Of a DNA stretch of 45,138 nucleotides, positions 1-45,138 are shown piece by piece. Both the position numbers and the translations under genes were made by a program. The stretch covers positions 930,001 through 975,138 of the forward strand of contig VRMN01000006.1 of assembly GCA_008690995.1 (NCBI GenBank), given 5' to 3'. The first letter of the stretch is position 1; each line of letters opens with the position of its first letter. The stretch is from Porphyridium purpureum. Lineage: Eukaryota. Under the pieces are notes generated by a model. That model made no database searches and had not been told where the DNA came from. It worked only from the letters and a program-made list of their open reading frames with translations.

Positions 1-2
1 TA

Positions 3-1307
3 GCAAACACGCTGGTTGCCATTGAGACGCGCTACCAAACACAGCAGAACGTCCACGGAACAATGATCTGCCGCTTAAATAAGGCACTTTACGGCACCAT
101 TCTGGCAGCAAAGCTTTGGTACGAAAAGCTTACAGGCCTGCTCGTGAAGCTGCGATTCGCGCCGAACCCATACGACGCATGCGTTTGGAACCGAGAGCAG
201 CATGGACGCCACGTGACTGTGGTCATGCATGTGGATGATGTCCTTGTTTCCGCGCCCAGTGAAAGCGACATTGACGGTTTGATTCGAGAGATTAAACATG
301 AGTATGACGGCGTTGAGCGACACCGCGGCAAGATCCTGAGCTACGTCGGGATGGTATTCGATTTCAATACTCCTGGGATCGTCTCCGTGAGCATGCCAGG
401 CTACGTGGAGACAGTACTTGAAGAATCCCCGGTCAGCGGCCGCAGCTCCTCCCCAGCCGGTACAAACCTCTTTGCTGTGAGCAATAAGGTCGAGCGTCTG
501 TCCGGCCCGCGTGCAGACCGTTTCCATTCTCTGGTGTGCAAGCTGTTGTATATGGCGAAATGTGCGCGTCCTGACTTGTTGACCGCGGTCAGCTTTTTGA
601 GCACGCGCGTAACCACGCCGACCGTCGAAAATGAGAGAAAACTCCAGCGTGCGCTGCGTTACCTCTCCACTACCTGCGATCTCGGCGTTGCCTTTGCCGT
701 CTCCAGCCCACCGACAGCTTCTGTGGACGCTGCATTCGATGTCCACGAGGGCATGACCAGCCACACTGGCGTCGCCATTTCGCTGGGACGCGGGGCAATT
801 TTTGCCAAGAGCAGCAAGCAGAAAGTCGTTGCAGAGAGCAGCACTGAAGCTGAGCTGGTCGCGGTCAGCGACAACGTTGGGCAGCTCATCTGGACCCGCA
901 ACTTTCTTGCGGTACAGGGCGTGGACTTAGGCGCGGCGCACTTGCTACAGGACAATATGTCCACGATGGCAATGATTGCCAATGACCGCCCAAAGTCGTC
1001 CCGTACTCGTCACATGCATATCCGGCACTTCTTCGTCACCGACAAGGCGAAGAACGGGGAGGTTGTGGTGCACCACTGCCCCAGCGACGGCATAACCGCC
1101 GATATCTTAACCAAGCCATTGCAGGGGCCAAGGTTTCAAAAGCTGCGAGATCAGCTACTCGGACGAACGCCCTTCCGCGCCAAGCAGGCAGGGAGTGTGT
1201 TGAAGAATGCGGCGGTACAGCTACCGACAGATGAACCGCACGACGAAGAAGCAGCAGGTGCCTGCATAGGCGCCGCTGCCGGGACGGCCGAGGCGCGGAT
1301 CTCTTAG
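3..1307 (+). CDS. Ty1/copia pol polyprotein, C-terminal part (reverse transcriptase + RNase H), 5'-truncated by the window edge
   Basis: Frame is open from base 3. RT motifs LNKALYG..AAKLWY, NPYDACV, VVMHVDD; RNase H motifs VDAAF.VH..M.SHTG, KQKVVAESSTEAE, QDN.S, RTRHMHIRHFF, ADILTKPLQG. Confidence 0.95.
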   Translation, partial: ANTLVAIETRYQTQQNVHGTMICRLNKALYGTILAAKLWYEKLTGLLVKLRFAPNPYDACVWNREQHGRHVTVVMHVDDVLVSAPSESDIDGLIREIKHEYDGVERHRGKILSYVGMVFDFNTPGIVSVSMPGYVETVLEESPVSGRSSSPAGTNLFAVSNKVERLSGPRADRFHSLVCKLLYMAKCARPDLLTAVSFLSTRVTTPTVENERKLQRALRYLSTTCDLGVAFAVSSPPTASVDAAFDVHEGMTSHTGVAISLGRGAIFAKSSKQKVVAESSTEAELVAVSDNVGQLIWTRNFLAVQGVDLGAAHLLQDNMSTMAMIANDRPKSSRTRHMHIRHFFVTDKAKNGEVVVHHCPSDGITADILTKPLQGPRFQKLRDQLLGRTPFRAKQAGSVLKNAAVQLPTDEPHDEEAAGACIGAAAGTAEARIS

Positions 1308-1345
1308 ACCCTTTCGGGAGGGTGTCACGTTCAACTTTGCCAACA
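1182..1345 (+). mobile_element. Candidate polypurine tract and short 3' LTR of the copia element
   Basis: Purine-rich AAGCAGGCAGGGAG directly after the RNase H end, then TGTTG at 1198 and the matching inverted CAACA ending at 1345. The second LTR is not in the window. Confidence 0.55.
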
Positions 1346-1749
1346 GTAGACTTTCTATAAAGTTGAAAGTGGATTTTATAACAATCGTATCCCTAGAGTA
1401 TCTTGTGGCTGTGCAACAAATGTGTTGGAATGGAAACCCTAGAGGTAAATACTGTCTACACCTGTGCTCAGTCGCATGCACGGTCAAAGCAGAAGGTGGC
1501 TCAAGACGAGCTGCGCCAAGTGCTGACAAGAAAGGGGGCGCGACACCAAGTGCTGATAAGAAACAGGACGCGGCGCCCCTTGGCCAACGCTACCCCTAAA
1601 TGGGCAGCACAATTGTTTTTACAAGTTTTTTATGGAATCCTTTTGTTGCACGACCGGTCAAGTGGTCGTGAAGTGGCCGACAAGCAGAGGTTTTTCAAAC
1701 GTGCGGGTTTTTTCCTCGAGCGAAGTCGGCCTTATATAAAGCGTCACGT

Positions 1750-2400
1750 ATGATGGCTAGAATGGAAAAAAGTAAAAAGAGAGTAACTGTCAATTGAAGA
1801 AGAAGAAGAATCTTTGAGAAGGGAAGAATTGCTGCGTGACGGTCATTGGCAGCAAAAAACCAGGTACAGATTAAAGTGTACCTGGAGTGGAGGAAAGAGG
1901 AAGGAAAAACTCAAAGCGTTTTACCCACAACACCGAGACGCTCATTGAAGTTGAGAAGAATAGGAGCGACCGAGACCTTCGGTTGATGTGTGAGGACGGT
2001 GGTTCGAAAACACGGACCACACCTCTGTACCGCGATCGAGAGAGCTTCTACGCCTTGGTCTGCTCTCTATGGCGAAGATGTACGAGCACGCGCGTCAAGA
2101 ATAGCCATCTCATTCGACGTTGCGTGATTTCTCGCATGCTTCCAGCGCTCTTTGTCGACATACTCGTGGATTGAGGGCAAAGATGATGTTGCATTGGAGA
2201 TGCTCAATTTGTGCCGAGACTACAGGCCCAGCGCAAGGCAAAGGAGCTTGCCTTGCTTTGTACAAAGTCCGTTACCGGGTCGGTCGATAATCCAATTATT
2301 TAGCACATCTGCGCCGAGCAAACTTGGGTATGGGCTCAACCTCACGCAGAGGGTTGCTGGGCAGTCGTTCAGGAACAAATTAAAGCGTCCTTTGCTGGGT
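1750..2400 (+). pseudogene. Possible degraded PIF/Harbinger (Plant_tran-type) transposase N-terminal half
   Basis: Fragments YRDRESFYALV, IRRCVISRMLPALFVDIL, CFVQ..LPGR and TSAPSKLGYG resemble, in order, RDRE / FRRRFRM...LF..I / YFxQ..DA.GR / TAA.R.LAYG. TATATAAA at ~1733 and an E-rich start. Many stops. Confidence 0.35.
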
Positions 2401-2492
2401 GCGGTTGGTCCAGACATTTCGAAATGATGCATGTCCGGATCTCTCTCCTGCTTGGGCTCCAAATTAAAGTGGCCACCCGCTTCCTTTACCAA

Positions 2493-2544
2493 CCGTTTCA
2501 GCTCCGTTTCAGCTCCGTTTCAGCTCCGTTTCAGCTCCGTTTCA
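2493..2544. repeat. 11-bp minisatellite (CCGTTTCAGCT)x~4.7
   Basis: Read directly from the sequence. Confidence 0.95.
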
Positions 2545-4859
2545 CCACCGATTGACCAAGGGAAACCTAGTCTTGGATTACCTGAACAGCTTGATTTTCG
2601 TGTGCAGAGAGAAGGGCTAGCTGCGCGGTACGCAGTTGTAGTTTAAGAGTGGCAGAGTGGGAGGAAACGAGGAAGTATATTGAAGATGTTTATTTATGCT
2701 CTTCTCAAAATCCTTTAGATACTCCAGTGCACTCCTTGTCGCTTGCCCCATGTCTGTTCCGAGCGCAAACTTTGAGCTTCGGTTTCTTTTCAATCTCCAT
2801 CAGACGCTCGTCTTTGCTTTCCGTATGCTTGACATCGTTTCGACAGATTTCTCAGGACCCTGCGTCCCTATAGACGTGAAGAACGTAAAGATGAAGTTGC
2901 TCGAATATCTTTCAAAGAAAAGAGAGTAGGATGAACAGAAGTCCAAAGCATGTGCGTTGATCGTGGGATAGCCAAGCCCCGTATCCATCGATGCAACCAT
3001 GCGTGCTGAAGGGCATGTTGAGATCGCAGCAGCAGTGAATGACGCACTGAAGCTCGCCGAACAAAGATTGGCAGTTCATGTGACAGGAGGCTCGAGCGGA
3101 CCGATAAAAATCAGCAACGTGTTAGTGACATGTATCTTAGGGTAGCAGTAGAGCCTGGCGAGAGTACGATACAGTTTTGTGCCAGATTTGACGCAACTGC
3201 ATGTATCATGAAATCAGTGGGCGAATTGACAAGTGACACGGAGAGATGCGTGGTTGACTTCACTGACAAAATAGAAGTGTCCGGTTGCTATCGACAGATA
3301 ATTGTGCAAGTGATGAACAGTCCCGTCTCCATGGATACTGTTGATGTAGCTGTGAGCGTCGTGTCAGTGCACAAAAGGCTATCGTAGCCCGCAGTGCCAG
3401 ACGGAAGATTTTATTTATAGCTGAAGAAAAGGCTGTCAGTAACGAAGGCCACAACAAGCAAACTGAGAATGCACCGAAAAGGGAGCAGCCAAAACCGAAT
3501 CGCACTCGATTGGGTGCGGAAAGCGTGGTTTTATACATATCGACTGCCAGTAGTCAGACAGGGTCGAGGCGCTCCAAAAGAAAGTGGAAGACATGAAACG
3601 AAAATAGCGCAGCGAATTGCAAGACAAATGTATGATGCAACAGGGGCTTGCGAAGGAGGGAGGGATTCTCAGTAGTACGTCGACTTCGGAAAGTGTGTTA
3701 CAATGCGATGCGTCGCAGTCGAAGCGGTGAGCGGCTACCTTGGCTGATAGGGCAGCCTTCCCCAAATCTGAGATCGATTTGGATAGCGGTTTGTTAGACC
3801 ACGTGTTTAGCAACGGTCACTTGGTTGTGAATAGCCGACTTGCGTCGCAAATTTTATCATTCAGCAGGATAACCAAGCGAAAACTTAGAGGACAAAGCCG
3901 TTTTTAAATATACGATCGTGCGCAGACACTTCGACATTCATGACGATGCTGCAACTTTCATGGGTTAGGTCGCGTACGCGAAATAAGTAGGCCAGGGTCG
4001 CATCCGACAAATGGATGAGGACCCATGCGTAGAAGACAACGCGGAAGAAGCGGGGCCCGTAGCAGCAGCACGCTCACGCGAATGCTTCACTTGCGACACG
4101 AGCAACCATTTCTAGTGCGACTGTGACGTACTGCTGATGAATGACGAGATGACTGAACGGATACGAGCCGAGCAGTAGAGGAAGGTGCGCTTGGCGAGAC
4201 GCGACACGGGCGGACGTGGGCCGGAGCTGGCCGGGGCGACGCAGCAGCAGCTGCGAGCCGCTCTTGACGCGTTGAAGAGTAATGCCGATGCATGACGGTG
4301 CGCGATGTGGCCCGTGAGCTCCGGTGGTAAGATACCTCTAGGTCTCGACACCTGCTCAGTTGCGCACGTCATGAACATAAGGAACTTGTTGATCCGGTAG
4401 AAAAAGTTGAAACATATTGGCTACTATCCGGTATTGACGCACGGGCGAGCGAGCTAGCCATCGATCTTGGGGGTGAGAAGGCCTGGACATGGCGTAAGTC
4501 TATGAAAGCCTGGCAGGCAACGTACTGCCAATGACCAAGCTGGACGCGGAAGGGCATGTGGTACGATTCGACGCGGATGAGATCTGCCTTGGCGCGCACC
4601 TGCCAAACGCGAAACGCTGGTTGGTCTTCACACCGAATGTGCACGGGATGTACACTGCGAGGGTGTGCCGAGCAGATCTCGTGCACACGACGGACCCAGA
4701 ATTCGAAAAAGGGGGCACGAGTAAAGAAGGCTGGAGCAGTTGCCGGGCGGGCCCATCGTTCGCCAAGGCCGGGGCCTCGAGCTTAGTCACAACGGTCGCA
4801 GTAAAGCGAGAGGCGGAGAAATTGATATCTTCTAAGATTCGCGGGAAGCGTAGGCACAA

Positions 4860-6508
4860 AGCATTGAGGACCGGCGTACGCCAAACGGTGCGTCAATACG
4901 GCATGGACTCAAGGCTATTGTCGCCGAGTTGTTGCAGCTGATCAAGCATGGTCTAGATGTGCTGGAGCCAGTAGATGTGCACACGCTCATGGAGAAACAG
5001 CGGGACGGGGTCATACTGTCGCTCATGTCCGTGGAGCATAAGCACGGCGCTTCCGATGCACTAAAGAAAATCAAAGCGCGGATAGTGGCCGGCGGAAATC
5101 AGCAGGACTGATCGGAGCACTCCGACTTTTCGTCCCCCACGATGGCGACGGAAGCAAGCTTTCTGCTGGCGGCGGAAGCTGTGAGAAGTAAAGCCGCGCT
5201 AGCCCCAATTGACCGCTCAAGGGTGTTTCTCAATGCGACCATCCCTGACAGCGATCGACACACGTACGTGAAAATCGAAAAGAACTTGACGGGACTACTT
5301 GCCACCGTGGAATAGCGTATGAATCGTTTCGTCAAGAACGACCCTCTGGCTTGCAGGTTGAAACGCCCTTTATACGGGTGTACCGACGCATCTAAGCGTT
5401 GGTATGATCCTCTTTACTAGGTGCTGAGCGAGCTCGGGATCAAGCAGAACGCTTGCGAAATGTGCGTCTTGCGGAAAGTCTCCCGCACGGGACAAGCCTA
5501 CATCACGGCGCTGGTGCATGTGGATGACATCAAGCTGATCGCGGACAGTGAGCGTGCGATTGATGAAATGGTAGCCCGAGTACGCGAGAGGTTCCTGACT
5601 CCGCAGGAGCACCGTCGGCGCGTACATAGGTACATGGGAATAGAGTTCGACTGCGTCACTCCGGGAGTGGTGCACATCTAGATAGATGACTTTGCGGACT
5701 CTTTTCTGCGGGAGAAAAATTGTACGCGGCACCGCGGACACACCTGTACAGGCCTGGTTGCTCGTGATTTACAGCTCGCGGTCATTGATGTCGTCCGAAC
5801 AGAGAATTGTTCCTCCACCTCACCGCCAAGATCTTGTACCTCGCAAAGCGGATACGCCCGTACCTGCGTACCGCAGTTGCATTCCTTGCCGCGCGAGTGC
5901 AGGCGCCGAGCGAGAGTGATCGCGCAAAAGTTGGCCGCGTGCTGAGGTACCTCAACAAGGCGCGCGAGATGAAGCTGGGGCTTGGTACGGGTTGCGCTGC
6001 GAACAAGGGCGCGCTCGATTGTGTGAGCCATGCTGTGCCGCACGTGGAGTGCTACGTTGATGCCGCATTCGCGACCCATGCGGACATGCGAAGCCACACT
6101 CGTGACAATGTGAGCTTGAAGCGTGGCGAGGCATACTCTACCGGTGTGAAGCAGAAGCTCAACACGAAGAACTCCACCGAAGCGGAGCTGGTGGGTGTTG
6201 TGATCGGGCAAGCGATTTGAACGCGGTGCTTCCTTGAGGCTCAGGGCGTCCGTACAGCTGGCGTACGCGTACATCAGGACAACGAGGCGACAATGGGTTT
6301 CCTTGCCCACGGCCAAGTAACCTTGCGCAGATCGAGCCGCCTCGCGATGAAGCATATCTGCACGCACAACCTGCTGAAGAGGCGAGTTGCGACGATGGTG
6401 CACTTTGACACCCAGGTCATGGCCGCGGGCCTACTAACCAAGCCGCTGCAGGGGAAGAGGTTCGCACATCTCCACGACATGTTTCTCGGGCGCACGCAAA
6501 ACGCATAA
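4860..6508 (+). pseudogene. Degenerate Ty1/copia pol (RT-RNase H) with many stops and frameshifts; the element probably extends upstream to ~4.0 kb
   Basis: Collinear fragments: AIVAELLQL..VLEPV, KKIKARIVAGGNQQD, LKRPLYG, ALVHVDD, ILYLAKRIRP..AVAFLA, YVDAAFATHADMRSHT, KQKLNTKNSTEAELV, LLTKPLQGKRF. Confidence 0.9.
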
Positions 6509-7929
6509 GCGCTGCGGTGGCTGCTTTTAAATGATCGCATTTGGTTCACCTTAGCGCAGCCCGCACGTCGAAAGGACGTTTTCGTCACGGCGAAGGAGTA
6601 TACAAAACGTCATGGGGTACACTAAGTACTAGCGTACATTGTGCGGCTGGTAGTAGTCGGGAGATCGGGAGGACTGACTTGCCCGCTCTTTCGAGAAGGG
6701 AGTGATTCCACGAAGCATGTCCGGTGATTTCCGGTAAAGTTGTGCTGACTGGCTGTGGCGGGTGTGCCACAGCCCCCACACGCTCACGGAGAGCGCGTAA
6801 GCACAGGGTCGGTTCCGGTACTATTCGTTGACCAAGCGAGGCAGCACTGTCTTCTATTGCATCTCCCGCAGCTGAGCACTACGTTCGGTGGGGTTCGTAA
6901 GCCCAGGGCGCGTACAGCTCTCTCGTAGTCGTAGCATTTGGCCGGCGACCCTGCCCGTTAAGTCAGGAGGATTACCAGGTTTCGCGAGTGAATGGTCGAG
7001 AGGCGTCAATTGTGTGCGTAGAGCTTTCCGCGCTCTTGCAGCTAGCCCCTTTCCACGGCCCAAGTAGGACCGTTGGTGCCCGGCTGATTGCCATTTTTAA
7101 TGGAGTCTGAGGCATTGAACGTCCAAAGTTCTGTCTATTTGTTTTGAACGAGTAATTGTGCTATGGATACGGCCGGTATATACAGAAGTCTTGGCATACT
7201 GGACAAGCCTTTCCAAGGAGCCGGAACGAATGCTCTATATCGGTAGTAGCTGAAGAGCGAGGAGCAAGAATTATGGGAGATAGGAAAGTGTTTCAGAACT
7301 GTAAAAGTTTTGACTGACGGAAGAACGTCTCTGAACGTGGCTTTCAATGTGGCAATTTCTAGTGAAATGTACTGGGAACTGTGCCTTTGTGATCCTGTGG
7401 AGTGATTTCGATGCCAGTGGTTTCTAGCTAGTAAGCAGAATAATTTGTTTATTCAATCACGACGAACTCTTGCCAATAAGTAAATAAGCAGAACAGGCTA
7501 GCCGGCCAGATTGCGCCGCGCAACTCGTAATGTAGGCACGCGCATGATGCTCATCAGCACATGTAAGCGTTAAGTAATTCTTTCCACGTGCGCACGCTGC
7601 TCTTCACCCCGAATACTAGCACGTGCGAAATTCCAACGCACTGGAACATGGCGGCTTTCGCGCTTCTAGCCCGCGAATGCAAATATGGCGAGCTTGTCTC
7701 TCACCTTGCGAAGAACCAGCCAGCTTCACCTCGGTGGCTCACCACTGGCACGCCGCCAATGTGTCGACATCAGCCGCGGATCACGAGCCGGCGTCTTGCT
7801 GCTGGAGGTACAGTTGCGCCGGGTACAACTTTTCGTGGCGGCGCGTCGAGGCGTCACGTCGACAGAGGAAGCGGCCGCGGGCGAGTTTGGGTTCCGTACA
7901 CACGGGCTGCAGGCGGACGTGCTGGTGTG

Positions 7930-10437
7930 ATGGGCCCGGCGATAAAGACGTCGGCGTCGCTGCGACACGGCGGCGCAGGGTGCCGCGGAAGGTGCGGGTG
8001 CGCGCGTACGCGCGGACCGCGCGTGCAGGAGCGCCACGAGCTCGAGCGCGTGCGCGAGGCAGTGGACGCGCTGCGCGCAGAGCCTGATGGAACCGTCGTC
8101 ACAAGCGGCAGCGCACCGCAGACATTTCAAGACATGCCACTTTCGAGCCGCACACTGCGCGGACTGGAGCAGCACGGCTACGTGCGCATGACGCCTGTGC
8201 AGCGCGAGACGCTCGGCCCCCTGCTGGCCGGGCGCGATGTCATGGCAACCGCGCCCACAGGCTCGGGTAAGACGCTTGCATTTGTGATTCCTGTGTTGGA
8301 ACGGCTTTGGCGCGATGGATGGACCCCGCTGGACGGGCTGGGAGCGCTCGTCATTGCTCCCACGCGCGAGCTGGCGTTCCAGACATTCGACGTGCTGCGG
8401 CGCGTGGGAGGCGCGCACACCCTGTCCGCGGGCCTTGTAATTGGCGGAAAGGATTTTGAGCAGGAGCGTGCGCGCATTGCTGGCATGAACATCCTGATTG
8501 CAACGCCCGGGCGCCTGCTGCAGCACCTCGACCAGTCCGCTGCTTTCAGCGCGGACGCGCTGCAGTGCCTCGTGCTGGACGAGGCCGATCGCATTCTCGA
8601 CATGGGCTTTGCCAGCACGCTGGATGCGATATTAGAGCACCTGCCACGCGGAGCGCAGCGTCAGCACCAAACCATTCTCACATCGGCAACGGCCACGACG
8701 TCCGTGCGCGCTCTTGCACGGCTTTCGCTTCACCGCCCAGCATACATTCATGTCACACAGCGCACGGTGGGAGTCCATGCTAACCTTTGCAATGACACAG
8801 ACGGCAGCACACGTGAAGACGCACCGGCTGCTTCGCGGCAGAATAACGATCCGTTGACTGCCGGCGTGCCGGGGGACACCAATATAGCCGTGACACCGCA
8901 ACAGCTGCGGCAAGCATACACAGTGGTGCCCGCTGAGCGCAAGCTGATGGTCCTATGGGCGTTCATGAAGCAACACCTGGACGCTAAAATCGTGGTGTTT
9001 GTTTCGAGCTGCAAGCAGGCGCGCTTCTTGTACGAAGTCCTCCGGCGGCTGCGGCCGGGATTTCCGCTTTTGCATCTCACCGGCAAAATGAAGCAACCTC
9101 GGCGCGTTGCTATGTACGACCAATTTTGTGCACACACTGCCAGCGCGCTTGTTGCAACCGACGTCGCCGCGCGCGGGCTGGATTTTCCACAAGTTGACTG
9201 GGTGCTGCAACTTGATTGTCCAGATTCGGTTGAATCCTATATTCACCGCGTCGGCCGCACCGCACGCTGCGATCGCCCCGGCCGGGCGCTACTGCTGCTC
9301 ACGCCAGCCGAGCAGAGCGGATTTTTGGACCGTCTCGGGCAGCGCGGTCTGGCGCGTGCGGTTCGCCGCACAGATTTGGACGCAAGGCGAATCGCGCAAC
9401 ACGACCCTACATCCAAGGTTCGCAGTATTGTGGCCGCAGACGTCAGCATTAAGAAGCTCGCGCAAGGAGCGCTCAAGAGTTACGTGCGCTGTGTGCATCT
9501 TCAGGCTGACAAGACGGTATTCAGTGCCGATGCGATCGATACGCTTGCGCTGGGCGAGTCTTTTGGCTTGCCGGACGTTGCCATGCCCAAACTCCGGCTC
9601 GGCGGCAGCGGTGCGGGCAGCGGTGCTCAAAGTAAGAACGTGTACGGGTACCGGCACAGCACCGACATCGCGACGATCCTTGAAAGTACTCATGAGCTGG
9701 GAGATGGAACTCGCTCGGCACGCCCAGCGCACTTGGAGAAGATGTCTTCCGCAGCCGCCAAAACTCAAAGCACCGACGTCGAAAAGGATGATGACGCAGG
9801 AGACAACGACGGAGAGCCCTTTTTCGTCGTCAAACGACCGGATGGCACTGGCAAGATCACGCATGAGCCTGAACACGGGGAAAGAGAGGAAGGTGACGAA
9901 GAGGCCCTGGTAACGAAGCCGACTGTAGGGGCGGCGACTGCGTTGAAGAAAGTGAAGATTTCATCCAAAGGTGTGCGCCGTGGGCAAGCCGTGAATCAGA
10001 GAGTAGTATTTCGCGACGATGATGACGACGGCGGCGGTTTTCAGATGGAGTTGGCCACGGCAGACACCGACTCGATGTTGCCGATTCTCGAGTCTTCTGG
10101 GCAACACCAGGCGTACGCAACCACTGTGGCTGAAGCATTGCGGGCACGCGAGCAGGATATTGCCACTCTAGAGAAGACGCGCGTGCGTGAGAAGCGGCTA
10201 AAGCGTAAGCTACAGGAGCGCGAGGCTCTGAAAAGTACAGCCGCTCAAACCAGCAATGGCTTAGTGCTGCCCGTAGTGGATGCAGCAGGCTTTGGCAGCC
10301 CAAGCGACAACAGCCTGGATGGATCTGGTTCAGATGTCGATTCAGAATCGAGCTTGGAACCCAACCTGACAATGCATGAAGACGAAGAACAGCTAGCGCT
10401 GCGTGTGCTCAGCAAGCGCATGAAGCGCAGCACTTGA
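7930..10437 (+). CDS. DDX10: DEAD-box ATP-dependent RNA helicase DDX10/DBP4 (18S rRNA biogenesis)
   Basis: Q motif FQDMPLS, APTGSGKT, WTPLDGLGALVIAPTRELA, LSAGLVIGGK, ATPGRLLQHL, LDEADRILDMGF, SAT, ATDVAARGLDFP.VDWV.Q.DCP, YIHRVGRTAR, SYVRCVHLQADK.VF. Start uncertain: in-frame ATGs also at 7648 and 7759. Confidence 0.92.
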   Translation: MGPAIKTSASLRHGGAGCRGRCGCARTRGPRVQERHELERVREAVDALRAEPDGTVVTSGSAPQTFQDMPLSSRTLRGLEQHGYVRMTPVQRETLGPLLAGRDVMATAPTGSGKTLAFVIPVLERLWRDGWTPLDGLGALVIAPTRELAFQTFDVLRRVGGAHTLSAGLVIGGKDFEQERARIAGMNILIATPGRLLQHLDQSAAFSADALQCLVLDEADRILDMGFASTLDAILEHLPRGAQRQHQTILTSATATTSVRALARLSLHRPAYIHVTQRTVGVHANLCNDTDGSTREDAPAASRQNNDPLTAGVPGDTNIAVTPQQLRQAYTVVPAERKLMVLWAFMKQHLDAKIVVFVSSCKQARFLYEVLRRLRPGFPLLHLTGKMKQPRRVAMYDQFCAHTASALVATDVAARGLDFPQVDWVLQLDCPDSVESYIHRVGRTARCDRPGRALLLLTPAEQSGFLDRLGQRGLARAVRRTDLDARRIAQHDPTSKVRSIVAADVSIKKLAQGALKSYVRCVHLQADKTVFSADAIDTLALGESFGLPDVAMPKLRLGGSGAGSGAQSKNVYGYRHSTDIATILESTHELGDGTRSARPAHLEKMSSAAAKTQSTDVEKDDDAGDNDGEPFFVVKRPDGTGKITHEPEHGEREEGDEEALVTKPTVGAATALKKVKISSKGVRRGQAVNQRVVFRDDDDDGGGFQMELATADTDSMLPILESSGQHQAYATTVAEALRAREQDIATLEKTRVREKRLKRKLQEREALKSTAAQTSNGLVLPVVDAAGFGSPSDNSLDGSGSDVDSESSLEPNLTMHEDEEQLALRVLSKRMKRST

Positions 10438-10648
10438 GAGCCGCCACAGAGGCTAAGTGTTGCGGTGTCTGTTATTATATATACATGGACCTCCTTCGTA
10501 CCTAATCCTGAATCAGGTCTGATTTGAGCATCGCACCCCTCTTCTCTTTCCGTCTCTGCCGTCTCGATTTGGACCACACGTAGACGCACAGAAACGAAAA
10601 GAAAGAGTCATGATGACCGTATCGCGCGTCACACGCCTCGATAGTATG

Positions 10649-13600
10649 TTACACAATATACACGCGACGGCTGGAAAGCGCACCGCACAGAAAGCCGTCA
10701 TCACTGACTGACTCGAGCGCAAACGAACCCACAGTGAGAAAGCAAATTAAAAACGAGTGTTGGAGCGACTCACCGACCGTGGATGGATCAAAGGTCACAC
10801 GGTCCGAGCCAACCAGCACAAAGTCCTCACCCGGACGCAATACGCTCGCATCTTCCAAGCCACTGCCTGTCCCTGGGCGCAAGTGCATATCTTCGTGCAT
10901 CACTCGGACAAGAACCGTGCACTGGCGCGCTGTATTCACGGCATTCCCGTACGGTGACACGCTAAGTAAAACGCGCACAAAGGAGCCGCGACGCAGAGTA
11001 GAGCGCGAACGACCGAGCTGGAGCGCTGGTGTCAAACCAACTGCTGGCTGAGACGGCGACGAAGGCAACGAGGGAGAGGGCGAGCGGCGCTCATCACAAT
11101 CCGCGGTTCGAGTGGTTGAGTTTGACGCAGGTAGGAGGTCGAGGTGGCACGCGAACATGGACACCCTGCTCGTTTCGCCCTTCAGACGTTCAAATTCGGT
11201 ATCCAGCTCGTCCAAAGACGCCGTTCCCGTCCGATGCAATGCGGTACCCACTAGCTCCCAGCTAAGCTCAAACTGTTCTGAGAAGGCGTTATGTTTGGTC
11301 TGCTTCGCCAAACCTTGTTCATCACCTTGCTCTCCCGAGCCAGAGCTTGAACCGTCACTGTTCATTGCAGCCTGCAGGTCGAATTCAACTTCATAAACGG
11401 TGCGGCAGCTGCCGGGAAGCGGCAGCGGTGGCTCGATGGCGCCACGTTGTGCGTATGCCGAGACACCGGACGGGTGGAAGGTACCGGCGTGTCTTTCGAC
11501 GACCGAGTTCAGCGACTTGTCCGGTGCCCTTACGCGGCGCTGCAAACGCAACTGAATCAAATGATTCACATGGTTGTGTACATGAAAAGATGCAAACATG
11601 CCGCACCCGTGCGCCAGACGCTGAGTGCCAAACATGCTCCACGGCGACAGTTGCAAAGCACGCACAGAGATTAGCGGCCACACGTGGAGCCGCAAGTGCA
11701 GCTCTGATATCCGCCGAATCGTAGCGCGAAGCTGCTGCTTGCCTTGTGCGTCTTGCTTCGTTATTATGGAACCGGAATCCAAAGCGAGCGCATGTGCCAC
11801 ACGGAACGACAGCACGCTTGAGCTGCTGCCACCAGCACTGTTCCCCGCCCTTCCCGTGGCTCCGGTCCGGGCGGCATTCACAGAGGGCGATTGTAGATGC
11901 GCCTTGAGCGTGAGCTTCAGAACATGCGAGCCACGCAAAGCAGAGACCTCGACAGGGTGCCTCCATTCTGCACCCGATTCGCCATCCAGCACCGCTACGT
12001 GCTGTGGGTCAGATGCAACAAAGACAGAAGCGTGCACCGGTGCAGGTCCCGTGCAGCTTAAACGTAGATACACGTCTGCGCGCTCACCATGGAAAAGCGA
12101 CAATTCCTGCACGTGTGACTTACTTTCGGACGTGTCGGTACCTACTCCAAGCCCAGCACTCTCCGAAAGGCAAAGGGCGTCGCGACCTATTTGAAGCGTG
12201 CACTGCGACATTGCTGGAAGCACCTCGACTGCGTTTGGCTGCAGACAAGTGCGTAACGCACGGCTTCCTTTCCCAGCCGCGTTGGCGTTCAACTCTGGGC
12301 GCGCGAATCGAATGAGGTTAATAACACCACCAAACAAGCGTAGTACGACCCCTGTGAGCTGCAACGCACCGTCGTGCAGAGGTGTTGCTGTCGCGAAAAC
12401 ACTCGTGCGGCGTTTGCAGCACGGGAGCTGTGCACGCGAGCCGGCTACGGTAAACGTGAGGGGTGCAACGCTCAGCAGATGTCGCGATGAGAGAAGCAAT
12501 TCAAGATCTCCTTCATCGGCATCATCATGCGGGCCATTTGGCTCTTTGGATTTGTCTCGGAGCGCAGGGGAACACAGCAGACTCACCAGCTCACACTCAA
12601 GCGGTACTTTCAAACAGGTTTCAAATTCAAGCTCAACACGAGCGGGCTCGCCTACCACCCAACTCGCCAACGCTCCATTCGTGCTGGAGCTCTGCAGCGC
12701 TGCCGCCGCGGCGTCAAAAGCGCTGTACAAAAAGGGACTGGCTGCGGAGCTCGCGGACGCGTTGACACTTTCGCCTTCGCCAGCCCAGGCGACGATGCCA
12801 TCCTTTGCGTCGGCTGCTTCCTCATGCGTAGCAGTGAACAACTCGGCTCGCGCGCTACCCAGTGGCCGGCAGCGAGTCACTGTGACAAGTTGCTCATCGG
12901 CCATGCTATCCGGCTCACTGCGGAAGGCCGGCACGGCGGCGGCGCTGAGCGCCGCACACGAGCTACGCGACAGCGCGAGCTCATGCTCAATGTCACCTCT
13001 TACGAACGGCGACACAGACGTCATCCAAGTCATGACCGCTAGGCCCATTTGCGTCGCCGGGTCCAGCGCTGGCACCAACCCCGAGCCTCCAGCAGGCGAC
13101 GTCTTGCCGGATACCAACAAGGATGATGTCGCTGCGGAGGAGCTCCGTCCTTGCACTGGCCTGTCTGCGCCACTGCCACCGCCAAGGCTTCCACCGTTGC
13201 TCGTGTTCATGCTGCTGCCGGCAACAACACTACTTGCGGAACTGGATAAGACTTTAGGACCAATGCCGCTTGTGCTGCCGGGCGATGCGATGGTGGAGAG
13301 AGTGTTCGTGACTCGCGTTTTGGCTGTCTGCGACAAAGGCGGCAAGGTTGCCACCGGCGCAGGTGCAGATACGCCATTCGCGCCACAGAAATGAAGCGAG
13401 GAACTCAGCCGGAGCACGTGCTCACAGTAACTGATTGCCTCGTGAAACATTCCGAGATCAGCACTCAACGCAGCGGCCTCGCTCAACACGGCACACTTGA
13501 GTGCTGTCCACTGCTCGTCACAGAATTGCTCAGCGCAACGCGCGAGAAGAAACGAGGCCACATACGCACGCGAAGTGTTTATGGTGGCGCTCGAGTTCAC

Positions 13601-15310
13601 AGTAGTAGACATCGTGCCTGCGCTGGATCCTGAGATTGCTCCAACGCCCAAGCCGTAATTCCACTCAGCGAGCTGGTAATAAAAGAGAGCTGCCTTACGG
13701 TGCGCTCCTAAAAAGTCGTGAAACAGTGCAAGCGCTCCCCAAATGTGCATTTTGCGGGAAAAACTTGCATTCGCCGAAATCTGCACCGCGTAGCTTGCCA
13801 CCTCGAGCGCCTTGAAGCGCCACGAGGGGACGTTGCCCAAGAAAAAGCAAAGCCGAAGCGCCGCGCTCAGCTCCAACGTGCGTGCGCGTTTCCGCGCGTA
13901 CAGGCGCAGCACTTCCGAGTAGCCATCGACGATGTTTGTCACCAGATCCGGCGGCAGATTCAGATGCACGACGGGCGGCGGGAAGGGCTTGGAACTGCCG
14001 CGTGGATCTTTTGCACGGCGTGCGTTCGCCAGCGGATACGCATATGGCGGCACGCTCTCGTCACCAGAGAACTCGGCGAGAATGTTAGACACGTCAAACG
14101 GGGCACGCGAAGCACAAAATCCTTCTTGAGCGAGCAATGCAGCGGCCGCCCCTTCCATGGCCCCGGCAATCCATAGGCGGTCCGAGTTGGCTCGTGCGCG
14201 TTCTGCGGCCGCATTGTAGCTCCGCAAGGCGTCCACGCACGCGCCGAGGAGCATATAAAAATCTCCCTGCAGCTTTTGGACCCGTCCATCGCGGCGCTTA
14301 TTGAGTTTCGTCTGGGACTCGGCGGCGGCGTGTAGACCGCTGCCAGAATATGAGGCGGAAACATTGGAAGCCCCGCTGCCGGACTGATCCTTATGACTTG
14401 CCCCCGAGTGGTCAAGATATGTCAAAAGCGGTTCGGTGCTGTTGGGCGAGGTTGTGGCAACCATTGCGCGCTCAATCGAGTCAAGGACGCTCGCAACAAA
14501 TGGAAGTAATTGCACGCGAATTTCGGCTCGCAGGGTACTGGAGCCCGAACTGTTGTTGCCGCTACTGCTCTCGACCACAAACTCGGATGACACCTCTGGG
14601 CTGCTGGAACCCCATAGCTTGGCACCGCGCGGCGACATGATAATGAGTAGCTTCCTGATCAACACGCCCTTAAATTGGGTGGCAACCACGTCAAGGTCTT
14701 CCCGAGCGCCGCGTATGGCAGCCTGTTGAGCCAATAGGTCATCCTGGACCGAAGCATCTGAGATGTCTGCAATGCCCAGGATGCCCCATATGCGTTTGGC
14801 GACATGGAAGCTTTCCCACTCGGACGTGGCGGGCACCAGTACCGCACCGGCAGGCGTCTTGTGGCAGATTTCGTACCGCAACAAGATTTTTACCTCGTCA
14901 CGAAGCGATGCGTCGAACCCAGCGCGCTCACGCCGTCGGCTTGGGTTTCGGTTGTCATGATCTTGTGCGGTCTGATTCGCAGACTGAGTGGAATGGGCTG
15001 ACTTGCTGTTTGGATGAGAGTTGGGCTGCCCTGGCAGATACGACGTATTACCAGCCGATGCACCGCCGCCCAATCCGCTTGTGGCAACTGCAGATGACAC
15101 ATCTGCGCCGCTGCCGCCGTCACGGTACAAATGGCGGCCTGCTCGGCGACGAATGTCCGAGCCGTTGTCCGGGATGGCAGAGATGGGAATCTCGCGTAAG
15201 CCCATCAGCTCGTCCGCCACGCGAGTGAAGCGCGCGCGCTTGACAAAGCGCGTCGGCACCACCACCACGCGGATGGAGGAAAAGTCGAAGATCGAATCCG
15301 CGGAGATCAT
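10649..15310 (-). CDS. TRAPPC9: TRAPP II complex subunit TRAPPC9/Trs120
   Basis: ~1553-aa ORF with N-terminal SSIRVVVVP, WESFHV..RIWGILGIAD, GRVQKLQGDFYMLLG..DAL..Y..A.E.AR...D.LWIAGAMEG, LGAHRKAALFY and WVVGEP..V.LEF. An in-frame stop lies just upstream of the ATG. Confidence 0.88.
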   Translation of the reverse strand: MISADSIFDFSSIRVVVVPTRFVKRARFTRVADELMGLREIPISAIPDNGSDIRRRAGRHLYRDGGSGADVSSAVATSGLGGGASAGNTSYLPGQPNSHPNSKSAHSTQSANQTAQDHDNRNPSRRRERAGFDASLRDEVKILLRYEICHKTPAGAVLVPATSEWESFHVAKRIWGILGIADISDASVQDDLLAQQAAIRGAREDLDVVATQFKGVLIRKLLIIMSPRGAKLWGSSSPEVSSEFVVESSSGNNSSGSSTLRAEIRVQLLPFVASVLDSIERAMVATTSPNSTEPLLTYLDHSGASHKDQSGSGASNVSASYSGSGLHAAAESQTKLNKRRDGRVQKLQGDFYMLLGACVDALRSYNAAAERARANSDRLWIAGAMEGAAAALLAQEGFCASRAPFDVSNILAEFSGDESVPPYAYPLANARRAKDPRGSSKPFPPPVVHLNLPPDLVTNIVDGYSEVLRLYARKRARTLELSAALRLCFFLGNVPSWRFKALEVASYAVQISANASFSRKMHIWGALALFHDFLGAHRKAALFYYQLAEWNYGLGVGAISGSSAGTMSTTVNSSATINTSRAYVASFLLARCAEQFCDEQWTALKCAVLSEAAALSADLGMFHEAISYCEHVLRLSSSLHFCGANGVSAPAPVATLPPLSQTAKTRVTNTLSTIASPGSTSGIGPKVLSSSASSVVAGSSMNTSNGGSLGGGSGADRPVQGRSSSAATSSLLVSGKTSPAGGSGLVPALDPATQMGLAVMTWMTSVSPFVRGDIEHELALSRSSCAALSAAAVPAFRSEPDSMADEQLVTVTRCRPLGSARAELFTATHEEAADAKDGIVAWAGEGESVNASASSAASPFLYSAFDAAAAALQSSSTNGALASWVVGEPARVELEFETCLKVPLECELVSLLCSPALRDKSKEPNGPHDDADEGDLELLLSSRHLLSVAPLTFTVAGSRAQLPCCKRRTSVFATATPLHDGALQLTGVVLRLFGGVINLIRFARPELNANAAGKGSRALRTCLQPNAVEVLPAMSQCTLQIGRDALCLSESAGLGVGTDTSESKSHVQELSLFHGERADVYLRLSCTGPAPVHASVFVASDPQHVAVLDGESGAEWRHPVEVSALRGSHVLKLTLKAHLQSPSVNAARTGATGRAGNSAGGSSSSVLSFRVAHALALDSGSIITKQDAQGKQQLRATIRRISELHLRLHVWPLISVRALQLSPWSMFGTQRLAHGCGMFASFHVHNHVNHLIQLRLQRRVRAPDKSLNSVVERHAGTFHPSGVSAYAQRGAIEPPLPLPGSCRTVYEVEFDLQAAMNSDGSSSGSGEQGDEQGLAKQTKHNAFSEQFELSWELVGTALHRTGTASLDELDTEFERLKGETSRVSMFACHLDLLPASNSTTRTADCDERRSPSPSLPSSPSQPAVGLTPALQLGRSRSTLRRGSFVRVLLSVSPYGNAVNTARQCTVLVRVMHEDMHLRPGTGSGLEDASVLRPGEDFVLVGSDRVTFDPSTVGESLQHSFLICFLTVGSFALESVSDDGFLCGALSSRRVYIV

Positions 15311-15556
15311 CACATACGTGTCCTACGAGCGTGTCTTGTCGCCCGAAGGAACGTCCACACGACGGCCGTCACGGCAGCGCCGGTGGCGAGCAACTGCAAA
15401 GCTCACTTTGGCGCCTGCCGCGCGCTCTAGTTTGGAAAGCCACGGATCTTTCTCTCGTCCACTTGTGGTCGCCGCACCCAGCGCACGCCTGATGCCGTCA
15501 CCCGGGCGCACATGGACCGCCTAGGTACAGTTGCCAGATCTTTGGGTTCTGAACTG

Positions 15557-16994
15557 AAGTGCGACCAAATCGGATAGGGGACAGTACCTTTTTTCAAGTT
15601 TTACAGGTAAAATGATCTGCTTTACTATAAAAAGGATAGAGGTCCGGTGAACAGGGAATATGAAGGAGGTCAAAACGGATAGGGGACACGGCACATTTCT
15701 GGCCATTACTCAGCCATAGAGAATCGGAATTGGTCGCGGTTTCCTTGCACGCACGCGCCTCAAAGATACGCACAGTTAAATATTCGTTTCGGCAGCGACG
15801 CGTACAAATTGGCCATCACAGGCTGGTCCAAAGTCTCCCAAGCCTGTAAAATGGCATTCTTGAGCTCTAGCACCGTCTGATACTGCCTTGCACCCTCGTA
15901 AACCTTGCGCGCTAGTATCCCCCACAGGTTTTCGATAATATTGAAGTCCGGCGAGTACGCTGGCCAGTCTAGAAGCTCCACATTCTCGTCATTCATGAAA
16001 TTCTTAACCAGGCGACTTGTGTGCACTGGCGCGTTATCCTGCTGAAAAACCATGTTCGGGCCCACCATCTGACGGCAACGGTTCAGCAGTGTCCTCTCGA
16101 AGCATGGAAACATATTTTGCAGCCGTAAATGACCCCTAAATAAAATGCCGGTGAATCTTTCCTCTTGCAGAAATTGCACCCCAAACCATGCATCCACCGC
16201 CGCCGGAATGTCGCGACTGAAGTTCTGGAACGTCCGCCGCACGCTCAACCCACGTCTTGTGGAAACCATCGGGTCCGTCCAGGTTGAACTTCTTTTCGTC
16301 AGTGAACACAATTGCGGCCCAATTGGTCTGTTCCAGCTGATGATGCCTGGCCCAGGCCAGCCTCTTAAGCTTGCGATTGAGTGCCAGTGGCGGACAAGCT
16401 GGAATTTTGCGGTATGCATGCGTGACACTCATTGCCTTCCTGATTGTCGTCAAACTTTGGATTGGTTTAGCTCCACGAATTCGCAGAGCTGCTTGAACCT
16501 GACGTGCCGTGTGAATGTTCGGAAGCTTGGCGATGTTAAAAATCTTCGTTTTGACTGCCTCAGTCAGCTTTAAATCGTTCACATTGGCATATTTCTGGCA
16601 GTAGTCGTTTGGAGCCGACAAATAGCGGGAAACCACGTTCTTCGAGCGCCCAATTTTGGTCGCAATGGCTCTCACGCTGTTGCTCGACTCTCGGAGACCC
16701 TGGATACGTCCTTTCCCCTCGCCCGTAAGGCCAATATTGCGCCCCATGGAGTCAAAATGGAGCTCATTACGAGCTGCGATGGATCCACACTTTTCCGCTT
16801 ACACTGAACCGCCAATGTCCGAGATATTTCGCTTCCACGCAGTGTCCCCTATCCGTTTTGAGCCACAAATTTCGTCATAACCGTTGCAGACGAACCCCGC
16901 CGTTCTACTTTTATAGCAAAAGATCAAAATTTACCATTAATTAACTATTTTTTCTGAAACATTTGACTGTCCCCTATCCGATTTGGTCGCACCT
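15557..16994 (-). mobile_element. Tc1/mariner (Tc3-like, DD34E) DNA transposon, family A copy 1, with IR/DR-type ends
   Basis: TIR core GTGCGACCAAATCGGATAGGGGACAGT at 15559-15585 and its reverse complement at 16966-16992. TA at 16995-16996 (left side reads TG). Inner CGGATAGGGGACAC repeats at ~15676 and inverted at ~16842. Confidence 0.92.
15760..16747 (-). pseudogene. Tc3-like transposase with frameshift/stop near 16100-16140
   Basis: HTH start MGRNIGLT..SVRAIATKIGRSKNVVSRYL; VFTDEKKFNLDGPDG; GGGGCMVWGAIS; in the second frame FQQDNAPVH-(D34E)-WPAYSPDFNIIENLW. Confidence 0.92.
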
Positions 16995-17059
16995 TAGGTT
17001 GTCCCATTCACGGTAAAAGCGATCAGGGTCAGGTGGCAAGGTGACAAAGGTGGTTGAAG

Positions 17060-17195
17060 ACGAAGCTATCAAGACCGCTCGTACTTGAGACGCCTGATTC
17101 AAACATCATGTTCAGCGGTGTCCTAAGACACCGTGCATCGGGTTTCCCCGGCAGGGTCAGGCTCCAATGCTGGGGAAAGAAATCCCCAGCGCTTT
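17060..17195 (-). ncRNA. Candidate Fanzor omegaRNA scaffold overlapping and following the Fanzor stop codon
   Basis: Four tandem stem-loops: 17169-17190 (8-bp stem), 17139-17150 (CGGG-GAAA-CCCG on the minus strand), 17116-17133 (7-bp stem, 4-nt loop), 17069-17088 (5-bp stem). The position matches known TnpB/Fanzor omegaRNA loci. Boundaries are inferred. Confidence 0.55.
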
Positions 17196-18490
17196 GTGAT
17201 TGCGCAAGAAAATATTTTTTGCGCCATTGATATTGCGGTCCATGACCGCTTCACACGTACTAGAACGGCACCTAGAAGTCTTAGCGCCGCCCAGATTCGC
17301 GTGTTTGGTTCCCTACGCGTTGCACGTGTTTAAGGTATAGGTCTCATTGACAAGCACCTGTTTCGAAGTGCTTTTCGTGCATTAAATGGAATTCGTCTTT
17401 GGACGCGGTATTAGCCCTAGGGGAACATCTGACGCGCTACCTTGGAACGTTTCTTGTGTTCACGACGGCGGACCATGTTGGAAACCGCGAACGTGGGCAA
17501 CAGGATAAGGTCACACTCGCGCACCAGGAATGCGGTGATTTACTTGTGGACCTCATCCACTAGGTTGCATATACGGTCATGTTCACAGCGTGCGGCTGGG
17601 CGCAGCGCGCAGCGCCGGTGCGCGTTCTCCACGGTTGCAATCTTGGACATCAAAATCGTCCAAGCCCTTGCAGAGTCGGAAAAAGCGACCGATGTCGCCA
17701 ACTCCCCACGGATATAGCGCGACTCTGACTCGGGTCGAAAAGCGTCTGGAGGTTCGGACGCCCGGGTCTAATGTAACAAGACGCTGTTGCACATCACTTT
17801 GACTTTGGTTTTCGGCCGTGTTTTGAGCTGGCGATTGTTGCTGTTGCTGTCGCAGTTGCTGTCGCAGTTGCTGCCGTGGTAACAGTTCCGGCTTTAGGCT
17901 GAGCGGTGTGTACCTGTGTGGTATGCACAGATACAACTTGTTCGTCGGTGTTCGCTGCAGACGACAATACATATTACTGTGCTCACACGACACAGCGACA
18001 CCTCGACCTGTCCACAACCACACTGGTGCGGTCCACGGCAGCTACAGAAAAACGCAGTCTGCGTGTTGCTCGATCCATTCCTTGCGAATATAAATAGACT
18101 CACTCGCGTGAGCCTTTCGTGAGCGAAAACCGAGCCTGAGATGCGATGCATTTCCCCCTGCCACATTGCTGTGGCATGCTTCAAACGCCGCAATTGCATC
18201 CGCACACGGCCCATCCCGAATACCATATGGAATAGACCTGAGCCACGGGTTGGCACCGACATTCTCACTGCTGTTGTTCACCAGCTTAAACCGCAGATAC
18301 TGTACCCAGCTCACGGTGGTAACACCACTTCGCCGACCTGCGTCCGCCGCTGGACTGATTAGAAGCGCGACGCAGTGATTATACGTCCACCGAGCAGCAC
18401 CGAACAGCTGAAGTATACGCTGATGGTCCACTCGGCGGACGGGACTCACCTTGAATTTTGAGGCGGCTATAGCTTCGCCCCACCGCGTTT
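17157..18490 (-). pseudogene. Fanzor2 / IS607-TnpB-like RNA-guided endonuclease, decayed
   Basis: Reconstructed across frames: KFKVSP..HQRILQLFGAARWTYN; NPWLRSIPYGIRDGPCADAIAAF..LGFRSRK..SESIYIRK; CRLQRTPTNKLYLCIP; ENQ..LVTLDPGVRT/QTLFDP (RuvC-I); WGVGDIGRFFRLCKGLDD/LMSK; DRICNLVDEVHK*ITAFLVRECDLILLPTF.VSNMV; SKVARQM; VNETYTLNTCNA*G..LGGAK..C...C; MDRNINGAKNIFLR. Confidence 0.9.
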
Positions 18491-18929
18491 AACCGCCGTT
18501 ATTTCCTTGTCACACGGCAGCTGTAGACGCCCTTCCGCGCCCACCCGCATCTCCGGGAGCTGATTTCCAACCGATGTTCGTGGCCAGGTTACGGGAAGGA
18601 CTGATGAGCTAGCCCGTCACGCGCCGATCGGCCACCGCTTCCTTACCTTGCACACTGTTGAAAAAGCGAACTCGCCCGATGATGGACGATTGAGGGGGCG
18701 CGAGCGAGCGTACGACCTGCTGATTAGCAAGAGGTCGGCGCGACCGGTAACCGGAACGAGAGCGACCCGACCGGACGGTCGCGCGGAGGGTGCGATGGTC
18801 CCGGCCTTCGCGGCTGCTCTAAAGGGCTGGCGCAGCCGCGCGGAGCAGTATTTGCCTGTCTTTAGAGTTAGAGGCTTCAGTATTTATCATCGGAATTTAT
18901 TGGTACTATAAAAGAGGCTTCTCGGAACA

Positions 18930-19406
18930 ATGGCGTTTGCTTATAGTGGAGCGGTTGCACCTGTGGGTCCGGGCTTATTGGATTTTCCACACACACGAAA
19001 CCACGTCGATTTTGTGCGCGAGCAGAATGCGCCGTCCGCGTACTCTTTCGACGCGGCCGCGGTTAGCGACCAGGTCAACGCTGAGATGGCAGCCGATGCT
19101 TTGGACCAGAATGGTCTTGCTTCCTCCTGGTCACCCCGCCATACTCGCTCGCCGTCGCCTTGCCGAAGGACGCTCTGGCACAGGCGCCGCTTTGCTCTGC
19201 GACTCGCCCGCCGTGCCGCTCGCCGCCCGCGTGCGTGCGCGCATCTTGAGACGGAGACACGCCTCCTTCGCATCGTGTCGCGCGATGTTCTTGTTCAAGT
19301 GCGAGCCAGCCAAACTTCTTCCACGACAATTGAAACCTCTGGCAACGTGCATAAACATCGTGAAATAAAAGCTGTGTTTTTGATTTCAGGGGTTTGCAGG
19401 TTCTAA
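18930..19406 (+). CDS. Hypothetical protein (orphan ORF, may be non-coding)
   Basis: 158-aa ORF with ACAATGG start context and TATAAAAG at 18907 in an AT-rich patch; no recognisable domain. Confidence 0.25.
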   Translation: MAFAYSGAVAPVGPGLLDFPHTRNHVDFVREQNAPSAYSFDAAAVSDQVNAEMAADALDQNGLASSWSPRHTRSPSPCRRTLWHRRRFALRLARRAARRPRACAHLETETRLLRIVSRDVLVQVRASQTSSTTIETSGNVHKHREIKAVFLISGVCRF

Positions 19407-19938
19407 GGAAAAAAATCAACTGCTATAAAGCGTCTTACCAACTCAACTTTCTTGCTGTCTGCGCGCATCCAGCCCGGCTGCGATGTGCCCTGACCCACAT
19501 AGATGCCTCACGGGTGCTCTGCCTTTTGATGGACCACAACTACACTTTAATTCGACATTGCAAACCACGACATACCCTTTCGCTCGCAGAGGATGCTCCA
19601 TGGAACACGTCTCGGCATGGGTCGTTGCCTGCCGTGTGTGTGCGGACACGCGCGCATCAATCTTCCCACCTGGAATCCGAAAACGGTTTCATTTCAAATC
19701 TATCGGTTAACCGTTAAACCGATGTGGCGGAGAAAATTAAGTTTTTGCTGACTCGCACATCAACCGGAAAGTGACAGACATGTGGCGCGCGCAGGGTGAA
19801 GATTGGCACGACAAGACGAACGCGAAGAATCGTAATCGTTTCCACGCCATCCTCTCTGGTCGAACCTAGCAGCCAGAGGCAACCTCGCTGGTCCGCGGCG
19901 TCGGCTGATCACGTGGCGTCGTTCGCACCGGGATAGTG

Positions 19939-21303
19939 ATGGGGCTGGGTGTCGCTTGCGCTCACATCGAGCAGACATTTCTGTCCGTCAGCCCAGAAAA
20001 TCTCGCCGGCAACCCGTCCGCTGGTATCACAACGGTGCGCTTCGAGTATGAGGCGGCGCCAGAGTACATGGAGAAACCCGAGATACTGCCGGGCACGTTC
20101 GACGGCAACGGCTTTGATCGTGGGTTGGCGCTGGCGCGATTGCGGCCGATCATGAACCCAAACCATTTTTTACATGATTTTTTCTTTGTGATTATTTTCT
20201 GGATCGCCCAGTGCTCGGGGCAGCGTGGTGGTGCCCTGGAGCGTATCACAACATGCTCTGCCGACCGGCAGCGTCATCATTCTGGCCAGAATGGGAAGAC
20301 TTGCAACGTCGACGTCTCACTCCCATTTCTTGACGGCCCAGCTTTGTTCGAATGCGGCGAGACTATTTCACTTCTGGATCAAGGCTGGCAGGACATGGCA
20401 ACAAGCTCCGGTGTCGGCTTACAACTTCGCGACTTTGAGCATCACCCTCGGCTATTCCCGGACATTTCTTCGAAAGCATGCACCGGGACACATGCGTTTG
20501 CAGGCAGTATATCCTACTTTGCTGCAAAGTTCCTCCTGGCAAGTGTCAACTCTGCCGGAGGTATTGTCGAGCTTCGCAGCCGGCCACCGGAAGCCACACT
20601 TCCATGGGAGGCAGAGGTCGCGCCGCATAAACAAAGAACACAGGAGCAGACGCTGCTGCGGTTTGTTGTGGGGCACCGTCATCGCGAGGAACTTCGGCGG
20701 CTACGCGTCAAGGGTGCGCGCACGCTCAAGCGGAAGGAGGCGATTGCGCAGTTTCGCACATTTGTGCTTGAGCAGCTCAAAATGGAAAAGGAGGCGCGCG
20801 CAGGTAGCGCTGGGTCGACGTGTCGTATTTTACTCTACACGCGTAATGAAAGCGGAACACACGCGCGTGTTTGGGTTGACGCAGCCGACGTACAGAAGAA
20901 CATTATGCGCGACTTCCCGCACGCGCGCGTGCTGCTACTGCACGCTCTGCCTCCGCGTTTTGCGGATGCCGTGGCTCTGTTTGCTGGCACGGATGTCTTG
21001 GTGTCGCTTCATGGTGGCTGGGAGCCCAATGTTATGTTCATGCCGGATGACGCGGTGGTATTCAATACACCCAAGCATTGCAGCAGCGATACAGGGAAGC
21101 AAAGCGGGCCGAATAGATGGTGGATGCGCTCACTGCAGCTTATTCTGAACGGCCTTCGTGTGCACTGGCTCAACTGTAGCACCGGACAGGAATCTCCCAG
21201 CCATTTTCCTGAAGGTAGACGCGAAGCGACAATGTACCGCTTGCTCGGAGCGTATGACACCATAAAAGACGTGCTCACCACTCAAGTGCGAGCGTGCTTT
21301 TGA
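19939..21303 (+). CDS. Glycosyltransferase family 61 (DUF563)-like protein
   Basis: NPNHFLHDFFF (N..H...D motif) and the C-terminal GT61 signature ILLYTR...R.W...F.DAVALFAGTDVLVSLHGGWEPNVMFMPDDAVVF. Confidence 0.75.
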   Translation: MGLGVACAHIEQTFLSVSPENLAGNPSAGITTVRFEYEAAPEYMEKPEILPGTFDGNGFDRGLALARLRPIMNPNHFLHDFFFVIIFWIAQCSGQRGGALERITTCSADRQRHHSGQNGKTCNVDVSLPFLDGPALFECGETISLLDQGWQDMATSSGVGLQLRDFEHHPRLFPDISSKACTGTHAFAGSISYFAAKFLLASVNSAGGIVELRSRPPEATLPWEAEVAPHKQRTQEQTLLRFVVGHRHREELRRLRVKGARTLKRKEAIAQFRTFVLEQLKMEKEARAGSAGSTCRILLYTRNESGTHARVWVDAADVQKNIMRDFPHARVLLLHALPPRFADAVALFAGTDVLVSLHGGWEPNVMFMPDDAVVFNTPKHCSSDTGKQSGPNRWWMRSLQLILNGLRVHWLNCSTGQESPSHFPEGRREATMYRLLGAYDTIKDVLTTQVRACF

Positions 21304-22080
21304 TGCTTCACATCATAGTTAGACGCGTTCCGGACGGAACGGCCGATGTCGGGCGTCAGATTTGCATCACGGCACCAAAATTGGAAATGGGCCCGCCCAG
21401 TAATGCGAGATTCCGAGTGCACTCCACTGCGACCACCAACGCATTTTGTGAGTTGTACTCCATCAACGGGCGTGGTGCAGAGGCGCGTTCAGTCGAAAAG
21501 AAAGGGCCTGGCAGGCTCAATGGCGTAAAATCACCTTTGCTTGACAGCTGCACTTTTTGACCGGAAAACACAAAGCTCATCGGATATGTTCACGAGTATA
21601 TGCTGTTCCAACCCGTGCACCCCTTTTCCGATTGCCGCGATGGCATCGGAGCGCATACACGACTTGAGAGCCTTTTTGCTTCGCAAATTACGATAGCGAA
21701 ACACTCAAGCACTCTCACACGTACACATACCCATGCTGTCGTGCGGATGGCCGCCACCCGACAGCACGGCGTGCCTGGACAACGTGCGCCGCGTCGTTGC
21801 CAAACGCGAGAGCGCATGCATCGTGCTTGAGCGTCATGGTGCGCGCCGGAATCCGCTGCGCGATTGTGCTTCAGTATCGGCACCTTGATGGCGGTTATCC
21901 TTGCTTCAACCCTAGCCCTTGTTCTTGGGTGTCGGCTCGAGAAAGCGAATGTGGGACACAGAGGGAGCTACGCCTCAAGTCCGTCAAGCGAGTAACCGGC
22001 GTCTGAGGCAACGGCCAGGGGCCATTGTCTTCCACTTGGAAAGACCGGGTTCTCGAGGAGATTGATTCACTGCACACGCC

Positions 22081-22953
22081 ATGAGTTCCGGGTACGAAGC
22101 GGCGCTGCAGGTTTTGGCCAAGTACGAGGTGGTGGTTGCTGGCGTCGCGCTTCCATTCTGCCTGCTCACGTGCGTGCTGGGCTACATTCTGCTGCGGCCG
22201 CTACTGTTCTTGACGGGATTCGGTGTGGGTGGCCTGTGCGCATATACCGCAGCATTTCGCGTGACGACCGCCGTGGGCTCTGCGCACTCTGCTTGGATAA
22301 GTATTACCGCGATGTTGGTCTGCGGCCTACTGGTGGGTCTCCTGGCGGCGCTGCTGGTTCCGCTGGGCGTCTTTCTCGTCGGTGCGAGTTGCGGCATCGC
22401 CATCATCCTAAGTTTGCGCACGCTTATCCTAGGAATCGACACGACGCATGCAGCATTGATTTTCTACATTCTTTGTTTGGCCAGTGCCGTCGTGGCTGGC
22501 TTCCTCGCCGTATTGCTGCAGCAGCCAGTTATCATCGTCTGTACCGCCGTTTCCGGCGCATTTGGCTTTGTTTACGCTGTCGGTATCTTTGCAGGCGCGT
22601 TTCCGCGCACCCTGGATGCAACGACTTTGCACAATGCCCACACGTGGCTCTACTTTGGCGGTTTCGTGCTGCTGACATTGGTCGGTGTCGTGACCCAGTT
22701 TGTGATAGTCGCGCGCGGCAAAGAGCGCGAAGCTAGCGGCAGTCATGCTCGGAAAGGCAATAGTGACGTACAACCGCTGAAACGGTCAGAAGCGCGACCG
22801 GCACAAGTGGTCGCGTTTGATGAAATCGATGACTTTGGCAATGCTGGTGATCGCGAACACCGCGATGAAGATATCGAAATGCACGCCTACCCAGCGAGTG
22901 ACAGCGGCAACAAGGGACTAAAGTGGAAATCGAAGAAGAAGCCGTTTGTGTAA
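22081..22953 (+). CDS. Multi-pass membrane protein, DUF4203/TMEM198-like
   Basis: 290 aa with ~7 hydrophobic segments; C.LGY.LLRP.LFL.GF..GG, GVFLVGA..G, I..TAVSGAF and G...Q patterns. Confidence 0.8.
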   Translation: MSSGYEAALQVLAKYEVVVAGVALPFCLLTCVLGYILLRPLLFLTGFGVGGLCAYTAAFRVTTAVGSAHSAWISITAMLVCGLLVGLLAALLVPLGVFLVGASCGIAIILSLRTLILGIDTTHAALIFYILCLASAVVAGFLAVLLQQPVIIVCTAVSGAFGFVYAVGIFAGAFPRTLDATTLHNAHTWLYFGGFVLLTLVGVVTQFVIVARGKEREASGSHARKGNSDVQPLKRSEARPAQVVAFDEIDDFGNAGDREHRDEDIEMHAYPASDSGNKGLKWKSKKKPFV

Positions 22954-22962
22954 ATGCTTTTA

Positions 22963-23799
22963 CTATGGATTGGTGTTGGACGAATTTACTTGCAGCAAGG
23001 CGTCTGCCTCTGTGTTTCCCTGTGCATGTCTGCGGCGCTGGTCTTGGTTGCGGTTGCGCCTTATCTCGAGTGCCGTTCCAATGAGAAAGAGCACAAAGGC
23101 ACCAACGCTCAGCGCAAACGTCCACACCCACTGCTCCGGATTTGGGCGCGTCTCTGCGCGGGGCGAAGGCTTTAGCAACATGGACGGAACGTCATATGGC
23201 ACGTTAAAGAGTTGTGCGGCACCGTAGCAGACGCCAAACGCACCAATTGCAATGGTTGTGTACGGGCGAAAGCGCGGATACTTGTACACAAGCAGCGCGA
23301 CGCTCGCGCCGCATATGCCCATCACAAATGTGGCGAGTGCCATCCAATTCGCACCATTTTGCTCCAGAAAGTCGGCGTGCTGCGCATGCTGTTCGTGCGT
23401 CTGGACGTAAAGCACCGAACAGCCCAGTAAGATGTACACGCCAATGCATCCAGCACTCAGTCCCAACAGAAGGGCGACTAGATCCGAGAGGAAAAAAACG
23501 CTCAGAGCGCCTGCCGCGACTCCCATAGCGACAACACCCGCCAGCATACCAAGCGCCTGCAGCCATGTGGGCGAAGGCTGGATATACTTGAGGCACGCCT
23601 CGTAAGCGAGCACTGCGACGCTCCAGAACGGCAACAGAAACAGCGAGGCGGTCACCACGCGGCTGCCGAGGAGCACGGGCAACCATGAAAGCACAAACAC
23701 CGGCAGCCACGTTGACGCGGCCCCGACCTGCAGTGCCAGTACCGCCACGCCCGCCAGGGCCACGGGAACAAGGAACAGTATCTCTCGGTAGTGCGCCAT
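22963..23799 (-). CDS. Multi-pass membrane protein, probably a divergent DUF4203-like paralog
   Basis: 278 aa with ~7-8 hydrophobic segments; LLG.R...SLFL, ALLLGLSAG, TTIAIGAFGVCYG and LFLIGTALE parallel the neighbouring gene. Confidence 0.65.
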   Translation of the reverse strand: MAHYREILFLVPVALAGVAVLALQVGAASTWLPVFVLSWLPVLLGSRVVTASLFLLPFWSVAVLAYEACLKYIQPSPTWLQALGMLAGVVAMGVAAGALSVFFLSDLVALLLGLSAGCIGVYILLGCSVLYVQTHEQHAQHADFLEQNGANWMALATFVMGICGASVALLVYKYPRFRPYTTIAIGAFGVCYGAAQLFNVPYDVPSMLLKPSPRAETRPNPEQWVWTFALSVGAFVLFLIGTALEIRRNRNQDQRRRHAQGNTEADALLQVNSSNTNP

Positions 23800-24072
23800 G
23801 CCGTCTTGCTCCTCACCAAGTGTCGCTGCGGCGCGCGCAGCCTGCGCTTGCCAGTCTGGAACTGGATAAGGTCCAACTGCGGCAATTCTAGTACGGTGTG
23901 TACAGTGGGCTGCGCAGCAGAAAAACCGGTGCGACCTCGTGCCATTTGACAGGGGTGCTGGGCCGGTTGGTCACGTCTCTCCGTGCGCGCGCATCCGCGA
24001 CCGCAACCGCACTCTTGAAAGCTGCAGTGTCTGGCACAAGCACGATGGTGTACAATACAGAATAGACCAAAC

Positions 24073-26395
24073 TCAGATGATCCAATCCCAGTCTTGTTTC
24101 TTATCCCTTGCCTCGCGAGAATCCGTACTCCTCGCCCACAGTTGCCGGCGAAGGTTTCGCGCACGCGCCGAAAGAGACGCATTGACCTCCTCCCAGTCCT
24201 TGAGCTCTGCCAGCTCCAGTTCCATCTCTTCCAAGCGCGTGTCCGTTGTGCCTGGCCGGGCACGTGTCCGCTCTGCGCGCGTAAGAACGCGCTCGATCTC
24301 AGCGCGGCGCTGAACGCGGCTCTGCTTTTGCACATCTGTAGCACCCATGAACTCTTCAAGGCACAGCAACATTTCTGCAACAACTTCAGGTGCGATTTGT
24401 GCACTGGTCTTCTCAAGCACATCGGTCAGCGCTAAATAGGTCTGCTCATTCAGCTTCGAACCGTACGTGCACTGCATTTCGCGGAACAGCGCGACGGCAT
24501 CCTCCGGCTTTGCATGTGGTGGCGGCGCACTACCGAGCGCAAACAGGAAAGCATTCGCAACCTCGACCGGTGCTGCATGACTTGTACACCTGCTTGCATA
24601 GTTCTAGGCGACCAAGCCGGCCAAATGCGTAGATGCAGCTCGCGGCGGCGAACGAAGCGTCATGCACATCAAGCGAGGCGCCAAAGAGCACATCAATCAA
24701 GTCATGCACGCGCTTCTCGCGCACATGATGCTCGACGAGAGCCTCGTACGCGAATGCGCGCAATGTTTGGCTACCAGATGACAAATCTGAGTGCCCATCG
24801 GCTCGGTTGGCCTGGCGAACTGCTTCTACCACGCGCAGGGCAAAGTCCATTAAAGTGGGCTCCCGTGCAGCAAGGCAAACCATGTGGCTAGACAAAGCCG
24901 CATCGTGGTTGTATTTCCAGTGCACAAATACGCGCTGGGCATACACGGCAGCCTCTCGTGCATCGAGCAGCCCCTCGCGCACCTGCTTATCCAGGCTACG
25001 CACGTACTCGCGGACAAGCTGAACGCGGTCGTGTTCGTTTGCGCCAAGGTGCGTGCGGGCTTCTGGTAATGTCAGCACGTGAGCTAGCGGTAGCAGTTCT
25101 TTGCTAGCACCCTTTTCAATGCATTCGTGCATGTACGTGTAAAGACAACGCGCATCCAGCGGGTCGTTTTCATGCGCGCGGACGCCACCTGCGACTTTAA
25201 GCGCCCAGTCCATGAGAGCGCGGGCCTCAGCAAAGCTGCCATCCCGCACCAACGACCAGCAGAGGTGATGCAGCGTACGAGCCGGAAGCGGAAGCTCTGG
25301 CACCATGTTGCGGTACGTGGTGGCAATCCAGCGCGCTTCAGCTGCGCGCTCAGCGACACCCGCGCAAACCAGAGCGCCGGTCTCCAGGAGGCCTGCATTA
25401 TGACTGACATTGATCAGCGTAGCATACGGCTCCGTGCGCAGCATCTGCCATACACGAAAAGCAGTTCGCGAGTCCTTGCACTGCACAAACGAATGCATGA
25501 GGCAGCGAAACGTGTCAGCATTAAACGCGTTGATGTGAGTGAGACGCATTTCGTCATAGACGTCACGCACAAGAGCGCGACGGCGACATGCGCCAAAAAG
25601 AGCTAAAAGACCATGGTAAGCCACAAGCGACAGTTGCGCTTCGTGGTGCAACTGAAAGTCTTGCCGTTGAACCAGGCGCTTGACAGCCAGAACCAAATTC
25701 AGTTTCCGTAGCGGTGCCGCAAGAGGGAGCACGTGCATTAATATGTGCGAGTCAAGCACTACACCATGGGTGCGCGAAGTTTGCAGTGCTTTGATCGCAA
25801 AATGTAGCGGAGCGCGCGCATCCCCATCGCCTTCGGGCGCGGCACGCGCGATGCGCAACAACAAGGAAAGAGTGCCTTCACTATACTGCGTACGTGCGTA
25901 GCGTGGTTCACGCAGAATGTCTTGCACACGAGCCAGTGTGATGGGTGGCGTCTCTGCCAGAGCGAGCTGGAGTTGTACGTTCAGCACCTTGGTGTCAGCG
26001 AATACGATCTTGAAGGGTGTCATAGGTGGCCGGAGTAAAAACGTTGTACCGGCTTGCTCGCTATCTTGCATCCTCTCGGAGACGTCTTCCGCACTTGCGT
26101 GGTTCTGGATCTTCAATGCATGTTCCCGGCCGCTGGCGGACTCACTTTTTGGGCGTACCGTAGGAGCAGACCCATTGGGAACCGAAAACGTTGTGTCTCG
26201 CTTGAAATTGGGCCCCGAGCGCCGGTACCTCGCAGGCACCAGGTCTGGGCGCTTGTCATATGCTGTGTGCTGGCGTGCATCGGACGCAAATAGACGGCTC
26301 ATAGTCGACGCAACGTGGTGGCGCGCCCTGCCGGCAATGTCAAGGCATCCACCAGACGTGCAAAGAGTCCTTGACCCTACGCCGCATGAGCTCAT
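24073..26395 (-). CDS. Pentatricopeptide-repeat (PPR) protein, probably organelle-targeted, with a single frameshift near 24580
   Basis: PPR motifs AYHGLLALFGAC..VRDVYDEMR, NADTFRCLMHSFVQCKD...AFRVWQML and IYAFGRLGRLELCKQVY. The adjacent frame continues VEVANAFLFALG...EDAVALFREMQCTYGSKLNEQTYLAL into ORF 24073-24477. R/S-rich N-terminus. Confidence 0.75.
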
Positions 26396-27373
26396 CCTTG
26401 ATCACACCTTCAAGTAGCAGTTCGAACGCTCCATTCCTGTCAGGCTTTGCACGTGATGCGAGAGACTTCTTCTACCTCGCGCTCATCCTCTGGCTCGCGA
26501 AGCTCCACTTGCACGACGTGGCCGAACACGTGCGCCTTTAACGAACGATGAATGGCGGCGTGAAGGTCACTCAGGAGGAAGGCGCTAGAATTGCTGTCGT
26601 TGTTTAAAGGACATAAAAATACGCACGTTCGTATTTTCTTGTGGGATTGAAGCGGGATCGTAGTCATCTCGGGATTAGCCGGAGCTGTCAGTGGATGTCG
26701 GTGTGCGTGGGAAATACACCGGCGCACCGGCGCGTGGACGGAACGTCACGCGACCCAAGTCAGCGCATCTTGTTCCCAGCTGGTCCGACCCAGGGACATG
26801 CTGGCTGTGATTGGAAGTCACCCCGGTGATTCCGATAGTGAAGAAATGTGAGTCAGCAACTCAGCATGTCTGAATGCTAAATGGCTGGCAGCGTGCCTCT
26901 GTGGTGCAACGCATACTGTATCCAATTACTCGAGCGCGTCAGCATGAGGGCTTGGTGGCCTTGTCACGCCCCGCCCAAGTTTCCCGATCATAGAATCGTC
27001 AGAGTCCAGGCCACGCTGGAGGCGTCTCTTTTGCAGACTCAAGCAAAGAAAGAGAATGGACAATACGACATTATCTTTTCAAGAGTTTGTCGTGTTCCGA
27101 ATGCTGTTAGAATCTAATTAGAATGTCGAAAGCACGCATAATCTGATCTTATGAGCGGCGTGCGCAGCAGCATTCGCAGCAAGTGAGCTATTGCAAAATC
27201 CACTGCTAAAACGCCAATCGCATAAGAGCACGCGAGCCGTTCAGTGCTCGAACGGAGACACAGCAATGAACTCGTGTTCCAAGAGACAGACACACCGATC
27301 GAGAGACAGACTTGTTCGACAGTTTCCGGCAGCTGGTACTAGGACTCTAAAATAAAAAGCACTCACACGTACT

Positions 27374-29412
27374 CTACATCTCTCCTGTCGCATGGCGATC
27401 TTTCCAATCACGCCATTTCAGTCGAGCATCAATGCGCGCAAGGTTTCTTTGGATCATGCCGTTGGAACGCTTTCGCTACACTGCCACGGGCTATTCACGA
27501 CTCAGACCGCGCAAGCGGGACCTGCATCTGTTTGTGCTTACTTCGACGGGATTCTCGCACACTTCAATGGGGATCCTGTCTAGTTGCCTGACATACTTCT
27601 TTATCAATTCGACCATATCCTCGATCACATCGACGAACAGCTGGGAACCACCGTGGTGCGTCCTGCTACTAGCCTATAGCACCACACTGCTGAGCACGCG
27701 AAAAAGCCTGCGCGTCGCTTTCAAGTCGCTGCTGCCATATATCACAGAAAGCTTTCGAAAGAGCGTCAAGGCTTTGGCGTGGCACCAGGCCTTGCTTAGC
27801 AATTTTATATAGACCCCTGCAGGCCGCACAAGAATGTCACACCACCGCTCACATGTCCTGAAGACTTTGTGACATTAATCCAGCCGCCCCAAGCGACCAA
27901 GTGTCTTGAGGTACGGTGTCATCATGTGAGCGGTGCGGCGCGCATTCAGAAAGTTCTCGTCTTCCTGGGCAAAAATAAGGTCAAATGCGAGTCCTATGCG
28001 ATGCTGCTCCAGGCACTGCTCTACCAAGGCCTCGTACGCAAACGCATGCAGCATGCCGTACGGTACCCTTGACGCGTTTCCATTCAAAGGCGGTGCTTGC
28101 TCGTGGCTGGCAAGCGCGACTCGCATGGCCATGGACAGACAGCCTGCCCGCGAAGTCAGGTACACCATGCAGCTCGATATGACACTATCTGTAGTTTTCC
28201 AGCGTGCGAATAAGTGCTGCGCGCATTGGAAGGCATCACGAGGCGCAAACAATGGAGGCTTCACATGTACTGGGAGCCGGCCATCTGACGCGCACGTGTG
28301 CAACGTCTGGTAAAGGAAACGCAAGAACCGAACCCGAATTCTCTCGTCCGAGCACAAGACTACGTCGCGAGCGGTCAAAACTTCGTCGCCCATCGTCAGC
28401 AGCAACTCGTCGAACGGCTCATCTGCCTTCTTTGCTGACAAGCCTGCGCGCACATACTGGCGCAATTCGCACTCGTGTAAAGTGTAGCCTAGGCTGCAGA
28501 TCCATTGCATGTCCTCGCGCGCGGTGCCAAATCGTGCCGCACGAACGCACGCCGAGACGAGAAAATGAAGCATCCGTGCGTCTGGTTTGATGCCTCACTT
28601 CTGGTCCAGCTGCGCCACTCGTTCAGCCTCCGTGGCGTTGCCCGTCTTGGCACAGACCCACGCCCCATTTTCGAGTATGCTTGGATCCATCTGGGCATTG
28701 TTGCTCGCAGCGAGTCCGGGCATCCACAACTCGCTCCACAGCTCGGCCGCCACCGCCGTTTGGTGATGGCATAGAAAGAAGCGAAGATGAGCATCGAATA
28801 CCACGGCGTCGAGCACATCGCGCCCGGCAAGTAGCTCGACGGGAGCATCGTGCAAGTTCGCGCTGGCTGGTGCGGTCGCATTCAAACGGTCCCTGAGCTT
28901 GTGTAGCGCCTGCTTCTGCTGCTGCAGCATGACACGACTCGTTGCAACCACCACGTTGACTTTTCGGCAGGACTTCGCCAGTATAAGGCTCTGCATGAGA
29001 ATTCTAGAGTGCAGCTGCACGCGATGTTTTCGCGCCTGCTGCGCCATGCGAACCACGAAAGCAAGCTTGGTGCGCGGTGTCAGATTTGGCGCGCGTCGGG
29101 CTAAATCGAGTGACGCTTCCAGAGTGTCTGCGTCGAAGGGTGTGCGGGTCAAATTCCAGCATTCGCATGAGCTCTCGGGGTATACGCGTGCGCCTTTGTT
29201 CAAGCTGCGACTGCGAGGTGCCTACGCGTGAATCCCGCGCGGTTGCCGTCTCGCGTGCCACAACCGCAACCGACTCGTCGCCATCTTCTTTTGCGGCTCT
29301 CGCGCGATGCCAAGCGTGGCTTGCGCGCGCGGTGAGCGAACGTGCTGTGCCGAACGCATTCTGCTTGCGCAGGCGCTGTGCGAGTCGTCAGCACGGACCA
29401 GATGCTCGTCAT
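27374..29412 (-). pseudogene. Disrupted tandem paralog of the PPR gene
   Basis: Fragments 28595-29203, 28489-28881 and 27875-28573 match the neighbour collinearly: HRVQLHSRIL vs HGVVLDSHIL, LENGAWVCA vs LETGALVCA, AFAYEALVE in both, LGRLGRLD vs FGRLGRLE, ALTLFRKLSVIYGS vs AVALFREMQCTYGS. Several frameshifts and stops. Confidence 0.8.
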
Positions 29413-30226
29413 GGCTGGCAGGCCATTGCCATCAGTGCTCGCATTTAGGGCGCTAACCGCATATCCGCTCACCACAAACCTGAGAATGCGCCGTTGTGCC
29501 GCGCCGAACCGAGTCTGCGCTGCACGCGCGTACGAGTCTGCGTGCGAGCGCGTGAAGCGTCGGCATCCAAAGCACAGCGCTCTCCAAAACACACCTGTTG
29601 CGCAAAGCGTGCCGCAAATTGCGCGAGCGCGCCGCGGCTCGATACAAATGCTTGATCTCGACGCGCGGCGGCTGCTTATTGGACGAGTGGCCGGCTGGCC
29701 GAGTGTGCGCGGTGTGCGCGTCTGCTGGCGTGCGCTCGCGCACGGCCGTTTGCGTGGAACGCGTGAGGCGCACGCACGCACGCAGCGCAACGTGTGACCC
29801 TGGCTGGCGGTCCCACCGCGTTCCGCTCTTTTGGGCTGGTTTTGGCGATGTGCACGGTGGATATGCGCGTTAACGGTGTGCGCGAGATGCTTGTCTTGCG
29901 CAATGGATTCGATGCGCGCGTGGATAGTTTGGCTGCATTCACCCCCGTGCGTGACAGGTATGTTGCGCGCGCTCCGGCGCAGAGGTTTAAGAGAGCGTAG
30001 CTGGGCGCGAGCGGGCTGGCAAGGTGCTTATTTAGCAGCGGGACTCCGTGGGGCGGTGCGGCGGAACACAAGGAGCATGGCATAGAGGTGGCGACGCAGA
30101 AGAGCGTGTGTGGGTGGTCGCAACTGACGATATCGAGTGAATAATTTTATGTTCGTACGGGGAGGGGCATTCCGCGACGGGCGCGTTGCTGCCCGCCGTG
30201 GTCGAAAGGCACAGCACGCCTTTGAA

Positions 30227-31250
30227 ATGGCGCGAATGTTTCCTCTGGCTTGGGCTTTGGCCATCGCGCTGCTTGCGACCTGGTCTTCGTTGCCCACTGT
30301 GGTGGCTCAGGAGCTCTGCCGTTGGGTCCCGCAGTGTGAACCGTGCTTGTCAGCGGGGACACTGGCCCTGGCTCCAGACGCTACAGGGGCGATTTCATGC
30401 AGGGCCGTCCACGCGACGTGTCTCGGCGGGTCCCCCAATTGCGTAATGCAGCCCTGCCAGAAATACGTCAAGTCTGAGGAAACCCAGCTGAAGATGGTGC
30501 TCGAGTACGAGGACGTTTCTGAGGTATCCTTGGAATTTTCTGCTTCGCCCGTGGATGTTTTGGTCGATTATGGCGATGGAATGGTGACGGCGCCAACGAG
30601 CACGGGGAAAGTCAAGCACACATACCGACGTCAGGGAAGCTATCAAGTCGTAATCTCCGGAAGTCTGGGTGGAATCATGTTCACGGATGGCTTGGCTGCT
30701 GTGGCTTCGTGGGGCGAGCTCGGCCTGACCACTTTGAATGGGGCTTTCGCTGGTTTGAGCTCACTGCAAAACGTTCCCGCCGACATACCGCGCACGGTCA
30801 CAAATCTCAGCGCCATGAGTGCGGGATCAAGTTTCAAGGGAGACATTGGAACGTAAGACTTGTCGAGGGCGACAGAAATGAAAGACATGTTTGACTCTAC
30901 TATCTGCAACGGGATCATTTCAGAAGGGGCTGTCAGCTGTGCGACAAGCATGAGCTTTGTGTTTGCGTCTTCGAGCTTCAACGGAGATATTGGCTAGCGG
31001 AATGTTCCTTCATGCTCTTGCCAATTAGGATTTTGGCTCATGGAACGTGTGGAGTGTGGCAACCAGGAGCTTCACGTTCGCAACGACGCACGTCCACCAC
31101 GACGCATCTGACTGGGCAATGAGCGACGTAAAAGACAGAACCGTCGCGTTTTGTCAGGGCGGAACGCGCTTGACGCTCGATCATTGGGGGTACAGCGAGG
31201 GCGCTTCCACGACATCAGATGCATTCAGCGTTGCGCGGCCCTGCGTTCGG
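30227..31250 (+). pseudogene. Secreted PKD-like + PARCEL/DUF285 (BspA-like) repeat surface protein, disrupted
   Basis: Signal peptide MARMFPLAWALAIALLA; Cys-rich module; VDYGDG..KHTY...G.YQV.ISG; ASWGELGLTTLNGAF..VP.DIP.TVTNLSAM; repeats FKGDIGT*DLS, MKDMF, FNGDIG*RNV. In-frame stops at 30854 and 30995. Confidence 0.8.
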
Positions 31251-31295
31251 GATGCGGTCACTGGGCGGGTTCGGGCCGGTGGAGGAGAACGGGGG

Positions 31296-32135
31296 ATGAT
31301 GGAGTTCAACGCGCGGCGTGCGCTGGTGGCTTGGGTATCGGCATGCGCGCTGCTGCTCCCCGTGGTTGCGCCTCGCGACGCGGCGGGCGCCCCGGGATGT
31401 GATTTGTGCGCGGACAACTGGTTGTTTATTCTTGCGGCGGGCGGCCGCTCGGGAAGCACGACCGCGTTGTCCATGTTCAGAATGATTCCCGGCTTCGAGC
31501 TTATCGGTGAGCACGCGGGAGCTTTGGAACGGGAGCTGGAGCTCCATAAGCAGTACACAGACCTGTCACACCCTTCGCTCGCTTGGTCTCACCCAAAGAT
31601 CGACATGCACGCTCTAAGCTGCAATACGCAGGAGCTCGTAAAGATCATGGTGTATGGCGCCGAGCGAGCAACGCGCGAGCCGCGAACAAGGGTCCTTGGC
31701 TTCAAGGAGATTCGCTATGTGTCTAGGCACATGCTTGAGTTCTTGTCCAAGGTATTTCCGTGTGCGCGCATAATCTTTACGGTTCGCGAGGTCGCGGATG
31801 CCGAAGTTCACGTGCGTAAATGGAACCAAACGCGGCTTCACCGAGAGTGGGCAGAACAAGCACAGATGGCGCAATCGGTACATAAACGCTTCCCGAAGAC
31901 AACATCCATTATGGCCGTCGAGCATTTATCGGTGCAGCTGTACAATGATGTGCTGCATAACTTGCTTGGCGTGCGGAACTGCTCGTTTAACAGCATTCTC
32001 GGTGCAAATCTCCACGGATCATATACCGGAGAAAACCCCCACGATAATCATGCAAGAGATCTCCAGATTGAGCGGGACCGACAAACTCACCTTGATGGCG
32101 ATTGTGATCTCTCCCACCTTGACTTTCGGCTCTAA
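31296..32135 (+). CDS. Sulfotransferase-family protein with N-terminal signal/anchor
   Basis: Hydrophobic leader ALVAWVSACALLLPVV; FILAAGGRSGSTT (5'-PSB loop), F.LIGE, VLGFKEIRY, FPCARIIFTVR. Confidence 0.7.
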   Translation: MMEFNARRALVAWVSACALLLPVVAPRDAAGAPGCDLCADNWLFILAAGGRSGSTTALSMFRMIPGFELIGEHAGALERELELHKQYTDLSHPSLAWSHPKIDMHALSCNTQELVKIMVYGAERATREPRTRVLGFKEIRYVSRHMLEFLSKVFPCARIIFTVREVADAEVHVRKWNQTRLHREWAEQAQMAQSVHKRFPKTTSIMAVEHLSVQLYNDVLHNLLGVRNCSFNSILGANLHGSYTGENPHDNHARDLQIERDRQTHLDGDCDLSHLDFRL

Positions 32136-33635
32136 GAAACGGAGCTGGTGGGACGAAAGGAGATCTGGCACTTGGTGGCCTCTGATCGCCATGAAAGGCC
32201 TAAAGTGCGAAAAATGAGCTTGTCAGAGGGCATTTGAAGCAGGTCACACCAACCTGCTCTATCGTGCATAGGATCAGCGTGGGGCATAAAACGTGATTCC
32301 GCAAAGACCGGCGCGCGTATTGAGCGTACTTTTAAACGTAGTTTCGCAACCTTTTTGATCGCTCCATGTGCTGACAAAACCGCCCACGATAGTAATAATC
32401 ATGCTCCAAAGCCGAGAATGCGAGTCACTTTCTGCTTTTTTTGCGCCCATGCAGGTGCCAAAACGTGCAACGCATCGGTCTTCGGCTCATCTGTGCAGGA
32501 TCAGGGAGAAGCAAGGGTGTTCGCTGCCGTTGGCGATATTTGCTGTTTTTGACAATGTGAGAACATGTCGTCTCGATTCTGGACTGGCCATAACATGTGA
32601 CACAATAGGAGTGGTAAGAACTTGCAAGAAACCAAAATGTCCATTCGTCGCTGCCACATTGGACGCGCACTGGAAAGTAGCAACTGTTGGGCGCGTATCA
32701 CCAGTCGAAGAACGCAAGGCCATGAGGCCTAAGGTATGGATGCGAACGCGTGACAAGCCGCAGTCGCGCGACAGAAAGGTGAAGAAAACGAATTGGCGAG
32801 GGCACAAGTTAAGCTGTAAAAAAAGAGAAAGAATCCGGTTGCCACCGGATCCCACACTCTCGACCAGTTCGAGAGATGACGCGCAAGAGCAACAAGCACA
32901 GACCGAAGACCAAACAAGGTCTCCTTGCCTCTCGTGCCGACGTGAGCAAAGCAACTGCTTTTTCATATCGCCCCCAATACGGCGGCTGGCTGCAACCACC
33001 GCTTGCCCCCAGAAAGACGCTGCGCACGCTGCTGGTTCGAGCGTGTTGGTTCCACCCTGCGCGTGGCCAAACCCACGTCGCCATAGTAGAGCCGTATCGT
33101 TTACCAAGAAGCATGCGCCGATTTTTATCGTGCGCCGAGCGCGTGCTTGCACATGAATCTCACCACTGGACGCGTGGCACACTGGACTCGTCGCCGATTC
33201 GCGGGCGTCCGGAGCGAGCGCGCGCCGTGGCCCTTCAGGAACCCCGCGGTTTGGTGGACACGCATCGGCGCTGCGATGAAAATCTCGAACGCTGCTGCGG
33301 CTGCGCGTGGCACCGTGATGGCGCGTTCTGCGCGCGAGCTGTGGAATCGCCGCGCGCACCGTGCGGCGATGTGCTCTGCTGGCGCATTTGCGTGAGGTCT
33401 GGGATGACGCGCTCGCGTGTTTATAAACGCGCCGCTGGCGCGCGGCAGTCGGTCGGTCGGTGCCGGGGAGGCGAGAGGAAGGTGGAGCAGCAGTGGTGCA
33501 AGGTCGTGGAGGGGTGGCAGTCGAACGCACGACAGGGCTAGGATCGGGGAACGGAACGGAAAGGGCTTCGGTGAAGGGCATAGAGGCGCAGCGTCGGTGT
33601 TGGTGTGGCGGCCGCGCACTACGGTGGTGTAGAGG

Positions 33636-34703
33636 ATGGCTTTGTTGAGCAAGGTCGGCGCAGCCGCGTGCGCTCAGCATCCGCGGCGCGCAGCTCCGCG
33701 GGTCAGTGTGGCAGCCGTGCTTGTTGCTGCGCTTGCGGTGCTTGGTTTGTTCGCCAAGGCAACTGGTGCGAAAGCTGGCGACGACGCCAAGCGTGATGAC
33801 CCGGCGCGTGCGCACACAGCAATCGAGCCGTCGTCGGATCGTACGGCTAAGATCAAGGTCCCGAATGCAGACTTGTTGACCAGGGACCTAGAAAAGGATT
33901 CGCTTCTCGACGTCACTGAGCGTCAATTTCCACGTGGCAGGCGCTGTGAATTCTGCTTTGAAGACGAATTTCCGTGTAATACTGGTCTCACATGTTTTGA
34001 CAGCTTTTGCCTAGGGCCTTGGGACACTCCTCGAAGTTGCGAATCTGGGTGTTGCAGGTCCTGTGGATGCGCTGCTAGTTTCGACTGTCAAGTGAGTATT
34101 GGCAGTTTCTGCACTGATGATTGCGAGTGTGAAACGAGCTCTTTGTGCATCAACAGCTTCTGCGCCCGGACTGATTCAAGAGTCCGTTGTGAGTCGTGCG
34201 AATTCGATGAGAATTGCGCCGGCGAGCTCACTTGCATCTTTCGCAAGTGCGGGCTGCCCGCGGATTCGCGTGAAACATGCGAATCTGAGTGTTGCCAGTC
34301 CTGCGATTGCTCTTCCAATTCCGTTTGCGCGCAGAGCGAGGGCCAGTCGTGCTCTTCAGACTGCAACTGTCAGGGGGACCTGGTGTGCAATAATGGGATT
34401 TGCGGAGATTCGGTGCGGACTGAATGTGGGACGCCGCAGTGTGCTTGCATCGAAGAGACCGGGTCGCAATGCGCGCAACCCGTCAACGGAGCGGCGGAGG
34501 GACTCTGCGAGTTTCAGGACTGCGCGGCGTACAAGTGCCTGTGTGAACAGGATGTTGCCGGTGCGGCGGATGTGTGCGAGTATGTTGCGACTGCTGCATT
34601 TGTACCTACTGGAACACAGGACGAGCAGGGATTTGTGGAATGCTCGCTTGGATTTACGAGCGTTCTGAATCGTGTTGGAGGAAGTGGTGCTTCCCCCGTA
34701 TAG
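33636..34703 (+). CDS. Cysteine-rich secreted/cell-surface protein with repeated C-x2-D-x2-C-x3-L-x-C modules
   Basis: 355 aa; hydrophobic signal/anchor VSVAAVLVAALAVLGLFA; internally duplicated Cys modules (CESGCCRSCGC / CESECCQSCDC). Confidence 0.8.
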   Translation: MALLSKVGAAACAQHPRRAAPRVSVAAVLVAALAVLGLFAKATGAKAGDDAKRDDPARAHTAIEPSSDRTAKIKVPNADLLTRDLEKDSLLDVTERQFPRGRRCEFCFEDEFPCNTGLTCFDSFCLGPWDTPRSCESGCCRSCGCAASFDCQVSIGSFCTDDCECETSSLCINSFCARTDSRVRCESCEFDENCAGELTCIFRKCGLPADSRETCESECCQSCDCSSNSVCAQSEGQSCSSDCNCQGDLVCNNGICGDSVRTECGTPQCACIEETGSQCAQPVNGAAEGLCEFQDCAAYKCLCEQDVAGAADVCEYVATAAFVPTGTQDEQGFVECSLGFTSVLNRVGGSGASPV

Positions 34704-35172
34704 TCGATGTCGCCCGAGTCCTAACCACCAGCAAGCCCCTGGCCGATGCTGACGCGATTCGTCGTGCAACTCACATGACGACGCTGATTGACGGCTACCT
34801 CTCATGATGCTCTCTGATGTATTCCGGTCCTTGAACGTGCACGCCCTTCCACGTCGCCCCTCATCCTGCAGAAAGCTGCGTGCTTCACCTTAAATGGACA
34901 GATGCGAAACAAGTTGTCAAACAAATTACGTGATCTTCTGGGTAACCCAATGCGAAAAGCCATTTCGAGTGCAGCCCTACGCCGAGGAATAGACCTTGGA
35001 TCGAACGCCTGCGTATCCACGCCATCGCTACTCCAACCGAGGAAAGGCGTCCCAGAAATCGGAAGTTCTGTGCGTGGCGAGGGCCTCGTTTTCCGCCATC
35101 CTTTCTCCTCTTGCCTGAAACGCCTCTGGACACTAGGACGACTGACTCGATCTCGTTTCTCATGAATGGATG

Positions 35173-35228
35173 AGCCCGATAAGCCCGATAAGCCCGACAA
35201 GCCCGCGAGCCCGGCGAGCCTGACGAGC
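35173..35228. repeat. Degenerate 9-bp tandem repeat (AGCCCGATA), ~6 copies
   Basis: Read directly from the sequence. Confidence 0.8.
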
Positions 35229-36058
35229 ATCGCACTGCGGCCAGCGGACGGACAGGATTCTAGTGAGAGGGAGATGGGGAGCGCGTGTACTATGTCAGTA
35301 CGGAGCGACATCTGCGTGCTGATTTTTTATGCACCAGTGCGGCAATCATCGTTTTAGCTGGTGCATGAGCTTCGCGAATGGTGAAGAACTGAGCATGTCT
35401 GGCGACCAGTGCCCGGCGCATAAAAGTCGCGCTCGCGGATTACGGTACAGGCAACATGCGGTCGTTGATGGACGACCTGAAGTACATGGGAGTTTGGCCT
35501 TTTTGGATAGCTTGCAAGACATTCTGGACGCGAAAGCGATCCTCTTGCTCAGTTTTGGGATTTTTAGTGTTGCAACGCAATACCCCGAGGAGATCGCCTA
35601 CGTCCATGTTCTCAAAGATTTTATGGTGCACTCTGATCAGCCATCCTCGTGGATCTACGCCGGGATGTACGGGCTCTTCGAAGCATATCAAGAGTCACCT
35701 GGTATAAAAGGACTGGACGTATTCCATGGTGTGATTCTCAGGTTCAGTACAGGAAAGAGCATGCTCGGCGTGTCCCGCACGGGCTGAAACGCCATTCGGC
35801 TGGATCGCAGAGTTCCAAGCGAAGAGCAAGGCGGTCCATGTGCACGAATCCGGTCGCGCCTGTCGTGCAGCCGGACTTTTATTCCTTTGTGAACTCTGGT
35901 CGATTAGGCGACGCAGACAACGTGGGTCAAATGGCAGTAATCTATACTTTGCATGGTCAACGGCGGCTTGCTGCAGCTGTACTGCAAGATATTGTTCTCG
36001 CCCATACGTGTCACCCGGAAAAGCCAGATGACGCTGGACTAGAGCTGGTCTGTGTTTT

Positions 36059-36103
36059 TCTGTGCCACTCTGTGCCGCTCTGTGCCGCTCTGTGCCGCTC
36101 TGT
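36059..36103. repeat. 10-bp minisatellite (TGTGCCGCTC)x4
   Basis: Read directly from the sequence. Confidence 0.9.
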
Positions 36104-37998
36104 CATTGCAGCAATTTGAGCGATAGCATCTGTTTTTGCCTCGCAACTACAGCAACTGGGAAAGCGGTGAGGCAAAACTCTAGTGTATCGGCGTAGAGCC
36201 TGTCTAAACACGCGGTGGCGTGCGGGGACTCGTGCGAAAATGACACGGGCAACCTGCTCGTGACCAAAGGTGACCATTATGGCGTTCGTGAAAAGCAAGG
36301 CATTATCGAGGTGCGTAACTCGGGACACCCTGTCATGGTAATCACGCGACACTATGATTTTTCTGCTGGCCACGGAGTATTTCTGAACGCCCCTTTTTTT
36401 CGCCGTGAGCGCTGAAAAGCTGCTTCCATGTCCAGCGCGCTCGAGAGTACAGCCGAAATTCTGTTTGTGCCACTTTGCATCGGCCGTGGCAGAGGGCTGG
36501 TTCGCAAAGCACCCACATGACACCAATCATTGTTTGTACTATCCATCGAATTTATCATGCTGCCAGGACGACTTGGATGACCATGTGTGGCGACGGTAGC
36601 CTTCAATTCCGTGGACGTTAAACAGCAGATCACTTGCGGAAGTGGAGATGTGGAGTGCGTACATGCACGTGACAGGCGCGACTGGACAGGCAAAGTCGGC
36701 ATTGACGGTCTTTGGCAAGCTTCATGATCATCACGGTACTTCGCTCGACATGCCAAACTAACTGTTAGGAACAAATGTGCTGCGTTGCAGCAAATGGAAC
36801 GCGCTTCCGCCAGGGCTCGTGGCTGAGATACTTGAGTACATCCACTAGCACTTGATCAAATCTGATGCAGAGCCGATTCTGCATCATCGACACGCCAAGT
36901 ATGATGACCTGCTTGAGCGCCGCATCAAGAATGTGACCAGGCAAGGCGAGACCGGTCTTGGCCCCACGGTCATGGCGGGGCTATTTCAGGCCAATAGTTC
37001 GCGAATCAGGGTAATTGCTGATGAAATCCGCTGAACTCTTGAACTGCAAGAACGCGCCGATACGGCCGCACTTCAAGCCCGGAAGTCAGCATCGGATGCT
37101 CAGATGTTGCCTGGATTCTTTTCGATGTCCTTGTCTGTTTCTGACGTTGTGTCAAAATGTGAACCGGTATCAAAAGCACAGCGACGAGTGCAGGGGCACG
37201 CAAGTCACATCGGATGACCAGAATAATGGCAGGAACGCAATCGGCACAGCTCTAGAGGGAAATGGCCGGTTTCGTGTCGGCGGTAGCCACGCCGCCGCAG
37301 CATTATCGCTGGATTGCTTGTCCTGGTGCCCAGGGCTCAGACAGTCAGACGAACGGCTCGGATAAAGCTTGCAGTGGAAAGTCAAAATCCGAGCTCGCGA
37401 GCTGGCATTGAAGGGACCTGCATCTTCTTGTTCTGGTCTGGGACGATGAGGAAGGTTGGATTTGCAATTACCTTGTGCTTTGAGTCTTTGCTTCGCTACG
37501 CGGCAGTGCATATCTCGCGCTTCGAATAATTTGGACGTAGAACCTTGTAGGCGTTCTTGCGTGAGGTGGACCGATCTTCCTCACGAAGTCATTCAAAAGC
37601 ACAGGAAGGCTGTCGCATCCGCTGTGTCTTTTCCGTGAGAAAAGTCACTACAAGCAGCTTCGCCCGGAATGCTTTTTTTCTTGCGCGCTGAATCTGCTCC
37701 CGCGCGCGGCTATCCAAAGTTCATTCGGCGTGGTGGAACTGTGGGCGCTTCCGAGTTGCAGATGCGCAAGTTTGAGTAGGCGGCTGTTGTACCCGCGAGG
37801 CTGCGGTCGCAGCGAGAGCGACGTTTCACCAGTTGGGTCCACCACATTCTCATGTTGTCACTTATCCTTCGTCTTTGCTCGCGGTGACAGTGGTCAATGC
37901 CTTTACATGATTGTTATGATGGCAAGTTAAGGCATGTATTGACTTGGCAATGTCTGCAGTCTGTAATCCGGGTTTTCAGGATTTAGTATTAGCTACTA

Positions 37999-39541
37999 CA
38001 GTCCTGGCCAAAATGTTTGCAACACCCTCATAAAAAGTGAAATTCGTGTAAAAGTGAAGAATCTTGATAGACAAGGGTATGCTTTGAGCACGCCAATCGA
38101 TCGCGCGTCCCAAGAAACACGGGATCGTCCAACCGGGAGGAAAAGGCAAGGAAAGAGCGCATGGGCAATGGAGACAGCAAAAAGGGGGTATTGGCGAGGG
38201 GCGCAGGTTTTGGAACGTAACAAAGAAACACGAAGATCAAGAAGGATGAGACTTTAGTACTTGGTGTGGTGGCCGCGCGCGTCTAGTACAGCTTGAAGAC
38301 GGCGAGGCATGGACTCCAAAAGTGGAACTACGTACTTTTGGGCCTCGGTCGCCCACGCCGCAAGGACGGCAGCCTTAAGTTCTGCGACGCGCTGCGAACT
38401 GGCGGCCTTTTCGGTAAACCACGCGCGACAAGACGCCCCAAATGTTTTCAATTGGGTTAAGGTCCGGAGACCTTGCAGGCCACGGCAGCACAGTGACGCC
38501 GAGTGCGTCGAGCCACGCCTTGGTCGAGTTGGCCGTATGTGCCGGGGCATTGTCTTGCTGGAAAGTGAAATTGAAGTCATACATTTCCAGGCCGAACGGA
38601 AGCAAGGCTTCCAGCAAGACTTGTTGATACTTAACGGCATTCAAGCCACCCTCGACGAAGACGGCCATTGTTAGGCCGCGCAGGGACATACCGGCCCACA
38701 TGTGAACCTTGCCACCTCCAGAGTGCTGGCGCCTGGCGTACGAACTTGACTTAGCGCGACAGTCGACCCATCGCTGCGAGGAGCCGAACGGACCATCGCA
38801 GCTCCAAATCTTCTCGTCTGAAAAGACCACTTGATGCCAGAAAGCCATTGGTTTCGCAATGAATGCAGTGGCAAACGCCAATCGCTTTCTGATGTTGTCA
38901 GACGACAGCGAAGGTTTCCGCGAGACTCGCTTGTAGCGAAGAAAGCCTGCTGCTTGAAGCGTCCGACGCACTGTCCTGGCCGAGCACTGCAAGTGCAGCT
39001 CGTGAACCACCTGTCCGGACGTCAGTGCATCAACAGATACGGCGCGAATGATGCGGCGTTCCGATTTGCGACTCAAAAGCCGTTTCGGACCTGGCTTCTT
39101 GCGGACAATTCGGCGACCCCTTAACGTCAGATAACGGCTCACAGTTGCATAGAACGGCCGCGAGCGATCTGGGCGAGGCTTCAGAGCCTTCGCAATGGCT
39201 CGTACCGACAGCTCCTGGCCCGCAAGGGCGTCGATCTGCCCTTTTTTGTGTTCCAACAGCCACGGCGCCATTGTCCGGCCGTTGCGCGCTCACTTTCGAT
39301 CCGGAGACTCTCCACTTGCGCACGAGGAGATGGATCAGCCAGCGAAGATCCTTTGAGCACCTTCTGATGGTCTGGGGAAAACAAAAACGCGCGCGCCGCG
39401 CCTTGGTTCATCGTTATGCTTGATGTTCACAATGTTAAAAAAGAGTTAAAAGTAAACATTCAATCAAAATGAGCTCTTGTACTATAAGATCCAGTTCGTT
39501 GGACTAAAATGCAGATGTTGCAAAAATCTTTGCCAGGACTG
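37999..39541 (-). mobile_element. Tc1/mariner DD34E DNA transposon, family B, full length
   Basis: 26-bp TIRs CAGTCCTGGCCAAAATGTTTGCAACA vs CAGTCCTGGCAAAGATTTTTGCAACA (23/26 identical), with TA duplication at 37997-37998 and 39542-39543. Confidence 0.95.
38254..39271 (-). pseudogene. Tc1-family transposase with one frameshift near 38390
   Basis: HTH (LSVRAIAKAL), VVFSDEK, FQQDNAPAH-(D34E)-WPARSPDLNPIENIW; the canonical tail ESMPRRLQAVLDARGHHTKY is in another frame. Confidence 0.92.
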
Positions 39542-39891
39542 TACATTTTAAAACTTAGGTACCGATGCATGTGATACTATCGCTGTACGCCCCAACGGCG
39601 AGACCGACAGCGGTTCGGTCCCTGTCACCAGGGCGCCGCAACCGGTCTGGCTAGATGGATACGCTCCGTTGAGGCAGCTAGTCCGCCCGACGGCGATGAC
39701 GCGGGAGGGGGCGCGACCCCCTGACCTCCACTCGGGCGACCCCTCCGCAGGGCCGTGCCCGCACTGCAGACACGAAGAGCAGTGCAGAGGCTGTATTTAA
39801 GCGCCAGCCTCCTCTCACCTGGCGACTCGGCTCCACATGTATAGAGTCGAAAAGGAAAGGTCTTTGGGTTCAGTAAAAGGGTGGCCTCCTA

Positions 39892-41330
39892 AGGGGCGAT
39901 CAAATCAGAAAGGGGACAGTACCATTTTCCAAGTTTTACCAGTAAAATGATCTGCTTTACTATAAAAGGGAAAGAGGTCCGGTGAAAAGGGAATGTGGAA
40001 GAGGTCAAAACGGATAGGGGACACGACACAGTTCCAGCCATTACTCAGCAATGAAAGGTCGGAATTGGTCGCCCTTTCCTTGTGCGTATGCGCCTTGAAG
40101 ATACGCACAGTCAAATATGCGTTTCGGCAGCGACGCGTACAAATTGGCCATCACAGGCTGGTCCAAAGTCTCCCAAGCCAGTAAGATGGTATTTTTCAGC
40201 TCTAGCACCATCTGAAACTCCCTTGCACCCACGTAAACCTTGCGCGCTAGTATTCTCCACAGGTTCTCGATAATATTGAAGTCCGGCGAGTACGCTGGCC
40301 AGTCTAGAAGCTCCACATTCTTGTCATTCATGAAATTCTTAACCAGGCGACTTTTGTGCAGCAGCGCGATATCCTGCAGAAAAACCACGTTCGGGTCCAC
40401 CATCTGGCGGCAGCGGTCCAGCATGCCGTCATTCTGAAGCATGGAAACAGAATTGGCAGCGGCGAAGATACCGTCAATGAGTTGAAATTGCATATCTCCT
40501 GCCACAAAAATGGCGCACCGAACCGTACACCGACCGCCGCCCAAATGTCACGACCAAACGTTTGAAAGATCCCATGTACGCTCATGCCATGTCTTGTGGA
40601 AAGCATCTGGCCCATCCAGATTGCAAATTATTTCGTCCGTGACCGCAACTGTTGCCCAATTCATTCGTTCCAGCACATGCCGTCTTTTCAAGGCGAGCCA
40701 CGTGAGGTCGAATTTGAGTGTCACAGGTACTTCAGCTGGATTTCTCCCGCATGCATAGGTCAAACTCATTGCTGTCCTGATTTTCATTGAATTTAGGACC
40801 CGAATCAGACCGCAATTGCGCTGTGCAGCACGAATTTGACGGCCCTTATTTACGGGCCGAATCCTTTTGATATCAGAAGTCTTGATTTTTCATGCCTTTG
40901 TGCGGTTTGGAGCGTCCGCAGTAGAGGTACTACGTACGTGTACGATGGGAGCATCTACCTAGAACAAACCGCATTGCATGGAGCACCTAATTTGTGTCAC
41001 AACAGCTCTCACTTTTTGTCCCACTCCCAAAGGCCCTGAAAACGTCATATCTTCTCATCTGAGCAGTCAATATTGCGATGTATGGTGTCGAAATGAAGCT
41101 CTTCGCGAGAGTCGCTCGATGCGCTTTTCTCCTCTTCCTTTCCATTATCCTTTCCCGAGATATAAGGCTTCCCTTGACTGTTCCCTATCCCATTTGTGCA
41201 ACAAATTTCTTGCACTCCGGCACCATCCGCCCCGCCCCAAATATTGTCTTAGTAAAAGGTCAAAATGTAACATGAACTGTCTAATTTTTCTTAGAAATTC
41301 GACTTTCCCCTATCCGTTCTGGTCGCACCT
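39892..41330 (-). mobile_element. Tc3-like transposon family A copy 2 (degenerate)
   Basis: TA-flanked TIRs AGGGGCGATCAAATCAGAAAGGGGACAGT and CCCCTATCCGTTCTGGTCGCACCT; same length (~1.44 kb) as copy 1; LLDWPAYSPDFNIIENLW retained; NWATVAVTDEIICNLDGPD is degenerate. Confidence 0.92.
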
Positions 41331-42608
41331 TATTATATGAAGGCACACAGACCCGGACACGCCGACACGAGCGAAGGGCAAGCTGTAAATCGAGAAGGAG
41401 GACTGCGGTCAGGAGGGGAGATAGGGATATGGGGCCGCGAATTAGAAGGCGAAACAGCTGCGCGGCTGCCAGCAGGAGAAAACGAAAGTAGGGGTAAAGG
41501 GTGGGTTGCGCAAGAGTAGGAAATCAGCAGCAAAAACTCGGTCAGCATTGATACAGTTCCATGGACACTCGCAAGCAGGGTGTGCTGGCTTCGGGCCTGC
41601 TGCTCCCCTGCGTCCTCCATGTTTTCGTCGGAAGCACCCAGACCCAGGCAAGTGCAGGTATAGTCTACGGCATTGAGCACGATATCGCGGAGAAGAACAT
41701 CTTTGCCCTGGACTTTTTCGCCGGCTTGGGCATTGAGCCCAGCATCACGCTAGTCGCAAACGTGACAACGGCGGCGGCCGAGGATCCAGATTACCCAGTA
41801 CAGTGCATTGGATAGGTGAACAGGGTGACGCGCACAGGGCCTCTGTATGAATGTAGTCCGAGTGGACTGGCTTACGACGGCGACTCCCTTCTGTATTTCG
41901 CCTTATTTGACCGATTTGGCATGAAGGCATCACGATTGTGCTTGTCCTCATTCGAGACGGATTCGTTCGGGTTTGCTGCCACCCCTTGGCGGGACTGTGA
42001 CGGGCGCCGCCTTCAACCCGAATACGTACCAGTATGTGTGGATAGACCAAGGCGCGCTACAATCTGAGGGCCGTATTCTGGTCCTCCAGTTCGAGCGACT
42101 GAACAGAACGACGGGCTAGATTATGGAGCGAGTCACAAACACTATGTTCCGCACCGTGACGACGGACCCGAATGCTCCAGCTGCCGAGCTGCCTTTCACT
42201 TATCGTGGCGGAGATATAGCGATTGACGCTACCGGTATGTTGCACGGCAGCAGCGTCGGAACGGGCGATGGCTTCAAGTATTTCTTTTCCATCGACTTGA
42301 ACTATGCTGCTGGAGACCTCCGCACAACTCCCGGAACGCCGTACGCTTCCCGCCTGATCCACGCAGATCCAAAGGACTCCACTCAGGTGAGCACTTTGAC
42401 CAGGTTTGCAACTGCAGATCGGGAGGCATTTGACGCGGATGGGAGATTGATCAGCCAAAAGAGCGAGCGAGGCATCTTTAGTGTCGTGGACACTGCGACA
42501 GGCGCGAATGGTGAAGTGGGCGTCGAGGGTGTGGATTACGTCAGGCTGTTCCAGATGGGCACGCTGCACACGTTTGCAGACCTTGCGTCGGCTCTGGTCT
42601 TTGAAGCG

Positions 42609-42650
42609 CCGATGCCGATGCCGATGCCGATGCCGATGCCGATGCCGATA
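42609..42650. repeat. (CCGATG)x7 microsatellite encoding (PM)n
   Basis: Read directly from the sequence; the last unit is CCGATA. Confidence 0.95.
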
Positions 42651-42989
42651 CCATCACCGCCGCCAGCGCCAGTGCCAGTGCCAACGCCAGCGCCAGAGTT
42701 TTGCTGCTCCCCAGATGACGAAGGTGCTGAGTGCGACGTGGTAACACAATTGCCGGAAAATTACCTCGGACAGTGACGATGGGAGCTCGGATAGTGACGA
42801 TGAGAGCAAGAAGATGCCTACGAGCATTCACTACCTTTACGGTCGAGGTCGTGGCCTTGGTCACGGTCGCGGTGGACGTTCAAACTCAGGCTCCCAGTCG
42901 GACGCAGAGTCGACAGAGGTGCCATGCTGTCCGTGCACGTGCCTGAAACCGCGACCAAAGGCTCCAGCGCGTGGAAATGTAGGAAGCGT

Positions 42990-43169
42990 CAGGAGTGACA
43001 GGAGTGACAGGAGTGACAGGAGTGCCAGGAGTGCCAGGAGTGCCAGGAGTGCCAGGAGTGCCAGGAGTGCCAGGAGTGACAGGAGTGACAGCAGTGGCAG
43101 CAGTGGCAGCAGTGGCAGCAGTGGCAGCAGTGACAGCAGTGGCAGCAGTGGCAGCAGTGGCAGCAGTGG
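42990..43169. repeat. 9-bp tandem array, 20 units (CAGGAGTGA/CAGGAGTGC/CAGCAGTGG), encoding RSD/RSA/SSG
   Basis: Read directly from the sequence; unit variants occur in blocks. Confidence 0.95.
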
Positions 43170-44701
43170 TAGCGATTCGGAGTCCAACAGTAGTGGCTCG
43201 GAGAGTCACTAGAAGGATCAGTTTAACGCCAAGCTATTGAAAGTGAACCTGCAACAGTTGAAAAGACTGGAAACGTGAACGAGAAGTAAAGGATTAAGTA
43301 TTCCTTTGCAGAAATCACGTTCTTTGGGCCTGGAGCGCCTTCCGGGCCGAATGACATCGCGTGCAATGGTCAGTCTCTATTCCTTTAAATGTGTGTGCAT
43401 CAGTCACATCTGTCATCGGGTCCATGATTGAATGCCTGGTCCGATCTATGCTGTCGTTGAAGCTTTAATCTTTCCGATGTGTGGCCTCGTTTCCCATTCT
43501 GAGTTTCCCGCCAGTGCACCCAGGTCATCTGAAGAGCGGGTGCGGAAGCAAAACATGAAGGGAGAAAGATCACTTTCGTGCGAAAATGCCACACTGTGCT
43601 GCCTTGTCGAAACATCGACCAGCGCCGCGCATCACGATCTCGCGCCCGTCGCGCAAGAAATACATGGCACGAGTTCAGTTGGGTGTGTTCACCACATGGA
43701 AGCAGCTGACCAAGTTGCGCATTCGGCAAAGGGACGCCACACATGCATGCCGCAGCACACACACACACGCACACAGACGCATACAGCACGATCGTTCCGC
43801 CTGCTGAGAACCAACGACCTTGAACAACACAACCGCTGCTTCCCTCAGCCGCATTCACGTGAACGTGGCGTTATTTGTATGGGATCGATGTACAGTCACT
43901 GTACATACTCCACGAAATGTACACACGCGCGCAGACACTGTACGTGCCGCACGTGCCGCGGGTGCGTGGCACGTCGCGGAATCGCGGCGAGGCGAGCGCA
44001 CTTGTTGGCGTGCGCACAAGCGTGAGTCGCAGCGCGCGGAACGTCAACAGCACAACAGCGGTAAGGTGATGCCCACAATGACATGAATCACACACACACA
44101 TACATTTACACGCATGTAAGAGCCAAAGGACAGAGGAGAAATGCCAGAGATTTTCAAACTCGTGGCACGCGCTTGCACTGCGATGTGTACGCGAGCCGTA
44201 TTGGCTACAGAAAAAGCAGACGAAGGCGTGTGCAAACGAGCACGCGGCAAAAAAAATCCAGCAACGGAAAAATCTTCACGCTTACTCCTTGCGACACGTG
44301 GAACTGCGTGAATTGAGCACATTCCAGAGACGCCGGAAGCGTGACGACGCGTGCCGCCTGGTGCACGTGCGTATTGTGTGACGCTTTCGCTGTTGTTGTG
44401 GATTACGTGGCGCGCTTGGGAAAACAATGGTCATTGGTGTGAACAAGCTGCAGTCAGAGGATACTCAGAGCAGTGGAATGGATAGAACTCTGGCGGATAC
44501 CTGGGTTGGTTGCGTGGTAGTTGGCGGAAGGGGAAAGACTTGTTGGCACCGTGGGAATGGTTGACTGACGATCTTTCAGCCAAATGCGATGAATCTAACT
44601 GACGTATCTATCCGCAGTTTGTACTGTGGAACGTCCCAAGATCACGAGTGTCGTGGCGCAAGTTGCGACCGTCTGAAGCCTGCTTCGCGCCGCGCATCGG
44701 G

Positions 44702-44709
44702 TATATAAT
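44702..44709 (+). promoter_or_regulatory. Putative TATA box of the gene starting at 44914
   Basis: TATATAAT in a GC-rich context ~210 bp upstream of the ATG, followed by a purine-rich leader. Confidence 0.4.
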
Positions 44710-44913
44710 GGGGACTGCGCGCGTGGATTAGTGCAAAAAGTCGAAGAGTGCTGGGCACAGAGCAGAGTCGGCAAGGAGCAGAAGAAGAAGGACAAGAAGA
44801 AGAGAGAAGAAGGAGAATTCGGGCATACGCAGGAAGGGACAGAGCCCGTGGTACCGGGATTGAAGCAGCAAGAGAAGCAACAGTAGAGGCTCCAGATGCA
44901 TTCGCTTGACAGA

Positions 44914-45138
44914 ATGGACAATTGCAAGCGTCGTGCAATGGCTTCGTGGTTGCTCCTCCTTTGTGTACTGCATGTCCTCGTCCGACGCACGCAGGCCCTG
45001 TCGAATGCAGGTATTGTTTACGCCATTGAGCGCGACAACGTGCAAAAGAATATTTTTGCGCTGGACTTTTCCGCCGGTGTAGGTATGGAGCAGACTACCA
45101 CCCTGGTCGCAAACATGACAAAGGCCGCCGCCGATGAT
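44914..45138 (+). CDS. 5' part of a tandem paralog of the 41561 secreted protein (runs off the window)
   Basis: MDNCKRRAMASWLLLLCVLHVLVRRTQALSNAGIVYAIERDNVQKNIFALDFSAGVGMEQTTTLVANMTKAAADD aligns without gaps to MDTRKQGVLASGLLLPCVLHVFVGSTQTQASAGIVYGIEHDIAEKNIFALDFFAGLGIEPSITLVANVTTAAAED. Confidence 0.85.
   Translation, partial: MDNCKRRAMASWLLLLCVLHVLVRRTQALSNAGIVYAIERDNVQKNIFALDFSAGVGMEQTTTLVANMTKAAADD

Follow-up and report, generated by a model that had tools for sequence, protein, structure and literature searches.

A decayed Fanzor2 transposon copy in Porphyridium purpureum with a probable omegaRNA scaffold ending in a predicted pseudoknot strand

Within a 45,138-nt stretch of the Porphyridium purpureum genome (hereafter, the window), minus-strand positions 17192 to 17091 very probably form the omegaRNA scaffold of a dead Fanzor2 transposon of the IS607 lineage, one of many copies, and include the right end of that element. 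The scaffold is predicted to close with a 6-bp pseudoknot at 17091, and the guide would be drawn from the flank from 17090 downward. Three features expected of a Fanzor2 omegaRNA—overlap with the 3′ end of the ORF, covarying structure, and pairing between a loop and the element end—appear to be present, as judged from few and partly selected sequences. The original prediction for this DNA had proposed an omegaRNA-type scaffold that overlaps the end of a Fanzor ORF and extends as far as the right end of the element, here of IS607 lineage; a hairpin and a loop in the last codons and stop, a strong fold (z −5.4), and covariation all support that proposal.

The ORF itself (17157–19273, minus strand, 5′ end approximate) is a dead Fanzor2 of the IS607-TnpB-like type, a pseudogene split by an insert and recognizable by its catalytic D and E, its clade, and its closest match of known structure. 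It was identified by PF07282 (E 7.7e-7) and by tblastn. The closest of 29 protein matches were two P. purpureum proteins, P0001 and P0004 (68% and 70% identical), each of them broken or fused as well. Searching again with P0001 recovered no additional same-host protein among 26 matches of 295–942 residues in annotated proteins, and no second Fanzor copy was found within the window. Querying the PDB with a profile of 13 relatives returned the mimivirus Fanzor2 L79 (9b0l) as the best match (E 1e-40). Of the RuvC residues, the D of the DPG motif (17768) and the rearranged E of NET (17345) are retained, while the third D has become N at 17234 (RD to RN); one cysteine position of the C4 zinc finger is occupied by a stop. 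We consider the protein catalytically dead because of this D-to-N substitution, five in-path stops (18044, 17542, 17419, 17413, and 17315), and about five frameshifts.

Relatives were gathered with a profile of 13 homologues, yielding 75 loci from viral, 80 from metagenomic, and 80 from prokaryotic sequences. A quick tree search of 66 rows (44 selected loci, 21 proteins, and the window's longest single frame, which fills 40% of the columns) places the window in a 22-row clade with 100% SH-aLRT support, together with loci L001, L002, L076, L077, L079, and L123. The first five of these are IS607-Fanzor2 elements from metagenomes and giant-virus bins, as is L080, whose ORF is broken and which does not figure in the tree; L080 shares 60% identity with the reference and differs little from the window across the first hairpin of the scaffold. 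In DNA pattern scans of viral contigs, a 14-mer gave 120 stretches, with no Fanzor relative encoded in the fetched loci, and a gapped pattern gave 0 matches; P0001 as query recovered none of 173 candidates. The prokaryotic scan returned distant relatives only (29–45%), which were used for calibration.

The insert that splits the ORF is a solo-LTR-like sequence of 336 bp (18656–18991) in the Fanzor N-terminal region, with TG…CA ends and a 5-bp duplication (18651–55 and 18992–96). DNA contigs that lack it connect 18644 to 18992, and loose contig ends fall at 18656 and 18991; the insert is itself high-copy and is missing from other Fanzor copies. A Gln-rich low-complexity insertion also lies at about 17800–17880, between the WED region and RuvC-I; it is present in P0001 and varies among copies.

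Strong folding is limited to minus-strand positions 17195–17091 (−48.2 kcal/mol, z −5.37, with none of 200 shuffles as good), and weakens to z −3.15 (1 of 200 shuffles as good) across the full 199 nt originally put forward. Two disjoint perfect stems of at least 7 bp within 105 nt occur at only four places in the window, of which this hairpin core is one. Four motifs had been quoted from this region, and all are found on the minus strand: three hairpins, here named H1 (17190–17169), H2 (17150–17139), and H3 (17133–17116), and a TCAAG-N10-CTTGA motif (17088–17069), along with a GG at 17076–17075. H1, an 8-bp hairpin in the last codons, forms the 5′ part of the conserved scaffold; 98% of cells are paired across seven sequences and two pairs have changed on both sides, though its covariation is weaker overall, with 2 of 500 shuffles of these seven sequences reaching its score. 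A short stem, GGA/CCC here (17165–17154) and GGG/CCC in other copies, follows; the alignment with relatives and the host-copy variants suggest that it presents a pseudoknot loop, GCCUGA (17162–17157), which includes the stop codon TGA (17159–17157). H2 consists of a UGC/GCA base (17153–17134 overall), paired in 67% of cells across relatives, below the CGGG-GAAA-CCCG hairpin already quoted. H3 is a 7-bp hairpin, in place of which relatives carry a hairpin of different sequence and length. A weak and probably decayed terminal hairpin, GAACA/UGUUU (H4; 17115–17098), had been overlooked; relatives likewise have a terminal hairpin beside the pseudoknot strand. The putative scaffold closes with that strand, UCAGGC, plus one G (17097–17091), which pairing and a drop in conservation among relatives identify as the predicted scaffold end and the right end (GGCG) of the element. 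An Rfam search gave four weak matches, every one far under its gathering score. A hairpin-rich stretch within the ORF (17300–17196; z −3.6 to −3.8) was also considered as scaffold and ruled out, all six relatives examined being unstructured there (z −0.6 to +0.9).

The plus strand of the same core folds almost as well as the minus strand (z −4.88), as would be expected if the hairpins served mainly as a terminator or as recognition sites in the DNA of the transposon end rather than as a guide-RNA scaffold. However, H1 contains G-U pairs and compensatory changes, and these, like the pairing of the loop with the distant end, fit a single-stranded RNA; the same architecture has been solved as RNA in the Fanzor2 of Acanthamoeba polyphaga mimivirus, ApmFz2 (PMC11832414); we regard a DNA site or terminator as extremely unlikely.

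The original prediction had missed the defining pseudoknot, a pairing between loop and element end. In the window, GCCUGA (17162–17157) is complementary to UCAGGC (17097–17092), forming a predicted pseudoknot helix. Six of the seven close loci (L001, L002, L076, L077, L079, and L080) share a common plan: the last codons hold H1, followed by GGG-GCCUAC-CCC, two to three variable hairpins, GUAGGC, a single G, and then unlike sequence; in the exception, L123, the 5′ part is present with no complementary 3′ strand close by. The window follows this plan as GGA-GCCUGA-CCC…UCAGGC G, with two loop bases and both of their partners changed together. In an alignment of 11 sequences, comprising the window, the six clade loci, and four loci picked for an AGGCG ending (L117 being omitted for its length), all 66 of 66 cells of the 6-bp helix are paired; AU changes to GC or UA and CG to GC, AU, or UA, giving two compensated pairs. 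The covariation score was reached by none of 500 shuffles, a control that ignores relatedness among the sequences, and slid controls pair in 31–57% of cells as compared with 92%. Covariation, a check suggested with the original prediction, is present in these few and partly selected sequences, a choice that favors the invariant letters. The minimum-energy fold draws this helix as an ordinary closing stem; we infer the knotted topology by analogy. A covariance model built with the window included, so that the window's own 62.9-bit match carries no weight, recovered L078 (the same element as L002), L079, and L103 among 50 other loci, with weak matches in L086 and L339.

Because the 3′ strand of the pseudoknot ends at 17092 and relatives diverge one base later, the scaffold probably ends at 17091; the right end of the element likely lies at this position, or perhaps at 17090, within GGCG. 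A sharp conservation boundary is observed among relatives: AGGCG has a majority-base frequency of 1.0 in 12 aligned sequences, and the 20 nt that follow have one of 0.25–0.67, although five of the 12 (four of them also in the 11-sequence alignment) were picked for ending in AGGCG, and the invariance of those letters is therefore partly built in. In the sole multi-copy family with a GGCG end (L117/L120), likeness ceases 1 nt past GGCG. Boundaries were calibrated on 180 of 235 loci that could be anchored, yielding 21 multi-copy families with differing flanks. A complement of at least 5 nt ends 0–4 nt before the empirical boundary in 15 of these 21 families, and a 6-nt complement does so in nine; five-base complements are fairly frequent by chance, and the scan covered offsets of up to 4 nt. 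The remaining six families have no complement, some of them with badly estimated boundaries. A multi-copy viral Fanzor/TnpB family (L064–L071 and L075) ends in GGAGGTTA, with no pseudoknot complement by the simple test.

The element end had originally been placed around 17050–17080, with the GG at 17075–76 as a possible IS607-like end, the TCAAG/CTTGA hairpin as part of the scaffold, and the guide beyond. In favor of a scaffold ending near this GG or lower, IS607 crossover is described at GG (PMC10711439), several of the distant families examined terminate in GG, and the TCAAG-N10-CTTGA motif is present. However, the near clade terminates in GGCG, and an end at the GG would sit 16–17 nt behind the pseudoknot strand, as compared with 0–4 nt in the 15 families with such a strand, longer offsets lying beyond the range scanned. 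The segment holding the motif (17095–17060) is also unstructured relative to shuffles (z −0.32, 66 of 200 as good), and perfect 5-bp stems with loops of 3–10 nt occur about once per 100 nt in the window (476 placements), so the motif is attributable to chance and falls in the flank. Sequencing depth, described below, is by rough estimate too low in each of four runs for all copies to reach 17075. Taken with the position of the pseudoknot strand and the divergence of relatives, these data make a GG end very unlikely, and argue for the end at 17091.

Contigs in all four sequencing runs indicate many diverged host copies of the element, about 82–83% alike over long pieces of the ORF. In run X6, depth at 17128–17234 is 668, as compared with roughly 35–48, the single-copy level, for the locus's own contigs. 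Copy ends were judged from 24 of 190 loose ends and from binned depth, and variants from 40 of 724 sites. Mean depth in the bin 17021–17127 is 134, 210, 50, and 8 in the four runs; by rough estimate, an end at 17091 in every copy predicts depths of 236, 228, 66, and 13, and an end at 17075 predicts 322, 264, 93, and 16. The observed values are under even the 17091 expectation and far under that for 17075, and the bound is a soft one because of contigs breaking early; the host copies agree only roughly with an end at 17091. One X10 contig diverges from the window below 17089, the only host contig to leave there among the 24 of 190 loose ends considered. Counting against an end at 17091, an X6 contig leaving at 17115 has a similar terminal hairpin and reads …UCGG AUCAGAC U, where the pseudoknot strand has A in place of G and the last G is missing; the loop that would pair with this strand lies outside the sequence in view. 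Two X9 contigs leave at 17148, where a mixed consensus suggests a longer H3.

The relatives' boundary and the organization of described systems place the predicted guide at 17090 to about 17071, a stretch that includes the chance TCAAG/CTTGA stem and the GG. Its start is predicted at 17090 or 17089, an uncertainty of one nucleotide that arises because the right-flanking nucleotide of ISXfa1 belongs to the scaffold (PMC10711439). The earlier expectation that the guide derives from flanking DNA is retained here, while its position shifts with a boundary some 15 bases earlier. Within the window, the only other match to the predicted guide has three mismatches and is at chance level (7 of 100 shuffles). 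The rest of the flank (17070–16997) appears single-copy, with depth near the single-copy level, and lies outside the element; the flank from 17090 to 16997 shows no fold beyond chance (z +0.34). A 10-nt direct repeat, CCTGACCCTG, occurs both in the region of the pseudoknot loop (17161–17152) and in the flank at 17033–17024, about 60 nt beyond the predicted end. The flank copy is probably due to chance, but in a read-through transcript it could act as a competitor for the pseudoknot 3′ strand.

The hairpin series had been described as intact beside a heavily mutated ORF. The three named stems do pair, but the scaffold of the window copy is not fully intact and has decayed as well as the ORF, as seen from an A-C mismatch at 17163, a change at 17138, and the weak H4. 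At 17163 the minus strand has A, where other genomic copies have G (among the 40 of 724 variant sites listed), resulting in the mismatch in the loop-presenting stem; the corresponding base is G in four of the six close relatives of alignment A4 and in L079, and T in L123. At 17138, other genomic copies have G, again among the 40 of 724 variant sites listed.

This decay bears on whether the same scaffold might still be functional, its RNA having been kept by selection after the death of the ORF, with an intact Fanzor2 from elsewhere in the genome loading it in trans, as for the "ghost" loci of Spizellomyces. Ghost omegaRNAs are described as supporting SpuFz1 activity in human cells (PMC10432273), and the perfect pairing of H1 to H3 and of the pseudoknot stands out against an ORF broken by five in-path stops and roughly five frameshifts. 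However, stems chosen after the fact look more intact than they are, the loop-presenting stem carries the A-C mismatch, and H4 looks decayed; moreover, the only same-host proteins found among annotated copies, P0001 and P0004, are broken or fused. We therefore consider use in trans unlikely. Similarly improbable, in our judgment, is a broader proposal, in which an undescribed high-copy Porphyridium Fanzor2 family without an IS607 transposase, with a compact omegaRNA of about 100 nt and a recoded pseudoknot, would keep the scaffolds of its dead copies under selection as a flank-derived guide library, serving in trans an intact nuclease encoded elsewhere. The window copy is most likely a fossil, unable to carry out guided cutting itself: it can no longer act alone because its nuclease is broken and its transposase undetectable.

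The transposase in question is the IS607 serine recombinase, TnpA. In four clade loci (L002, L076, L077, and L079) a PF00239 resolvase overlaps the Fanzor N-terminus, and all eight ORFs tested match this domain. Neither tblastn, HMM, nor frameshift-tolerant searches recovered a TnpA remnant in the window (score 28.8 against a null mean of 27.7 and a positive control of 328). A remnant suspected by eye at 19240–19181 was rejected as scoring at null level, since 48 of 136 control windows reached its score. As TnpA is undetectable, the window element does not qualify as an autonomous IS607 transposon. In the same four loci, a stretch of several hundred bases is read in two frames, one for TnpA and one for a long N-terminal extension of Fanzor; the window keeps a recognizable Fanzor frame here (PFWS…STWF), and the TnpA frame is not recognizable.

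The predicted right end carries CG, the putative crossover core. At the opposite end, ACCG at 19707–19704 is a weak candidate for the left end of the element; it lies 593 nt upstream of the PFW codon, as compared with 546 nt in L077 and 583 nt in L079, and the motif is common by chance. By eye, L001, L002, L077, L079, L085, and L088 also show (A)CCG where their left ends appear to lie. These six left ends, together with the 5′-CCG TAM described for NlovFz2 of Naegleria lovaniensis (PMC10432273), form the basis on which a CCG TAM is predicted. In L002, the sequence past the right end begins like that past the apparent left end (1754–1770 and 3879–3892), with CGCGAACTT at both, and the guide of L002 might resemble its own left end; the 94 nt downstream also fold strongly (z −4.6).

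The lower coordinate of the original prediction adjoins an unrelated, independent Tc1/mariner element on the minus strand (15557–16996), recognized by DDE_3 and Tc3 HTH domains and inverted repeats, with TA at 16995–16996. A related second copy, 74% alike, lies at about 39890–41332 with no Fanzor beside it. Capture of the Fanzor by Tc1/mariner was ruled out, as the Tc1 repeats enclose 15557–16994 only and the second copy is without a Fanzor. An 11-mer, TCTTTGGGTTC, occurs shortly upstream of both related copies, and a third, different Tc1 is found at about 37997–39543. A 225-nt repeat of 75% identity (41561–41785 and 44914–45138) and a 9-bp tandem array (42949–43200) are both unrelated to the Fanzor.

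Among described systems, ApmFz2 (mimivirus L79, PDB 9b0l, from an IS607 element) is similar to the window in its DPG and rearranged E, and in a hairpin scaffold closed by a pseudoknot at its last bases and followed by a flank guide (PMC11832414; PMC10530073); its pseudoknot is described as using scaffold positions −4 to 0 (PMC11832414). It differs in a scaffold of 205 nt, as compared with about 102–105 nt in the window, and in a GGG TAM, as compared with the GGCG end and predicted CCG TAM here; additionally, the window copy is dead and its TnpA undetectable. NlovFz2 is a eukaryotic Fanzor2 likened here by its TAM, which matches the (A)CCG at the relatives' left ends, rather than by sequence comparison; it is active, whereas the window copy is inactive. 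A pseudoknot is reported as required in the IS607 TnpB of ISXfa1 and as predicted in Fanzor2, and the ISXfa1 reRNA, like the window, has three stem-loops and a pseudoknot, but it is bacterial, has a GG core, and is about 150 nt long (PMC10711439). The nearest parallels remain L001, L002, L076, L077, L079, and L080, which share with the window its clade (L080 by 60% identity only), an alignable H1, loop, and H2, and the GGCG end. They differ in pairing GCCUAC with GUAGGC, as compared with GCCUGA and UCAGGC in the window, and in lengths of 131–174 nt, as compared with 105 nt; four of the six also have an intact-looking TnpA, unlike the window.

Fanzors have been reported for rhodophyta in general (PMC10530073; PMC3627910), and in the literature open without subscription we found no Fanzor or TnpB family described for Porphyridium. 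Two P. purpureum entries labeled as Fanzor in supplementary Table S5 of one survey (PMC10711439) are other proteins, unlike Fanzors. The searchable supplements of Fanzor papers contained no member of the window's family. We take the two Table S5 entries to be TFIIH p44 and a peroxin RING protein, from their appearance.

By analogy with described systems, a transcript running through the ORF end in the active ancestor would have been processed into some 100 nt of scaffold with 11–21 nt of flank attached, and Fanzor2 would have bound this scaffold through the pseudoknot and cut DNA matching the flank beside a TAM, here predicted to be CCG. Excision by the serine recombinase at a CG dinucleotide would leave an empty donor site that is itself a target for cutting, and cleavage of that site would favor retention of the element. 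The window adds a putative family of Fanzor2 from a red alga, short in its scaffold and with CCG as its predicted TAM, along with a usable rule, that the guide be located by the pseudoknot and not by a GG or the last hairpin. The intact-looking relatives L002, L076, and L077, which carry TnpA and have defined scaffold ends, may be assayed as compact RNA-guided nucleases.

Follow-up and report, generated by a model that had tools for sequence, protein, structure and literature searches.

A dead copy of a multi-copy Fanzor2-type element without a recognisable tnpA in the red alga Porphyridium purpureum

We analysed a stretch of 45,138 nt of the Porphyridium purpureum assembly (contig VRMN01000006.1), hereafter called the window. 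Its minus strand harbours, at 17091..19310, what is very probably a dead member of a Fanzor2 family with several copies, whose ancestor was likely an IS607-type transposon with an RNA-guided homing nuclease. The catalytic layout, the lesions, an insert that splits the gene, the right end, the paralogues and the absence of a recognisable tnpA gene were observed directly. The right end of this IS607-derived element is exact, and its left end is approximate (19290-19315). The window copy itself is a pseudogene. The Fanzor class is known, and several of its members have been characterised; what appears to be new is a red-algal Fanzor2 lineage.

Structure of the element and its predicted omega-RNA

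An earlier note made from the sequence alone described a near full-length Fanzor2 relic at 17157..18490. Three-frame translation confirmed that the blocks it named all lie on the minus strand in the order FGAARWTYN, PWLRSIPYGIR, LDPGVRT, QTLFDP (after a slip), RICNLVDEVHK, DLILLPTF, VNETYTLNTC, C-x2-stop...C-x4-C and DRNINGAKNI; this order and match are far beyond chance. However, the gene does not begin at 18490 but extends to a likely ATG at 19273, and it is split by an insert at 18991-18656. The compact size noted earlier is an artefact of the missed N-terminal part, since the 336-nt insert hides some 200 N-terminal codons of a full protein of ~600 aa. The best homologue, the P. purpureum protein FVE85_6921 (P0001; 71% identity), also matches 19306-18983, and from the ATG at 19273 the window translation starts as in P0001.

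The likely start codon and the N-terminal region, with a PFWS..WS..STWFRV block, occupy 18992..19273 (77% identity to P0001 over 83 codons; tblastn E=3e-20) and are frameshifted near 19133; the frame listing indicates that two further slips near 19250 are likely. Stops at 19077 and 19065 were rejected as lesions, as they lie in the wrong frame. The remainder of the N-terminal domain, the REC/WED region and RuvC-I follow at 17751..18655 (72% identity to P0001 over 351 codons; 197 bits on profile A2), with slips near 18614 and 18481, a stop at 18044 and a Gln-rich expansion near 17836-17873. The Gln-rich repeat between WED and RuvC-I (17821-17896) measures 74 nt in the window and 32 nt in one paralogue contig; the difference keeps the frame. 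The RuvC-I DPG motif (17760..17768, within LDPGVRT at 17771-17751) has retained its catalytic Asp (GAC, 17768-17766). The bridge helices and the RuvC-II region (17384..17750) have a Pro (17497-17495) at the canonical Glu position, together with slips near 17750, 17703, 17654 and 17380 and stops at 17542, 17419 and 17413. The relocated catalytic Glu (Ealt; GAG, 17343..17345) is found six residues ahead of the first zinc-finger Cys and 135 residues past the RuvC-I Asp. Finally, 17157..17342 contains the zinc finger, with a stop at 17315 in place of the second Cys, RuvC-III, with an Asn (AAT, 17234-17232) in place of the catalytic Asp, and the likely natural stop (17159-17157).

The five in-frame stops, the several frameshifts and the RuvC-III substitution that had been reported were thus all recovered, the frameshift-aware alignment giving at least seven frameshifts. 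Together with the insert, these lesions show that the window copy is dead beyond doubt. Its relationship to TnpB/Fanzor-type proteins was borne out by profile searches, in which both the C-terminal piece and the joined pieces matched. The piece at 17360-17160 matched Pfam Cas12f1-like_TNB above cut-off (E=7.7e-7), and the two other pieces of the window gene tested had no Pfam match. Against a profile built from 12 intact relatives, the seven pieces joined with X scored 454 bits, and none of 200 shuffles exceeded 3.3 bits.

The insert (18656..18991, 336 nt) has TG...CA ends and is flanked by a 5-bp target duplication, GTGTG, at 18996-18992 and 18655-18651. From this end structure, we take it to be a solo LTR. 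Its depth in DNA run X1 indicates that it is multi-copy. The insert family is transcribed, with a depth of up to 270 in RNA run X22 on the strand opposite that of Fanzor. In one X1 contig, the insert end is connected to a Tc1 copy (16072 to 18656).

The element does not end at 17157 with the gene, as first thought, but 66 nt further on, at 17091. Close relatives terminate in GAGTAGGCG, and the window has GAATCAGGCG with 17091 as its last base; AGGCG is common to the right ends of the window element and of 11 close loci. In RNA reads of one paralogue (608 from X22, 147 from X21), the match breaks off exactly at 17091 and the reads continue into a different flank. On the left, paralogue depth falls to the single-copy level, from 1513 to 272, at the 19316 bin. 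With the left end approximate, we found neither a TIR of the element (907/1000 random stretches score as well) nor a target duplication of 5-8 bp. A TIR-like match of 19390-19379 to the right end was discarded as chance-level.

An omega-RNA scaffold overlapping the ORF end is predicted at 17091..17260 on the minus strand on the basis of a pseudoknot, fold stability, covariation and paralogue RNA reads. The pseudoknot halves in the window are GCCTGA (17162-17157) and TCAGGC (17097-17092). In the 11 close loci, GCCTAC just inside the ORF end pairs with GTAGGC at the terminus, which amounts to two compensatory changes between the window and its relatives. A strict pseudoknot pattern was found in 20/86 sequences, with nine different pairs, compared with 10/268 in a cross-locus control. 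The fold of the scaffold region has a z-score of -4.5, and 0/200 shuffles were as stable. The predicted structure fits the pseudoknot of IS607 TnpB and Fanzor2 as described in parts of PMC10711439 and PMC11832414, and a right-end omega-RNA with a pseudoknot, a Fanzor2 feature, is thus predicted to be present. The guide would begin at about 17090. As the TGA at 17159 forms part of one pseudoknot half, it is most likely the natural stop.

The scaffold is covered by RNA reads to a depth of 540 in X22 and 162 in X21. Their strand is that of a sense transcript, as judged by the orientation of reads on the GT61 gene, and they carry the letters of a paralogue, not those of the window. In X22, neighbouring host genes have a depth of 8 or less, compared with 540 at the paralogue 3' end. 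Since these are 150-nt cDNA reads, they represent read-through transcription of another copy and demonstrate no processed guide RNA; a host transcript carrying an element fragment is an equally possible source. A further RNA peak, at 17844-18027, stems from reads on a CAG-like repeat with back-joints and is regarded as an artefact, and a snoRNA candidate was rejected, its single Rfam match being sub-threshold (E=0.41).

Classification and relatives

The assignment to the Fanzor2 type made in the earlier note is supported by the motifs, their spacing, a structure match and the tree. The Fanzor fingerprint, as given in sections of PMC10711439, consists of a DPG motif in RuvC-I and a RuvC-II Glu located six residues before the zinc finger and 120-160 residues past the RuvC-I Asp, with Pro or Gly at the canonical site. 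The window has the DPG motif, the E-x6-C arrangement with a spacing of 135 residues, and the Pro in DLILLPTF. The C4 zinc finger and the RuvC-III Asp are broken in the window copy, and both are present in paralogue reads and in relatives. An intact relative passes the NCBIfam guided_TnpB cut-off.

When the family profile was compared with solved structures, the mimivirus Fanzor2 9B0L came out on top (E=9.7e-41; next match 2.8e-16), the match being strong in the RuvC/zinc-finger half only, with 11 bits for the N-terminal half. A fold search with a model of the relative P0002 (mean pLDDT 64) also ranked 9B0L first, by a small margin (3.8e-16 vs 4.1e-15 for TnpB 8H1J). No Fanzor1 structure was named among the 27 sequence matches or the listed fold matches. 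The family thus appears TnpB-like and nearer to IS607 TnpB/ApmFz2 than to Fanzor1, as judged from sequence profiles, a structural model and a tree that carried no Fanzor1 references. By analogy, RNA-guided cleavage of dsDNA next to a target motif would have been a property of the ancestor; the window copy cannot make the protein.

We built a quick, unrooted tree of 79 rows, comprising the window, two paralogues, 17 proteins and 59 of 110 distinct full-length locus proteins (25/25 viral, 16/43 metagenomic and 18/42 prokaryotic), with no Fanzor1 or named Fanzor2 reference. The window sequence groups with the two paralogues (SH-aLRT 100), and this trio is nested in a clade of 25 rows (100) with giant-virus-bin and unassigned metagenome proteins, apart from the cyanobacterial pro-Fanzors. 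The algal branch is long (0.62) and of odd composition. This placement argues against a direct cyanobacterial or plastid origin, the tree being unrooted and no donor nameable. The viral-contig scan yielded relatives when run with an alignment and none when run with a single protein. Five copies that are 65-81% alike (L001, L002, L086, L090 and L099) come from a single metagenome, and two of these copies are located in a giant-virus bin, with ankyrin genes around them. L001, without tnpA, and L002, with tnpA, are a possible non-autonomous/autonomous pair.

Host context, paralogues and alternative explanations

The element lies in a eukaryotic genome, among genes for TRAPPC9, an SPB4-like helicase and a GT61 glycosyltransferase and Tc1/mariner elements. 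For two window proteins, the named mates in the 90% clusters are from P. purpureum. The stretch 17000-21500 is present in 20 of the 24 listed runs, from eight studies, the query having included a host gene; two marine-metagenome RNA runs, with shares of 0.36 and 0.32, were left aside. A Copia-type reverse transcriptase/RNase H fragment is found at 63-1307 of the window (RVT_2, E=2e-13). The window holds three Tc1/mariner elements. Those at 15554-16997 and 39896-41332 are 73.6% alike and have TIRs, the transposase of the former being broken. The third (38375-39271) is one of a cluster of ten nearly identical Tc3-type transposases, a sign that this family may have been active recently.

It is hardly credible that the segment is bacterial or viral contamination misjoined in the assembly. 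The nearest intact relatives do include giant-virus-bin copies and unassigned metagenome contigs, and no single contig piece covers the whole stretch, but exact contig pieces bridge both sides of the element: X1 record 8 (19213-20140, 0 other letters) joins its 5' part to the host glycosyltransferase gene, and X1 record 4 (16968-17628) and, from a different study, X10 record 13 (17026-17351) bridge the right end. Run X1 may itself have supplied the DNA of the window. In addition, the element carries a host-type LTR insert, and its two paralogues are located on 5.7-Mb and 238-kb contigs annotated P. purpureum. Among prokaryotes, even the best full-length relatives of P0002 share no more than 31-38% identity with it and belong to other clades, and the 24 window ORFs scanned matched no viral gene family. 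Contamination is therefore largely refuted already, and the eukaryotic host proposed earlier stands. Capture of the Fanzor gene by a eukaryotic cut-and-paste transposon such as the adjacent Tc1/mariner, which would make it a Fanzor2*, is improbable. A Tc1/mariner ends 93 nt from the right end of the element, tnpA is absent, and portions of PMC10711439 describe such cases for Chloropicon and molluscs. However, the Tc1/mariner at 15554-16997 is a separate element whose own TIR pair encloses its transposase alone, no further TIR is found upstream of the Fanzor gene, and the match to a second Tc1 copy is confined to 15561-16996. The flanks of other Tc1 copies differ, as do those of the transcribed Fanzor paralogue. 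The Fanzor end has kept an IS607-clade terminus, and no TIRs with a TSD were found to enclose the Fanzor gene, the left end being approximate.

Another explanation is that the family is still active, with one or more intact copies in the alga making a working nuclease and omega-RNA and the window copy being only a dead sibling. We regard this as unlikely, and the existence of an intact algal copy is likewise doubtful. Paralogues clearly exist: summed X1 contig depth is 790-2300 over the ORF vs 270-420 on its flanks, a difference that shows paralogues and is no copy number. In favour of activity, X1 contigs of paralogues are without the slips at 17652 (depth 918/1377), 17707 and 17748 (847/1306), and the RuvC-III residue in paralogue RNA reads is Asp (167/168 in X21 and 439/448 in X22). 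Among 40 of 60 rows, which do not include the positions of the stops at 18044, 17542 and 17413, paralogue reads also carry Cys at 17315, Trp at 17419 and the family TSK motif; moreover, the 3' end of one paralogue is transcribed (depth 540 in X22). However, both annotated paralogues are broken: P0001 loses its frame after residue 467 and has DPS in place of DPG, and P0187 is half a gene, frameshifted and fused to other sequence. No intact algal protein was obtained from homologue searches or a profile search, and a homologue search with a 99-aa RuvC-II piece gave nothing at E<=0.001 among nine candidates. With a likeness of only about 80-90% between copies, the family seems old, and the retention of most ancestral codons in each copy is what independent decay would produce. 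The aligned paralogue pieces are at most 152 nt each, some of them truncated, and the more intact-looking ones are short contigs. Even when 80% likeness is accepted, RNA depth at 17240-17570 does not exceed 30. The codon positions of 28 listed differences (13 third, 11 second and four first) come from a ranked subset with both branches mixed and carry no weight here. Of the family proposed in the earlier note, the multi-copy nature thus holds, on the evidence of paralogue depth and the two annotated paralogues, but the intact copies it anticipated did not appear, as all three copies seen at length are broken. Neither annotated paralogue has a Pfam or NCBIfam match, and hence gene callers miss such elements.

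Lost transposase, N-terminal domain and known systems

Returning to the IS607-derived Fanzor2 element, we looked for its transposase. A TnpA match is present in 105 of 160 related viral and metagenomic loci, and in L002 the IS607 transposase was confirmed above cut-off inside the Fanzor ORF, in another frame. In the window, a profile of 75 TnpA sequences found nothing in the six frames (best iE 2.1). As it has no serine-recombinase tnpA, the window element is classed as a non-autonomous IS607 derivative and not as a complete IS607 (IS607EU). An apparent decayed TnpA near 19060 in the second frame, spotted by eye (RGRVER vs RDRLAR), had no profile support, and we do not claim it as a remnant.

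That IS607 has two overlapping ORFs is already in print (PMC3673617). Among 95 distinct loci whose tnpA RDRL.RFG motif lies in an open 300-nt interval, 89 have a +1 frame over tnpA that is free of stops and runs on into the Fanzor ORF (24/25 viral, 22/26 metagenomic and 43/44 prokaryotic), and one has an open +2 frame. On +1-frame profiles, the N-terminal piece of the window scored weakly (13-14 bits; E about 0.003 at Z=1000), P0001 scored 23-28 bits and the tnpA-less L001 40-64 bits; none of the three gave anything significant on TnpA-frame profiles of the same DNA. On balance, we favour the idea that overprinting of the +1 frame of tnpA gave rise to the additional N-terminal domain of Fanzor2, with the red-algal family as a natural experiment. 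In the simplest reading of these sequences, the overprinted frame would have turned into a domain that the protein requires and would have persisted after the transposase was lost. As this domain outlasts the tnpA frame both in the window and in L001, such an origin gains independent support; none of the publications listed in literature searches appeared relevant to it. The structured N-terminal domain of ApmFz2 comprises residues 53-130 (PMC11832414), and the 11 bits for the N-terminal half weakly suggest that it may be the same as the +1-frame domain.

In six of eight readable loci of the clade (L002 at 4717, L081 at 179, L082, L083, L086 and L100), tnpA seems to start with CTG, and L088 and L148 have ATG. 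In the same six loci, the ATG of the Fanzor frame is found about 15 codons downstream, within tnpA YG codons. By leaky scanning past the weak CTG to the strong ATG, a single eukaryotic mRNA could yield both proteins.

The way in which the ancestral element worked may be outlined by analogy with characterised Fanzor2 and IS607 TnpB systems. The transcript through the right end would be trimmed to an omega-RNA, with a scaffold held by the pseudoknot and the first 15-20 flank bases as the guide. The nuclease would cut empty sites beside a short motif; once the breaks are repaired on the template of the filled allele, the element would be restored. The family could have spread without a transposase of its own, moved in trans or by homing. 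The Fanzor frame would have remained under selection until tnpA was unrecognisable, after which the family would have decayed, and the N-terminal domain would be the surviving +1 frame of the lost tnpA.

The species, the accession and three family peptide motifs are absent, bar two apparently unrelated rows, from the searchable supplements of three Fanzor catalogues (PMC10711439, PMC10530073 and PMC10432273; first 400 characters per cell, without one Saito file, the Jiang supplementary PDF and Repbase). These rows of Table S5 of PMC10711439, KAA8495554.1 and KAA8499273.1, are P. purpureum proteins labelled Fanzor that look like unrelated zinc-finger proteins. As part of the overprinting proposal, we consider it rather probable that the family is a red-algal Fanzor2 lineage, one that is absent from the three catalogues, has a guide-RNA pseudoknot with covariation and includes a copy whose transcription still runs through the guide end. 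KAA8495554.1 and KAA8499273.1 look TFIIH p44-like and PEX2-like and are probably false positives of a pattern search. With our analysis, the known range of Fanzor2 comes to include a red alga and a clade in which intact, uncharacterised members exist (P0002/L081, L002, L086 and P0047). As the right end and pseudoknot of the intact clade members are now defined, they are assayable as natural proteins.

Among known systems, the mimivirus Fanzor2 ApmFz2/ApmFNuc, which is IS607-like (9B0L; PMC11832414, PMC10530073, PMC3627910), shares with the window element the DPG motif, the Pro at the canonical RuvC-II site, the Glu before a C4 zinc finger (broken in the window copy), a long N-terminal extension, a right-end omega-RNA pseudoknot locus (predicted in the window) and the lack of any TIR or target duplication found. 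In contrast, the window element is a dead copy without tnpA, in a red-algal nuclear host, and belongs to a distinct clade. The pro-Fanzors/TnpB2, cyanobacterial IS607 TnpB proteins treated in PMC10711439, similarly have DPG, Ealt and a +1-frame overlap with tnpA (in 43/44 prokaryotic loci), but they form a separate clade, have prokaryotic hosts and share 31-38% full-length identity with the intact member of the family. The Fanzor2* of Chloropicon primus and molluscs, as reported in parts of PMC10711439, also occur in cellular eukaryotes without an IS607 tnpA, and by eye the Chloropicon protein (Saito supplement) has the same PFW..LPT..WFS N-terminal motif. Unlike the window element, which keeps its IS607-clade right end and has no TIR/TSD found, they sit in cut-and-paste transposons with TIRs and TSDs. 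Lastly, CMe-1 of the red alga Cyanidioschyzon merolae is likewise an old multi-copy Fanzor family with copies about 80% alike and no TIR; it is treated under Fanzor1 in the relevant part of PMC3627910, whereas the window family is of the Fanzor2 type.
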